Notes: generated from the sequence alone by a model not told the origin. Numbered from the stretch's first letter, positions 1-64,000 are shown. The stretch is 64,000 bases of DNA from Sulfuritalea sp. (GCA_023229545.1 JALNZB010000005.1:23281-87280); one strand, 5' to 3'. Program-made: numbers and translations.

Positions 1-1585
1 TTACGGCATGGCGTTCCATGTATTCAGACATGTCAAAGCGAATCAGTTCGATGCCCATGCCATAGGCTAACTGGCGCGCTACTTCGGTTTTTCCGACGCC
101 AGTCGGCCCGGAGAACAGGAAACAGCCAACTGGCTTCTGCGGGTCGCCCAGCCCGGAGCGCGACATTTTGATCGCTCTGGTCAGGGCATCAATGGCAGGT
201 TCCTGGCCGAAGACCATGTTCTTCAGATCGCGATCCAGATTCTTCAGCGCCGAGCGGTCGTCGGCTGAAACGTGCTGTGGCGGAATGCGCGCAATCCTGG
301 CGACGATGTCTTCGATCTCAAGTTTGCCGATAGTCTTCTTCTGCTTTGATTTCGGCAAGACGCGTTGAGCGGCGCCGGCCTCATCGATCACGTCGATCGC
401 CTTGTCAGGCAGGTGGCGGTCATTGATGTACTTGGCCGCAAGTTCTGCCGCGCTGGAAATAGCCGCAGCGGAATACTTGACGCCGTGATGCTCTTCAAAG
501 CGGGACTTGAGGCCGCGCAGTATGGAGACCGTTTCGTCCACCGACGGCTCATCGACATCGACTTTCTGAAAGCGACGTGACAGCGCATGATCCTTCTCGA
601 ACACACCGCGAAACTCGGTATATGTGGTGGCGCCGATGCACTTCAGAGCCCCTGATGCCAAAGCGGGCTTGAGCAGATTGGACGCATCCATCGTTCCACC
701 TGACGCCGCGCCGGCGCCGATCAGTGTGTGTATCTCGTCGATGAACAGAATGGCGTTCGGGTTGTCCGCAAGTTGTTTGAGGACACCTTTGAGTCGCTGT
801 TCAAAGTCACCGCGATACTTGGTTCCGGCCAGGAGTGAGCCCATGTCCAGGCAATATACGGTGGCGTTGGCAAGAATCTCCGGCACGCGTCCCTCGACAA
901 TGCGGCGAGCGAGCCCTTCCGCGATGGCCGTTTTCCCGACGCCAGCTTCGCCGACCAGGAGCGGGTTGTTCTTGCGGCGACGGCATAGGGTCTGGATTAC
1001 GCGCTCCAGTTCCTTGTCGCGACCGATCAGTGGATCAATCTTGCCCGTCAGCGCCAACTGGTTAAGGTTCTGCGTGAAATTTTCAAGCGCGCCGCCTTTT
1101 TCCTGGACCTCACCATCGGTCTCCACCGCTTCTTCCTTGCCTCGAGGTTGCGGCGTCTTGGTGATGCCATGGGAAATGTAGTTCACCACGTCCAGTCGCG
1201 TGACATTCTGGCGTTGCAGGAAAAACACGGCATGTGAATCCTTTTCGCCGAAGATCGCCACCAGCACGTTGGCCCCGGTGACTTCCTTCTTTCCCGAGGA
1301 CTGCACATGAAGAATGGCGCGCTGGATTACGCGCTGGAAGCCGAGCGTCGGTTGCGTGTCGATTTCATCGATTCCTGCCACGGTCGGCGTGTGCTCATTG
1401 ATAAAAGTCAGCAGTTCCTTTCTCAGGCTCTCAATATCGACCGCGCAGGCCCGCAACACTTCGGCGGCGGAGGGATTATCCAGCAGCGTCAGCAGCAGAT
1501 GTTCGACGGTGATGAACTCATGGCGCTTCTGTCGGGCTTCGACAAAGGCCATGTGCAAGCTGACTTCGAGTTCCTGGGCAATCAT
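1..1585 (-). CDS. clpA: ATP-dependent Clp protease ATP-binding subunit ClpA (runs off the left edge, 3' part missing)
   Basis: Manual minus-strand reading from ATG at 1585: [32 protein letters not shown]; Walker [16 protein letters not shown] near 920-960; start overlaps the clpS stop (ATGA). Confidence 0.95.
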
Positions 1586-1905
1586 CGGTCTTCCTCCATC
1601 ACGCAAGCCAGCGGATGCTGGTGCCGACGCGAAAATGCACTCACCTGCTCAACCTTCGTCGCAGCTACATCGCGAGGATACACGCCGCAGACACCCCTTC
1701 CCTCACGATGCACTTTCAGCATGACTTGCGTCGATTGCTCGCGCGATAAACCAAAAAACTTTTCCAAAACCACTACGACGAAATCCATGGGAGTGAAATC
1801 ATCGTTGAGCAGCAACACCTTGTACATTGGTGGCGGCTTGGTGAGATTCTTCTCCGGCGCCAATGCAGCACTACCCTCCGATTCGACGTGCTTGCGCGTA
1901 ACCAT
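1582..1905 (-). CDS. clpS: ATP-dependent Clp protease adaptor ClpS
   Basis: [21 protein letters not shown]...[17 protein letters not shown] motif; directly upstream of clpA. Confidence 0.96.
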
Positions 1906-2039
1906 GAGTGGATTTTAATGTGATTCCTGCACAGTTCAACACCACGAAAAGGAGGGGAATAATGCGTTCATGCGCCGTATTTTGGGTTGATCGTCCAACA
2001 TGCAAGGGGCAGGCATGTGCGATGCAGCATAGAAAGTTG

Positions 2040-2068
2040 TTGACGCTGCTTGACAATGTGCGTAAAAC
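2040..2068 (+). promoter_or_regulatory. Candidate sigma70 promoter for the cold-shock gene
   Basis: TTGACG-N17-TAAAAC, about 200 nt upstream of the csp ATG. Confidence 0.4.
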
Positions 2069-2268
2069 GCGAAACGTGTTTAGTTCAATTTCCTCCGCAG
2101 TGACCTACGGTCGTCTCACAGTCTGTCGAATTGCAGCTCCTCTGAATTGCCGCTTGGCCCCCTCTGCTGTTCCGAAGTTGAACCTCAAACATGCCCCGGC
2201 CGGGGTGCGGTGTTTTGCAGCCCGCAGCGGTGGCCGATTCGTTCGTTTTTGATTAAGGAAGAAGTTAC

Positions 2269-2472
2269 ATGGCAACTGGTACTGTTAAGTGGTTCAACGA
2301 CGCCAAGGGTTTTGGTTTTATTACCCCGGATGACGGTAGCGAAGATTTGTTCGCACATTTCTCGGCCATCAACATGGCTGGGTTCAAGTCCCTGAAGGAA
2401 GGCGACAAGGTGACTTTTGACGTGGTGCAAGGCCCTAAAGGCAAGCAGGCGTCGAACATTCAGAAGCCTTGA
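2269..2472 (+). CDS. Cold-shock domain protein (CspA/CspD family)
   Basis: [34 protein letters not shown] (RNP1/RNP2); divergent from clpS. Confidence 0.96.
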
Positions 2473-2519
2473 TGTCCTCGATTCTTTCGGTGCCGGGTTA
2501 ATTCCGGTTCCGGAAATAC

Positions 2520-2560
2520 AAAGCCCGCCCGAGGTAGCTGTCTGGCGGGCTTTGTTTTTT
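2520..2560 (+). terminator. Rho-independent terminator
   Basis: AAAGCCCGCC...GGCGGGCTTT stem followed by a T-run. Confidence 0.75.
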
Positions 2561-2613
2561 CTAATTGCACGCCTGTTTCGTGGGTATATGAACGTGCCTT
2601 CGAGTTTGCTGGT

Positions 2614-3258
2614 TTGAGCCGCCTCATACTTTTCAACAAGCCTTATGGCGTGCTGACCCAGTTTACCGATAGCGGCGGACGGCCCACCTTGGCCGATTAC
2701 GTTCCAATCCGTGATGTGTATGCCGCTGGGCGGCTGGATGCAGATTCGGAAGGATTGGTCGTATTGACCGACGATGGCGCTTTGCAGGCGCGAATCGCCA
2801 ATCCCCGGCACAAGTTGGCAAAGCTGTACCGGGTGCAGGTTGAAGGTTTGCTCACAGATGAAGCGCTGAGAAAACTTGCCAAGGGCGTGGACCTTGGCGA
2901 TTTCCATACGCAGCCGTGTCTGGCGCGCCGCATTGCCGAGCCGCAAGGCCTCTGGAAACGGAATCCCCCGATCCGGCATCGCGCGGTTATTCCCGTCAGT
3001 TGGTTGGAGATTGTTCTGCGAGAAGGGAAGAACCGTCAGGTCAGGCGCATGACGGCACGAGTCGGGTTTCCGACACTACGCCTGATTCGTTGGGCGGTGG
3101 GGGATTGGACTCTGGAAGGACTTGCGCCGGGCCAGTGGCGAGAACTTGAGATTTCAAGTCAACCAGAAGGAAAGCAGCGCGTTAATGTCCGTAACGCCAC
3201 GAAAAACCGTGGGGTTAACAACACTCTACCTATACACACACTAAAGGAAACACCATGA
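2614..3258 (+). CDS. rluE: rRNA pseudouridine synthase, RluE/RsuA family
   Basis: [22 protein letters not shown] (catalytic GRLD), [12 protein letters not shown]; TTG start. Confidence 0.85.
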
Positions 3259-3515
3259 ACAAGCTCCTCGCGACCCTCGTTGCTGGCCTGATCGCTACCT
3301 CCGTTTTTGCTGCTGATGCGCCGAAGGCTGCCCCGGCTACTCCCGCTACCCCGGCTGCTCCGAAGGCTGCCCCCGCTGCTGCGGCGACTCCGGCTACCCC
3401 GGCTACCCCGTCGGCCAAGGCTGCTGACGCGCCGAAGGCTGAAGCTGCTCCCGCCAAGGCTGAAAAGAAGGCCAAGAAGGCCAAGAAGGCCAAGAAGGTC
3501 GAAGCTGCAAAGTAA
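3255..3515 (+). CDS. Small secreted Ala/Pro/Lys-rich low-complexity protein
   Basis: RBS AAAGGA; signal peptide [19 protein letters not shown]; repeats ATPA and [10 protein letters not shown]; own terminator follows. Confidence 0.8.
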
Positions 3516-3536
3516 TCCCCTAATCCGGGAAAAAGG

Positions 3537-3564
3537 AATGGCAGGGAGACCTGCCATTTTTTTT
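3537..3564 (+). terminator. Rho-independent terminator
   Basis: AATGGCAGG-GAGA-CCTGCCATT followed by a T-run. Confidence 0.8.
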
Positions 3565-3613
3565 GCCGCGCAATTCGGGGTGATCGAGGTTCTTTCGTCG
3601 AAGGAGATTGATC

Positions 3614-4060
3614 ATGTTTGCCAGGATGGTGCTGCTGGCGACAATGTTGGCGATTGCCTGGCCAGGCTGGGCGCAGCAGCCGCAATTGCCCTTGCTGGAG
3701 TTGTTTGCAGGGATGCATCGTATCGAGGCCGAAGTCGCGGCGACTTCCGGTAGCCGGCAAATCGGGATGATGCAGCGCACGATCATGGCGCCTCAGCGCG
3801 GCATGTTGTTCGTGTTTCCGGAGGTTGCCAAGCACTGCATGTGGATGCGAAACACGCTCCTGCCCTTATCGGTGGCCTTCCTTGACGAAAAGGGCAGGAT
3901 CATCAATGTCGAGGACATGCAGCCCAAGACCGAGGATAACCATTGCGCGAAAGCGCCTGCGCGCTACGCGCTTGAGATGAATCTGGGATGGTTCAGAAGT
4001 CGCGGTCTGGGTCCGGGGTTCTCCATCACGGGAATCGACAAGGCACCCCCCGGCCGTTGA
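3614..4060 (+). CDS. DUF192 family exported protein
   Basis: Signal peptide, then IEAEVAAT..RQIGMMQR...GMLFVF...WMRNTLLPLSVAFLD...YALEMN; AAGGAG RBS 7 nt before ATG 3614. Confidence 0.85.
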   Translation: MFARMVLLATMLAIAWPGWAQQPQLPLLELFAGMHRIEAEVAATSGSRQIGMMQRTIMAPQRGMLFVFPEVAKHCMWMRNTLLPLSVAFLDEKGRIINVEDMQPKTEDNHCAKAPARYALEMNLGWFRSRGLGPGFSITGIDKAPPGR

Positions 4061-4117
4061 TATGCAGCGGCGTGTCCGTCGGCTCCCGGTGTCTGCGTTG
4101 CGTGGACGGGGCTAGGT

Positions 4118-4318
4118 TCAGTAGTGCGGCGGGATATCGTCGCGCAAATTCCGTGGTTCGCTGGGCGCCGCTGGTTGCATCAGCTGATACAACTCGCGGA
4201 TCTGAGCCTGTAGCAGATCGATTTGCTGTTGCTGGCGAAAGACGGTGCGGTTGAGTTCTTCCAGATGGTCCTCGCCGAGGCTGAGCTTGATTTCGAGTTC
4301 GGTGAGTCTGGATTCCAT
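4118..4318 (-). CDS. slyX: SlyX family protein
   Basis: MESRLTELEIKL...EELN..V..QQQQID.L...PPHY; start reassigned to ATG 4318. Confidence 0.88.
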   Translation of the reverse strand: MESRLTELEIKLSLGEDHLEELNRTVFRQQQQIDLLQAQIRELYQLMQPAAPSEPRNLRDDIPPHY

Positions 4319-4401
4319 GTCGATTCCTTCGTCATTGAATGACAGAGGGCGCCTTTTCGGCGCCCTCTGCTGATTGCGCATCAGTCGCGCACCTGTCTTG
4401 A

Positions 4402-4986
4402 TCAGGCGAAATTCTTTGCCGCAAAGTCCCAGTTTGCCAAGGAATTGAGGAAGGTCTCGACGAACTTGGGTCGGGCATTGCGGTAGTCGATGTAGTAGGC
4501 GTGTTCCCACACATCGATGGTCAGCAGGGCCTTGTTTTCGCTGTTCAGCGGCGTGCCTGCGGCGGTGGTGTTAACGATATCCACCGCGCCATCCGGTTTC
4601 TTCACCAGCCAAGTCCAGCCCGAGCCGAAATTGCCCACGGCAGAGGCCTGGAAGGCTTTCTTGAACTCGTCGAAGCTGCCCCATTTCTTGTTGATGGCCT
4701 CGGCGAGGGCGCCTGTCGCCGTGCCGCCACCGCCGACTTTCATGCTGTTCCAGAAGAAGCTGTGATTCCACACCTGGGCCGAGTTGTTGAAAATCCCGCC
4801 AGCCGGGGCTTTCTTGACGATGGCTTCAAGGTCGAGATTCTCGTACTCCGTGCCCTTGATGAGGTTGTTGAGGTTGGTCACATAGGCCTGATGATGCTTG
4901 CCGTAGTGGTATTCAAAGGTTTCCTTCGAGATATGGGGGGCGAGAGCGTCCATCGCGTAAGGCAGAGGAGGGAGGGTATGTTCCAT
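4402..4986 (-). CDS. sodB: Superoxide dismutase [Fe]
   Basis: [37 protein letters not shown]. Confidence 0.95.
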
Positions 4987-5054
4987 TTTGGTTCTCCTGT
5001 TATCGGTGCTATAGGTTGAGCAGTTTAGTCAAGAATGTGTTGGTTGGCAATCGG

Positions 5055-6386
5055 TCAATGTCCGGGGGTGCTCGCGAGGATGCCGGCTTGAGCCTCGCCA
5101 TGCGCCAGACGGAGATTCACGGTTTGACCGGCATGTAAGCTTGCAGCGTCGGTTACCAGGTCACCGTTGGCATCGCGAACGATGGCGAAACCGCGGGCCA
5201 GCGTTGCTTGTGGATTCAGGTGGGCGAGTGCCGCAGCCATGTTGTCGAGCGCGCTTCGCCTGTGTTGCTGCTGTTCGCGGATCGCGGCACCCAGACGCTG
5301 CGCCAGCAGTCCGATGTGTCCACGGCGTTTTTCGATGCGTGGCACGTTGCGGCCCAGACCAAGGGCGGCGCGGCTCAGTCGGTCCTGGTGCCGGCGCAGG
5401 CATCGGGCCAGTGACGCGTCCAGATGCGAGTCGAGCAGCGCAAGGCGGTCGCGCGCATGCGCCAAGCGGGTCGCCGGGTGAATCAGGCGTAGCGCGAGGT
5501 GATCCAAGTCCTGCCGCTGGCGGGCGATGCGGTATTGCATGGCTTGGTTCATGGCTGTTCCAAGATCGGCAATTTCGTCCGCCGCCTCGTGCCACCCCTG
5601 CGTTGCAAGCTCGGCTGCGGCAGTGGGCGTTGCGGCGCGCAGATCGGCGACATAGTCGGCGATGGTGGTATCGGTCTCGTGACCGACGCCGCTGATGATC
5701 GGCAGCGGGCTGGCGACAATCGCACGTGCGACAAGTTCTTCGTTGAATGCCCAAAGGTCTTCAATGCTGCCACCACCGCGCACGATCAGCAGCAAATCGC
5801 ATTCCTTGCGCTGGTCTGCCGCCGCGATCATTTTGGCAATATTTTCGGCGGCCCTGTCGCCCTGCACTAGGGTTGGATAGAGGATCGCGGTGAGATGCGG
5901 CGCGCGGCGTTTCAGCGCCACCAGCACGTCACGCAGGGCGGCGCCGGCGGGCGAACTGATGATCCCGATCCGAACCGGAAAGCGCGGTAGTGACCGCTTA
6001 CGCTCGGCGGCAAACAAGCCATCCGCCTCCAGTCGTGCCTTCAATCGGGCAAAGGCCTCGAACAGCCGTCCCAGCCCGGCGCGGCGCAGCGTCTCGACAT
6101 TCAGCTGGAAGTCGCCACGTGCTTCATAAAGCGACACCAAGGCACGCGCCTCAACCTGCTGGCCGTTTTCCAATCGCCAGGCAATCGATTGGGCGCGTGA
6201 GCGGAACACCACGCAGCGTGCCTGGGCGTTTTCGTCCTTCAGCGAGAAATAGACATGGCCCGAGGCGGCACGGGCCAGGTTGGAAATTTCCCCGGCTACC
6301 CAAAGCAGTGGGAACTCCCGCTCCAGACTCTGGCGCGCGAGCCGGTTGAGCTCGCTAATGCTGACGACAGTGGAGGGATCGAGCAT
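5055..6386 (-). CDS. xseA: Exodeoxyribonuclease VII large subunit
   Basis: WVAGEISN..SGHVYFSLKD, IVRGGGSIEDLWAFNEE, SGVGHETDTTIADYVAD.RA.TPTAAAE. Confidence 0.96.
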   Translation of the reverse strand: MLDPSTVVSISELNRLARQSLEREFPLLWVAGEISNLARAASGHVYFSLKDENAQARCVVFRSRAQSIAWRLENGQQVEARALVSLYEARGDFQLNVETLRRAGLGRLFEAFARLKARLEADGLFAAERKRSLPRFPVRIGIISSPAGAALRDVLVALKRRAPHLTAILYPTLVQGDRAAENIAKMIAAADQRKECDLLLIVRGGGSIEDLWAFNEELVARAIVASPLPIISGVGHETDTTIADYVADLRAATPTAAAELATQGWHEAADEIADLGTAMNQAMQYRIARQRQDLDHLALRLIHPATRLAHARDRLALLDSHLDASLARCLRRHQDRLSRAALGLGRNVPRIEKRRGHIGLLAQRLGAAIREQQQHRRSALDNMAAALAHLNPQATLARGFAIVRDANGDLVTDAASLHAGQTVNLRLAHGEAQAGILASTPGH

Positions 6387-6589
6387 GGATTGGACGCTTT
6401 GGATTTAGGATACGCAATGCGAAAATTCTACAGTATCCACACAGCGCATCGGGCAAGACTTGGAAAGCCATGCTGTTGCAAGGGGTGCAATGTAACTGAT
6501 TGATTTATTGTGTAGTTATTCTTGCTCCGAAATTGATCGAAAAAGAAAAAGTCCTTGCGGGAGGCCAACTTAGCTTGTTTGACACCTGA

Positions 6590-6624
6590 TGATCCACAAA
6601 CTTATCCACAGATTTTGTGGATAA
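6590..6624. promoter_or_regulatory. DnaA-box cluster
   Basis: TGATCCACA (6590-6598, 1 mismatch), TTATCCACA (6602-6610) and TGTGGATAA (6616-6624, reverse perfect box); a further 1-mismatch box GTATCCACA at 6433-6441. Confidence 0.75.
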
Positions 6625-6701
6625 GCCGGCCACTGTTCCCTCGCTTTGCAACGGTGCTAATCGACTACTGTATTCGGCATGTTTGAGCATTACCCCAGCG
6701 C

Positions 6702-8690
6702 ATGAGCCACTCCTTGATACCGCTAGCCGCAGGGGCCCTGATCGGTCTGTTGCGCGAGGCGCTGGAAAGCACGCTGGTCGAACGTGGTGCGGCGCAGGGG
6801 CTGGAGTTGCTCGGCCATGCCGAGGACTTCTGGAGCGGTTTGCCGCTGATCGAACTGCGGCGCATGGCCGAGGCTGGCAATCACCATGCAGAAGCCGAAC
6901 TGGCCTGGCGTCACGCCGCCGGCGAAGGCGTCGCCAAGTCCTATGCGGATGCTGTGCGCTGGGCGTCGCGCAGTGCTGAACATGCTTGTCCTACGGGCGA
7001 AGCGGTGCTGGGCTGGCTGTTGTATCAGGGCTGTGGTTTGCCGCGCGATTACCGCGAAGCGGTGCGTCTGTTCGATTCGGCAACGCGACAGGGTGATACT
7101 CGCGGCATGACCTGGCTGGCCTTGTGTCTCCTGCGCGGTCACGGCGTGCCCGTGGATACGCCGCGCGCCGCCAGTCTGTTCGAGCAAGCCGCGCAAAAAG
7201 GCGCACGTCTGGCGCAATACTGGCGCGGTCGTGTGCTGTATTTCGGCATCGGCATCGAACGCGACTTTGCCACTGCCGCGTATTGGCTGCAGCTGGCCGC
7301 TGCCCACGGACAATCCAAGGCGCAAGACCTTCTGGCGCGCTGCTACTTTTTTGGTCGCGGCGTCACGGAAGATCGTGCCGCAGCGGCGGGTTACTGGCGT
7401 CAGGCGGCGGACGATGACGTCATCAGCGCCAGCTTCTGCCTGGGCATGTGCCTGTATGCCGGCGAAGGCGTGCCGGCGGATGCGGCGGAAGCCGTGACGC
7501 ATTTTCGTGTTGCGGCGCGCAAAGGGCTGGCGGGTGCGATGTTTCTGCTGGGCCAGTGCTACACATTCGGCTTCGGTGTTACGCGCGATCCGGAAGCCGG
7601 CATGGCCTGGTATCGACGCGCGGCAGAGAAGGGCAGTCGCGATGCCGAGTTTGAAATGGGCGAGTGTTACGCGCAGGGTATCGGCCCGGCGAGCCGCGAC
7701 TATGACGAGGCCTTGCGCTGGTGGCGCGCTGCCGCCCGACGCGGCCATGCGCGAGCGAGGCTCAAGATTGCTCATGCCTATCGCTGGGGCGACGGCGTTG
7801 CCGAAAACAAGGCGCTGGCGGTTGCCTGGTATCGACGCGCGGCGGAACAGGGCGACATTTCGGCGCGCGTCTGGCTGGGTGAGTGCTACGAACATGGTGA
7901 GGGGGTGCGCGCCGACTTGAGTGCGGCACTGATGCATTATCGCGCTGCGGCCGACGCGGGCGATGCCCATGGTCAGGCCGAATACGGTCGTTGCCTGCTG
8001 CTGGGCGTTGGCGGCGAGGCGCGACCGGCGCTGGGCGAAGCCTTGTTGCGCAAGGCGGCAGACGCTGGCTGGCCGCAGGCTTTGAAAGAACTGGAGCGCC
8101 ACTGGTTCGCGCTGGGAGAAGCCCTATTGCACGCTGCCACGACTGCGAATGACCTGAAGCTGGTTGACGCGGTGAACTGCTTTCGCGGTGCCGCAGAACT
8201 GGGGCATCGTCGCGCTGCCTTCATGCTTGCGGAGTGTCTGCGTCATGGCACGGGTACCGCCGTTGATGTGCCGCAGGCGGTCATCTGGTACCGCAAGGCT
8301 GCGGCCTTGTTCGATGCCAAGATACTATTGGGAGATATGTTCTATTTTGGTCAGGGTCTGCCGCGCAATCCGTGCGAGGCCTTGCATTGGTACGAGCAGG
8401 CGGCCGTGGTTCACGAAGATCCGTATGCCATGTACAGCTTTGGCTATTGCCTGCTGCATGGCGAAGGTGCGCCGCGTGATGCCCGCGCCGGCGCACACTG
8501 GTTGCGGCGGGCTGCCCTGCAAGGCGAAGCCGATGCGCAATACGAACTGGGCCTGGCGTATTACCGGGGCGATGGATTGAAGCGCAGCCTGCGTCTGGCG
8601 GCCAAGTGGCTGCGGGCGTCAGCGCGTTTGGGCCACGTTCGCGCCCGCGCTTTTCTGGAGCGCATGGAGCGCGGTAGTCAGCTTAGCTAG
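6702..8690 (+). CDS. Sel1-like repeat (SLR) protein, about 16 repeats, 662 aa
   Basis: Recurrent G...A...LG.CY..G.GV..D...A..W...AA..G units across nearly the whole ORF. Confidence 0.9.
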   Translation: MSHSLIPLAAGALIGLLREALESTLVERGAAQGLELLGHAEDFWSGLPLIELRRMAEAGNHHAEAELAWRHAAGEGVAKSYADAVRWASRSAEHACPTGEAVLGWLLYQGCGLPRDYREAVRLFDSATRQGDTRGMTWLALCLLRGHGVPVDTPRAASLFEQAAQKGARLAQYWRGRVLYFGIGIERDFATAAYWLQLAAAHGQSKAQDLLARCYFFGRGVTEDRAAAAGYWRQAADDDVISASFCLGMCLYAGEGVPADAAEAVTHFRVAARKGLAGAMFLLGQCYTFGFGVTRDPEAGMAWYRRAAEKGSRDAEFEMGECYAQGIGPASRDYDEALRWWRAAARRGHARARLKIAHAYRWGDGVAENKALAVAWYRRAAEQGDISARVWLGECYEHGEGVRADLSAALMHYRAAADAGDAHGQAEYGRCLLLGVGGEARPALGEALLRKAADAGWPQALKELERHWFALGEALLHAATTANDLKLVDAVNCFRGAAELGHRRAAFMLAECLRHGTGTAVDVPQAVIWYRKAAALFDAKILLGDMFYFGQGLPRNPCEALHWYEQAAVVHEDPYAMYSFGYCLLHGEGAPRDARAGAHWLRRAALQGEADAQYELGLAYYRGDGLKRSLRLAAKWLRASARLGHVRARAFLERMERGSQLS

Positions 8691-8696
8691 ATTTGG

Positions 8697-10097
8697 CTAA
8701 GGTGTTGTGGCGAGTTGCTGGTTCAACTGCTTCAGAGTGTCGTCCAGTTTTTCGGCCATTTCGGCCAGCAGATCACGGCCTTGTCGTCGGGCGTGGCGTG
8801 CGGCAATGAACAATTCATAGAGCTTCGAGCCAAAAAGATTCTGCAACTCACGGTCGATTTCGAGCAGCCGCGCCCTCATGCGCTCCACCTGTCGCAGAAG
8901 AGTCGGCGCTGGCGAGACGGCGAGGTTCTCCGCCGGCGAATCGCGGCGACCATCTTGTCCCTCCTGCCATAGCATCGCCACTTCATGCAAGCCGACTTCG
9001 TCGCCGGCGCGATAGGCGCGATTGGCTTCCGACATGAGGTGCGTGCGCCAGGCCCGGTCAGCATCGTCCATCGCGCGATCCGGGTGAATCTTCTGTGCGA
9101 TCTGGCGAAACAGGCGCTTTACGTCACTGCTCGGGCGAAAGGTCGCCGGCTCATCGCCGCTGGCCTGGGTGAAGCGTTCGCTTTCGCGTGTCGACTGCTC
9201 CGCCCTTTCCTGCTTCTCTTGCGCCTCGGCACGAACGCCGGGGTTCTCCGGGGTGCGTGCCGCCGCCTCGCGGGCAAGCCGGGCATGGAGGGCGTCGAGT
9301 TCGACCATGCGACGCCCCACCAACTCGTAATAGCGGCGCATGAAATTGGCTACTTCCCCCTGGGCCGTGGCCAGTTCAAGCTCCAGTTCCGCCACGTCCT
9401 GCGTCAGTTGGGCAAGTTCCATCTGCAGTTGCAGATCGGCATCGGCCACCGCGATTGATCTATGACGCGGCGAATCGGCACGTGCGCCCACATGCAGCAG
9501 GCTGCCGGGCGGTGCGACCAGTTCCGGCGGTGCGTCGCAACGGTAGAGCAATGTGATGTCGGAACTCTTCTGCTTCAGGCTGCGGTAGGCGGCAATCGGC
9601 AGGATGCGTGCGGGAAACAGCTCGGCGACCCGTTCCGGCCATTCGCTGCGATCATTGCGCGCAACCCATTGATGGGCCTCGTGCCAGAGCGCCTGGTTTT
9701 GCGCAATCCGCTCGCGTTGGCTTTGCCATGCGGCGACCTGCTCGTCCTCGCCATCGCGCGCGAGACGGCTTTTCATCAGGGAAAGTGTGGCGCGCAGGGC
9801 GATGCGAGCCGCAAAATCTGCCGCTGGGAGAACCAGGCAAAGCGGTCGAATGGCAAGATCGAGCGCGTTGGAAATCTCCGGCAGTTGCTGGTCGTCCGGC
9901 GCCAGGATAACCAGCGTCCGCCCCGCGGCCAGAGCGATCGCGGCGAATGCGGCAAGCACCGCCAAAGGGCGTTCCGGAACTGCTTCTTCGCGCGGCATGG
10001 CTGCCAGCGAGGATATGGCAAAGTGCGCAAACCACGCTGCTGCGACGACAGCGGGATCGACGGCGGATTTTGCGGTGGGCGAAGATGGCGAAACCAT
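8697..10097 (-). CDS. Coiled-coil / J-domain-like (HPD) protein with an uncharacterised N-terminal domain
   Basis: VKRLFRQIAQKIHPDRA..D...RTHLMSEANRAY (J-domain helix II-HPD-helix III pattern; HPD at 9078-9086), preceded by a long coiled coil. Confidence 0.7.
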   Translation of the reverse strand: MVSPSSPTAKSAVDPAVVAAAWFAHFAISSLAAMPREEAVPERPLAVLAAFAAIALAAGRTLVILAPDDQQLPEISNALDLAIRPLCLVLPAADFAARIALRATLSLMKSRLARDGEDEQVAAWQSQRERIAQNQALWHEAHQWVARNDRSEWPERVAELFPARILPIAAYRSLKQKSSDITLLYRCDAPPELVAPPGSLLHVGARADSPRHRSIAVADADLQLQMELAQLTQDVAELELELATAQGEVANFMRRYYELVGRRMVELDALHARLAREAAARTPENPGVRAEAQEKQERAEQSTRESERFTQASGDEPATFRPSSDVKRLFRQIAQKIHPDRAMDDADRAWRTHLMSEANRAYRAGDEVGLHEVAMLWQEGQDGRRDSPAENLAVSPAPTLLRQVERMRARLLEIDRELQNLFGSKLYELFIAARHARRQGRDLLAEMAEKLDDTLKQLNQQLATTP

Positions 10098-10253
10098 GAC
10101 GCCCCAAGTTTATACGGCCCCTGACAGGCCAAGGCGCTGGATGAAAGCTGGTTTCCGGTCCTGTTTCGGATTTCATCGGCACATCTGTTTGTATTGCCGA
10201 ATCGGGCGACTCGGGCTAAAGTTCGCGCTTTCCTGCTTACCGGAGTCCTCCCC

Positions 10254-10859
10254 GTGTTTTCCATCCTTCAGGCTGCCGGCTGGCCCATCTGGCCTCTGCT
10301 GTTTGCGTCCATAATTGCTGTAGCACTCATCATCGAGCGTGCGTCGGCCCTGCGCCGAATCAAGATCGTCCCCGCTGGGCTACTGCAAAGCGTGGTGGCC
10401 GACTATCGTCAAAGCGGAATATCGGATGCCCAGTTGGCGCGTCTCGAAACGCATTCGCCACTGGGCCGCGTCCTTGCCGCCGGCATGCGCAATGCCAAAG
10501 CTTCGCGCGAGATCATGAAAGAATCAATCGAAGAAGCTGGCCTTAGTGTCGCTCATGAGCTCGAACGCTTCCTTACCACGCTGGGCACCATCGCCACGAT
10601 CGCACCGCTGATGGGATTGTTCGGCACCGTGGTGGGCATGATCGAAATTTTCGGTTCTTCGACAGCCGCCGGCAACAATCCCCAAGCCCTGGCGCATGGC
10701 ATTTCCGTGGCGCTCTATAACACCGCTTTCGGATTGATAGTGGCCATTCCCAGCATGATCTTCTATCGCCACTTCCGTGCGCTGGTAGATGGCTTTCTGG
10801 TCGAGATGGAGCAGGAAGCGGTGAAGCTGGTCGAAATGATTCACGGCGAACGCAAGTAG
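10254..10859 (+). CDS. exbB: MotA/TolQ/ExbB proton channel family protein
   Basis: LGTIATIAPLMGLFGTVVGMI, GISVALYNTAFGLIVAIP; GTG start at 10254 chosen. Confidence 0.88.
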   Translation: MFSILQAAGWPIWPLLFASIIAVALIIERASALRRIKIVPAGLLQSVVADYRQSGISDAQLARLETHSPLGRVLAAGMRNAKASREIMKESIEEAGLSVAHELERFLTTLGTIATIAPLMGLFGTVVGMIEIFGSSTAAGNNPQALAHGISVALYNTAFGLIVAIPSMIFYRHFRALVDGFLVEMEQEAVKLVEMIHGERK

Positions 10860-10871
10860 GAATAGAACGCG

Positions 10872-11291
10872 ATGAACTTCCAGCGAGGACGGCAGCGCGA
10901 GGAACTGGAGATCAATCTGATTCCGATGATCGATGTGCTGTTGGTGATCCTGATTTTTCTCATGATTACCACCACCTATTCCAAGTTTTCCGGGCTGGAA
11001 ATCAACCTGCCCACTGCCGATGCCGTGCAGAACAAGGAGCAGCCGGACGAAATCAACGTGGTGGTTACCGCCGCCGGCGAGATCATGGTGAACAAGGCGG
11101 CGATAGGCGGTCGCGACATCGAGTCCATCGCTGCCGCCATGAGGCGCTCGACGGGCGCCGGCAAGGAACCGGTGGTCATCATCAACGCCGACGCCAAGGC
11201 CGCGCATCAGAGCGTCATCGATGTCATGCAGGCGGCCCAGCAGGCCGGGCTGTCGCACATTTCCTTTGCCACCCAGCAGGCGCAACGCTGA
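10872..11291 (+). CDS. exbD: Biopolymer transporter ExbD/TolR
   Basis: [36 protein letters not shown]. Confidence 0.9.
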   Translation: MNFQRGRQREELEINLIPMIDVLLVILIFLMITTTYSKFSGLEINLPTADAVQNKEQPDEINVVVTAAGEIMVNKAAIGGRDIESIAAAMRRSTGAGKEPVVIINADAKAAHQSVIDVMQAAQQAGLSHISFATQQAQR

Positions 11292-12294
11292 GCCTGGCGG
11301 TCTGACCGCCGTCTGGCGGCGGCGCGGGCCGGTGGCCTGTCTGCTGTTTCCCTTCTCGCTTGCGTTCATTTTGCTCGTGGCCTTGCGCCGAGCCTTGTAC
11401 CGTGCCGGGCTGTTGCGCCGCGAACGCCTGCCGGTACCCGTGGTGGTGGTTGGCAACATCACCGTCGGCGGTACCGGCAAGACCCCGCTGGTGATTCATC
11501 TGGCCCTGGCGCTACGCGCACTTGGACGACATCCAGGAATTGTCAGTCGCGGCTATCGCGGTAGCGCCGCACAAGTCGAGGAGGTGACACCCGTCAGCGA
11601 TCCGGGAGCTGCGGGTGACGAGCCTCTGCTGCTGGCCCGGCGTAGCGGCTGCCCGGTGTTTGTCGGTCGGGACCGGACGGCAGCGGGCCGCGCCCTGCTT
11701 GCGGCGCATCCGCAATGCGACGTGATTCTTGCCGATGACGGTTTGCAGCACTATCGGTTGGCACGCGATGTCGAGGTTGCCATGTTCGACGAGCGGGGAT
11801 TGATGAACGGCTGGTGCTTGCCTGCGGGGCCGCTGCGGGAGTCTGTCTCGCGTCTGGCGCAGGTGGATGCGGTGGTTCTCAACGGAAGCGCCGTGTCACC
11901 GGCGCCGACTTTTGAGCGCCCGGTATTCGGGATGCGTCTGCGGGGCGAGAGTTTTCATCGTCTCGATGATCCGCTGATGCAATGCCGCGCCGCCGATCTG
12001 GCGGGCAGGAAACTGCATGCCGTGGCCGGCATCGGTGCGCCGCAGCGCTTTTTCGATCAATTGAGCGAGATGGGAATGAGCTTCATTGAGCACGCCTTCG
12101 CCGATCACCATAGCTATAGCGCCGAGGAGCTCGCCTTTGTCGGCGACGCCATCCTGACGACGGAAAAGGATGCCGTAAAATTGACGCGACTTTCCTTGCC
12201 TCTGCCGGTATGGGTATTGCCCGTCACCGCCGAAGTAAGCCCCGACCTTGCCGCATTTGTTCTGGAGAAGCTCAATGGACACCCGCCTGCTTGA
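11221..12294 (+). CDS. lpxK: Tetraacyldisaccharide 4'-kinase (start uncertain, possibly near 11300)
   Basis: [49 protein letters not shown]. Confidence 0.93.
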
Positions 12295-12451
12295 AATACT
12301 CGTTTGTCCGGTCTGCAAGGGGCCGCTGGAAAACCGCAAGACGACCGCCGAACTGGTCTGCAAGGCCTGCAAGCTGGCGTATCCGGTCAAGGACGATATT
12401 CCGGTGATGCTGGAAGACGAGGCCCGGCAGCTGGGCGTCGAAGAAGTCTGA
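12275..12451 (+). CDS. Trm112 family protein (YcaR)
   Basis: [18 protein letters not shown]...[17 protein letters not shown]; lies between lpxK and kdsB. Confidence 0.92.
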
Positions 12452-13224
12452 TGGCTTTGCGCGTTGTCATCCCGGCGCGCTATGCCTCGACGCGCCTGCC
12501 GGGGAAACCGCTGGCCGATATCGGCGGACAGCCGATGATTGTGCGCGTGGCCGCTGCGGCCAAGCGCGCCCAGGTCGATGGCGTGTGGGTCGCCACCGAT
12601 GATGAGCGAATAGCCGCTGCGGTTCGCCAGCATGGCTTCGATGCGGTGATGACCAGCGCGGATCATGTCAGCGGCACCGACCGCATCGCTGAAGTTGCCG
12701 ACCAGATGAGGTGGGACGATGCCGACATCGTGGTCAATGTTCAGGGTGACGAGCCGCTGCTCGATCCCGCGTTGATACAGGACGTGGCCGGGGCGCTGCA
12801 CGGCGACCCCGATGCGGCGATGGCGACGGCGGCCCATCCCCTGACAACCGCCGCCGATTTCTTCAATCCCAACGTGGTCAAGGTGGTATGCGATGTGCGT
12901 GGCCGCGCCTTGTACTTCAGCCGTGCCCCAATTCCCTGGGATAGAGATCAGTTTGTCGTCGCGCGTGACACGCTGCCATCCGATCTCGCGGCACAGCGCC
13001 ACATAGGCATCTACGCCTATCGCGTAAGCTTCCTGCGTCGCTTTGGGCAACTGGCTGCCTGCCCCCTGGAGCGTATCGAGGCGCTGGAGCAACTGCGTGC
13101 GCTTTGGCACGGCTATCCGATTCAGGTCGTCAGCGTCGAGCATCCGCCCGCACCGGGAGTGGATACCCCCGAAGATCTGGAGCGCGTGCGTCGCCTGTTT
13201 GACGCCGACCGTGTTTCGGAGTAA
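12451..13224 (+). CDS. kdsB: 3-deoxy-manno-octulosonate cytidylyltransferase
   Basis: [57 protein letters not shown]. Confidence 0.96.
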
Positions 13225-13273
13225 GTTTCGGCTGGCTTGAAAATAGAAAATCGCTGTTAAATCATAAAGATAA

Positions 13274-13948
<675 letters not shown>

Positions 13949-13993
13949 CCTGTTTCCGGGTCCGTTGCCGTAACACCGATAGCAGGAGTCTCC

Positions 13994-15103
13994 ATGTCCA
14001 GTCACATTCGACGCATCGCTGTCTGCACTGGGGGTGGAGACGCCCCGGGCCTCAACGCCGTCATACGGGCCGTGGTCATTGCCGCCGCCAATCGCGGCTG
14101 GGAATGCTACGGAATTCACGACGGCTTCAACGGCATACTTTTCCCGGAGCGCTATCCCGAGGGCGGTGTGTACCGCCTCACCAGGGAAAAGGTGCGAGGC
14201 ATCGGGCATCTGGGCGGCACGATTCTGGGCACCACCAACAAGGGCAATCCTTTGCATTTTCCGGTGAAGATGCCGGACGGGACAACCAGGGACATGGATC
14301 GTTCCGGCGAGATTCTGGAATATTTCGCCATGAAGGAACTCGATGCCCTGGTTTCCATCGGTGGCGACGGTTCGCTCACCATCGCCAATGCCCTGCATAA
14401 GAAGGGGCTGCGCGTGGTGGGGGTGCCCAAGACCATCGACAACGATCTCGACAAGACTTTCACCACGTTCGGCTTCGATACGGCTGTGGCATTTGCCACC
14501 GAGTGTCTGGATCGTCTGCACAGCACCGCCGAGAGTCATCAGCGGGTGATGGTGGTCGAGGTCATGGGGCGCTATGCAGGATGGATTGCGCTGCACGCGG
14601 GTATCTCCGGCAGCGCCCACGCCATCCTGATCCCGGAAATTCCCTTCGACGTGGACAAGGTCGCGGCAAAGATTCGCGCGCGGGATGGCGAGGGAAGGAT
14701 GTATTCGCTGGTGATAGTCGCCGAAGGCGCCGCGCCCATTCATTGTCACCGGGAAATTCTGGCGCCCGCCGAGATCGGCCATGCCGAGCGTCTGGGCGGT
14801 GTCGGCGAGCGAATCGCCAAGGCACTCGGAGAGCGGACCGGCAAGGATGTGCGGGTAGTCGTACTGGGGCATCTGCTGCGCGGCGGCAGCCCGACGTCGT
14901 TTGATCGTCTGGCGGCCATGCGTTTTGGCACCGCTGCGGTCAGAGCTCTGGATGAGGGACAATCCGGCGTCATGGTGGCGCTCGCCTTCCCCAACGTGAA
15001 CTACGTGGCTCTGGAGGAAGTGGCCGGTCGCATGAAGGGCGTACCACTTGACTGCGACACTCTTCAGACCGGTCGGGATATGGGGATCTGCTTCGGCGAT
15101 TGA
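13994..15103 (+). CDS. pfkA: 6-phosphofructokinase (PfkA family), GGDG motif, predicted ATP-type
   Basis: TGGGDAPGLN, GGDGS, PKTIDND, VEVMGRYAGWIA, LGHLLRGG. Confidence 0.85.
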   Translation: MSSHIRRIAVCTGGGDAPGLNAVIRAVVIAAANRGWECYGIHDGFNGILFPERYPEGGVYRLTREKVRGIGHLGGTILGTTNKGNPLHFPVKMPDGTTRDMDRSGEILEYFAMKELDALVSIGGDGSLTIANALHKKGLRVVGVPKTIDNDLDKTFTTFGFDTAVAFATECLDRLHSTAESHQRVMVVEVMGRYAGWIALHAGISGSAHAILIPEIPFDVDKVAAKIRARDGEGRMYSLVIVAEGAAPIHCHREILAPAEIGHAERLGGVGERIAKALGERTGKDVRVVVLGHLLRGGSPTSFDRLAAMRFGTAAVRALDEGQSGVMVALAFPNVNYVALEEVAGRMKGVPLDCDTLQTGRDMGICFGD

Positions 15104-15157
15104 TCTGCGCGAGTTGGCGCGCGGCTCACCCGTGTGCTCGTGTCTGAGTAGCCCCGT

Positions 15158-16378
15158 CTATTTGGCCGGATTCAGTATTTTGTCGACCTTGTTCAGCCGC
15201 AAGCGGTAAGCGTCCGCAAGGCCGGAACCCAGCAACGGACGCAGATACATCCGAAACGCGTCGGTGACGTCGGTGCCGCTGGCAGCGATAAATTCATCTT
15301 CCATGACGCGCGTTTTGCCGGCCACGGATTCCAGCGGAATCAAGTGATAATCGACTGAGTAAAAGCCGGTTCGCTTGATCGCGACGGAACCGTCGCGATC
15401 ACCCCACATGGCATATTGCACGGCCTTTTCGCCAACCTCTCGGGCTTCGCGTTGATCGACATCCGAAACGCAGCCCATGAATGAACGTTGCAGATAGCCG
15501 AAAGTGTCACCACGCACGCGCTTGATGCCCAGCTTGCTTTTGATCTCGTTGCATAGCAGGTCGGCCAGGGCGCCGGTACCGGAGAGCTGAATGTTGCCAT
15601 GCGCATCGCGCTCAATCTGACTCGTCATCTGAGTGACGATGGGGGTGCCTCGGCTGTCATGAATGCCTTCCGAAGCCGCGATAACGCAGCGACCATACCT
15701 GTCGTAGCTAGCCTTGACGTCCGCCAGAAAATTATCGATGCTGAATGTGCGTTCCGGAACGTAGATCAGGTGCGGGCCATCGTCGGGGAATTTCTTTCCC
15801 AGCGCCGAGGCTGCGGTCAGAAATCCGGCATGGCGACCCATTACCACGCCCAGATAAACGCCCGGTAGAGCGGCATTGTCCAGATTGGCCCCCATGAAGG
15901 CCTGGGCGACAAAACGGGCAGCGGAGGGGAATCCGGGTGTGTGGTCGTTGCCGACCAGATCATTGTCAATGGTCTTCGGAATGTGGATGCAGCGCAAGGG
16001 ATAGTCGGCACGACGCGCTTCTTCGCTGACAATCCGCACTGTATCGGAGGAATCATTGCCGCCGATATAGAAGAAGTAGCCGACGCCGTGCGCCTTGAGA
16101 ACCTTGAATATCTCTTGGCAATATTTTAGATCGGGCTTGTCGCGTGTCGAGCCGAGCGCGGAGGAGGGCGTGCTGGCTACCATTTCAATGTTGTGGCTGG
16201 TCTCCTGAGTAAGGTCGAGGAACTCTTCGTCGACGATGCCGGATACGCCGTGGTAGGCACCATAGACCAATTCGACATTGCGGAACTTGCGGGCTTCGAG
16301 GACTACGCCGGCCATTGACTGGTTGATGACGGCAGTCGGGCCTCCGCCCTGAGCGACTAATACCTTCCCGCGCGGCAT
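15158..16378 (-). CDS. pfp: 6-phosphofructokinase, GGND motif, predicted pyrophosphate-dependent
   Basis: AQGGGPTAVINQS, GGNDS, PKTIDND, VMGRHAGFL, GDTFGYLQRS; start taken as ATG 16378. Confidence 0.8.
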   Translation of the reverse strand: MPRGKVLVAQGGGPTAVINQSMAGVVLEARKFRNVELVYGAYHGVSGIVDEEFLDLTQETSHNIEMVASTPSSALGSTRDKPDLKYCQEIFKVLKAHGVGYFFYIGGNDSSDTVRIVSEEARRADYPLRCIHIPKTIDNDLVGNDHTPGFPSAARFVAQAFMGANLDNAALPGVYLGVVMGRHAGFLTAASALGKKFPDDGPHLIYVPERTFSIDNFLADVKASYDRYGRCVIAASEGIHDSRGTPIVTQMTSQIERDAHGNIQLSGTGALADLLCNEIKSKLGIKRVRGDTFGYLQRSFMGCVSDVDQREAREVGEKAVQYAMWGDRDGSVAIKRTGFYSVDYHLIPLESVAGKTRVMEDEFIAASGTDVTDAFRMYLRPLLGSGLADAYRLRLNKVDKILNPAK

Positions 16379-16756
16379 GATCCGGCGTTCCATTCGGGTG
16401 ACTAGATTGGATTGATGATCGGGCATGTAAGTAAATCCGTCTTCAGTATTTAGCCTGGCAGGCGACGAAACTGCAATTCAGCAGTCACTTTCGGCGTCTA
16501 CTATATCCGGCATTCTGCGGCCTGGGATGCATCAGCCGGATATTGGGTGTTGGCGGTTGAGTTTGCAGTTGTAGGTGGCGGCAGGCTGGCCCACGTGGTA
16601 CTAAAGTCAGTATCCTGGAACCGCCGAAGAGGATGAGTGGCTTGAATTGAAGCGATTGATGAAACGATAAATGTTGCCGTCCATGCGGAAAACTCGCTTG
16701 GACGGCGTGATAACATTCCGCGTCGATTTCATTAATAATTATGGGAGACTTGTGTT

Positions 16757-18853
16757 ATGTCATCAGGATTGATGTTCGCGTTGATCTGTGCCGTGGCGGC
16801 AATCGCTTACGGTTGGATCATGAGCCAGTGGATTCTGGCGCAACCGGCGGGTAACGACCGCATGAAGGAAATTTCCGCAGCGATTCAGGAAGGTGCTCAA
16901 GCTTATCTGAATCGTCAATACACCACGATCAGCGTTGTCGGTGTCGTGCTTGTCGTGTTGATATGGATATTTCTCGGGAGTCCCACCGCCATCGGCTTCA
17001 TCCTCGGCGCCGTTCTGTCTGGTGCTGCTGGTTACGTCGGCATGAATGTTTCGGTGCGCGCCAACGTGCGTACCGCCGAAGCGGCGCGTGTCGGCCTCAA
17101 TGAGGCGCTCAATGTCGCCTTCAAGGGCGGCGCCATCACCGGCATGCTGGTGGTTGGCCTCGGTCTGCTGGGTGTTGCCGGCTACTACGCCTATCTGACA
17201 AGCGCCGCTGCGCCGGGCACCAGCATAGACCACATCATCCACCCGTTGATTGGCCTTGGTTTCGGTTCCTCCCTGATTTCGATCTTCGCCCGTCTGGGCG
17301 GCGGCATCTTCACCAAGGGCGCCGACGTTGGCGCCGACCTGGTAGGCAAGGTGGAAGCCGGCATTCCCGAGGATGACCCGCGCAACCCGGCCGTGATCGC
17401 CGACAACGTTGGTGACAACGTCGGTGACTGTGCCGGCATGGCGGCCGACTTGTTCGAGACCTACGCGGTCACCATGATCGCCACGATGCTGCTGGGCGCT
17501 CTGTTGCTCAAGGGTTTTGCCGAGCAGGCCGTGCTCTATCCGCTGGTGCTGGGCGGCTTCTCGATCATCGCCTCGATCATCGGCGTGTTCTTCGTCAAGG
17601 CTTCGCCCGGGCAGAAGATCATGACCGCGCTGTACAAGGGTCTGATCGCCGCCGGCGTACTGGCGCTGATCGCCTTCTACCCGATCACCATGAACTTCAT
17701 CGACGACCACGCACTTGACGCCGTGATGGGCATCAGTGGCGGCGCACACATGCGCCTCTACAGCGCGGCTGTGATTGGTCTGGTGCTCACCGGCCTGATG
17801 GTAGTGATTACCGAGTACTACACCGCGACCGAGTATGCGCCGGTGCGCCACATCGCTCAGGCCTCGACCACGGGTCACGGTACCAACGTGATCGCCGGTA
17901 TCGGCGTGTCGATGAAATCCACCGCGCTGCCGGTGCTGTCGGTGTGCGCCGCCATATGGGCGTCCTACATGCTCGGTGGCCTCTACGGCATCGCCATCGC
18001 GGCGACTTCCATGCTGTCGATGGCCGGCATCATCGTTGCGCTCGACGCCTACGGCCCGATCACCGATAACGCCGGCGGTATCGCCGAGATGGCCGAACTG
18101 CCGGATTCCGTGCGTGCCGTGACCGATCCGCTCGACGCTGTTGGCAACACCACCAAGGCGGTGACCAAGGGCTACGCCATCGGCTCCGCCGGTCTCGCCG
18201 CGCTGGTGCTGTTCGCCGACTTCACGCATGGTCTGGAAGCCTTCAGGCCGGGTGTCAAGTTCCTCTTCGACCTGTCCGACCCGGCCGTGATCATCGGCCT
18301 GTTCGTCGGCGGCATGGTGCCGTATCTGTTCGCCGCCATGGGCATGGAAGCCGTCGGTCGCGCTGCTGGCGCCATCGTTGTCGAGGTGCGCCGTCAGTTC
18401 CGCGAGATCAAGGGCATCATGGAAGGCACGGCCAAGCCGGAGTATGGCACCTGCGTCGATATGCTGACCAAGGCCGCGATCAAGGAAATGATGATTCCCT
18501 CGTTGCTGCCCGTGCTGGTTCCGGTCGTTGTCGCGGTCGCCATGAATTTCCTCATGCCCTCGGTGGCCGGCGTCGGTGCTGGTGTCCGGGCTCTCGGCGG
18601 CGTGCTGATGGGCACCATCGTCACCGGCCTCTTCGTCGCCATCTCGATGACGACCGGCGGTGGTGCGTGGGACAACGCCAAGAAGTACATCGAGGAAGGT
18701 AACTTCGGTGGCAAGGGTTCCGACGCGCACAAGGCGGCGGTTACCGGCGACACCGTGGGCGACCCGTACAAGGATACGGCTGGCCCGGCGGTGAATCCGC
18801 TGATCAAGATCATCAACATCGTTGCTTTGATGATCCTGCCGCTGGTTGCTTGA
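16757..18853 (+). CDS. hppA: Membrane H+-translocating pyrophosphatase, K+-independent type
   Basis: [42 protein letters not shown] (Lys determinant), [14 protein letters not shown]. Confidence 0.95.
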
Positions 18854-18875
18854 TTCTTCTTCAAGCGATTCAGCG

Positions 18876-18905
18876 AACGGGCAGCCTGCGGGCTGCCCGT
18901 TTTTA
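18876..18905 (+). terminator. Rho-independent terminator
   Basis: AACGGGCAGCC-TGCG-GGCTGCCCGTT followed by a T-run. Confidence 0.8.
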
Positions 18906-18943
18906 TTTTGGTGCGCCCGGCAGGGCGCTTTGACTGAATCCGA

Positions 18944-20479
18944 TCAGGCGGCTCTGCGGCGAAAGTCCCTCAGCCGGAAACCGAGCAGCCAAAGCGTAGC
19001 GAAGTAGATTGCCAGTCCGCCGAGAACCAAGGCGGACAGCCGCAGCACGCGCTGGCTGCCGTTCATCACCATCCATGCGGCATCCTTGCCGCTGGCAAGC
19101 CACAGCACGCCGCCCAGGGCGATCAGCGCGGCCAGCAGCTTCAGCACGAACACCCCCCAACCCGGTCGCGGCTGGTAGGCCCCACACTGCCGCAAACCGC
19201 GCCAAAGCAGTCCCGCGTTAAGGCAGGAGGCCAAGCCGATGGACAGGGCCAGTCCGGCATGCTTGAGCCAGCCTATGAAGGCGATGTTCATCATCTGCGT
19301 CAGTGCCAGCGTGATCAGTGCGATACGCACCGGTGTGCGAATGTCCTGTCGGGCGTAGAAGCCTGGCGCCAGCACTTTGACCAGAATCAGGCCGGTCAGG
19401 CCTAGCGAGTAGGCGACCAGTGCCTCGCGGGTGCGCAGCACGTCGGCGGCGGCAAAAGCGCCGTACTGAAACATCGTAGATAGCAGAGGGATCGCCAGCA
19501 TCGCCAGTGCCAGTGACGCAGGCAGGGTCAGCATCAAGGTCAGGCGCAAGCCCCAGTCGAGCAATGCCGAGAAGTCCTCTGTTTTGCCGCTGGCATGTGT
19601 CTTGGCCAGGCTCGGCAACAGAATGGTGCCGAGCGCCGCCCCAAGCAACCCAGCGGGGAACTCCATCAGCCGATCCGCATAGTAGAGCCACGAGACGCTG
19701 CCGCTTTCGAGGAACGAGGCGAAGATGGTGTTGATCAACAGGCTGATCTGTGACACGGAAACGCCCAACACGGCCGGCGCCATCAGTTTGAGGATGCGCT
19801 GCACGCCCTCATCGCGCCAGACCGGATCAAAGCGAGGCAGCATGCCGATCTTTGCCAAGGCCGGGAGTTGGATTCCCAATTGCAGTGCACCACCCAGAAA
19901 AACCGCCCAGGCCAGCGCCAGTACCGGCGGATCAAACCAGGGCGCAGCGAGAAGTGCCATGCCGATGAAGGATAGATTCAGCAGCACCGGTGTGAAGGCG
20001 GGCAAGGCAAATCGACTCCACGTGTTAAGTATCCCGGCGGCCAGCGCCACCAGCGACATGAACAGGATGTAGGGGAAGGTAATTCGCGTCAGCTCGACGG
20101 TGAGCTGGAACTTCTCCGCATCGGCGCTGAAACCTGGAGCCGTTACAGCGATCAGCACCGGGGCCGCAGCCATGCCGAGTGCGGTGACGGCGATCAGGAT
20201 CAGGAACAGCATGCTGGCGACTCGGTCGACCAGACTCTTTGTTTCGCTCTCGTCGCGACTACTACGGTATTCGGCGAGGATGGGAACGAATGCTTGGGAA
20301 AACGCACCTTCGGCAAACAGACGGCGCAACAGGTTGGGCAGGCGGAAAGCAACAAAGAAGGCGTCCGTCATCATGCCGGCACCGAAGCTTCTGGCAATGA
20401 CGAAGTCGCGAACAAAACCCAAAATGCGCGACAGCAAGGTCATCCCACTGACGGTGGCCAAAGTACGAAGCAGATTCAT
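18944..20479 (-). CDS. murJ: Lipid II flippase MurJ (MviN)
   Basis: [63 protein letters not shown]. Confidence 0.96.
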
Positions 20480-20518
20480 GGCCGGTATGGTATCCGGGAT
20501 GCGGCTGACAGAAGCAGC

Positions 20519-20547
20519 TTGCAATGGCCGGAAGACCCCCCTATAAT
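20519..20547 (+). promoter_or_regulatory. sigma70 promoter of rpsT
   Basis: TTGCAA-N17-TATAAT. Confidence 0.7.
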
Positions 20548-20580
20548 TGCTCGCTTTCCCAAGTTCTACCGGATATCGAT

Positions 20581-20841
20581 ATGGCCAATTCCGTTCAAGC
20601 CCGCAAACGCGCCCGTCAAGCAGTCGAACAGCGTGCTCACAATATGAGTCAGCGTTCCGCATTGCGTACTGCAATCAAGAAGGTACGCAAGGCGATTGAT
20701 GCTGGCGACAAGGTGGCCGCGCAGGCAGTGTTCAACGAGTCGCAGAGTGTAATCGACTCGATCGCTGACAAGAACATCGTGCACAAGAATCTCGCAGCGC
20801 GTCAGAAGAGCCGCCTTTCGGCTGCCATCAAGGGACTTTAA
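20581..20841 (+). CDS. rpsT: 30S ribosomal protein S20
   Basis: [14 protein letters not shown]...[14 protein letters not shown]...HKN.AAR.KSRL; divergent from murJ. Confidence 0.95.
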
Positions 20842-20864
20842 GCTCATGTAGCATCAGGCGCTCC

Positions 20865-20902
20865 AAAAAAAGCTGCCTCCGTTAGGGGTGCAGCTTTTTT
20901 TT
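20865..20902. terminator. Probably bidirectional terminator
   Basis: A-run-AGCTGC...GCAGCT-T-run. Confidence 0.7.
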
Positions 20903-21060
20903 GTCTTGGCTTTGGCACGCAGCGCTTGTTTCCGCAAGCATTGGTCTGCACCTAAAGCTACCGTCAGCATAATGCTTATTGAAATGTTAATAAGAATTAA
21001 AGAAATAGGTTGAGTTCACCGAAATCACTGCATATAATCGAAAGACTTGATTGAAATGAA

Positions 21061-21291
21061 ATGGGTTTTATGCAATCCCATCAGTTCATTAAATATGCCT
21101 TTCGTATCCGTACTCGCCTCGGCGTGATTGTTGATAACTTGATGATCCATGGTCGGGATGAGTACGACGCGCAACGCAAGCTGCGACAGGTCTATCACGG
21201 CTGCCAGATCATCGAATGTGTTTGCCATCGTGGTAGCGTTCGTGTTCCGGTGGCCAGCTTTGAGGAAGTCGCAAACCTCATTGTTCGCTGA
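21061..21291 (+). CDS. Small hypothetical protein (76 aa)
   Basis: Fills the gap between rpsT and parA; protein-like composition; AT-rich upstream region. Confidence 0.6.
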   Translation: MGFMQSHQFIKYAFRIRTRLGVIVDNLMIHGRDEYDAQRKLRQVYHGCQIIECVCHRGSVRVPVASFEEVANLIVR

Positions 21292-21341
21292 GGTTAATCA
21301 AGCTTCTGCCTGGTCCCGGCATATTTCGTTACGCACCTCCA

Positions 21342-22109
21342 TCAGAGGAACCGCGCGGTTCGCAACTCATTCATCAGCGCCAAGTAGTCCTGTGCTCCCC
21401 GGCTGGCTGGGTTGTGGCTGAAGATATCGAGACTAACGGCAGGTGCTTCGGCGATCGCTACATTTTCTGAAATCACCGTTTCGCACAGTTCGGCCCCGAA
21501 TTGTTTGTGCAGTCGTTCATGGATATCAAAGCTCATCTTGCGCCGACGATCAAACCGCGTCAGCAAGTAGCGGCGTTCGATACGCCGTTTGAGTACGGGT
21601 TCCAGTGCTTTCAGGGTGTGTTCAATCTGCAATGCGCCACGCAAGGAGAGATAGTCCGATGACACGGGAATCAGTATCCGGTCAGAGGCGAAAATCGCGT
21701 TGAGCGAAAGTACACCCAGAAATGGGCAGCAGTCGATCACAACGGTGCTTTCGCCGCCGGAAGTTTCAAGCGCCAGCAAGCCCGTGTTAAGCCGGTTGAG
21801 AATAGCCGGTCCTTTGCCGAATAAGGAATCGACCTTGATCAGTTCTGCATGGGCGGGGATCAGGCGGCCCACCCCCTCCCAGATCACGGCCAGTTCTTCG
21901 AGCGTCCGGTTGTCATGGTATAGCGCGAACACGCTGTTATATGCCTCGCCCTGCACCTCGCCGTGGATAGCTGTCAGATGCGCCTGTGGATCCAGGTCAA
22001 CCAGTAGCGTAGGCGTGGAATTCCTCGCCAGTGCCGCTGCGATATTTAGCGCGGTGGTGGTTTTCCCGACTCCACCCTTCTGATTGAAAACCGCCATCTT
22101 CACTGCCAT
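21342..22109 (-). CDS. ParA/MinD family ATPase, orphan
   Basis: Deviant Walker A NQKGGVGKTTT, LLVDLDPQA, IDCCP, ENVAIAEAP; no adjacent parB. Confidence 0.9.
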   Translation of the reverse strand: MAVKMAVFNQKGGVGKTTTALNIAAALARNSTPTLLVDLDPQAHLTAIHGEVQGEAYNSVFALYHDNRTLEELAVIWEGVGRLIPAHAELIKVDSLFGKGPAILNRLNTGLLALETSGGESTVVIDCCPFLGVLSLNAIFASDRILIPVSSDYLSLRGALQIEHTLKALEPVLKRRIERRYLLTRFDRRRKMSFDIHERLHKQFGAELCETVISENVAIAEAPAVSLDIFSHNPASRGAQDYLALMNELRTARFL

Positions 22110-22240
22110 ATCCTCCGTGTTTCGGCTCTATACAGGGGTCTATTTTTCTCTTAGTATAGGGGTGTTTTCAAGCACGGCGGCCGCGTTGCTCTTCGGCCGC
22201 CGTATGTTTTTCAGACTGGAGCTTTTCGCGGAGTGCCTTC

Positions 22241-23413
22241 ATGCCGCATCTGATGAATACCTACGGGCGGTTGCCGATCGCCTTTACTCATGGTCAGGGT
22301 TGCCGGTTGTTCGACGAACAGGGCAAGTCCTATCTGGATGCCCTGGCGGGAATAGCGGTGAATACGCTGGGCCACAATCATCCTCGATTGGTGAGGGCGT
22401 TGTCCGCGCAGGTCGGTCGTCTCATTCATGCGTCGAACTTGTATCGCATAAGCGAAGCCGAGATGGTTTCCGACCGACTCGCTGCATTGTCCGGCATGGA
22501 CGAGGTGTTCTTTTGCAACTCGGGCTGTGAGGCCAACGAAGCGGCTATCAAACTCGCACGGTTGTATGGACACCAGCAGGGCATTGAGCAGCCGGCCATC
22601 ATCGTCATGGAACAGGCTTTCCACGGCCGCACGCTGGCGACGCTCTCCGCCACCGGCAATCGCAAGGTGCAGGCTGGCTTCGAGCCGCTGGTCTCGGGTT
22701 TTGTGCGGGTGCCGTTTGACGATATCGCCGCAATCGAGCAACTCGCGGCGCGCAATCCGAATGTCGTTGCCGTGCTGTTCGAACCGATCCAGGGCGAAGG
22801 TGGCATCAACCTCGCTCACAAGGACTACATGCGTTCGTTGCGGCGGATTTGCGACGAGAAGAACTGGTTGTTCATGGTCGACGAGGTGCAGTGCGGCCTC
22901 GGTCGTACCGGGGCATGGTTCGCCCATCAGCACGCGGACGTTCTGCCGGATGTCATGACGCTGGCTAAAGGGCTGGCCTCCGGTGTGCCAATCGGTGCCT
23001 GCCTTGCTGCCGGGCGAGCCGCTGGCGTGTTCAAGCCCGGCAATCACGGTTCCACTTTTGGCGGCAATCCGCTGGCCTGTGTCGCGGCCCTGACCACGCT
23101 GGATGTAATCGAAGCCGATGGTCTCATGGCGCACGCGGAGAAGCTGGGCGCAGTCATTCGCGATGGTCTGCGCAGTGGTTTGTCCGGCGTCGACGGCTTC
23201 GTCGAAGTACGCGGCGATGGCCTGATGATCGGTATCGAGCTGGATCGTACCTGTACCGATCTGGTTACGCGCGGGCTGGAAGCCGGCCTGCTGATCAATG
23301 TCACCGCCGACAAGGTAGTGCGTCTGTTGCCGCCGCTGGTAATGAGCGACGCCGAGGGGGCGGAGCTTGTGGTCGCACTTGTGTCGCTGATCAAAGAGTT
23401 TCTCGGAGTGTGA
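22241..23413 (+). CDS. argD: Acetylornithine aminotransferase
   Basis: YLDALAGIAVNTLGH, CNSGCEANEAAIK, FHGRT, DEVQCG, AKGLASG, HGSTFGGNPL; upstream of argF. Confidence 0.9.
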   Translation: MPHLMNTYGRLPIAFTHGQGCRLFDEQGKSYLDALAGIAVNTLGHNHPRLVRALSAQVGRLIHASNLYRISEAEMVSDRLAALSGMDEVFFCNSGCEANEAAIKLARLYGHQQGIEQPAIIVMEQAFHGRTLATLSATGNRKVQAGFEPLVSGFVRVPFDDIAAIEQLAARNPNVVAVLFEPIQGEGGINLAHKDYMRSLRRICDEKNWLFMVDEVQCGLGRTGAWFAHQHADVLPDVMTLAKGLASGVPIGACLAAGRAAGVFKPGNHGSTFGGNPLACVAALTTLDVIEADGLMAHAEKLGAVIRDGLRSGLSGVDGFVEVRGDGLMIGIELDRTCTDLVTRGLEAGLLINVTADKVVRLLPPLVMSDAEGAELVVALVSLIKEFLGV

Positions 23414-24339
23414 ACATGGACTCTCCGCGGCATTTCCTGCAACTGAAAGACCTTTCGCGAGATGAGCTCGATTATCTTTTCGAGCGCACCCGGATCATCA
23501 AGGCGCGTTTCAAGACCTACCAGCGTCATTGGCCCTTGCAGGATCGCACCTTGGTGATGATTTTTGAGAAGGCCAGCACCCGCACGCGACTCTCCTTCGA
23601 GGCTGGCGTACAGCAATTGGGCGGCTCGGCGATCTATCTGAATACGCGAGATTCGCAGCTTGGACGCGGCGAGCCAGTGGAGGATGCGGCTGAAGTGATT
23701 TCGCGCATGAGCGACATGGTCATGATTCGCACTTTCGAGCAGGACATCATCGAGCGCTTTGCCAGTCACTCGCGGGTGCCGGTCATCAACGGCCTGACCA
23801 ACGAATACCATCCCTGCCAGATTCTCGCCGACATCTTTACCTTCATCGAACATCGCGGTCCGATCCAGGGCAAAACCGTGGCATGGATCGGCGACTCGAA
23901 CAATGTCTGCAACACATGGTTGCAGGCGGCGGAAATCTTTGGTTTCGACGTGCATGTATCGACTCCGCCAGGTTACGAGGTCGAAGCCGAGCGCGCCGGT
24001 CTCTATGGCACAGCGCATTTCAAGCAGTTTGCCGACCCGATGGATGCCGCTCGCGACGTCGACCTGGTGACCACCGATGTGTGGACCTCGATGGGATTCG
24101 AGGCCGAGAACGAAGAGCGCTTGCGCGATTTCGCAGACTGGCAGGTCGATGCCGAGATGATGCGCGCGGCGCGCCCCGATGCCGTGTTCATGCACTGCCT
24201 GCCGGCGCATCGCGGTGAGGAAGTCGCCGCCGAGGTGATCGACGGCGCGCAAAGCGTGGTGTGGGATGAGGCCGAGAACCGGCTGCACACACAGAAGGCG
24301 TTGATGGAATTCCTGCTTCTGGGCAGGGTGAATGATTGA
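23410..24339 (+). CDS. argF: Ornithine carbamoyltransferase
   Basis: [40 protein letters not shown]. Confidence 0.95.
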
Positions 24340-24349
24340 AGGAAAAGCA

Positions 24350-25618
<1,269 letters not shown>

Positions 25619-25639
25619 GGGAGCGCCGGGATTTTTTCG

Positions 25640-25849
25640 ATGTTCGGCATTTCTGAGGAGCAAATGGCGGAGTTCGGCATGACGTTCGGCCTGGGCGCCT
25701 TCATGCTGTACATGCTCTTCATCATCGGTGAACTAGCCTGGAAGTCCAAGGCGGGCAAGCTCGGTACCTTCGTCCTGTTTTTCGTCCTGGCGTTCGGCAT
25801 GTTCGGCTTCGTGGCAAAAATCATTATTCAAAAAATGTGGGGAATCTGA
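25640..25849 (+). CDS. DUF2788 family small membrane protein
   Basis: Two hydrophobic helices; [16 protein letters not shown] pattern. Confidence 0.75.
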
Positions 25850-25850
25850 T

Positions 25851-26162
25851 ATGTCTCAATTCGATAATGTCGCCGTGGTGAAGAAGGCCAATGTCTATTT
25901 CGACGGCAAATGCGTCAGTCATAGCGTGCAGTTCGCCGACGGTACGAAAAAGAGCGTCGGCGTGATTTTGCCTGCGACACTGACGTTCAACACCGGCGTG
26001 CCGGAGATCATGGAAACCGTGGCTGGCGCCTGCCGCTATCGCATCAAGGGCGAGGACTGGAAGACTAGCGGTGCCGGCCAGCAATTCACGGTGCCGGGCA
26101 ATACCAGCTTCGACATCGAAGTCAGCGGCGAGCCGTATCACTACGTCTGTCACTTTGCCTGA
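25851..26162 (+). CDS. ppnP: Pyrimidine/purine nucleoside phosphorylase (DUF1255)
   Basis: [44 protein letters not shown]. Confidence 0.9.
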
Positions 26163-26177
26163 TCGCGGGAGAGTGAC

Positions 26178-26672
26178 ATGCCTTCATTCGACATCACTTC
26201 CGAGGCCGACCTGGTGGCGCTGAAGAACGCCGTCGATGTGGCTGGCCGTCACATCGGCAATCGCTATGACTTCAAGGGCACTTCGGCGAAGGCCGAACTG
26301 AACGAGAAGGACAAGATCATCACCATCCATGGCGATTCCGAATTCCAGCTTGGTCAGGTCAAGGACATTCTTTTCCCCGAAATGGAAAAGAAGGAGCGCG
26401 AAAGCACCAAGCGCTTGGAGCATGGCCCCGTGCAGTCGGTGGGCGGCAACAAGTCCAAGCAGGTGCTGACGATCAAGGTCGGCATCGAGCAGGAACTGGC
26501 GAAGAAGATCGTCAAGATGATCAAGGACAGCAAGCTCAAGGTGCAGGCCAGCATCCAGGGCGACGCCGTGCGCGTCACCGGCGCCAAGCGCGACTTGCTG
26601 CAGGAAACCATCGCGCTGGTGAAGAAGTCGATTACCGACTTTCCCTTGCAGTACGGCAATTTCAGGGACTGA
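26178..26672 (+). CDS. yajQ: YajQ family nucleotide-binding protein
   Basis: MPSFDITSE, RYDFKGT, KLKVQASIQGDAVRVTGAKRD.LQ, LQYGNFRD. Confidence 0.93.
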   Translation: MPSFDITSEADLVALKNAVDVAGRHIGNRYDFKGTSAKAELNEKDKIITIHGDSEFQLGQVKDILFPEMEKKERESTKRLEHGPVQSVGGNKSKQVLTIKVGIEQELAKKIVKMIKDSKLKVQASIQGDAVRVTGAKRDLLQETIALVKKSITDFPLQYGNFRD

Positions 26673-26705
26673 TGCAACGCGGCGCCGTGTCGCTGGCGCC
26701 GACTT

Positions 26706-27410
26706 TCAATCGCGGCGCAGCCCGTCGATCCAGCGCGTATAGAGCCGGTCGGCAACCACGCGCATCGCCGCGATGCGCTCCGTGATATTTTCTTCCAATT
26801 GCTCCGGCGTCTGCACCGACGACGAAGGCGGAGCGTTTTCCGCCGCCCATTGCTGGCGCCAGCTACGGATCATCGTCTCCGTCATTTCGACATGGCACTG
26901 CATCCCCAGGTGCTGGCCGCGCACGAAAGCCTGATTGGCGCAGTGGGCGCTTTGCAGAATGCGCGTGGCGCCGGCGGGGATCGTGAAAGTCTCGCCGTGC
27001 CAGTGAAAGCCCTCGAAACGTCGTGTGTCGCCCAGCCACTCGCTTGCCGCCGCCTCTGCGGTGGCTTCGACCATGCCCCATCCGATTTCCTTGACCGGAT
27101 TCCTGCCCACCGTGCCGCCAAAAGCCCGCGCTATGAGCTGTCCGCCTAGACAGTGGCCGATCACCGGGATACCCCGTTCGTCCGCCTTGCGGATCAGTTC
27201 CAGCGTCGTGGGTATCCACGGCAGATCGTCATTCACGCTCATCGGTCCACCCATGAAGCACAGGCCGGAGAACCCGTCAGGAGTCGGCGGTAGCGGAACG
27301 CCGTCGTCGACCTTGAGCAGTGTCCATGGCAGGGAATGGCGGTCGAGGAATGTGGCAAAATAGCCCGGTCCCTCACCGGGGCTATGACGGAATATCGCGA
27401 TCGGTTTCAT
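26706..27410 (-). CDS. Type 1 glutamine amidotransferase domain protein
   Basis: MKPIAIFRH..EGPG, MGGPMSVND, GHCLGGQL (catalytic Cys), HWHGETF, MQCHVE. Confidence 0.88.
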   Translation of the reverse strand: MKPIAIFRHSPGEGPGYFATFLDRHSLPWTLLKVDDGVPLPPTPDGFSGLCFMGGPMSVNDDLPWIPTTLELIRKADERGIPVIGHCLGGQLIARAFGGTVGRNPVKEIGWGMVEATAEAAASEWLGDTRRFEGFHWHGETFTIPAGATRILQSAHCANQAFVRGQHLGMQCHVEMTETMIRSWRQQWAAENAPPSSSVQTPEQLEENITERIAAMRVVADRLYTRWIDGLRRD

Positions 27411-27465
27411 GCCGGAGTCTCTTCTTAGCGCAAGCCCGAATTCTAGCGGAGGCTTGCTTTCCCTG

Positions 27466-28035
27466 ATGCGTCGTCGATTCAGGGAAGGTTTTGTTGCGTC
27501 CCCGATAAATGAGTCCGGGGTCGTCGAAGAGGCCGATCTGATCGCTGCCGCTGTGCTGGTGCCGGTGATCGTGCGCGAGAGCGGGGCGACCCTGCTGCTG
27601 ACCCAGCGCACAATGCATTTACGCGATCATGCCGGGCAGGTGAGTTTTCCCGGTGGACGCAGCGAAGCGAGTGATGCTTCAGCCGAGGCTACGGCCTTGC
27701 GCGAAGCTGAGGAAGAGGTTGGCCTCGTTGCGTCCCAAGTGGAAATTCTCGGGCGCCTGCCGGAATATCGGACTGGCACCGGCTTCGCCATTACTCCTAT
27801 CGTGGGCTTGGTGACGCCGCCCTTGAACCTGAAACTGGACGATTTCGAGGTGGCCGAGGTTTTCGAACCACCGCTCGAATTTCTCCTCGACGAGGCGAAC
27901 CATCAGCGCCATATGATCGAGGTGCGCGGTGTCATGCGCGAGTACTGGGCCATGCCCTGGCAGGGATATTACATCTGGGGTGCGACCGCCGGTATGCTGG
28001 TGACTCTGCATCGTTTCCTCTATTCCGGGGCCTGA
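27466..28035 (+). CDS. Nudix hydrolase, CoA pyrophosphatase (NudL-like); start uncertain
   Basis: LLLTQR..HL..HAGQVSFPGG (CoA-se motif); Nudix box ALREAEEEVGL; WGATAGML. Confidence 0.88.
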   Translation: MRRRFREGFVASPINESGVVEEADLIAAAVLVPVIVRESGATLLLTQRTMHLRDHAGQVSFPGGRSEASDASAEATALREAEEEVGLVASQVEILGRLPEYRTGTGFAITPIVGLVTPPLNLKLDDFEVAEVFEPPLEFLLDEANHQRHMIEVRGVMREYWAMPWQGYYIWGATAGMLVTLHRFLYSGA

Positions 28036-28039
28036 GCGC

Positions 28040-28975
28040 ATGACCCTCATTTCCATTGTCATCGCCCTGGTTCTGGAGCAGTTGCACGCGCTGCCGGTGC
28101 AGCGCGCGGTGCGCGATCCGGTGAAGCGGATCGCGATATTTCTCGAAGACAAGTTCAACGATGGCGGGCGCAGTCATGGCGCCATCGCCTGGGGGCTGGG
28201 CGCCGCGCTGCCCCCAGCACTGGTATTGCTGGTGTATGCCTTGCTGCTGCACGCTCAGCCTCTGCTGGCCATCCTGCTCGGCATTGGCGTGCTGTATCTG
28301 ACCATGGGTTTTCGCCAGTTCAGTCATTTCTTCACCGACATTCATCTGGCGCTGGGACTCGGCGAAGTCGAACAGGCTCGGCAACTGCTTGCGCAATGGC
28401 GCGGTCGTGCCGGCGACCGTCTTACCGCCAGCGAGATCGCGCGTCTTGCCATCGAGCAGGCCCTGCTGGCGTCGCACCGACATGTCTTCGCGCCGCTGTT
28501 CTGGTTTGTTGTGCTGGGGCCGGCGGGCGCGTTGCTGTACCGGTTGGCGCATTCGTTCGACGAACTCTGGGGCGGGCGCAGCGAAATGGAATTTGGCGAA
28601 TTCGGCCAGTTCGCCCATCAGGCGTTTGCGCTGATCGACTGGATGCCATTGCGGTTGACTGCAGCGGCTTTCGCCGTTGTTGGCGATTTCGAGGATGCAG
28701 TGCATTGCTGGCGCACGCAGGCCGATCGCTGGCCCGACGGTGGCGCCGGCATACTGCTGGCCAGCGGCGCCGGCGCTCTGGGTGTGCGCCTCGGCATGCC
28801 GGTGCATGAGGCGATGCAAGAACCGGACGAAGTTAATGATCGTCCAGAGATGGGTTTGGGCGAAGACGCCGACCCAGATTTAATGCAGAGCACGATAGGT
28901 CTGGTCTGGCGCTGTCTTGTGCTTGGTTTGGCGGTTCTGGCCCTGGTCTGGGTTTCCGGTTGGGCCGGTGGTTGA
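28040..28975 (+). CDS. CobD/CbiB family membrane protein
   Basis: RHVFAPLFWFVVLGPAGALLYR, DWMPLRLTA, GALGVRLG. Confidence 0.8.
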   Translation: MTLISIVIALVLEQLHALPVQRAVRDPVKRIAIFLEDKFNDGGRSHGAIAWGLGAALPPALVLLVYALLLHAQPLLAILLGIGVLYLTMGFRQFSHFFTDIHLALGLGEVEQARQLLAQWRGRAGDRLTASEIARLAIEQALLASHRHVFAPLFWFVVLGPAGALLYRLAHSFDELWGGRSEMEFGEFGQFAHQAFALIDWMPLRLTAAAFAVVGDFEDAVHCWRTQADRWPDGGAGILLASGAGALGVRLGMPVHEAMQEPDEVNDRPEMGLGEDADPDLMQSTIGLVWRCLVLGLAVLALVWVSGWAGG

Positions 28976-28992
28976 TCGACGAGAGGGCCTTT

Positions 28993-30180
28993 ATGTCCAG
29001 CAAGAGAGAAGTCGTTGTCTTGAGCGCAGTTCGTTCCGCCATCGGTACTTTTGGCGGCTCGCTCGCCAACATCGAACCGTGCGAACTGGCCGGTACCGTG
29101 ATGAAGGAAGCAGTCGACCGTTCCGGCGTCGATCCCAAGCAGATCAATTACGTTACGGTCGGCAACTGCATTCCGACCGATTCGCGCTACGCTTATGTTT
29201 CCCGCGTCGCTTCGATCCAGGCAGGCTTGCCGATGGATTCGGTGGCCATGCAAGTGAGCCGTCTGTGTTCTTCAGGTTTGCAGGCCATTGTGACAACGGC
29301 GCAGAACATCATGCTGGGCGACTGCGATTACGGCATCGGCGGCGGCGTCGAAGTCATGTCGCGCGGCAGCTACATGGCGCCCGCCATGCGCAGCGGCGCT
29401 CGCATGGGCGATACTAGGATGATCGACATGATGGTTGCCGTGCTGACCGACCCGTTCGGGGTCGGTCACATGGGCATCACCGCCGAGAATCTGGCGACCA
29501 AGTGGAATATTACCCGCGAAGAGCAGGATGCCTTCGCCCTTGAGTCCCAGCTTCGTGCGGCAGCCGCTATCGCCGAAGGCCGCTTCAAGTCTCAAATCGT
29601 GCCCATCGTGCAGCAGACGCGCAAGGGCGAGGTGGTATTCGACACCGACGAACACGGCAAACCCAACACCACGCTGGAATCGCTGGCGAAGATGAGACCG
29701 GCATTCAAGAAGGATGGCACGGTCACCGCAGGCAATGCATCAGGCATTAACGACGGCGCCGCGTTCTTTGTCTTGGCAGCAGCGGATGTCGCGGTCAGGG
29801 TTGGTCAGAGGCCCATTGCCCGCTTGGTTTCTTATGCCATCGCCGGCGTATCGAATGAGATTATGGGCGAAGGCCCGGTCCCGGCCTCCAGGCTGGCGCT
29901 GCAAAAGGCTGGGCTGACGCTCGATCAGATGGACGTCATCGAATCCAACGAAGCGTTTGCCGCACAGGCCATCGCTGTGTCCAAGGCTCTCGGTCTTGAC
30001 CCGGTGAAAACCAATCCCAACGGTGGTGCTATTGCGCTAGGTCACCCGGTTGGCTGCTCCGGCGCTTTTATCGCCACCAAGGCGCTGTATGAGCTACAGC
30101 GCATCAACGGCAAGTACGCCCTGGTGACTATGTGCATCGGTGGTGGGCAGGGTATTGCTGCGGTGCTTGAACGGATGTGA
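28993..30180 (+). CDS. bktB: Acetyl-CoA C-acyltransferase (beta-ketothiolase, BktB-like)
   Basis: RLCSSGLQAI, TAGNASGINDGAA, NEAFAAQ, GGAIALGHPVG, CIGGGQGIA. Confidence 0.85.
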   Translation: MSSKREVVVLSAVRSAIGTFGGSLANIEPCELAGTVMKEAVDRSGVDPKQINYVTVGNCIPTDSRYAYVSRVASIQAGLPMDSVAMQVSRLCSSGLQAIVTTAQNIMLGDCDYGIGGGVEVMSRGSYMAPAMRSGARMGDTRMIDMMVAVLTDPFGVGHMGITAENLATKWNITREEQDAFALESQLRAAAAIAEGRFKSQIVPIVQQTRKGEVVFDTDEHGKPNTTLESLAKMRPAFKKDGTVTAGNASGINDGAAFFVLAAADVAVRVGQRPIARLVSYAIAGVSNEIMGEGPVPASRLALQKAGLTLDQMDVIESNEAFAAQAIAVSKALGLDPVKTNPNGGAIALGHPVGCSGAFIATKALYELQRINGKYALVTMCIGGGQGIAAVLERM

Positions 30181-30305
30181 GCGGTCCCTCGCGAAAAAGC
30201 GCGACCTTGAATAGCTGCTAAACGCGTGGATTAGGCTTTACAAGCCATGCCGGCGATATGGCGACCATGCCATGGAGGTGGCTGCAAGGGCTGATACGAC
30301 AGGGA

Positions 30306-30851
30306 TCAGCGTGCAGCGGATTGGTCGGCGGTCGGGACTCCAAGGGGGGCGCTGCTTGGAGCAATCGGCGGTTTGGGAGCAACGGGCTGCTTCGATGGCG
30401 CGGGGTGTGGCGCTGGTTTGTTTGGCTTCTGGGCTGCCTCGGCTTTCAGCCGACTTTTCTCGCCTTCTGGCAGTTCCTTGTACTCCTGCCACTTCAGCTT
30501 GACCGCCTCCTTTTTTTCGGGGTGGTCCTTCTGCAAAGCCTTGTACTTGTCGCGCGCGCGCTTGCGCTCATCCGGCGTCAGTTTGGCCCAGGCAGTCATT
30601 CGGCGCTGCACACGAGCCTGCTCCTCGGCACTCATCGACTGGTACCGCTGGGCAATACCAAGCCATTTCTTTCGTCGAAAACCGTCCATCTTGTTCCACT
30701 CGGTGGAAAGCGGAGCGAGGACACGCTTCTGCTCCGAGTCCAATTCAGTCCAAGATGGCTGCGACAGCGGAGGAACGATGACTGCGTGGCCCAGCGGAGA
30801 GGCCAGCCAAAGCGCTACTGTGAGGATGAGTCCGAAGCGCGCTCGAGCCAT
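30306..30851 (-). CDS. DUF3106 family protein
   Basis: Signal/TM segment, then W.EL...QKRVLAPL...W...RMT.W.KLTP.ER..AR..Y repeats; Pro-rich tail. Confidence 0.8.
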   Translation of the reverse strand: MARARFGLILTVALWLASPLGHAVIVPPLSQPSWTELDSEQKRVLAPLSTEWNKMDGFRRKKWLGIAQRYQSMSAEEQARVQRRMTAWAKLTPDERKRARDKYKALQKDHPEKKEAVKLKWQEYKELPEGEKSRLKAEAAQKPNKPAPHPAPSKQPVAPKPPIAPSSAPLGVPTADQSAAR

Positions 30852-31201
30852 ACGTGGAAGCCTCGATCAAGATATGCGGAAGGGGGCAGTTCGTCGGCAA
30901 GAAGTGCGCTGTCGATTTCCTCGAATTCCCGGGCCTGTTCAAAGGCATTCCAGTAATAGGTTCCCATGGCGCCGATACTCAGGGCGACAACGGCGAGCAG
31001 ATTGCGGGCGTTGGAAAAGAAAGCGAGTTCCACAACCTGCCCGATCCCGGCGATGCGCAGACCGCTCACCGGCACCCGCTGGCTATTCAAGGCAAGCTGG
31101 CGCGCCTGATGGAGACGACCGACCACCTTCCGGTCGAGCGCAACCAGACCCTCATTCAGAATCTGCCTTGCCTTGTAGCCGAATTCAGTATCTTCTTTCA
31201 T
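30815..31201 (-). CDS. DUF3619 family protein (putative anti-sigma factor)
   Basis: RLHQARQLAL, one TM helix, EEIDSALLADELPPSAYLDRGF..W; coupled to the sigma gene by an ATGA overlap. Confidence 0.8.
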   Translation of the reverse strand: MKEDTEFGYKARQILNEGLVALDRKVVGRLHQARQLALNSQRVPVSGLRIAGIGQVVELAFFSNARNLLAVVALSIGAMGTYYWNAFEQAREFEEIDSALLADELPPSAYLDRGFHVWLERASDSSSQ

Positions 31202-31761
31202 AGCTCGATGCCTTTCGCCTTGAGTGCCGCAGCCAGAGTGTGGGTGGCGCGCGAACAGTGCGTCTTTACGCTACCTTCCGAACAACCCATCGCTGCTGCA
31301 GTTTCGGCAATATCCATTTCCTCCCAATAACGCATTAGAAAGGCTTCACGTTGACGCGGTGGCAGCTTCTCGACCTCTTTTTCAATGGCAGCAAGGAGTT
31401 GCGATCGCTCCATTTGCCGGTGTGGTGTCGCCAAACCCTCCGACTCGTTCTCTGCCGCAATAGTTTCAAGCGGATCGCAATCTTCATCGTCGTTGGGAGA
31501 AAGGGACGACAGCAGGGTTGTCCACAGGGATCGAACCTTGGATCGCCGATAGCTGTCGCGGATGGCGTTTTGCAGGATTCTCTGAAACAGCATCGGCCAT
31601 TCCGTGACTGGCCGGTCACCGTATTTTTCCGCCAGTCGCATCATCGCATCCTGAACAATATCCAGCGCGGTCTCTTCGTTCCGAACGGCGAACATGGCCT
31701 GTTTGAAGGCGCGTCGTTCGATGCCGGCAAGGAAATTGGACAGGGCGATTCGGGAACTCAG
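31198..31761 (-). CDS. ECF RNA polymerase sigma factor, probable CTG start
   Basis: FLAGIERRAFKQA, ALDIVQDAM, WPMLFQRILQN, LPPRQREAF, MGCSEGSVKTHCSRA; AGGAG RBS precedes CTG at 31761. Confidence 0.88.
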   Translation of the reverse strand: MSSRIALSNFLAGIERRAFKQAMFAVRNEETALDIVQDAMMRLAEKYGDRPVTEWPMLFQRILQNAIRDSYRRSKVRSLWTTLLSSLSPNDDEDCDPLETIAAENESEGLATPHRQMERSQLLAAIEKEVEKLPPRQREAFLMRYWEEMDIAETAAAMGCSEGSVKTHCSRATHTLAAALKAKGIEL

Positions 31762-31817
31762 AGTGTGCTCCTGCCGGCTTTCAGCAGTTTTTTCATTGCG
31801 AGGAAAGACTATAAATC

Positions 31818-31846
31818 TTGACCATTCGCGGACGAGTCAGTAAGGT
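31818..31846 (+). promoter_or_regulatory. Candidate sigma70 promoter of ilvBNC
   Basis: TTGACC-N17-TAAGGT. Confidence 0.55.
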
Positions 31847-31883
31847 TATACGCTTCAATCTAAAAGTGTAACAGGTGTAATCA

Positions 31884-33596
31884 ATGCAGCTAACCGGCGC
31901 GGAAATTGTTATCAGGTGCTTGCAGGAGGAAAACGTCGAGTATGTGTTCGGCTATCCCGGCGGCTCTGTTCTGTACATTTATGACGAACTTTTCAAGCAG
32001 GATAAGTTCAAACACGTTTTGGTTCGCCATGAGCAGGCAGCCGTCCATGCGGCGGACGCCTATTCGCGATCTTCCAACAAGATCGGCGTTTGCCTGGTTA
32101 CCTCGGGGCCCGGCGTGACCAACGCGGTGACGGGGATTGCCACGGCGTACATGGATTCCAGCCCGATCGTAATCATCAGCGGACAGGTGCCCACAGCCTA
32201 CATCGGCCAGGACGCCTTTCAGGAATGCGACACGGTGGGCATTACCCGACCCTGCGTCAAGCACAATTTTCTGGTCAAGGATGTCAGGGATCTGGCGCTG
32301 ACCTTGAAGAAGGCTTTCTACATCGCCAAGACCGGGCGTCCCGGCCCGGTGCTGGTCGATATCCCGAAGGATGTCTCCAATCAGAAGTGCGAGTTCGAGT
32401 ATCCCAAGACCGTCACCATGCGGTCCTATAACCCGGTGGTCAAGGGACATAGCGGGCAGATCAAGAAGGCGGTGCAGATGCTGCTGGCGGCCAAGCGACC
32501 GATGATTTACGCCGGCGGTGGAGTAATTCTTTCCGATGCCGCCGAAAGACTGGTCAAGCTTGTTCGTCGTCTGGGATATCCAGTAACCAACACCTTGATG
32601 GGTTTAGGCGGCTATCCGGGAACCGACAAGCAATGTCTAGGCATGCTGGGCATGCATGGCACCTATGAGGCCAACATGGCCATGCAGCACTGCGATGTAC
32701 TGGTCGCGGTCGGCGCGCGGTTCGATGATCGCGTGATTGGCAATACTGTGGATTTCGCTGAGGTTTCGCGCAAGATCATTCACATCGACATCGACCCCGC
32801 ATCGATTTCCAAGCGCGTCAAGGTCGATGTACCCATTGTCGGTAATCTGCCGGACGTGCTGGACGAAATGCAAAAGATTCTCGAAGCCTCGGCGGGCGTA
32901 CCCGATGCGAAGGCGCTTGCCGCATGGTGGAAGCAGATCGACGAATGGCGCGGCAAGGAGTCGCTCAAGTACAAGCAGGGTAAGGACATCATCATGCCCC
33001 AGTATGTGATCGAGAAGCTTTACGAGGTCACCGGTGGAGATGCCTTCATTACCTCCGATGTGGGCCAGCACCAGATGTTTGCCGCCCAGTATTACAAATT
33101 CGACAAGCCGCGTCGCTGGATCAACTCGGGCGGCCTGGGCACCATGGGCGTCGGTTTGCCTTATGCGATGGGTACCCGCTTCGCCAATCCGAAGGCGGCG
33201 GTTGCCTGTGTTACCGGCGAAGGGTCGATTCAGATGTGTATCCAGGAGCTGTCGACATGCAAGCAGTTCCGTCTGCCGATCAAGATCATCAATCTCAACA
33301 ATGGCTATCTCGGCATGGTGCGGCAGTGGCAGCAGATGTTCCATGGCAACCGCTACGCCGGCTCGTACGTGGATGCGCTGCCCGATTTCGTCAAACTCGC
33401 GGAGGCCTATGGGCATGTCGGCATGAAGATCGAGCGTCCCGCCGATGTTGAGCCGGCCTTGCGCGAAGCCTTCAGTACCAAGCACAAGAACGACCTCGTG
33501 TTCATGGATTTTCTTACTGATCAGACCGCCAACGTGTACCCGATGGTGGCGGCCGGCAAGGGGTTGTCGGAAATGATCCTGGCCGAGGAACTGTAA
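31884..33596 (+). CDS. ilvB: Acetolactate synthase large subunit
   Basis: VFGYPGG, VRHEQAAVHAAD, TSGPGVTN, NSGGLGTMG, GEGSIQM..NN.YLGMVRQWQ (ThDP motif). Confidence 0.96.
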   Translation: MQLTGAEIVIRCLQEENVEYVFGYPGGSVLYIYDELFKQDKFKHVLVRHEQAAVHAADAYSRSSNKIGVCLVTSGPGVTNAVTGIATAYMDSSPIVIISGQVPTAYIGQDAFQECDTVGITRPCVKHNFLVKDVRDLALTLKKAFYIAKTGRPGPVLVDIPKDVSNQKCEFEYPKTVTMRSYNPVVKGHSGQIKKAVQMLLAAKRPMIYAGGGVILSDAAERLVKLVRRLGYPVTNTLMGLGGYPGTDKQCLGMLGMHGTYEANMAMQHCDVLVAVGARFDDRVIGNTVDFAEVSRKIIHIDIDPASISKRVKVDVPIVGNLPDVLDEMQKILEASAGVPDAKALAAWWKQIDEWRGKESLKYKQGKDIIMPQYVIEKLYEVTGGDAFITSDVGQHQMFAAQYYKFDKPRRWINSGGLGTMGVGLPYAMGTRFANPKAAVACVTGEGSIQMCIQELSTCKQFRLPIKIINLNNGYLGMVRQWQQMFHGNRYAGSYVDALPDFVKLAEAYGHVGMKIERPADVEPALREAFSTKHKNDLVFMDFLTDQTANVYPMVAAGKGLSEMILAEEL

Positions 33597-33598
33597 CC

Positions 33599-34090
33599 AT
33601 GCGACACATCATTTCCATTCTTATTGAAAACGAGGCCGGGGCGCTTTCCCGCGTCTCCGGTTTGTTCTCTGCCCGCGCTTACAACATCGAATCGCTGACG
33701 GTAGCTCCGACGGAAGACGCCTCTCTTTCTCGCATGACCATCGTCAGCACAGGCTCTGACGATGTCATCGAGCAGATCACCAAACAACTCAACAAACTGA
33801 TCGATGTCGTCAAGGTGGTAGATCTGTCCGAAGCCGCGCATATCGAGCGCGAGTTGATGCTGATCAAAGTCCGTGCCGCTGGCAAGGATCGTGAAGAGAT
33901 AAAGCGTATTGCCGATATTTTTCGCGGGCGCATCATTGATGTCACCGATTCGACCTACGTCATCGAACTGACGGGCAACGGCTCCAAACTCGATGCCTTT
34001 CTCGATGCCATTGACCGCGCGCTTATTCTCGAAACCGTTCGCACCGGCGTGTCCGGCATCGGACGCGGTGATCGAATTCTCAAAGTCTGA
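33599..34090 (+). CDS. ilvN: Acetolactate synthase small subunit
   Basis: MRHIISILIENEAGALSRVSGLFSARAYNIESLTV. Confidence 0.96.
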   Translation: MRHIISILIENEAGALSRVSGLFSARAYNIESLTVAPTEDASLSRMTIVSTGSDDVIEQITKQLNKLIDVVKVVDLSEAAHIERELMLIKVRAAGKDREEIKRIADIFRGRIIDVTDSTYVIELTGNGSKLDAFLDAIDRALILETVRTGVSGIGRGDRILKV

Positions 34091-34097
34091 ACTCTGA

Positions 34098-35129
<1,032 letters not shown>

Positions 35130-35144
35130 TTTCATGAGATTTTT

Positions 35145-35173
35145 GAAAGGGCGCGGCGTTGCCGCGCCCTTTC
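35145..35173 (+). terminator. Stem-loop / terminator after ilvC
   Basis: GAAAGGGCGCGGC-GTT-GCCGCGCCCTTTC perfect 13-bp stem. Confidence 0.7.
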
Positions 35174-35284
35174 ACATTCGGTTTCATTTTTTCTTCGCGG
35201 CGCAGATGGTCGGCGGCAACGGTATTTGCCGCCTGATGGGTCGGAGCCGTTAGAATGGCCTGCATCCCTTACTGCTAAAGCACC

Positions 35285-36052
35285 ATGTCGGCAACCCCCC
35301 CTCGCAAGGTGTTGATGAATTCAGAACTGCGTCGGCGCGGCATTTATTTGCTGCCCAACCTGTTGACGACGGCTGCGCTGTTTGCCGGGTTTTACGCCAT
35401 TGTCCAAGCCATGACCGGGCGCTTTGAACACGCGGCCGTCGCAATTTTCATCGCCATGGTGTTTGACGGACTTGATGGGCGGGTGGCACGCCTGACCCGG
35501 ACCCAGAGCGCTTTTGGTGCGGAATACGATTCGTTGTCCGACATGGTGTCTTTCGGCGCCGCTCCGGCGTTGATTGCGTTCGAGTGGGCGATGAAAGGCA
35601 TGGGCAAGTGGGGCTGGATAGCGGCATTCGTCTATTGCGCCGGAGCGGCGTTGCGCCTGGCGCGTTTCAACACGAATATCGGCGTGGTGGATAAGCGCCA
35701 TTTCCAGGGGCTGCCGAGTCCGGCCGCAGCGGCACTGGTGGCGGGCTTTGTCTGGATCATCAACGATCTCAATATTTCCGGACAAAACGTGCGCTGGTAT
35801 GCCTTCGCCCTGACTCTTTTCGCCGGTGTCACCATGGTGAGTACTTTGCCTTACTGGAGCGGCAAGGACATCAACCTGCGGCGCAGCGTGCCGTTCATTG
35901 TGCTTCCCGCTATCGTCCTTGGCTATGTGCTGGTGTCTTCGTATCCGCCGGGCGTTCTGTTCGCGCTGTTTCTTGCCTATGCCTTGTCGGGATATGTCTT
36001 GGCGGCATGGAATTGGCGTAACAGGAAAAAACCTGTTGCACGGCAGGAATAA
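35285..36052 (+). CDS. pssA: CDP-diacylglycerol--serine O-phosphatidyltransferase
   Basis: YLLPNLLTT, DGLDGRVARLT...FGAEYDSLSDMVSFG (CDP-alcohol motif), LRLARFN. Confidence 0.93.
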   Translation: MSATPPRKVLMNSELRRRGIYLLPNLLTTAALFAGFYAIVQAMTGRFEHAAVAIFIAMVFDGLDGRVARLTRTQSAFGAEYDSLSDMVSFGAAPALIAFEWAMKGMGKWGWIAAFVYCAGAALRLARFNTNIGVVDKRHFQGLPSPAAAALVAGFVWIINDLNISGQNVRWYAFALTLFAGVTMVSTLPYWSGKDINLRRSVPFIVLPAIVLGYVLVSSYPPGVLFALFLAYALSGYVLAAWNWRNRKKPVARQE

Positions 36053-36071
36053 AGTCTTTATAGTGATTTTC

Positions 36072-36256
36072 ATGTTTGCGATACTCATCTTTTCTGCACT
36101 GTTTCTGGCTTTCTCAGGCGCGCTGCTCGTGCGTCTGCCGTTGCGCGCCAAGCTGCTTCCGCTGCTGCGCCGCGCGCGCTAAATACCCCACTCCCACAAT
36201 CCGGTTGTTCAAAGTGCCTACCCTGCGAGGGGCGGCTTTACGCATTTTTTTCTTTT
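36072..36256 (+). promoter_or_regulatory. Candidate leucine leader peptide (36072-36182) and attenuator upstream of leuA
   Basis: 36-aa ORF MFAILIFSALFLAFSGALLVRLPLRAKLLPLLRRAR with 11 Leu, followed by an imperfect GC hairpin and T-run about 80 nt before leuA. Confidence 0.55.
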
Positions 36257-36334
36257 AGTTTCGGTCGTTGCGCTTGACGCAGAAGATTCCGGCGGCAGCC
36301 TTTACTGAAATCGCATTTTGTCCAGGAGATAACC

Positions 36335-37873
36335 ATGTCCAAGGAACAGTTGATTATTTTCGATACCACCTTGCGCGACGGCGAACAAAGTCCAGGCGCT
36401 TCCATGACCAAGGAAGAAAAGCTGCGGATTGCCCGTCAGCTTGAACGCATGCGCGTGAATGTCATCGAAGCGGGCTTTCCGGCGGCGTCGAACGGCGACT
36501 TTGAGGCGGTGAAGGCTATTGCCGAGGCGATCAAGGAGGCCACGGTCTGCGGTTTGGCTCGCGCCAGCGAGGCGGACGTACGGCGCGCGGGCGAGGCGAT
36601 CAAGCCGGCCAGGTCCGGTCGCATCCATACCTTCATCGCGACCAGCCCGATCCACATGGAAAAGAAACTGCGCATGCAGCCGGATCAAGTGGTCGAAGCG
36701 GCGATTGCCGCCGTCAGGCTGGCGCGCCAGTACACGGATGATGTCGAATTCTCTGCCGAGGATGCCGTCCGTTCGGACTTTGATTTTCTTTGTCGCGTCT
36801 TCGATGCCGTTATCAAGGCGGGCGCCACCACCATCAATGTTCCTGACACCGTTGGCTACAGCATTCCCGAAGTCTGGGGCGAGCGCATGCGGCGGTTGAT
36901 CGAAAGCGTCTCCGGCGCCGACAAGGTGATCTGGTCGACCCACTGCCACAACGACCTCGGACTTGCTGTCGCCAATTCACTTTCCGCCGTGCTGGCGGGG
37001 GCGCGCCAGGTCGAGTGCACCATCAACGGCCTCGGCGAGCGCGCCGGCAACGCTGCGCTGGAAGAGGTGGTGATGGCCGTGCGTACCCGTGGTGATCTGT
37101 TTAGCTGTGACACGCGCATCGATGCCACGCAGATCGTGCCGGCCTCGAAACTTGTGTCGCAAATCACCGGCTACGTCGTTCAGCCGAACAAGGCGGTGGT
37201 CGGCGCCAACGCATTTGCCCATGAGTCCGGCATTCACCAGGATGGTGTGTTGAAGCACCGCGAGACCTACGAGATCATGCGTGCCGAAGATGTGGGGTGG
37301 GCCACCAACCGGCTGACGCTGGGCAAGCTTTCCGGTCGCAGCGCGTTCAAGCAGCGGCTGACGGAACTGGGCATCGAATTGGCGAGCGAGGATGCCCTCA
37401 ACGCTGCGTTTGGCCGCTTCAAGGAACTTGCCGACAAGAAGCGGGAAATTTTCGATGAGGACATTTTCTCTCTCATCGGCGACGAAACCGTAACGCCTGA
37501 AAACGAACACTACCGACTGGTGTCGTCGATGTTTCACTCCGAGACAGGCGAGGCGCCGCAGGCGCGGCTGACGCTTTCCGCAGGAGGCGAGGAACGGCGT
37601 GCGGAATCAAGCGGTAGTGGTCCGGTCGACGCGACTTTCAAGGCGATTGAAAGCGTCGCTGAGAGCGGTTCCGAACTGTTGCTCTACTCGGTCAACGCCA
37701 TCACGACCGGCACCGACGCGCAGGGCGAGGTGACGGTGCGCCTGTCGAAGGACGGGCGGATCGTAAATGGACAGGGGGCGGATACGGACATTGTGGTCGC
37801 CTCCGCCAAGGCGTACATCAATGCGCTGAACAAACTGTGCGCGGGGCAGGAAAAGCTCAATCCGCAACTTTGA
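36335..37873 (+). CDS. leuA: 2-isopropylmalate synthase
   Basis: [48 protein letters not shown]. Confidence 0.97.
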
Positions 37874-37890
37874 GGGTCTGGACGTAACGT

Positions 37891-38712
37891 ATGTGGCTCT
37901 TGGCGCCTTTCCGGCTGATCGTGCGCACGGCGCGCCGGTTTCATGGCGAGCATTGCGCGCGAACGGCGGCGGCGCTTTCCTTTTCCACCTTGATTGGTCT
38001 GGTGCCAATGATTGCAGCGGCGTTTGCGTTGATTTCGCTTTTGCCCGCTGGCGTCGGTCTCGGTCCGGCGCTGGAGAAGTTCCTCTTGGCCAACCTGTTG
38101 CCTGACAAGGCCGGTGTCATCATCGCGAAATATGTCGGTCGGTTTGCGGCCAGCGCCGAACGGGTGACTCTTCTTGGTATCGCGGTGCTGGGAGCGACCG
38201 CTTTGATGCAGATGCTGACCATAGAGCATGCCTTTAACCACATATGGCGGGTCAAGTCCAGCCGCCCGCTGTTGCGGCGTCTATCCATGCATGGTCTTGC
38301 ACTGCTGCTCGGCCCGCTGGTATTCGGCGCCAGTCTGACGGCGATCTCGTTTGTCGCCGGCGTGTCGCTTGGCTTCTTCAATGAGCCGTATTGGTTGAAT
38401 ACTTTTGTAATTCGGGGCCTGTTGCCATTCTCGTTCATGACCGCCCTGTTTGGCCTGCTCTATTGGGGTGTGCCCAACCAACGGGTGAATGCATGGCACG
38501 CGGCTTTTGGTGGAGCGATGGCGGCGCTGGGCTTTGCCGGCCTACAGAAGCTATTCACACTTTATATCGTCACCGGATTTACCGTGAACGCGGCGGTTTA
38601 TGGCGCTTTCTCGGCGATTCCGGTATTTCTGGTTTGGCTCTACGCATCATGGAGCGTGATCCTGACCGGCGCACTACTGGTCGCCGAGTTGCCGCAATCC
38701 GCTCACGCCTAG
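37891..38712 (+). CDS. YihY/virulence factor BrkB family membrane protein
   Basis: AAALSFSTLIGLVP, IEHAFNHIWRV, YGAFSAIPVFLVWLY.SW..IL.GA. Confidence 0.88.
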   Translation: MWLLAPFRLIVRTARRFHGEHCARTAAALSFSTLIGLVPMIAAAFALISLLPAGVGLGPALEKFLLANLLPDKAGVIIAKYVGRFAASAERVTLLGIAVLGATALMQMLTIEHAFNHIWRVKSSRPLLRRLSMHGLALLLGPLVFGASLTAISFVAGVSLGFFNEPYWLNTFVIRGLLPFSFMTALFGLLYWGVPNQRVNAWHAAFGGAMAALGFAGLQKLFTLYIVTGFTVNAAVYGAFSAIPVFLVWLYASWSVILTGALLVAELPQSAHA

Positions 38713-40223
38713 TTTGCCATGGGGTTGCGAGTGAACTCGAAGACTTCTACGCTGGAGGTTTCGATGAGACTCCGGTGCGGCATGCATTCGACGATCTGCA
38801 GGCGGGCTTCATGCTCCTGCATCAATGTAAACGGACGGGCGTTGTAGTCGCCCCGCACGGCCAGAATCGCTTCACTACGGTTGAGGCCTGGCAGGGCAGG
38901 TAGCAGCAGGGCGGGTATCGGCGACTCGGGATTGCGACCGGTCAGGGCTTGTATCCTGACGGGTTGCGCTGATGGCGCCAAGACTTCCAGTCCCAATTCG
39001 ACATGGCGGCTGTTTTTGCTGCGAGCCCAGCGCACCAGGCAAATTTGCCATGCGGTGCCGGCATCGGCGCGTAAACCTACCGCGCCACCCGGTACGATGC
39101 CAGCGACCTCGCCGATGGCATGTACGATCGCATAACCGGACGGACTGTCGTTGAGCAGTGTCCAGTCGCTATAGGCCAGTTCACAGTGACTGGATTTCGG
39201 TTCCTGTTGGGAGTCACTTGCCAGTGCTGTCCATAAGGCGCTCAGTTGAATGCAGACATCCACGCGCAATGTTTGCGGACGGCGATTGAAGCTCCGTCGC
39301 CGTGGCATAGCCCAGTATTGCCTGGCCCGCTCAAGCGCGTTGCGGTAGTCGGCACCTGCCGCCTGATGTGGCAGTCCGAGTGATGACGGCGGCACGCCGT
39401 CGTTCAACTGGTCGAGATGCCGCGCTGCCAGATTGGCAAGTTCACCAAAACGGAAGTAGAGACATAGTCCGCTGTCCGGGCTGAGGCGTGAAAGGGATAC
39501 TGGCCGTTGGTCAAGACTAGCATCGAGCCAGAACCAGTCTTCGGCAGCCTCGGGACGGATCATGTCGATTCGGGTGACCGTAGCGTGAGTTTCGAGGTAG
39601 TCGGCAAGAAATGCGATTTCGCGCGGCGCGAGCCCTTCGGGTTGAGCCGTCGTGAGCGCCAGCATGGCCTTGAAGCGGGTATCGATCAAACTCATTTCGG
39701 CAGGCAGGGTTGCCGTTGGGTCGGCTGACTCGTGGGCGCGATGATAAAGTGCCTGGGCGTTGCGCCAGAAATTAATTGGTGTCGGAATTGCAGTCAACAA
39801 GGTGGCGATGAACTGCCGCGACAGGTTGAAGATTCCTTGCAGGCAAACTTGTGTTCTGCTGCGATGAATACGGGCAAGATCCCGCGGGTCGGCTTCTCCG
39901 GCAACCCTCAACCAGGTTTCACCCAATTCTGCGCGCAGGCCAATCAAGTCTTGAGCGGCCGTGCCAAGGTCAGTTGGCAACGGCAGCTTGACGTCGAGCA
40001 ACATAGGCGTAAGCGCTGCATCAATTCGTTCGGCACGCTGCTGGAGAAGTTCGTCGATCTTGATGCGGTGCAGTACCGGAAGTCCCAGCGAACCAATCGC
40101 AGCGATGTGATTGCGTAAGGGTATCAGGTCGAGCAGCGGATCGTCCGGTGGCGGGCCAGCGAGCCAATCCAGTGCTTGTTGCAATTGGATGGGTGGCTGC
40201 GGGGAGGTCTTCTTGCGGCGCAT
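38709..40223 (-). CDS. Hypothetical protein resembling the c-di-GMP receptor FimW (PilZ-like motifs)
   Basis: Helical N-terminus; RSFNR (RxxxR) and NDSPSG ([D/N]xSxxG); C-terminal beta-rich ICLVRW...ELGLEVLAP. Confidence 0.55.
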   Translation of the reverse strand: MRRKKTSPQPPIQLQQALDWLAGPPPDDPLLDLIPLRNHIAAIGSLGLPVLHRIKIDELLQQRAERIDAALTPMLLDVKLPLPTDLGTAAQDLIGLRAELGETWLRVAGEADPRDLARIHRSRTQVCLQGIFNLSRQFIATLLTAIPTPINFWRNAQALYHRAHESADPTATLPAEMSLIDTRFKAMLALTTAQPEGLAPREIAFLADYLETHATVTRIDMIRPEAAEDWFWLDASLDQRPVSLSRLSPDSGLCLYFRFGELANLAARHLDQLNDGVPPSSLGLPHQAAGADYRNALERARQYWAMPRRRSFNRRPQTLRVDVCIQLSALWTALASDSQQEPKSSHCELAYSDWTLLNDSPSGYAIVHAIGEVAGIVPGGAVGLRADAGTAWQICLVRWARSKNSRHVELGLEVLAPSAQPVRIQALTGRNPESPIPALLLPALPGLNRSEAILAVRGDYNARPFTLMQEHEARLQIVECMPHRSLIETSSVEVFEFTRNPMAN

Positions 40224-40305
40224 GATTAGCGGAATGACCTGGGACGAAGAGTGATTCTAGTAGAATCCGGACGCATTTTATCTTGTTGTCTTGCTTGAAT
40301 CCGAA

Positions 40306-40818
40306 ATGACCAGCCTGCTGTCTGACCTGCCCTCGATCTTCCAGACGCCGAGGCAGCGCGCGCCTTGGTGATCGAGTTGGGTGACGCGGTGGTGTTTTAC
40401 AAGATCGGACTGGAACTCTTCATGACCGGCGGCTATTTTGATCTACTGCATTGGCTTGTCGGCCAAGGCAAGAAGGTTTTCGTCGACCTGAAGTTCCTCG
40501 ATGTTCCTGAAACCGTGCGTTCCGCAGTCCGGGCCTTGGCCGCAGGGGTGGACGGCATTGTTTCGTCCGGCCTGGAGGCGCCGATGATTCGGCGCGAACT
40601 GGGTGACAAAGTTGATGGTGGTTACGCCTGGCATTCGCCCGGTCGAGAACAAGCCGGTGGATGACCAGAAGCGCACCGTCGATGTCGCCCAGGCGTTCAG
40701 GAATGGCGCCGATTACATTGTGGTCGGTCGACCGATCCGTCAGGCGGCGAATCCGAGCGAGGCGGCGATCAAACTACAGCAGACCATTCGCGAGGTGTTT
40801 TCCCCGTCAGGCGGGTGA
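40306..40818 (+). pseudogene. pyrF: Degraded orotidine-5'-phosphate decarboxylase
   Basis: Fragments ALDLPDAEAARAL..ELGDAVVFYKIGLELF, VDLKFLDVPETV and VVTPGIRP...DDQKR...[12 protein letters not shown]. In-frame stop upstream (40323-40325), the central section is missing, and the frame changes near 40605. Confidence 0.8.
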
Positions 40819-40938
40819 ATCGCAAGTCGACCGACGATGTCGTCACGGTCGGAAAGCCGAACGACCGAACGCTACGCCTTGTTTTATCCGGCTTTTTGAA
40901 ATAAAATCGCCGGCTTTCCTGCATTCTAAGAGAACACC

Positions 40939-41193
40939 ATGGTTGTTATTCGTCTCGCCCGCAGCGGCGCCAAGAAGCGCCCGTTCTTCAATATGGTTGT
41001 GGCCGATTCGCGCAATCGTCGCGATGGCCGTTTTATCGAACGCGTCGGTTATTACAATCCCGTTGCCGCCGAAAATGAGCAGGGGCTGGTCATCAACACC
41101 GAGCGCCTGGCTTACTGGCAGGGGCATGGCGCGCAGTTGTCGCCGACCGCCGCGCGTTTGGTCAAGCAGGCTGCGGCGCCAAAGGCCGCTTAA
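40939..41193 (+). CDS. rpsP: 30S ribosomal protein S16
   Basis: [37 protein letters not shown]. Confidence 0.97.
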
Positions 41194-41198
41194 GTCGC

Positions 41199-41705
41199 AT
41201 GATTGTGTTGGGGCGCATTGTCGCCCCGTTCGGGGTTCATGGTTGGCTGCGGGTTCATCCCTTCGGCGATGATCCCGAAGCATGGCGGAAGATGCCGCAG
41301 TGGTGGCTTTCTGCGGATGTCGGTGCACCCGCCGCAAGCTGGCAGGCGCACGGTCTCGAAGCGGTCAAGCTGCACGGCGACGGCGTCGTGGCAAAGCTGG
41401 TCGGTATTGATGATCGGGATTCATCCGAAGCGCTGGGCAGTTGTTATTTTGGCGCGCCGCGCGAGGCTTTGCCGCCGACGGCGCAGGAAGAGTACTACTG
41501 GACCGATCTGATCGGCCTGGCGGTAGTGAATATGCAGGACCAGCCCTTGGGCCGGGTCAAGTCTCTGATCGAGACGGGCGCGAATGAAGTGCTGGTGGTC
41601 GTGGACGGGGAGCAGCAAAGATTGCTGCCGTTCGTTGAACAGGTAGTGAAGGCGGTGGATGTTCCGGGAGGAACGATCCGCGTCGAATGGGATGGCGGCT
41701 GGTGA
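41199..41705 (+). CDS. rimM: Ribosome maturation factor RimM
   Basis: [37 protein letters not shown]. Confidence 0.95.
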
Positions 41706-42469
41706 GCTTGCGTTTCGACGTCATCACGCTGTTTCCCGAGATGTTTGCGGCGCTCACGGCGTCGGGAATTACCCGGCGGGCGCTGGATCGGGGGCTGTGG
41801 CAGATCGAGTGCTGGAACCCGAGACTATGGACGCAGGATGTGCATCGAACCGTGGATGACCGTCCGTATGGCGGCGGCCCCGGCATGGTGATGATGGCAT
41901 CGCCGCTGGAACAGGCGATAGCTGCGGCAAAAGCGGCAGCAAAAGCGGCGGCAAGAGTCGGCGCTGGCGGTACGGCGAAAGTGATTTGTCTTTCGCCGCA
42001 GGGCGTGCGGATCGATCAGCGGCGCGTGACAGAACTGGCGGCAAGCGATGGCGCGATTCTGCTTTGCGGTCGCTACGAGGGAATTGATGAGCGCTTGATA
42101 GAGCGCTGCGTGGATGAAGAGTTGTCGCTGGGCGATTTCGTTCTTTCCGGCGGCGAATTGGCGGCGATGGCGTTGATGGATGCCTGCATCAGGCAATTGC
42201 CGGGCGCATTGAATGATGAGGCTTCGGCGGTAGAAGATTCTTTTGCCGCTGGTTTGCTGGACTGTCCGCATTACACGCGGCCAGAAATGTATGAAGGGTG
42301 TGCGGTGCCGGAAGTGCTGTTGTCCGGCAACCACGAAAGAATCCGGCGCTGGCGCCTGAAACAGGCGTTGGGGCGGACCTGGCTAAGGCGCCCGGACCTC
42401 CTTGAGGTCAGGGTGCTGAGTCGGGAAGAAGCCGATCTGCTGGCAGAATTCCAGCGGGAGGGTAATTAG
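41702..42469 (+). CDS. trmD: tRNA (guanine37-N1)-methyltransferase
   Basis: [52 protein letters not shown]. Confidence 0.96.
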
Positions 42470-42558
42470 AAACGGCGCGCATCAGGACGGCGATTTAGTC
42501 CTGCTCTGTGCGCAAGGTTGGCGGAGAATATCCGCAGCCATAATGACGGAGTAATGCA

Positions 42559-42921
42559 ATGAACCTGATCCAGCAACTTGATAACGAAGAAATCGAACGT
42601 CTGGGCAAGACTGTGCCCGCGTTCGCCCCCGGCGACACCGTGATCGTCAATGTGAATGTGGTCGAAGGTGATCGCAAGCGCGTACAGGCCTTCGAAGGCG
42701 TGGTCATTTCCAGGCGCAATCGCGGCCTCAATTCGAACTTCATCGTGCGCAAGATCTCGTCTGGTGAGGGCGTTGAGCGTACCTTCCAGACCTACTCGCC
42801 GCTGATTGCCAGCATCGAAGTCAAGCGTCGTGGCGACGTGCGCCGCGCCAAACTGTATTACCTGCGTGATCGCTCCGGCAAGTCGGCGCGCATCAAGGAG
42901 AAACTTACGCGAAAAGCGTAA
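42559..42921 (+). CDS. rplS: 50S ribosomal protein L19
   Basis: [38 protein letters not shown]. Confidence 0.97.
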
Positions 42922-43012
42922 GTTTTCAGAGCAGGCTAATGCCTGCGCCAGCAGGCGTTATGCCGGAACTAAAAGCTTTCGCGCAAGGCTTGATTCGAAG
43001 CCGTACTGAAAC

Positions 43013-43048
43013 AAACGGGCCGCCCAGATCCAACTGGGCGGCCCGTTT
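43013..43048. terminator. Bidirectional terminator between rplS and folE2
   Basis: AAACGGGCCGCCCAG-ATCCAA-CTGGGCGGCCCGTTT. Confidence 0.8.
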
Positions 43049-43066
43049 TCATTGTGGAGGGAAGTA

Positions 43067-43873
43067 TCAGTAGCGCTTCTTGTTGCTCTCGATCAGCGCA
43101 TAGGCCGAGTGGTTGTGGATGGATTCGAAGTTTTCACTTTCGACCACATAGGCGTCGATGCGCGGGTCGGCGTTGAGCACGCCGGCAACGTCGCGCACCA
43201 GGTCTTCGACGAACTTGGGATTGTCATAGGCGCGCTCGGTGACGTATTTCTCGTCGGGACGCTTCAATAGTCCGTAGAGTTCACACGAGGCTTGGGTTTC
43301 CGCCATGCGGACGATGTCTTCGATCCACACCAACTGGTTGGTGGTGGCGGTGATGGTGACGTGCGAGCGCTGGTTGTGTGCGCCACGGTCGGAGATTTTC
43401 TTCGAGCAGGGACATAGGCTGGTCACCGGGACGATGACCTTGATGGTTTGCCGGTAACGCCCGCCTTCGATGATTTCGCCGATGAAGGTCACCTCGTAAT
43501 CCATCAGGCTCTTGACCCCGGAGATGGGCGCGACTTTGTTGATGAAATACGGAAAACTCATTTCGAGATGGCCTGTTTCCGCTTCGAGGCGGGTCACCAT
43601 TTCGCGCAACATGGACTCGAAACTTTCGACCGAAATCTCATCCTCGTGCACATTGAGGATTTCGACGAAACGAGACATGTGGGTGCCCTTGAAATTGTGC
43701 GGCAAGCCGACGTACATATTGAACGTGGCGATGGTGTGGCGCACGCCGCCGCTCTTGTCCAGCACCTTGAACGGGTGGCGGATGTCCTTGATGCCGACCT
43801 TGTTGATCGGCAACTGACGCGAATCCGCGCTGTTCTGAACGTCCGCAATGACTGATTTTTTGGGTGGGGCCAT
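43067..43873 (-). CDS. folE2: GTP cyclohydrolase FolE2 (type IB)
   Basis: [47 protein letters not shown]. Confidence 0.95.
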
Positions 43874-43966
43874 GGAATTCCTGCAATTCAATTCGTTTCT
43901 CGGTGGTTATGTGGAGGTTCAATGATTAATTGTATCATTGTCCGACTAATTCGCTCGGCTATTGTT

Positions 43967-45817
43967 TCATGCTGCAAGTTTCGTCGCCACGCTGCGTGCG
44001 ATCCCCGTCTCGTCAAGGCCGACTTCCGCCAGCAACAACGCTGAATCGCCATGGTCGATAAATCTGTCCGGCAGGCCAAGCCGCAGCAGGGGGGTGCGCA
44101 ATCCGGATGACTCCAGTGCGCGTGCCACCTCTGAGCCGGCGCCGCCGATCAGGGCATTTTCCTCGATGCTGACCAACAAATCATGGCTCGTCGCGAGCTG
44201 GCGCACAAGGTCAATATCCAGCGGCTTGACGAAGCGCATGTTGGCGACCGTGGCGTCGAGCGTTTCGGCGGCCTTGAGCGCGGGCGTCAGCATGGCGCCG
44301 AAGGCGAGGAGGGCCACCCGCTTGCCTTGTCGCCGCAGTTCGCCCTTGCCCACGGGCAGGGTTTCGAACCCGGGTTCCACGCCGGTTCCAGGCCCGCTGC
44401 CGCGCGGGTAACGCACGGCGCTCGGGCCGCCGAGGGTGAAGGCGGTGGAGAGCATCTTGCGGCATTCGTTCTCATCGCTTGGCGCCATCACCACCATGTT
44501 GGGAATGCAGGTGAGGTAGGAAAGATCGAACGCACCGTTGTGCGTCGCGCCGTCGGCGCCGACCAGCCCGCCCCTATCTATGGCGAACACCACCGGCAGA
44601 TTCTGCAAGGCGATGTCGTGAATCAATTGGTCATAGGCGCGCTGAAGAAACGTGGAGTAAATGGCGACGACGGGTTTCATGCCTTCACAGGCCAGCCCGC
44701 CGGCGAAGGTGACCGCGTGCTGTTCGGCGATGCCGACATCGAAAAAGCGTTCGGGGAATTCCTGCGCGAAGCGCACCATGCCGGAGCCTTCACTCATGGC
44801 CGGAGTGATGCCGACCAAACGCGGATCAGCCTGGGCCTGATCGCACAACCAGTCGCCAAACACCTGGGTGTAGCTTGGCTGCCCCGACCCCTTGCTCCGC
44901 GCGATGCCGTTGACGGCGTCGAACTTGCTGACGCCGTGGTAGAGAATGGGATCGGCTTCGGCAAGCTTGTAGCCCTGACCCTTGCGCGTGATGACGTGGA
45001 GGAATTGCGGGCCTTTCAGATTGCGCAGGTTTTGTAGCGTGGGAATCAGCGCATCGAGATCATGGCCGTCGATGGGACCAATGTAGTTGAAACCGAGCTC
45101 CTCGAACAAGGTTCCTGGCGAAATCATGCCCTTGACATGCTCCTCGACGCGATTGGCGAACTCCAGCACATTGGGCATCGAGGCCAGCACCTTTTCCCCG
45201 GCGCGGCGCGCGGCGTTGAAGGTGCCCCCCGACAGAAGGCGCGCCAGATACTTGTTGAGCGCCCCCACCGGCTGCGAGATGGACATGTCATTGTCGTTGA
45301 GGATGACCAGCAGGTTGGCATCGATCACGCCAGCGTTGTTCAGCGCCTCGAAAGCCTGGCCGGCGGACATCGCGCCATCGCCGATGATGGCGACGACTCG
45401 TCGTTCCTCGCCCTTGTTGTGGGCGGCGACGGCCATGCCCAGCGCGGCGGAGATCGAGGTGGATGAATGGCCGACGCCGAAAGTGTCGTATGCACTCTCG
45501 CTGCGGCGTGGGAAACCGGAAACGCCATTCTTCATGCGCAGACGCTCCATTCCGGCACGTCGACCGGTCAGCGCCTTGTGCGGATAGGTTTGATGACCCA
45601 CGTCCCACACCAGGCGATCCTCGGGCGTGTCAAATACGTAATGCAGTGCGACAGTGAGTTCAACGGTACCCAGATTCGACGATAGATGGCCCCCGGTCTT
45701 TGACACCGATTCGAGCACAAACGCTCGCAGTTCGTCAGCCACCTGGGGCAACTGGTCGCGTTCCAGCGCGCGCAGATCGGCGGGGGAATGAATGTATTCG
45801 AGCAGTGGATAGCGCAT
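43967..45817 (-). CDS. dxs: 1-deoxy-D-xylulose-5-phosphate synthase
   Basis: [48 protein letters not shown]. Confidence 0.97.
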
Positions 45818-46701
45818 CAGAAGGTCCGCTCGACGATGAAGTCGGTAAGTTCGTGCAGGCGAAGCGCGGCCTCGCCGAATGGAGTCAGTGCGTCGTGCGC
45901 GTCCTGCCTCAGTTTGCTTGCCATGGTTTTGGCTTCGGTCACGCCGAGAATGTTCACATAGGTCGGTTTGTTCTGCGCGGCGTCCTTGCCGGCGGTCTTG
46001 CCCAGCGTGGCGGTGCTCGCTTCGACGTCGAGGATATCGTCAACCACCTGAAATAGCAGCCCGATGCGGTTGGCAAAACGGCCGAGGCTTTCCAGAGCGT
46101 TCGGCGTAGCTTCGCCGCAATGGGCGCCAAGCAGCACCGCGGCGCGGATCAGTGCGCCGGTCTTGTGAATATGCATGAATTCCAGTTCGCCGATCGTCAA
46201 CTGCTGGCCAACGGCGGCGAGGTCGATGGCCTGGCCGCCGGCCATGCCGCGCGATCCGGAAGCCAGTGCCAGCAGATGCAGCATGTCGAGTTGTCGGCCC
46301 GCAGCGATACCTGCGAGCGGACTCGAAAGAATATGAAATGCCTGGGTTTGCAGGGCATCGCCGACCAGAAGTGCGGTTGCCTCGTCGAACTCAACGTGGC
46401 AGGTTGGTTTGCCCCGGCGCAGGACATCGTCATCCATGCAGGGCAGGTCGTCATGCACCAAGGAATAGGCGTGGATCAGTTCGACGGCAACGGCAGGCGC
46501 GTCGATTGCGCCGCTGTCAGCGCCAAAAATCGATCCGGCCGCATGGCACAGCAGGGGACGGACACGCTTGCCGCCGCCCAGCACGGCGTAGCGCATCGCC
46601 TCGTGCAAGCGTGCGGGGGCGAGTCCGGTTGCAGGCAGGGCGGCTTCCAAAGCCAATTCGGTCCGCTGCTGGACGGCGGACATCCAGGTCGAAAAATTCA
46701 T
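45817..46701 (-). CDS. ispA: Farnesyl diphosphate synthase
   Basis: [52 protein letters not shown]. Confidence 0.95.
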
Positions 46702-46708
46702 GTCTGCC

Positions 46709-46984
46709 TCAATCCTCTGCTTCGTCGCCGGTTTCCGGGTCGAAGTCGCGCAATTCATTGCCGTCGAGGACGCGTATCTGTTGCTCAGCCGCCGTCAGGG
46801 TGTCCTGACACTGGCGCAACAGCGCCATGCCGCGCTGGTAGGCATCAAGCGCCTCCTGCAACGGCATTTGACCTGCCTCCATCGCAGCGACGATGCTCTC
46901 CAGTTCGCCGAGTGCGCTTTCAAACGAAGGAGGGTTTGCGCTTGCTGAATCGATGTCGGGAGAAATGTTCGGCATAGTGGCCAT
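46709..46984 (-). CDS. xseB: Exodeoxyribonuclease VII small subunit
   Basis: SFESALGELESIV..ME.G..PL..AL..YQRG..L...C...L..AEQ. Confidence 0.93.
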   Translation of the reverse strand: MATMPNISPDIDSASANPPSFESALGELESIVAAMEAGQMPLQEALDAYQRGMALLRQCQDTLTAAEQQIRVLDGNELRDFDPETGDEAED

Positions 46985-47209
46985 GAGTGAAGCCTTGGCC
47001 GGAAGCGGTGACCAGCGGCAAGGGAAAACCGTGAAAATAGCCTAAGGTGCGCCCTCTGGTCAAATTGTCGAATTCCTGCGGACTGCATTTGAGAGGGAAA
47101 AATGGACAATGAACGGACGGCCAAGGCATCTCGATAATGATTCCGGCGGCGCTTGAACCGGCCGAAGTGAGTCCCGGCGACGGCCTATGCAAAATGACAG
47201 TCGAAAGCA

Positions 47210-47238
47210 TTGCGACAGGCTGCCCGGCAAGCTATAAT
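47210..47238 (+). promoter_or_regulatory. sigma70 promoter of carAB
   Basis: TTGCGA-N17-TATAAT. Confidence 0.7.
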
Positions 47239-47318
47239 TTGACGGTTTGCCGGACGCTATGTGAATCAAGCGGTGTCCGGTTTCGATTGCCGAATTGTCT
47301 TGTTCCGGGAGCTCCATC

Positions 47319-48467
47319 GTGCCTCACTTTCCGCCCGCCCTTCTTGCCTTGGCCGACGGAACGGTGTTTAGAGGCAAAGGCATCGGTGCCGGCGGCAGCA
47401 GCGTTGGTGAAGTGGTGTTCAACACCGCGCTGACTGGCTACCAGGAAATCCTGACCGATCCGTCCTACTGCCGTCAGATCGTCACCCTCACCTATCCCCA
47501 TATCGGCAACTACGGCGTCAATCGCGAAGACTGCGAAGCCGGTCGTATCCATGCGGCTGGTCTGGTCATTCGCGACCTGCCGCTGCTGGCCTCGAATTTC
47601 CGCAGCGAGCAGACGCTCGACGCCTACCTGCGTGCCGAGAATGTGCTGGGCCTGGCCGACATCGATACCCGCAAGCTGACCCGTATCCTGCGCGAAAACG
47701 GCGCCCAGGCTGGCTGTCTCGTATCTGCCAACGCGGTCGGAGACCAGATTGATGCCGATGCCGCCGTTGCCGAGGCGCGCGCTTTTCCCGGACTGGCTGG
47801 AATGGATCTGGCGCAGGTGGTCAGCGCCAAGGAGTCCTACGCCTGGAGCGAAGGCGAGTGGAAGCTCGGCGAGGGGTTCACGCAGCCGAAGTCTTCGACT
47901 TTCCACGTCGTCGCCTATGACTTCGGCGTCAAGCGCAACATCCTGCGCATGCTGGCGTCACGTGGTTGCAAGCTCACCGTGGTACCAGCCAGAACGACGG
48001 CGGCGGAGGTGCTGGCGCTCAATCCTGACGGCATTTTCCTGTCCAACGGTCCCGGTGACCCGGAGCCTTGCTACTATGCTGTGGCGGCGATCCGCGAGTT
48101 TCTCGAACGGCGCTTGCCGACCTTCGGCATCTGCCTTGGCCACCAGTTGATGGGGCTGGCCGGCGGCGGCAAGACGCTGAAAATGAAATTCGGCCATCAC
48201 GGCGCCAATCATCCGGTCAAGGATATCGAAACCGGGCAGGTGTTGATCACCAGCCAGAACCATGGTTTCGCTGTCGATCCCACGACCCTGCCACGGAACG
48301 TCAAAGTGACCCATGTCTCGCTGTTCGACGGCAGCCTGCAGGGCATGGCCTGGACGGATCGACCGGCGTTCTGCTTCCAGGGGCATCCCGAAGCCAGTCC
48401 GGGGCCGCATGATGTGGCCTACCTGTTTGATCGCTTCATCGGGATGATGGACAAGAACAATGCCTAA
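47319..48467 (+). CDS. carA: Carbamoyl-phosphate synthase small subunit
   Basis: [46 protein letters not shown]. Confidence 0.97.
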
Positions 48468-51400
48468 GAGAACCGACATCCACAGCATTCTGATCATTGG
48501 CGCCGGCCCGATCATCATCGGTCAGGCTTGCGAGTTCGACTATTCCGGCGCCCAGGCTTGCAAGGCCCTGCGCGAAGAAGGTTACCGCGTGATCCTGGTC
48601 AACTCCAATCCGGCGACGATCATGACCGATCCCGAGATGGCCGACGTGACCTACATCGAGCCGATCAGTTGGCGCGTGCTGGAAAACATCATCGCCAAGG
48701 AGCGGCCGGACGCAGTCCTGCCGACCATGGGCGGACAGACCGCGCTGAATTGTGCACTCGATCTGGCCAAGCACGGCGTGCTGGAGAAGTATGGTGTCGA
48801 GATGATCGGCGCCTCGCGCGAGGCGATCGACATGGCCGAGGATCGCGAGAAGTTCAAGCAGGCCATGACCCGCATCGGTCTCGGTTCCGCGCGTTCCGGC
48901 ATCGCCCACAGCATGGAAGAGGCGCAGCAGGTGCAGGGCGCCATCGGCTTTCCCGCCATCATCCGACCGTCATTCACCATGGGCGGCTCGGGCGGCGGCA
49001 TCGCCTACAACCAGGAAGAATTCGTCGAGATTTGCAAGCGCGGCCTGGAAGCCTCGCCGACCAAGGAACTGCTGATCGAGGAATCGCTGCTCGGCTGGAA
49101 AGAGTTCGAGATGGAGGTGGTGCGCGACCACAAGGACAATTGCATCATCATCTGTTCCATCGAGAACCTCGATCCGATGGGGGTGCACACCGGTGACTCG
49201 ATCACCGTCGCTCCGGCGCAGACGCTGACCGATCGCGAATACCAGATCATGCGCAACGCCAGCATTGCCGTGCTGCGCGAGATCGGCGTCGATACCGGCG
49301 GCTCCAATGTGCAGTTCGCCATCAACCCGAAGAACGGCGCCATGGTGGTGATCGAGATGAACCCGCGCGTGTCGCGTTCCTCGGCGCTGGCCTCGAAGGC
49401 CACCGGCTTTCCGATCGCCAAGATCGCCGCCAAGCTGGCGGTGGGCTTCACCCTCGATGAACTGAAGAACGACATCACCGGCGGTGCCACGCCGGCGTCA
49501 TTCGAGCCGTCCATCGACTACGTGGTGACCAAGGTGCCGCGCTTTGCCTTCGAGAAATTCCCGCAGGCCAATGACCGCTTGACGACGCAGATGAAGTCCG
49601 TCGGCGAGGTCATGGCGATAGGTCGCAGCTTCCAGGAGTCGATGCAGAAGGCGCTGCGCGGGCTCGAAGTCAGCGTCTACGGTTTCGACGAGATCGATGC
49701 CGACCGCGAGGAAATCAATCGCGAACTGGCCAGTCCCGGTCCGCAGCGCATCTGGTACGTGGCCCAAGCCTTTCGTGAGGGCTACAGCCTGCAGCAGGTG
49801 TTCGATCTGACCAGCATTGATCCGTGGTTTCTGGTGCAAATCGAAGACCTCATTGCCACCGAAGGTTGGATGCGTTCGCAGAATCTGGACGACCTCGACG
49901 CCGTTACGCTGCGCAATCTCAAGCGCAAGGGGTTCTCGGATCGTCGCATTGGCACAATAGTCGGCGCTGGCGAGACGGCGGTGCGCGAACTGCGGCATCG
50001 CCTGAACATCCGCCCGGTATACAAGCGCGTCGACACCTGCGCCGGCGAGTTCTCCACGGCGACCGCCTACATGTATTCGACCTACGAGGAAGAATGCGAA
50101 GCGCGGCCGAGCGCGAAGAAGAAGATCATGGTGCTCGGCGGCGGCCCCAACCGCATCGGCCAGGGCATCGAATTCGATTACTGCTGCGTGCATGCGGCGC
50201 TGGCGATGCGCGAGGATGGCTATGAGACCATCATGGTCAACTGCAATCCGGAGACCGTATCCACCGACTATGACACGTCGGATCGCCTGTATTTCGAGCC
50301 GGTGACCCTGGAAGACATTCTCGAAATCGTCCATGTCGAACAACCGACCGGCGTCATCGTGCAGTTCGGCGGCCAGACGCCGTTGAAGCGGGCGCGCGAA
50401 CTCGAAGCCAATGGCGTGCCCATTATTGGCACCAGTCCCGACATGATCGACGCCGCCGAGGATCGCGAGCGCTTTCAGAAACTGCTGCATGACCTGGGCC
50501 TGAAGCAGCCGCCAAATCGCACGGCGCGCACCGAGCCGGACGCGATCCGCCTCGCTGCCGAGATCGGCTACCCGCTGGTGGTGCGCCCTTCCTACGTGCT
50601 GGGTGGCCGCGCCATGGAAATCGTGCATGAGCAGAAGGATCTCGAACGCTACATGCGCGACGCGATCAAGGTCTCCTTCGATTCGCCGGTGCTGCTCGAC
50701 CGCTTCCTCAACGACGCCACCGAGGTCGATGTCGATGCCCTGTGTGACGGTCAGCAAGTGTTGATCGGCGGCATCATGGAACACATCGAACAAGCGGGGG
50801 TGCATTCGGGCGATTCCGCCTGTTCGTTGCCGCCGTTTTCCCTGTGTCCGGAGATCCAGGACGAACTGCGCCGCCAGACCGAGATGATGGCCAAGGGACT
50901 CAACGTAGTCGGCCTGATGAACGTGCAGTTCGCCATCCAGGGCCGGGGCGACGATGCGGTGGTTTACGTGCTGGAAGTCAATCCGCGCGCATCACGCACC
51001 GTGCCTTTCGTCTCCAAGGCCACCAGTCTGCCGCTGGCCAAGATCGCGGCGCGCTGCATGGCGGGGCGCAGTCTGGCGGATCAGGGCGTGACCCGCGAAA
51101 TCATCCCGCCGTATTATTCGGTGAAGGAAGCGGTTTTCCCTTTCATCAAGTTCCCCGGCGTCGATACCATCCTCGGCCCCGAGATGAAATCCACCGGCGA
51201 GGTGATGGGCGTCGGGCGCACGTTCGGCGAAGCCTTCGTCAAGTCGCAGCTTGCCGCCGGGACGCGATTGCCGACATCGGGCAAGGTTTTCGTCAGCGTC
51301 AAACCGGCGGACAGGCCGAAGGCGGTCGATGTCGCGCGCGAGTTGCACGAACTCGGCTTTGCGCTGGTTGCCACCCGTGGCACGGGCGGCGCGATTGAAG

Positions 51401-51678
51401 CAGCCGGCATTCCGGTCGGCATGGTCAACAAAGTGGCCGAAGGGCGACCGCATATTGTTGATATGATTAAGAATGGCGAGATCGCGTTGATCGTGAACAC
51501 TGTCGAAGAGAAACGCACTGCGATTGCCGATTCGCGCTCGATCCGCACCTCCGCGCTGACCGCCAAGGTGACGCTGTTCACCACCATCGAAGGCGCTCGC
51601 GCCGCCTGTGCCGGCATGCGCCACGCCGGTCTTGAAACCTATTCCCTGCAGGCCTTGCACGCCGAATTAAAAGCATGA
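48460..51678 (+). CDS. carB: Carbamoyl-phosphate synthase large subunit
   Basis: [28 protein letters not shown]; duplicated ATP-grasp halves; 1072 aa. Confidence 0.98.
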
Positions 51679-52154
51679 GCGGAAAATACCCCATCACCCT
51701 GCGCGGTGCCGAGCTGCTGCGAAAAGAACTGCAACGGATGAAAACCGTTGATCGCCCGGCCGTGATTGCCGCCATCGCCGAGGCACGCTCACATGGCGAC
51801 CTGTCGGAGAACGCCGAGTACGATGCCGCCAAGGAACGTCAGGGCTTTCTCGAAGGCCGTATCAAGGAGGTCGAGGGCAAACTAGGCAACGCGCAGATCA
51901 TCGATCCGGCATCGCTGGACGCTGACGGTCGCGTCGTCTTCGGCTCCACGGTCGAACTCGAAGACCTGGACAGTGGCGCCACCGTCACCTACCAGATCGT
52001 CGGCGACGATGAAGCCGACATCAAGGCCGGCATGCTTTCGCTGAATTCTCCGGTGGCGCGCGCGCTGATCGGCAAGTTTGCCGGCGACGTGGCCGAGGTG
52101 CAGACGCCGGGCGGGCGGCGCGAGTACGAGATACTCGACGTCAAGTACGTTTGA
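51675..52154 (+). CDS. greA: Transcription elongation factor GreA
   Basis: [35 protein letters not shown]. Confidence 0.96.
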
Positions 52155-52167
52155 GACTTTTCCCGGT

Positions 52168-52560
52168 CTAGAGCTTGCGGTTGCGGGCTTCGGTGCGCGC
52201 GGCGGCCTGCTTCTTGGTTGCTGGTGGAGCAGACTTTCGCCGTGTCGCCAGTGCCGACTGTTCGGCAGCCTCATCCTTCGGATTCTCGCGCCAGAGTACC
52301 AGCAGGTTGCCGATATGCTGCACTGTGGCGCATTTGAGTGCAGTACAGATTTCGGCGAACAGGGCCTCGCGCACTTCGCGCTCTATGCCGTAAAGTCGCA
52401 ATTTGATCAGTTCGTGGGCCGTGAGGCAACGGTCGATCTCCGCCAGGACGGAAGACGTCAGGCCCTTCTGGCTGATGGAAACGACAGGATTCAGATGGTG
52501 CGCGGCGGCCCGCAGGGCGCGGCGCTGGGTGGGGCTCAGTTGGGGTGTATTTTCAGTCAT
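52168..52560 (-). CDS. yhbY: YhbY/CRM domain RNA-binding protein
   Basis: [34 protein letters not shown]; divergent from rlmE. Confidence 0.9.
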
Positions 52561-52574
52561 GGCGGGATTGTAGC

Positions 52575-53219
52575 GTGAGCGGGAAGATCGAGAGCAAGGT
52601 CAAGAAAAACAAGACCACCAAGGCGTGGATCACCGAGCACGTCAATGATGCCTACGTGCAGCGCGCCAGAGTTGAGGGCTGGCGTTCCCGCGCTGCCTTC
52701 AAGCTGATTGAAATCGACGACAAGGACAAACTGCTGAAACCGGGCATGACCGTGGTCGATCTCGGTTCCGCGCCCGGCAGTTGGTCACAGGTCGCCGCGA
52801 AGCGCGTGGTGCCCGGCGGGCGGCTGATCGCGCTCGACCTGCTGCCGATGGAACCGGTGCATGGCGTCGAATTCATTCAGGGCGATTTCCGCGACGACGC
52901 AGTGTTGCAAACGCTGGCCGATGCCCTCGATGGCCGTCAGGTCGACCTTGTATTGTCGGACATGGCCCCCAACATGTCGGGTATTGGCATGGTCGATCAG
53001 GCGCGTGTGATGCTTCTGGCTGAACTGACACTGGAGTTTTGCGCCTTGCATCTGAAGCCCGGTGGCGACATGCTGACCAAGGTTTTTCAGGGCGATGGCT
53101 TCATGGAGTTGCGCCGTGCCCTGCAGCAACAGTTTCAGATCCTGCAAATGAGAAAGCCGGCGGCTTCACGCAATCGCAGCGCCGAGATTTACCTGCTGGC
53201 GCGGGGCAGGCGGGTGTAG
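52575..53219 (+). CDS. rlmE: 23S rRNA Um2552 methyltransferase
   Basis: [43 protein letters not shown]. Confidence 0.95.
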
Positions 53220-53308
53220 TGGTGGGCCGCTGCGGTTTGCGGCCTGTTGTAATCGGCACTAGAATGGGCTGATGTGTACTCCCGACTGAGGGAAAGAGAG
53301 GCTTCACC

Positions 53309-55192
53309 TTGAATAACATGTTTAAAAGTATGGCGATCTGGCTGGTGATCGGCATTGTCCTGATGACGGTTTTCAATCAGTTCAACACGCGCCAGACGGC
53401 GGCGGTTGGATCGCTGGAATACTCGCAGTTCCTTGAAGAGGTGAAGCAGGGCCGCGTCACCAAGGTGGTGATTCAGGGCCGCACCCTGGAAGCCACCACG
53501 ACCGACGGCAAGAAGATCACCACTTACGCGCCGCCGGACTTGTGGATGGTGTCTGATCTGTTGAAAAACAACGTCAAGGTCGTCGCCAAGCCCGAGGAAG
53601 AACAGTCTTTCCTGACCAGCATTTTCGTCTCGTGGTTTCCCATGCTGCTGTTGATCGGTGTCTGGGTGTTTTTCATGCGCCAGATGCAGGGCGGAGGCAA
53701 GGGCGGGGCGTTTTCCTTTGGCAAGAGCCGCGCCAGGATGATGGATGAATCCTCCAATGTCATCACCTTTGCCGATGTGGCCGGTTGCGACGAAGCCAAG
53801 GAGGAAGTCTACGAAATGGTCGACTTCCTGAAAGACCCGACCAAGTTCCAGAAACTCGGCGGGCGCATTCCGCGTGGCGTGCTGCTGGTTGGCTCGCCCG
53901 GTACCGGCAAGACCCTGCTGGCCAAGGCGATTGCGGGCGAGGCCAAGGTGCCTTTCTTCTCGATTTCCGGTTCCGACTTCGTTGAAATGTTCGTCGGTGT
54001 CGGTGCCGCGCGCGTGCGCGACATGTTTGACCAGGCCAAGAAGTCCGCACCGTGCATCATTTTCATCGACGAACTCGACGCCGTCGGTCGCCAGCGTGGC
54101 GCCGGCCTCGGCGGCGGTAACGACGAGCGCGAACAGACCCTGAACCAGATGCTGGTCGAGATGGACGGTTTCGAGCCATCGGTGGGCGTGATCGTGGTGG
54201 CCGCCACCAACCGGCCCGACGTGCTCGATCCGGCGCTGCTGCGCCCCGGTCGCTTCGACCGCCAGGTGGTGGTGCCGCTGCCGGACATTCGCGGTCGCGA
54301 ACAGATTCTCAAAGTGCATATGCGCAAGGTGCCGGTGGCGCCGGACATCGATGCGTCGATCCTGGCCCGTGGCTGTCCGGGGTTCTCCGGCGCCGATCTG
54401 GCCAACCTGGTCAATGAAGCCGCGCTGTTCGCCGCGCGCAGCAACAAGCGCCTGGTGGACATGGAAGACTTCGAGCGCGCCAAGGACAAGATCATGATGG
54501 GCGCCGAGCGCCGCTCCATGGTCATGCCCGAAGAGGAACGAAGGAACACCGCGTATCACGAGTCCGGTCATGCCGTGGTGGCCAAGTTGCTGCCCAAGAC
54601 CGATCCAGTGCATAAGGTGACGGTCATCCCGCGCGGTCGCGCGCTGGGCCTGACCATGCAACTGCCCGATCAGGAACGCTATAGCCAGGATCGTGAGCGT
54701 TTGCTCAGCACCATTACCGTCTTGTTCGGTGGCCGCATTGCGGAAGAACTGTTCATGGGGCAGATGACCACCGGCGCTTCGAATGATTTTCAGCGCGCCA
54801 CCGATCTTGCCCGGCGCATGGTGACGCAATGGGGCATGTCCGAGAGTCTGGGTACGATGGTGTACGGGGAAGAGGAAGGCGAGATTTTTCTCGGCCGTTC
54901 CGTCACCACCCACAAGAACGTTTCGGAGTCCACCATGCAGAAGGTGGATATGGAGATTCGCCGCATTCTCGACGAGCAGTACGCACGTGCCCGTAAACTG
55001 TTGGAGGACAACCGCGATAAGGTCGAGGCCATGGCGGCGGCATTGCTGGAGTTGGAAACCATTGACGCCGACCAGATCAACGACATCATGGCCGGCTTGC
55101 CACCGCGTCCGCCCAAGCCTTCCAGTGCGCCGCCAGTGCCTAGAGCCGACAGCACGCCGGATCCCGAGCCGACCGCGCCGGCACCGGCCTGA
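53309..55192 (+). CDS. ftsH: ATP-dependent zinc metalloprotease FtsH
   Basis: [32 protein letters not shown] zinc motif. Confidence 0.98.
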
Positions 55193-55210
55193 TTTCCGAT
55201 ACAGCTCAGA

Positions 55211-55244
55211 CGGGCCGCCGAAGACTTGCCGATTCGGCGGCCCG
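55211..55244 (+). terminator. Stem-loop between ftsH and folP
   Basis: CGGGCCGCCGAA...TTCGGCGGCCCG 12-bp stem, then GTCTTTT. Confidence 0.55.
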
Positions 55245-55252
55245 CGTCTTTT

Positions 55253-56083
55253 ATGACACAGAATTTCCTCTGCGGTCGCTTTGTCCTCGATGCCGGGCGT
55301 CCGCTCATCATGGGCATTGTTAACCTGTCCGACGATTCCTTTTCCGGCGATGGCCAGCACGGCAATATCGACGCCGCCATTGCCCTGGGCCGGCGGCTGA
55401 TCGAAGAGGGCGCGCACATTCTTGATCTTGGCGCCGAATCCTCGCGACCGGGGGCGACACCAGTGCCGGCACAACAGGAGATTGACCGCCTGCTGCCGGT
55501 GATCGAGGCCTTGCGCGATTGTGGCGCTCCGCTGTCGATCGATACCGTCAAGCCGGAAGTGATGCGCGTTGCGCTGGCGACCGGTATTGACATGATCAAC
55601 GACATCAATGCACTGCGCGCTCCGGGCGCCATGGAACTGGTTGCTGAAAGCCGTGCCGGGGTTTGCCTGATGCACATGCAGGGCGATCCAGGCACCATGC
55701 AGGACGATCCGCATTACGTTGACGTCGTCGTCGAGGTCGCCGAGTTTCTCGCCGAGCGCGTCGCGGCCGCCGAGGCGGCGGGTATTGCCTTGAATCGCAT
55801 CGCGGTCGATCCAGGTTTTGGCTTCGGCAAGACGCTGGAACACAACATCCAACTGTTGCGCCGACTCGGTGAACTGGTGGTGCCGGGCCTGCCCCTGCTG
55901 GTGGGGCTGTCGCGCAAGTCGATGCTGGGTCAGCTTACCGGACGAGATCCGTCCGAGCGGATTTATGGGGGAATCGCGGCGCATGTGCTGGCGGTCCTGC
56001 GCGGTGCGCGTATCGTGCGCGTGCATGATGTCGCCGCGACGCGCGACGCCCTTGCCGTATTGCAAACTGTGGAGGATTACTGA
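55253..56083 (+). CDS. folP: Dihydropteroate synthase
   Basis: IMGIVNLSDDSFSGDG, GAESSRPGA, SIDTVKP, DPGFGFGKT, GLSRKS. Confidence 0.95.
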   Translation: MTQNFLCGRFVLDAGRPLIMGIVNLSDDSFSGDGQHGNIDAAIALGRRLIEEGAHILDLGAESSRPGATPVPAQQEIDRLLPVIEALRDCGAPLSIDTVKPEVMRVALATGIDMINDINALRAPGAMELVAESRAGVCLMHMQGDPGTMQDDPHYVDVVVEVAEFLAERVAAAEAAGIALNRIAVDPGFGFGKTLEHNIQLLRRLGELVVPGLPLLVGLSRKSMLGQLTGRDPSERIYGGIAAHVLAVLRGARIVRVHDVAATRDALAVLQTVEDY

Positions 56084-57439
56084 ATGGGACGCAAGTATTT
56101 CGGCACCGACGGTATTCGCGGTCGCGTCGGGCGGACACCGATCACCCCGGATTTTGTCATGCGCCTGGGTTTTGCGGCGGGTTCCGCGTTGGTGGCGAAG
56201 GACGGGCTGCCGGCCAACGAGCGACCGGCGGTGCTGATCGGCAAGGACACCCGCATTTCCGGCTACATGCTGGAAGCTTCGCTGGAGGCGGGATTTTCCG
56301 CAGCCGGTGTCGATGTGATGCTGTGCGGGCCGATGCCGACTCCCGCCGTTGCCTACCTGACGCGCGCTTTGCGCTTGCAGGCGGGCGTGGTGATTTCCGC
56401 CTCGCACAATCCCTACGACGACAACGGCATCAAGTTTTTTTCGGCGCAGGGCACCAAGCTGGCCGATGCGGTGGAGCGAGAGATCGAAGCGCTGCTCGAT
56501 CAGCCGATGACCTGCATGGACTCGGTTAGGCTTGGCAAGGCGCGTCGCGTCGATGACGCCGCTGGTCGCTACATCGAATTCTGCAAGAGCACCTTTCCCA
56601 ATGACCTCGATTTGCGCGGCCTCAAGATCGTGGTGGACAGCGCTCATGGCGCGGCCTATCACGTCGCGCCCAGCGTTTTCCATGAACTCGGCGCCGAGAT
56701 AGTCGGCGTTGGCGACACGCCGAATGGACTCAACATCAACCACGAGGTCGGCGCCACCGCGCCCGAGGCGCTGCGTCGCGCCGTGCTCGACGCCCGCGCC
56801 GACTGCGGCATCGCGCTCGACGGCGACGGCGACCGGCTGATCATGGTCGATGCGGCAGGCGCCCTCTACGACGGCGATCAACTGCTCTACGTCATCGCCC
56901 GCCATCGCGCGCTCGGTCGGCCCCTGGCAGGCGTGGCCGGCACGCAAATGAGCAACCTCGGCTTCGAGCACGCGCTGGCGCGGCTTGGCATCGCTTGCGG
57001 TCGCGCCAGGGTGGGCGATCGTTATGTGCTGGAAATGATGCAGGAGAAGGGCTGGCTGCTGGGCGGCGAAAACTCCGGACACATTATCTGTCTCGACCGC
57101 CACACCACGGGTGACGGCATCATTGCCGCGTTGCAAGTGCTGGCGGCGCTGCGTGCGAGCAACGAAACCCTGAGTGAGGCCTGCGCCGACCTGACGCTGT
57201 ATCCGCAAAAGCTGATCAACGTGCGCATGCCCGCCGGATTCGACTGGGCCGCCGACGCCGGTATCCGCTCGGCGGTGAAAGCCGCCGAGGCGACGCTCGA
57301 CGGTGGCGGGCGCGTGCTATTGCGTCCCTCCGGCACCGAGCCGCTGCTGCGGGTGATGGTGGAGGGGCGCGAAGCCGTTCTCGTAACAGGGCAGGCCGAG
57401 GCCATCGCCGCAGCCGTGCGGCAGGCCTTCGGCGAGTAG
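56084..57439 (+). CDS. glmM: Phosphoglucosamine mutase
   Basis: [37 protein letters not shown]. Confidence 0.96.
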
Positions 57440-57506
57440 CGACGGCGCGGTTTTCGGAAAATAGTACGTTGTTTCTTTTCAGGAAAAATCTCAAAACTTA
57501 AATTTC

Positions 57507-57520
57507 TTGACTCATATCAA
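57507..57520. promoter_or_regulatory. FNR/DNR/NnrR-type binding site
   Basis: TTGAC-TCAT-ATCAA (consensus TTGAT-N4-ATCAA, 1 mismatch), about 120 nt upstream of the octaheme gene. Confidence 0.65.
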
Positions 57521-57640
57521 TTAAATATTTTCCACAGGTACCGATAATGGATATCGTACTGTAGCTTTCGATCAGAAATCTCATTGACTTAAGCAGGCAT
57601 GGCAGGCGTTGTCCAACCGAAACAATATCAGGGAGCCCAA

Positions 57641-59134
57641 ATGAAATCTCTAAGCAAGCTGGCGAAAGGATGGATGTTTATCCTTTCCGTGTTCGCCTTG
57701 ACTGCGGTCAATGCCGCCACAACGCCTCCGGCAAAGTCCAAGGCAGATGTCCAGATCGGACAAATGTGCGTGGAATGCCACACCAAGGAGAGTCCCGGCA
57801 TTGTCACCGACTGGAAAAAGAGCGCCCACGCCGGCAAGAAGGTAGATTGCTACGACTGCCACAAAGCCAAGGAGGGCGACAAGGGTGTTGTCAAGCACGA
57901 GAAGGACAAGGCCGGCAAGCCGCTGTTCATCTCGACCATCGTCTCGCCCAAGGCCTGCGCCACCTGCCATGAAAAGGAAGTAGCGCAGCAGCAACGCTCC
58001 CACCATGCCAAGGCCGGCCAGATTCTCGCGTCCCTCGACAACATCATGGGCGAAGTCATCGGCGGCCCCGCCGCAGTGAACGCCGGATGCCTGCAATGTC
58101 ACGGCGGCGCGGTCAAGATCGACCCCGTATCCGGCGAAGCGACCCCCGAAACCTGGCCCAACACCGGCATCGGTCGGTTGAATCCGGACGGCAGCCGCGG
58201 TTCCTGCTCGGCCTGTCACGCCCGGCATCGCTTCTCCGCTGCCCAGGCGCGCACGCCGGACACCTGCGGCAAATGCCACCTCGGCCCTGACCATCCGCAA
58301 ATGGAGGTCTATAACGAGTCCAAGCACGGCATCCTCTACCGGGCAAACGTCGGCGAAATGAAGCTGGACAAGAAGAAATGGGTTGCCGGCGTCGATTACT
58401 CGGCCGCTCCGACCTGCGCCACCTGCCACATGAGCGCCACCCGCACCCAGGGCGTCACCCATGATGTCGGCGAGCGGATTTCCTGGACGTTGCGTCCGCC
58501 GATTTCCACCAAGCTCAACATGGTGCGGCTGTCCAACGGCGACGAGTTCGACCAGCCGGAAGGCAAGCCCCTGCCCAAGGTGGGCGATGAGGTCAAGGGC
58601 GCCAAGGTGACCGAGATCCTGACCTGGGAAGACCGGCGCAAGAAGATGACCAACGTCTGCTACGCCTGCCACGGCTCCAACATCATCAGCGGCCACTACA
58701 AGCAGTTCGACGACGTGGTGAACCTCTACAACGAGAAGTTCGCCAAACCCATCGCCGCCTCCATGAAGGAACTGACGGCCAAGGGTTACATCACCGCCGC
58801 GCCGTTCGACGACAAGATCGAATGGACCTGGTGGGAAATCTGGCACCACGAAGGCCGTCGTGCCCGCCATGGCGCCTCCATGATGGGTCCGGACTACACC
58901 TGGTGGCATGGCATGTACGAAGTCGCGCAGCACACCTACTTCAAGTGGATTCCGGAAATGCGCGCCGCCGTACTCAAGAAGGACGGCAACGAAAAGGCCG
59001 CCGAAGAGATCCTGGCGAAGTATTTCAAGCCCATCGACGGTCATGACTGGTACTTCAACGGCATCAGCAAGGATGCGGTCGAGAAGGTTCGCAAGGGCTT
59101 CGAGGAGCGCTACGGCAAGGGCTCGCTGAAGTAA
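57641..59134 (+). CDS. Octaheme cytochrome c, hydroxylamine oxidoreductase (HAO) family, probably reductive epsilon-Hao type
   Basis: Sec-type signal peptide; 8 CxxCH (CVECH, CYDCH, CATCH, CLQCH, CSACH, CGKCH, CATCH, CYACH); CHLGPDHPQ.E.Y.ESKHG and GASMMGPDYTWWHG family motifs; GGAG RBS before ATG 57641. Confidence 0.85.
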   Translation: MKSLSKLAKGWMFILSVFALTAVNAATTPPAKSKADVQIGQMCVECHTKESPGIVTDWKKSAHAGKKVDCYDCHKAKEGDKGVVKHEKDKAGKPLFISTIVSPKACATCHEKEVAQQQRSHHAKAGQILASLDNIMGEVIGGPAAVNAGCLQCHGGAVKIDPVSGEATPETWPNTGIGRLNPDGSRGSCSACHARHRFSAAQARTPDTCGKCHLGPDHPQMEVYNESKHGILYRANVGEMKLDKKKWVAGVDYSAAPTCATCHMSATRTQGVTHDVGERISWTLRPPISTKLNMVRLSNGDEFDQPEGKPLPKVGDEVKGAKVTEILTWEDRRKKMTNVCYACHGSNIISGHYKQFDDVVNLYNEKFAKPIAASMKELTAKGYITAAPFDDKIEWTWWEIWHHEGRRARHGASMMGPDYTWWHGMYEVAQHTYFKWIPEMRAAVLKKDGNEKAAEEILAKYFKPIDGHDWYFNGISKDAVEKVRKGFEERYGKGSLK

Positions 59135-59145
59135 GGCGTCATCGC

Positions 59146-59174
59146 GAAGGCCCCCCGTGAAACCGGGGGCCTTC
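59146..59174 (+). other. Intercistronic GC-rich stem-loop without a U-tract
   Basis: GAAGGCCCCC...GGGGGCCTTC 10-bp stem right after the octaheme gene stop. Confidence 0.55.
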
Positions 59175-59199
59175 CGTTCCTACATTCAAGGAAATTCCC

Positions 59200-59664
59200 A
59201 TGGGTCTCAAGATCGGAATTGCTTCAATCGCCCTCGCGGCGGCATTGTTTGGACAGGGTGCCTGGGCGGTCGATGCCGCCAAGCCTGCCGATGCCACGCT
59301 TATCGCCCAAGGCAACAAGCACTGGGAGGAAGGCCGGCTGGAGGATGCGCGCAAGAGCTTCGAGAAAGCGGTGGCAGCCAATCCGGGTTCGAAAGAGGCT
59401 CACATGAAACTGGCCGGCCTGCTGCTTTCCAATCGCAACTATGCCGCAGCCATCAAAACCTATCAACGAACCATCAGCCTCGACGGGAAAAACGCCAAGG
59501 CATGGATCGGACTGGGCATGGCCTATCTTCATGACGGACAGTCCGAACTGTCCCGCGCGGCCTTTGAGGAAGCGGTTCGCGTCGATCCCAGCCGCAAGAC
59601 GCAGTTGGCCCAGTTGATGACAAAGCCGGCCAGGCAAGAAGCGCCTGCGCACGTCGGCAAATGA
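59200..59664 (+). CDS. Exported tetratricopeptide repeat protein
   Basis: Signal peptide ending AWA; about 3 TPR units (GNKHW..GRLEDARKSFEKAV..NP; AAAIKTYQRTISLD.KNAKAW.GLG.AY). Confidence 0.8.
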   Translation: MGLKIGIASIALAAALFGQGAWAVDAAKPADATLIAQGNKHWEEGRLEDARKSFEKAVAANPGSKEAHMKLAGLLLSNRNYAAAIKTYQRTISLDGKNAKAWIGLGMAYLHDGQSELSRAAFEEAVRVDPSRKTQLAQLMTKPARQEAPAHVGK

Positions 59665-59909
59665 ATATCTCCAGCGCCATTATCCATACGCGAGCCAGCG
59701 GCATGGAACATCTGCGCGGCCAGCTCGAAACCATTGCCGGAGTTGAAGTCCATGCGGCTTCGGCAGAGGGCCGGTTCATCGTCAGCATCGAAAGCGCGGG
59801 TGACCAGGACACTGCGGACACTTTCGAGACGATCCAGAGACTTGACGGTGTGATGTCGGCATCGCTCGTGTATTCCCATTTTGAATCAGATCCTGATCAG
59901 GAAGTTTGA
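59661..59909 (+). CDS. napD: NapA signal-peptide chaperone NapD
   Basis: MNISSAII...AGVEVHA...GRFIVSIE...I..LDGV.SASLVYSHFE; directly upstream of napA. Confidence 0.9.
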   Translation: MNISSAIIHTRASGMEHLRGQLETIAGVEVHAASAEGRFIVSIESAGDQDTADTFETIQRLDGVMSASLVYSHFESDPDQEV

Positions 59910-59956
59910 ATTAAGGCCAATCTGCGGGTAAGGCCGCAATCACAAGGAGTTCTGCA

Positions 59957-62479
59957 ATGAAACTGACACGGCGTGAATTCATCAAAGCCAATGCTGTTGT
60001 TGCTGCCGCCGGCGTGGCGGGAATGGCGGTACCCGGCGCACAAGCCATCGCGCAATCCAGCGCCAAGGACGGCGTGCGCTGGGACAAGGGCGTATGTCGA
60101 TACTGCGGCACGGGCTGCGGCGTGTTGGTCGGCGTCAAGGACGGTCGCGTCGTCGCCACCCAGGGCGATCCGGATGCACCGGTAAACAAGGGCCTCGCCT
60201 GCGTCAAGGGTTACTTTCTGGCGAAGATCATGTACGGCAAGGACCGTCTGACCCAGCCGCTGCTGCGCATGAAAGATGGCAAGTTCGCCAAGGATGGCGA
60301 GTTCAAGCCGGTGTCGTGGAACGAAGCCTTCGATGTCATGGCGGACAAATGCAAGGCGACGCTGAAGGCCAAGGGGCCGACCGCAGTCGGCATGTTCGGC
60401 TCGGGCCAATGGACCATCTGGGAAGGTTATGCCGCCGCCAAGTTGTTCAAGGCCGGCTTCCGCTCCAACAATCTGGACCCCAATGCCCGCCACTGCATGG
60501 CTTCCGCCGTGGTCGGCTTCATGCGCACCTTCGGCATCGACGAGCCGATGGGCTGCTACGACGACATGGAACATGCCGATGCCTTCGTGCTGTGGGGCTC
60601 GAACATGGCCGAGATGCACCCGATCCTGTGGTCGCGCATCACCGACCGCCGCCTCACCGGCAAGCATGTACGCATCAACGTGCTGTCCACCTTCAGTCAC
60701 CGCACCACCGAGATGGCGGACAGCGAACTGATTTTCAAGCCGCAGTCGGACCTAGCGATCCTGAATTACATCTGCAACCACATCATCCAGAGTGGCGCGG
60801 TGAATGAGGACTTCGTCAAGAAACATGTGAACTTCGCCAAGGGCGTCACCGACATCGGCTACGGCCTGCGTCCCAACCATCCGCTCGAACAGGCGGCCGG
60901 CAACAACGGCTACCCCGGCGCCGACGGCAAGCCCAAGGGCGACCCGATGAAGGCCGCGCCGATGAGCTTCGCCGATTTCAAGGCCTTCGTCGCCGAATAC
61001 ACGCTGGACAAGGCGCACGAGATTTCCGGCGTGCCGAAGGACAAGCTGGAGGCGCTGGCCAAGGCCTATGCCGACCCCAAGACCAAAGTCATGTCGCTGT
61101 GGACCATGGGTTTCAACCAGCACTCGCGCGGCACCTGGGTGAACAACATGATCTACAACGTCCACCTGCTGGTGGGCAAGATCTCCGAACCCGGCAACGG
61201 CCCGTTCTCGCTGACCGGCCAACCCTCGGCCTGCGGCACGGCGCGCGAGGTCGGCACTTTTGCCCACCGTCTGCCGGCCGACATGGTGGTGATGAATCCC
61301 AAGCACCGCGAGTTCGCCGAGAAACAATGGAAGCTGCCGGCCGGCACCATTCCCGACAAGCCCGGCTTCCATGCCGTGCTGCAAAGCCGCATGCTGAAGG
61401 ATGGCAAGCTCAACTTCTACTGGACCAGCACCACCAACAACATGCAGGCCGGGCCGAACATCAACGGCGAGACCTATCCCGGCTTCCGCAATCCGGCAAA
61501 CTTCATTGTCGTTTCCGACTGCTATCCGACGGTGACGGCGATGGCGGCCGACCTGATCCTGCCTTCGGCAATGTGGATGGAGAAGGAAGGCGCTTTCGGC
61601 AACGCCGAGCGGCGCACCCAGTTCTGGCGCCAGCAGGTCAAGGCGCCGGGCGAAGCCAGGTCCGACCTGTGGCAGTACGTCGAATTTTCCAAGCGCTTCA
61701 AGGTCGAGGACGTGTGGCCGGCCGAATTGCTGGCCAAGATGCCGGAGCACAAGGGCAAGACCTTGTACGACGTGCTCTATGCCAACGGCCAGATCAACAA
61801 GTTCCCGCTGAAGGACACCGCGCAGGGCTTCGACAACGACGAATCGAAGGGACTCGGCTACTACCTGCAAAAGGGTTTGTTCGAGGAATACGCCGCCTTC
61901 GGCCGCGGCCACGCGCATGACCTCGCGCCGTTCGACACTTACCACAAGGCGCGCGGCCTGCGCTGGCCGGTGGTGGAGGGCAAGGAGACCCTGTGGCGCT
62001 TCCGCGAAGGCTACGACCCCTATGTGAAGAAGGGCGAGGGCGTGCGCTTCTACGGCAAACCCGACGGCAAGGCGGTGATCTTCGCCCTGCCCTGGCAGCC
62101 TGCCGCCGAAATGCCTGACAAGGACTACGACCTCTGGCTATGCACCGGTCGCGTGCTGGAGCACTGGCATACCGGCAGCATGACGCGGCGCGTGCCCGAG
62201 CTTTACCGCGCCATGCCGGACGCCTGGATCTACATGCATCCCGAAGACGCCAAGAAGCGCGGTCTGGCGCGCGGCGACACGGTCAAGGTGGCCACGCGGC
62301 GCGGCGAAATCTCCACCCGCGTCGAAACCAGCGGTCGCAACAAACCGCCGCAGGGCCTGGTCTTCGTGCCTTTCTTCGACGAAATGCGCCTGGTCAACAA
62401 GCTCACCCTGGATGCCACCTGCCCGCTCTCGAAAGAGACCGACTTCAAGAAGTGCGCATGCAAGGTGGTGAAGGCCTGA
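59957..62479 (+). CDS. napA: Periplasmic nitrate reductase catalytic subunit
   Basis: Tat signal TRREFIK; CRYCGTGC [4Fe-4S]; [11 protein letters not shown]; ARHCMASAV; [14 protein letters not shown]; [12 protein letters not shown]. Confidence 0.97.
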
Positions 62480-62560
62480 GGCCGGCGTGACTGGAACGGC
62501 GAATATTTCCGCCATTACGTCGCGCTGCCTTGCCAGCCATGTCCAGCATTCCAACAGGGT

Positions 62561-63337
62561 ATGAACACTCCTTTCCGCCGCCAGTTCCTGGTCGATGCCG
62601 CTCGCATGGCATGCGGCGTCGGCCTGTTGGGATTGGGACTCGGGCTCTATGTCAAGCAGGCGAAAGCGCTGCCGCCGGTGGCGTTTCGCCCGCCGGGCGC
62701 CGGGGCGGAGCAGGATTTTCTTGGGGCCTGCATTCGCTGCGGCCTCTGCGTGCGCGATTGTCCACCGCAGATACTGGCGCTGGCGAAACCCGAGCAGGCT
62801 GTCGCCACCGGCACGCCCTATTTCATCGCCCGCAGCGGGGCTTGCGAGATGTGCGAAAACATCCCCTGCGTCAAGGCCTGCCCCACCGGCGCGCTCGATC
62901 ACAAGCTGACGGATATCGCCAAGGCGCGCATGGGTCTGGCCGTGCTGGTGGATCACGAGACCTGCCTCAATTTTCTCGGCATGCGCTGCGATGTCTGCTA
63001 TCGCGTCTGCCCGCTGCTCGACAAGGCGATCACCCTGGAACCGCGCCACAACGAGCGCACCGGCAAGCACACGATCTTCGAGCCCGTCGTGCATTCGGAG
63101 GCCTGCACCGGCTGCGGCAAGTGCGAGGCGGGTTGTGTGCTGCAAGTGGCGGCGATCAAGGTCTACCCGACGCAACTCGCGAAAGGGGAACTCGGCAGCC
63201 ATTACCGGCTCGGCTGGGTGGAAAAGAAGAAGGCCGGCGGCAGTCTCGTCGCGCCGGAAATCGAACACCGCTACAACCTGCCCGAGGGAGTTACGTACGA
63301 GCACGGCAAGGGCTTGTCGAGCGAGGCGCCGCGATGA
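62561..63337 (+). CDS. napG: Ferredoxin-type protein NapG
   Basis: RRQFL signal; FRPPGA; [12 protein letters not shown]; [12 protein letters not shown]; C..CY..CP; CTGCGKCE..C. Confidence 0.93.
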
Positions 63338-64000
63338 ATGCGAACTTGAGTACGAATTCGAGTACGAGTTTGAGTACCAACCGCATCGCGCACGCCGCCA
63401 TTGCCGCCAAGGGCAGGTGGAGCGCCCACAAGTGGCTGATCCTGCGCCGCGTCTCGCAGTTCGGAATCCTGGCGCTGTTCCTCGCCGGGCCGTGGTTCGG
63501 CCTCTGGATCGTCAAGGGCAACCTCAATTACAGCTACACGCTCGATCTGCTGCCGCTCACCGATCCCCATGTGCTGCTGCAAAGCCTGCTGGCCGGCCAC
63601 AGCCCGGAGAAAAACGCGCTGCTCGGCGCCGCCATCGTTGCAGCCTTTTACTTTCTCGTCGGCGGCCGGGTTTTCTGCGCCTGGGTATGCCCGCTCAATC
63701 CCGTCACCGATCTCGCAGCCTGGTTGCGCACTCGCCTGGGCATCAAGGGCGGCACCCATGTCTCACGCCATGCGCGGCTGTGGATTCTCGGCCTGACGCT
63801 GGTCCTGGCGCTGGCCACGGGCAGCATTGCCTGGGAACTTGTCAATCCCGTATCCATGCTCCACCGTGGCCTGTTCTTCGGCATCGGCCTGGCATGGACC
63901 GCGGTGCTGGCGGTATTCCTCTTCGATCTCGCGGTGATGAACCGTGGCTGGTGCGGCCATCTGTGTCCGGTCGGCGCCTTCTACAGCCTGCTCGGCCAGC
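63334..64000 (+). CDS. napH: Quinol dehydrogenase ferredoxin subunit NapH (runs off the right edge)
   Basis: Manual reading from ATG 63334: [20 protein letters not shown]...[34 protein letters not shown]. Confidence 0.92.

Follow-up and report, generated by a model that had tools for sequence, protein, structure and literature searches.

The 64-kb stretch of DNA analysed here (the window) carries, all on the + strand and in this order, genes for a secreted octahaem cytochrome (OCC) with eight CxxCH motifs, an exported TPR protein, NapD, NapA, NapG and NapH (Table 1), separated by 65, -4, 47, 81 and -4 nt. On balance we lean towards reading this cluster as an anaerobically induced operon in which a Tyr-less, reductive OCC acts on Nap-derived nitrite and/or on hydroxylamine or NO; a reductive, anaerobically induced role on one of these compounds is the best reading of the evidence as a whole. 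The OCC of the window is not a one-off and belongs to a large, little-studied family, in which the conserved unit is OCC plus TPR protein, not OCC plus nap. Every gene of the set described in the original prediction was found, on the + strand.

Table 1 Features of the OCC–TPR–nap cluster in the window.
Feature	Position	Strand	Evidence
FNR/Crp-family box TTGACTCATATCAA	57507-57520	+	One mismatch to TTGAT-N4-ATCAA
OCC, 497 aa, HAO superfamily, Tyr-less reductive type (probable start)	57641-59134	+	PF13447, fold, motifs
Exported TPR protein, 154 aa, about three TPR units	59200-59664	+	TPR_16, TPR_2, other TPR families
napD (NapA chaperone)	59661-59909	+	Pfam NapD PF03927, 85 bits vs cut-off 28
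napA, periplasmic nitrate reductase catalytic subunit	59957-62479	+	NCBIfam NF010055, 1584 bits vs 904; Tat signal
napG, periplasmic poly-ferredoxin	62561-63337	+	NF007012, 361 bits vs 269; Tat-type N-terminus
napH, membrane quinol dehydrogenase subunit (partial)	63334-64000	+	NF007013, 309 bits vs 234

An alternative ATG for the OCC lies upstream at 57599, but the true start is probably the one listed, because homologues are 496–500 aa long and an AGGGAG Shine-Dalgarno sequence precedes that ATG. Translation from this position yields a Sec-type signal peptide (MKSLSKLAKGWMFILSVFALTAVNA, residues 1–25). As had been noted from the nucleotide sequence, the reading frame holds exactly eight CxxCH motifs (starting at residues 43, 70, 106, 150, 189, 209, 259 and 340) and no CxxCK, their 16 Cys being all the Cys of the protein, and it ends in a hydrophilic C-terminus (…ERYGKGSLK) with no hydrophobic tail. 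The protein scored 75.4 bits against PF13447 (gathering cut-off 21.9). Its best eight PDB sequence matches were all HAO-clade proteins, with IhOCC of Ignicoccus hospitalis (4QO5) first (E 1.7e-62, family profile), and HAO, HOX and HDH at about 1e-23 to 1e-20. When a predicted structure of moderate quality (pLDDT 70.9) was searched with Foldseek, ranks 1–11 were likewise all HAO-clade (E 8e-17 to 3e-9), headed by 4QO5 (E 8e-17, TM 0.56). By sequence and modelled fold, the OCC is a member of the HAO superfamily. Its named neighbours are Brocadiaceae/Planctomycetota 'HAO' (50% identity) and proteins of Ca. Marithrix (53%) and Desulfobacterales (46%). An NrfA or ONR identity was rejected, as in the original prediction: CxxCK is absent, the NrfA equivalog model scored 18 bits (cut-off 595), and the Foldseek matches to NrfA (1GU6, E 8) and to TaNiR (8RV0, E 3.1), an enzyme of a different multihaem clade, were insignificant. 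Hydrazine dehydrogenase was also rejected, at 80 bits against the NCBIfam HDH equivalog cut-off of 900.

Following the sixth haem motif, the segment CGKCHLGPDHPQ contains an Asp-His pair (Asp217-His218, codons 58289–58294); NeHAO has CHSGVDH and KsHOX has CHMGIDH in the aligned segment, and the pair would be the catalytic one over a five-coordinate haem. The motif (GPDH) does not vary among 29 close relatives, and among 65 superfamily representatives Asp217 is kept in 45 and His218 in 41. Further towards the C-terminus, Met414 (58880–58882) and Trp422 (58904–58906) lie in the motif GASMMGPDYTWWHG (497-aa numbering), which reproduces an earlier manual alignment that had put Trp in the column of the cross-linking Tyr. 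Across the same representatives, Met414 is found in 55 and Trp422 in 42, and Tyr occupies the Trp422 column in one; an oxidative, P460-type HAO or HDH was rejected on this column. Trp at the cross-linking Tyr position with Met eight residues before it is given as the signature of the reductive epsilon-Hao of Campylobacterota (PMC8940962, citing Haase 2017). The OCC matches this signature, which together with PF13447 bears out its description as a Tyr-less HAO-family octahaem cytochrome. The C-terminal loop was not alignable with NeHAO by HMMER, so the Tyr-less call is based on the signature given in the literature and on comparison with IhOCC, BOGUAY_0691 and HAOr. Three residues before Trp422 stands Tyr419, which may formally be able to cross-link to haem, since no member of the close family lacks it and the AlphaFold model has low confidence around both residues (pLDDT <50). 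Outside the close family this position is not kept as Tyr: BOGUAY_0691 and IhOCC both have Trp there, and 13 of the 65 representatives have either Trp or Phe.

The closest purified homologue, BOGUAY_0691 (the orange cytochrome of Guaymas Ca. Maribeggiatoa), is 45% identical to the OCC over its full length (E 1e-153). Both are periplasmic and soluble, and both have eight CxxCH motifs, CGKCH-GPDHPQ and GRRARHGASMMGPD-x-T-x-WHG, with Met and Trp kept; BOGUAY_0691 differs in coming from a marine gammaproteobacterium and in lying outside a nap operon with no TPR gene 3' of it. Its gene lies 3' of napA/napB (MacGregor 2013, Buckley 2019, PMC6449678). The native purified protein reduces nitrite and oxidises hydroxylamine and hydrazine in vitro, while nitrite reduction by the recombinant protein is weak (PMC6449678). 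In vitro, the epsilon-HAOs, which lack the Tyr, act as reductases of nitrite and hydroxylamine and show hardly any hydroxylamine oxidation (PMC8042395). Electrons are proposed to reach them from NapC/cM552-type cytochromes, NapM or Rieske/cytochrome b complexes and, unlike the OCC, they have no reported TPR partner. IhOCC, described as a P460-free octahaem nitrite reductase (PMC9250108), is the closest solved structure by sequence and fold and lacks the P460 cross-link; it differs from the OCC in being archaeal (about 24% identity), in having Asp-Val (CHLDPDV) where the OCC (CHLGPDH) and HAO have Asp-His, and in having Phe instead of Trp at the signature position. If epsilon-Hao and IhOCC are a guide, the likeliest product of the OCC would be ammonium.

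Ammonium as product, raised in the original prediction, is made less secure by the mixed activities of BOGUAY_0691 and by a Tyr-less HAO that makes a different product: the anammox HAOr Kustc0458 reduces nitrite to NO, not ammonium (PMC8042395). An NO-forming OCC of this kind, passing NO to Nor/Nos and replacing NirS/NirK after Nap, would suit the host lineages, since Rhodocyclaceae, Comamonadaceae and Thiobacillaceae are typical denitrifiers. Kustc0458 is among the structural matches of the OCC, Crp/FNR-family regulators adjoin 18 of the related loci, and nirS and nirK were not found in the 64-kb window, which at such a window size is weak evidence. We nevertheless consider such an enzyme distinctly unlikely here. 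BOGUAY_0691, IhOCC and the epsilon-Hao signature are tied to ammonium formation or mixed activities, the dihaem partner of Kustc0458 (Kustc0457) has no counterpart in the window, and identity to this HAOr (6H5L) is about 19%. More generally, HAOr and the oxidative HAO, HOX and HDH enzymes (1FGJ/4FAS of Nitrosomonas, 4N4J and 6HIF of Kuenenia) share the superfamily, the eight-haem core and the Asp-His pair with the OCC, but are only 18–23% identical to it and have a C-terminal Tyr loop that is not alignable.

Comparison of related loci identified the TPR gene as the constant companion of the cytochrome gene: it lies directly 3' in 70 of 81 loci, and in one (L085) the two genes overlap. By contrast, nap is near the OCC gene in about 10 of the 81, and in 2 of the 42 loci that extend at least 6 kb to each side. 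The idea of the OCC as the head of a nap cluster thus describes a lineage-specific arrangement and not the unit itself, and since most OCC–TPR loci are without nap, the core job of the family does not require Nap. In most genomes, including those of phototrophic sulfur bacteria such as Thiocapsa, OCC–TPR stands alone among unrelated genes. Two suggestions of novelty also had to be given up. Close relatives occur in 292 genomes at species level and in over 8000 protein clusters, so that the unit is not rare in Betaproteobacteria; carriers include Rhodocyclaceae, Comamonadaceae, Gallionellaceae, Thiobacillaceae and Chromatiaceae, and the family abounds in lineages that oxidise sulfur or iron. 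Nap beside a Tyr-less HAO, too, has precedents in Campylobacterota, in orange Beggiatoa (PMC6449678) and in Caldithrix abyssi, an organism without nrfA in which the epsilon-Hao gene adjoins a NapGH-containing nap cluster (PMC5317091).

The small TPR protein has a signal-peptide-like N-terminus (…GQGAWA/VD) and would be a dedicated, secreted partner of the OCC. It carries no cofactor motifs, and is for this reason probably a maturation or docking factor. A CcmI/NrfG-type assignment was not obtained: the protein scored 31.9 bits against CcmH/CycH PF23914 (cut-off 42) and 19 against NrfG NF007692 (cut-off 306), and generic TPR models outscored both. It is possibly a CcmI/NrfG-like apocytochrome chaperone, an idea that, given these scores, rests on analogy.

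The nap genes 3' of the TPR gene specify a NapGH-type system, with NapA, NapG and NapH above their equivalog cut-offs and NapD above the Pfam cut-off (its NCBIfam equivalog score is 43 bits, under the cut-off of 113). The window ends within napH, of which it holds the first 222 codons; in two collinear relatives (L003 and L009), napH is followed by napB and a monohaem cytochrome c gene. The TPR stop codon and the napD start codon share ATGA, leaving no space for a promoter, so OCC–TPR is, judging from this geometry, almost certainly co-transcribed with nap, in keeping with the co-expression originally proposed. A second ATGA overlap joins napG and napH, and no convincing terminator was found in the cluster. 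The operon would therefore be expected to run from an FNR-type promoter through OCC, TPR, napD, napA, napG and napH, and probably on to napB past the window end. An independent 2710-nt contig spans the OCC–TPR–napD–napA junctions with zero mismatches, and the TPR/napD junction is mismatch-free in independent contigs of two runs (X1 and X2). Public RNA runs yielded short pieces only, from related organisms.

The FNR-type box, already noted in the earlier analysis and located with one mismatch 134 nt 5' of the ATG at 57641, proved to be a family-wide trait. With up to one mismatch allowed, and in the 350 nt that precede the cytochrome gene, such a box was present in 45 of 84 loci, versus 0.46 in shuffles, and its density was 2.27 per kb upstream versus 0.054 per kb elsewhere in the same loci (a 42-fold enrichment). 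NarX/NarL-type regulators adjoin about 8 to 10 loci. In the window itself the box belongs to a stretch (57397–57601, the glmM 3' end and the intergenic region) that is absent from public-run contigs, having zero depth in those of four public runs that contain both flanks; in three public runs the cytochrome gene has near-identical copies, which part from the window exactly at 57610.

As to electron supply, the OCC would draw on the quinol pool, yet no dedicated donor for it is encoded in the window. In the three closest relatives, a multihaem-c/cytochrome-b quinol dehydrogenase gene, absent from the window, lies between the TPR gene and napD. An octahaem-c/cytochrome-b561 fusion stands beside homologues in four loci (L001-L003 and L012), and an NrfB/C/D-like trio precedes the 50%-identical Planctomycetota homologue. 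Because the octahaem-c/cytochrome-b enzyme of the closest relatives is missing here, electrons would likely enter through NapGH, possibly via NapB; the presence of that dedicated fusion in the same relatives weakens the earlier proposal that NapGH feeds the OCC. A parallel is offered by Trichlorobacter ammonificans and Desulfurivibrio, in which a NapC-less Nap with NapGH reportedly (Sorokin 2023) occurs with an octahaem nitrite reductase in the absence of NrfA, and NapGH is said to have been proposed as feeding both Nap and that reductase (TaNiR). The logic resembles that of the window, where a NapGH-type Nap is encoded together with an octahaem cytochrome, and we infer NapGH as donor by analogy with it; TaNiR itself is of the ONR type, with CxxCK as the motif of its active-site haem (PMC12142623).

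The same surroundings bear on whether the OCC serves respiration at all. OCC–TPR could be a general module against anaerobic stress, clearing nitrite, hydroxylamine or NO reductively or oxidatively and without energy conservation, in which case its position before nap would reflect no more than common control by FNR and a need to cope with Nap-derived nitrite. The many solitary OCC–TPR loci, including that of Thiocapsa, and the want of a dedicated quinol dehydrogenase in the window would agree with this, and the source organism of IhOCC is not known to have nitrogen respiration. So would the multifunctional BOGUAY_0691 and a homologue in Ca. Thioglobus autotrophicus that does not sustain growth on nitrite (PMC6449678). 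Such a module seems rather unlikely, however, because membrane quinol-dehydrogenase modules directly adjoin homologues in several lineages, which suggests a quinol-linked terminal reductase, while in the window the operon is fused to a respiratory NapGH-type Nap and NarXL-type regulators adjoin several loci.

Linkage of the OCC to NapC-less napDAGHB recurs in at least four gene orders: nap is downstream of the OCC in Rhodocyclaceae, the order is napDAGHB-crp-OCC-TPR in Comamonadaceae, and two loci (L021 and L076) differ again. This recurrence, the adjacent NarXL sensors and the action of the closest purified homologue on nitrogen compounds (PMC6449678) make it highly unlikely that nap adjacency is incidental and that the OCC works on sulfite, polysulfide or tetrathionate, or as a periplasmic electron hub. 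Such a role is raised by flavocytochrome-c-like fccAB genes, which in sulfur oxidisers adjoin the OCC at 10 loci, by the abundance of the family in sulfur- and iron-oxidising lineages, and by the octahaem cytochromes MccA and OTR, which act on sulfur compounds (PMC9250108); the Asp-His pair and the fold, though, place the OCC with the HAO/IhOCC clade and apart from MccA and OTR.

With the reductive reading, the cluster presents a plausible route, deduced from sequence, from nitrate-derived nitrite to ammonium or NO in a groundwater betaproteobacterium, probably one of the Rhodocyclales. The nitrite branch point sets whether nitrogen is kept as ammonium or lost as gas, and genome predictions of this branch rest on nrfA, onr, nirS and nirK. 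Global surveys of ammonifiers screen only nrfA and onr, with HAO and IhOCC as off-target sequences (PMC10716430), so any capacity conferred by OCC–TPR is currently uncounted, its carriers being usually classed as denitrifiers or as sulfur or iron oxidisers. Tentatively, and with doubt as to whether all three parts hold together, FNR-controlled OCC–TPR may turn nitrite into ammonium (or NO) in many organisms by a route unseen by marker-gene surveys, may plug into whichever quinol dehydrogenase is available (NapGH in the window, a CbcL-like c/b fusion among sister genomes or, in Planctomycetota, an NrfBCD-like module), and may have in the TPR protein a novel type of factor dedicated to assembling or docking an HAO-type enzyme. 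If the family reduces nitrite in vivo, many Beta- and Gammaproteobacteria of groundwater, sediment and wastewater would hold an overlooked capacity; if it only detoxifies, the finding is an ordinary one. The conserved TPR partner offers a new handle on maturation or docking of HAO-type enzymes. The operon fusion, the FNR-box enrichment and the variable quinol-dehydrogenase neighbours amount to testable hypotheses, and tests are made feasible by cultured carriers, which include Parasulfuritortus cantonensis, Thiocapsa roseopersicina, T. marina and Halochromatium salexigens.

The last 6.5 kb of the window holds six genes on the + strand, 3' of the housekeeping run ftsH-folP-glmM, which were identified with Pfam or NCBIfam models against curated cut-offs. 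The stop codon of the gene for the exported TPR partner and the start codon of napD share an ATGA, as do napG and napH, and the remaining intergenic gaps measure 65, 47 and 81 nt. A terminator scan found no convincing terminator between the cluster genes. The original prediction was right in every particular, including the gene content, the short gaps and an upstream FNR-type box. Because homologues of the octahaem c-type cytochrome (OCC) are 496–500 aa long, spanning 97% of the listed ORF, and AGGGAG precedes the ATG at 57641, this ATG was taken as the OCC start; the protein then begins with a classical Sec signal peptide.

Genes of the OCC–TPR–nap cluster at the end of the window
Gene	Position	Strand	Remarks
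OCC gene	57641-59134	+	497 aa; ORF listed from 57599; eight CxxCH
TPR protein gene	59200-59664	+	154 aa; signal-peptide-like N-terminus; score above curated cut-off
napD	59661-59909	+	Pfam score above cut-off; the exception is the NCBIfam NapD model, not above cut-off
napA	59957-62479	+	Tat signal; score above curated cut-off
napG	62561-63337	+	score above curated cut-off
napH	63334-window end	+	first 222 codons only; score above curated cut-off

Elsewhere in the window (1-57439), housekeeping genes were found for arginine, branched-chain amino acid and pyrimidine biosynthesis and for ribosomal proteins, together with dxs/ispA, carAB, greA and ftsH, and no further multihaem ORF. A 1339-aa ORF at 53189-57208 on the - strand, antisense to ftsH, folP and glmM, was dismissed as a high-GC artefact. 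Rfam and tRNA scans of the window gave no matches, and a scan for sigma-70 promoters and terminators found such sites no more frequently than in shuffles. In four metatranscriptome runs searched for co-transcription, only short contigs from other organisms were recovered (88–95% alike, mostly napA), none of them running over the junctions.

The OCC–TPR–nap cluster is real. Matches to the window were obtained in groundwater metagenomes; the best of these runs contains 88% of the sampled words, and in it one 2710-nt contig extends from 57764 to beyond 60400 with zero mismatches, spanning the OCC/TPR, TPR/napD and napD/napA junctions. The TPR/napD overlap is also spanned by a contig from a second study. 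An exact look-up of the OCC protein found no record in public assemblies. In four runs whose contigs include both flanks at up to 100% identity, the depth was zero over 57397-57601, a region that takes in the 3' end of glmM and all of the intergenic stretch with its FNR-type box, and near-identical contigs of the cytochrome gene in three runs part from the window exactly at 57610; the FNR-box promoter of the window copy is thus without independent confirmation. The break at 57610 reflects either strain-level variation of the upstream context or an assembly join, and leaves the gene cluster unaffected. In one metagenome run (X2), a second contig agrees with the window as far as position 59638, close to where the TPR gene ends, beyond which its sequence is unlike, and another spans the TPR/napD overlap exactly, so that two forms of this junction may coexist in that sample.

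All cysteines of the OCC lie in its CxxCH motifs, of which there are exactly eight; CxxCK is absent. The protein matches the HAO-type multihaem family PF13447. Searched against solved structures, it matched IhOCC from Ignicoccus hospitalis best by far (4QO5; E 1.7e-62 with a 29-sequence family profile and 4e-45 with the OCC sequence alone); E-values for anammox HOX, Nitrosomonas HAO, the reductive HAOr Kustc0458 and HDH, which came next, were about 1e-20. Foldseek, run on a moderate-quality AlphaFold model (pLDDT 70.9), ranked the structures in the same order, and neither NrfA nor the ONR-type octahaem nitrite reductase TaNiR matched significantly. An identity as NrfA or ONR was rejected on the missing CxxCK and on the failed equivalog and Foldseek tests. 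The sequence CGKCHLGPDHPQ, C-terminal to the sixth haem site and invariant in the close family, lines up with the Asp-His pair that HAO and HOX use in catalysis; IhOCC has Asp-Val at this position.

A second invariant motif of the close family, the C-terminal GRRARHGASMMGPDYTWWHG, contains Met414 and, eight residues on, Trp422. In the part of Haase et al. quoted in PMC8940962, the reductive epsilon-Hao signature is described as a Trp at the Tyr position with a Met eight residues before it. The manual alignment of Met and Trp in the original prediction was reproduced and agrees with this signature. This published signature was used because the C-terminal loop fails to align with Nitrosomonas HAO: no alignment to the Tyr loop of HAO or HOX was obtained with the single sequence, the family profile or the isolated C-terminal third, and the loop aligned only to IhOCC and, weakly, to a segment of HAOr. 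Across 65 full-length superfamily representatives, Met occurred in 55 and Trp in 42, with Tyr in the Trp column once; this count, together with the equivalog score, led us to reject an oxidative HAO/HDH. Tyr419, which lies between Met414 and Trp422, might instead have been the cross-linker, an outcome that had been named in advance as counting against a reductive enzyme. IhOCC and the Beggiatoa protein BOGUAY_0691 have Trp at this position, and 13 of the 65 representatives have Trp or Phe; a cross-linking role was rejected, and the role of Tyr419 appears to be that of a structural aromatic. Tests for the HAO superfamily and the epsilon-Hao signature were thus positive, and those for oxidative HAO/HDH and NrfA/ONR negative. 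Since the Met/Trp signature is present and Tyr419 is replaceable by Trp or Phe, sequence comparison points to the OCC being a Tyr-less member of the HAO superfamily with a reductive-type signature.

One cluster representative, from Ca. Marithrix, is 53% identical to the OCC, and the "orange" octahaem cytochrome of Guaymas Basin Beggiatoaceae (BOGUAY_0691) was therefore examined. Scanning metagenome contigs with the published forward primer recovered an ORF of 511 aa, starting MIRKLWA and ending RYGEQTDR, in agreement with both primers and the published length. It aligns with the OCC over the full length at 45% identity (E 1e-153), and the GPDH and Met/Trp motifs are common to both. BOGUAY_0691 is the nearest biochemical anchor for the OCC, closer than the relatives named in the original prediction. 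In its native form the orange cytochrome reduces nitrite and oxidises hydroxylamine and hydrazine, and the recombinant form shows weak nitrite reduction; its gene lies downstream of napA and napB, and a homologue in Ca. Thioglobus autotrophicus supported no growth on nitrite (Buckley et al. 2019, PMC6449678). These data support nitrogen-oxide chemistry for the OCC, and not a clean ammonifying respiratory role. Tyr-less HAO-type enzymes beside nap are already known from Campylobacterota. The orange Beggiatoa cytochrome is also such a precedent, as is the enzyme of Caldithrix abyssi (PMC5317091).

A scan of one genome per species identified 292 genomes with an OCC relative, from which 80 loci were fetched, and a protein database holds more than 8000 clusters of relatives. 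Hosts include Rhodocyclaceae, Comamonadaceae (Rhodoferax, Polaromonas), Gallionellaceae, Thiobacillaceae, Chromatiaceae (Thiocapsa, Halochromatium), Sedimenticolaceae and others, and the gene is carried by the cultured Parasulfuritortus cantonensis LSR1, Thiocapsa roseopersicina DSM 217 and Halochromatium salexigens. The TPR gene is the next one downstream of the cytochrome gene in 70 of 81 loci (6 of the other 11 are cut by a contig end), and in one locus (L085) the two genes overlap; no other broadly conserved neighbour was found among the fetched loci. The TPR protein is predicted to be secreted, has about three TPR units and no cofactor motifs, and its gene is tightly coupled to that of the OCC; generic TPR models score best, with the CcmH/CycH TPR domain and NrfG below their cut-offs. 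Our best guess is that it serves as a dedicated maturation or docking factor for the OCC. No TPR partner was found beside the Beggiatoa and Planctomycetota homologues or in five Rhodoferax-type loci and, since homologues exist without it, the partner is not essential for the OCC fold.

About 10 of the 81 loci have genes for Nap in the fetched flanks; among the 42 loci whose flanks reach 6 kb or more on each side, the number is just 2. They lie downstream of the OCC gene in Rhodocyclaceae (L002, L003, L009), in the order napDAGHB-crp-OCC-TPR in Comamonadaceae (L032, L041, L043, L054), divergently upstream in L021, and 5 kb downstream in L076. Given at least four different arrangements, the association of OCC with nap is recurrent and not by descent alone, yet it is a minority arrangement; adjacency by chance was rejected, as the ATGA overlap and this recurrence argue against it. 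The direct TPR/napD fusion of the window was seen in no other fetched locus. Of the original interpretation, a reductive-type Hao (judged by the Met/Trp signature) co-expressed with Nap (judged by the ATGA overlap) stands, whereas the rarity of the enzyme and the centrality of Nap to its family were overstated.

The FNR-type box noted in the original prediction is present in the window, where TTGACTCATATCAA lies 134 nt upstream of the OCC start codon. With one mismatch allowed, TTGAT-N4-ATCAA was found in the 350 nt before the cytochrome gene in 45 of 84 loci, versus 0.46 in shuffles, and its density was 2.27 per kb upstream versus 0.054 per kb elsewhere in the same loci. Chromatiaceae often have two boxes 38 bp apart, such as TTGACAAAGATCAA and TTGACTTGTATCAA, about 210–255 nt upstream (L049, L052, L056, L081), and this spacing is kept across Thiocapsa species. 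A Crp/FNR-family regulator gene is adjacent in 18 loci, and NarL-type and NarX/NarQ-type genes in about 8 to 10 each. The enrichment of the box upstream of the OCC gene and the adjacent Crp/FNR-family regulators indicate that FNR-family regulators control the family in two proteobacterial classes, whether nap is present or not. Such regulation fits an anaerobic function that is in part nitrate/nitrite-responsive. Nothing homologous to the window promoter region was found in the 87 fetched loci. Between its FNR-type box and the start codon lies an imperfect palindrome, GTACCGATAATGGATATCGTAC (57538-57562), loosely like paired NarL/NarP heptamers of non-canonical spacing, and no counterpart was found in the fetched loci.

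In the three closest relatives (L001–L003, 85–88% protein identity), and also in L012, there is a gene for a 659-aa protein, located in the former between the TPR gene and napD. In this protein a C-terminal membrane domain of the cytochrome b561 type is combined with a signal peptide and eight CxxCH motifs, a c/b fusion architecture resembling that of the Geobacter quinol oxidoreductase CbcL; L002 encodes a monohaem cytochrome c in addition. The fusion gene is missing from the window, where TPR and napD overlap instead. As DNA alignment showed the window to be collinear with L003 on both sides, with about 120 nt (59611-59730) replacing 2.5 kb of L003 (5496-8003), the fusion gene either was never gained by the window lineage or has been lost from it. 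A 50%-identical homologue from Planctomycetota/Brocadiaceae MAGs, annotated as 'hydroxylamine oxidoreductase', closes a set of four genes (L082, 3090-7479), the first three of which code for a small multihaem cytochrome, an NrfC-like Fe-S protein and an NrfD-like membrane protein. That different quinol-dehydrogenase modules adjoin the homologues argues for the OCC being a quinol-fed periplasmic reductase. NapGH is the only such module in the window; in relatives, napH is followed by napB and a gene for a monohaem cytochrome c, and no NapC was apparent. For TaNiR, which is unrelated to the OCC, NapGH has reportedly been proposed as the electron feed, and Nap-TaNiR is a functional parallel of the OCC–nap pairing. 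Because of this parallel and the presence of NapGH as sole module, it is reasonable to infer that NapGH (or NapB) would donate electrons to the OCC.

Literature searches found no description of the TPR partner, the family-wide FNR control, the breadth across Beta- and Gammaproteobacteria or the napDAGH operon fusion for OCC-like proteins, and nothing relevant on the family in Betaproteobacteria. Since large surveys of nitrate ammonifiers screened nrfA and onr and treated HAO and IhOCC as off-target (PMC10716430), the OCC family, if it makes ammonium in vivo, is currently uncounted in them.

Flavocytochrome-c-like genes (dihaem cytochrome c plus FAD sulfide dehydrogenase) adjoin the OCC–TPR pair, within about 2.5 kb, in L049, L052, L053, L056, L057, L065, L067, L077, L013 and L040, with hosts including Thiocapsa, Halochromatium, a Gallionellaceae MAG and Parasulfuritortus, a hint that the pair may have to do with sulfide oxidation. 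Two loci labelled as an Ignavibacteria MAG (L003) and Thermoanaerobaculales (L051) have cytochrome genes 85% and 71% identical to that of the window, respectively. L003 lines up collinearly with loci from Rhodocyclaceae, the DNA being about 80% identical, and both L003 and L051 look like mis-binned betaproteobacterial contigs.
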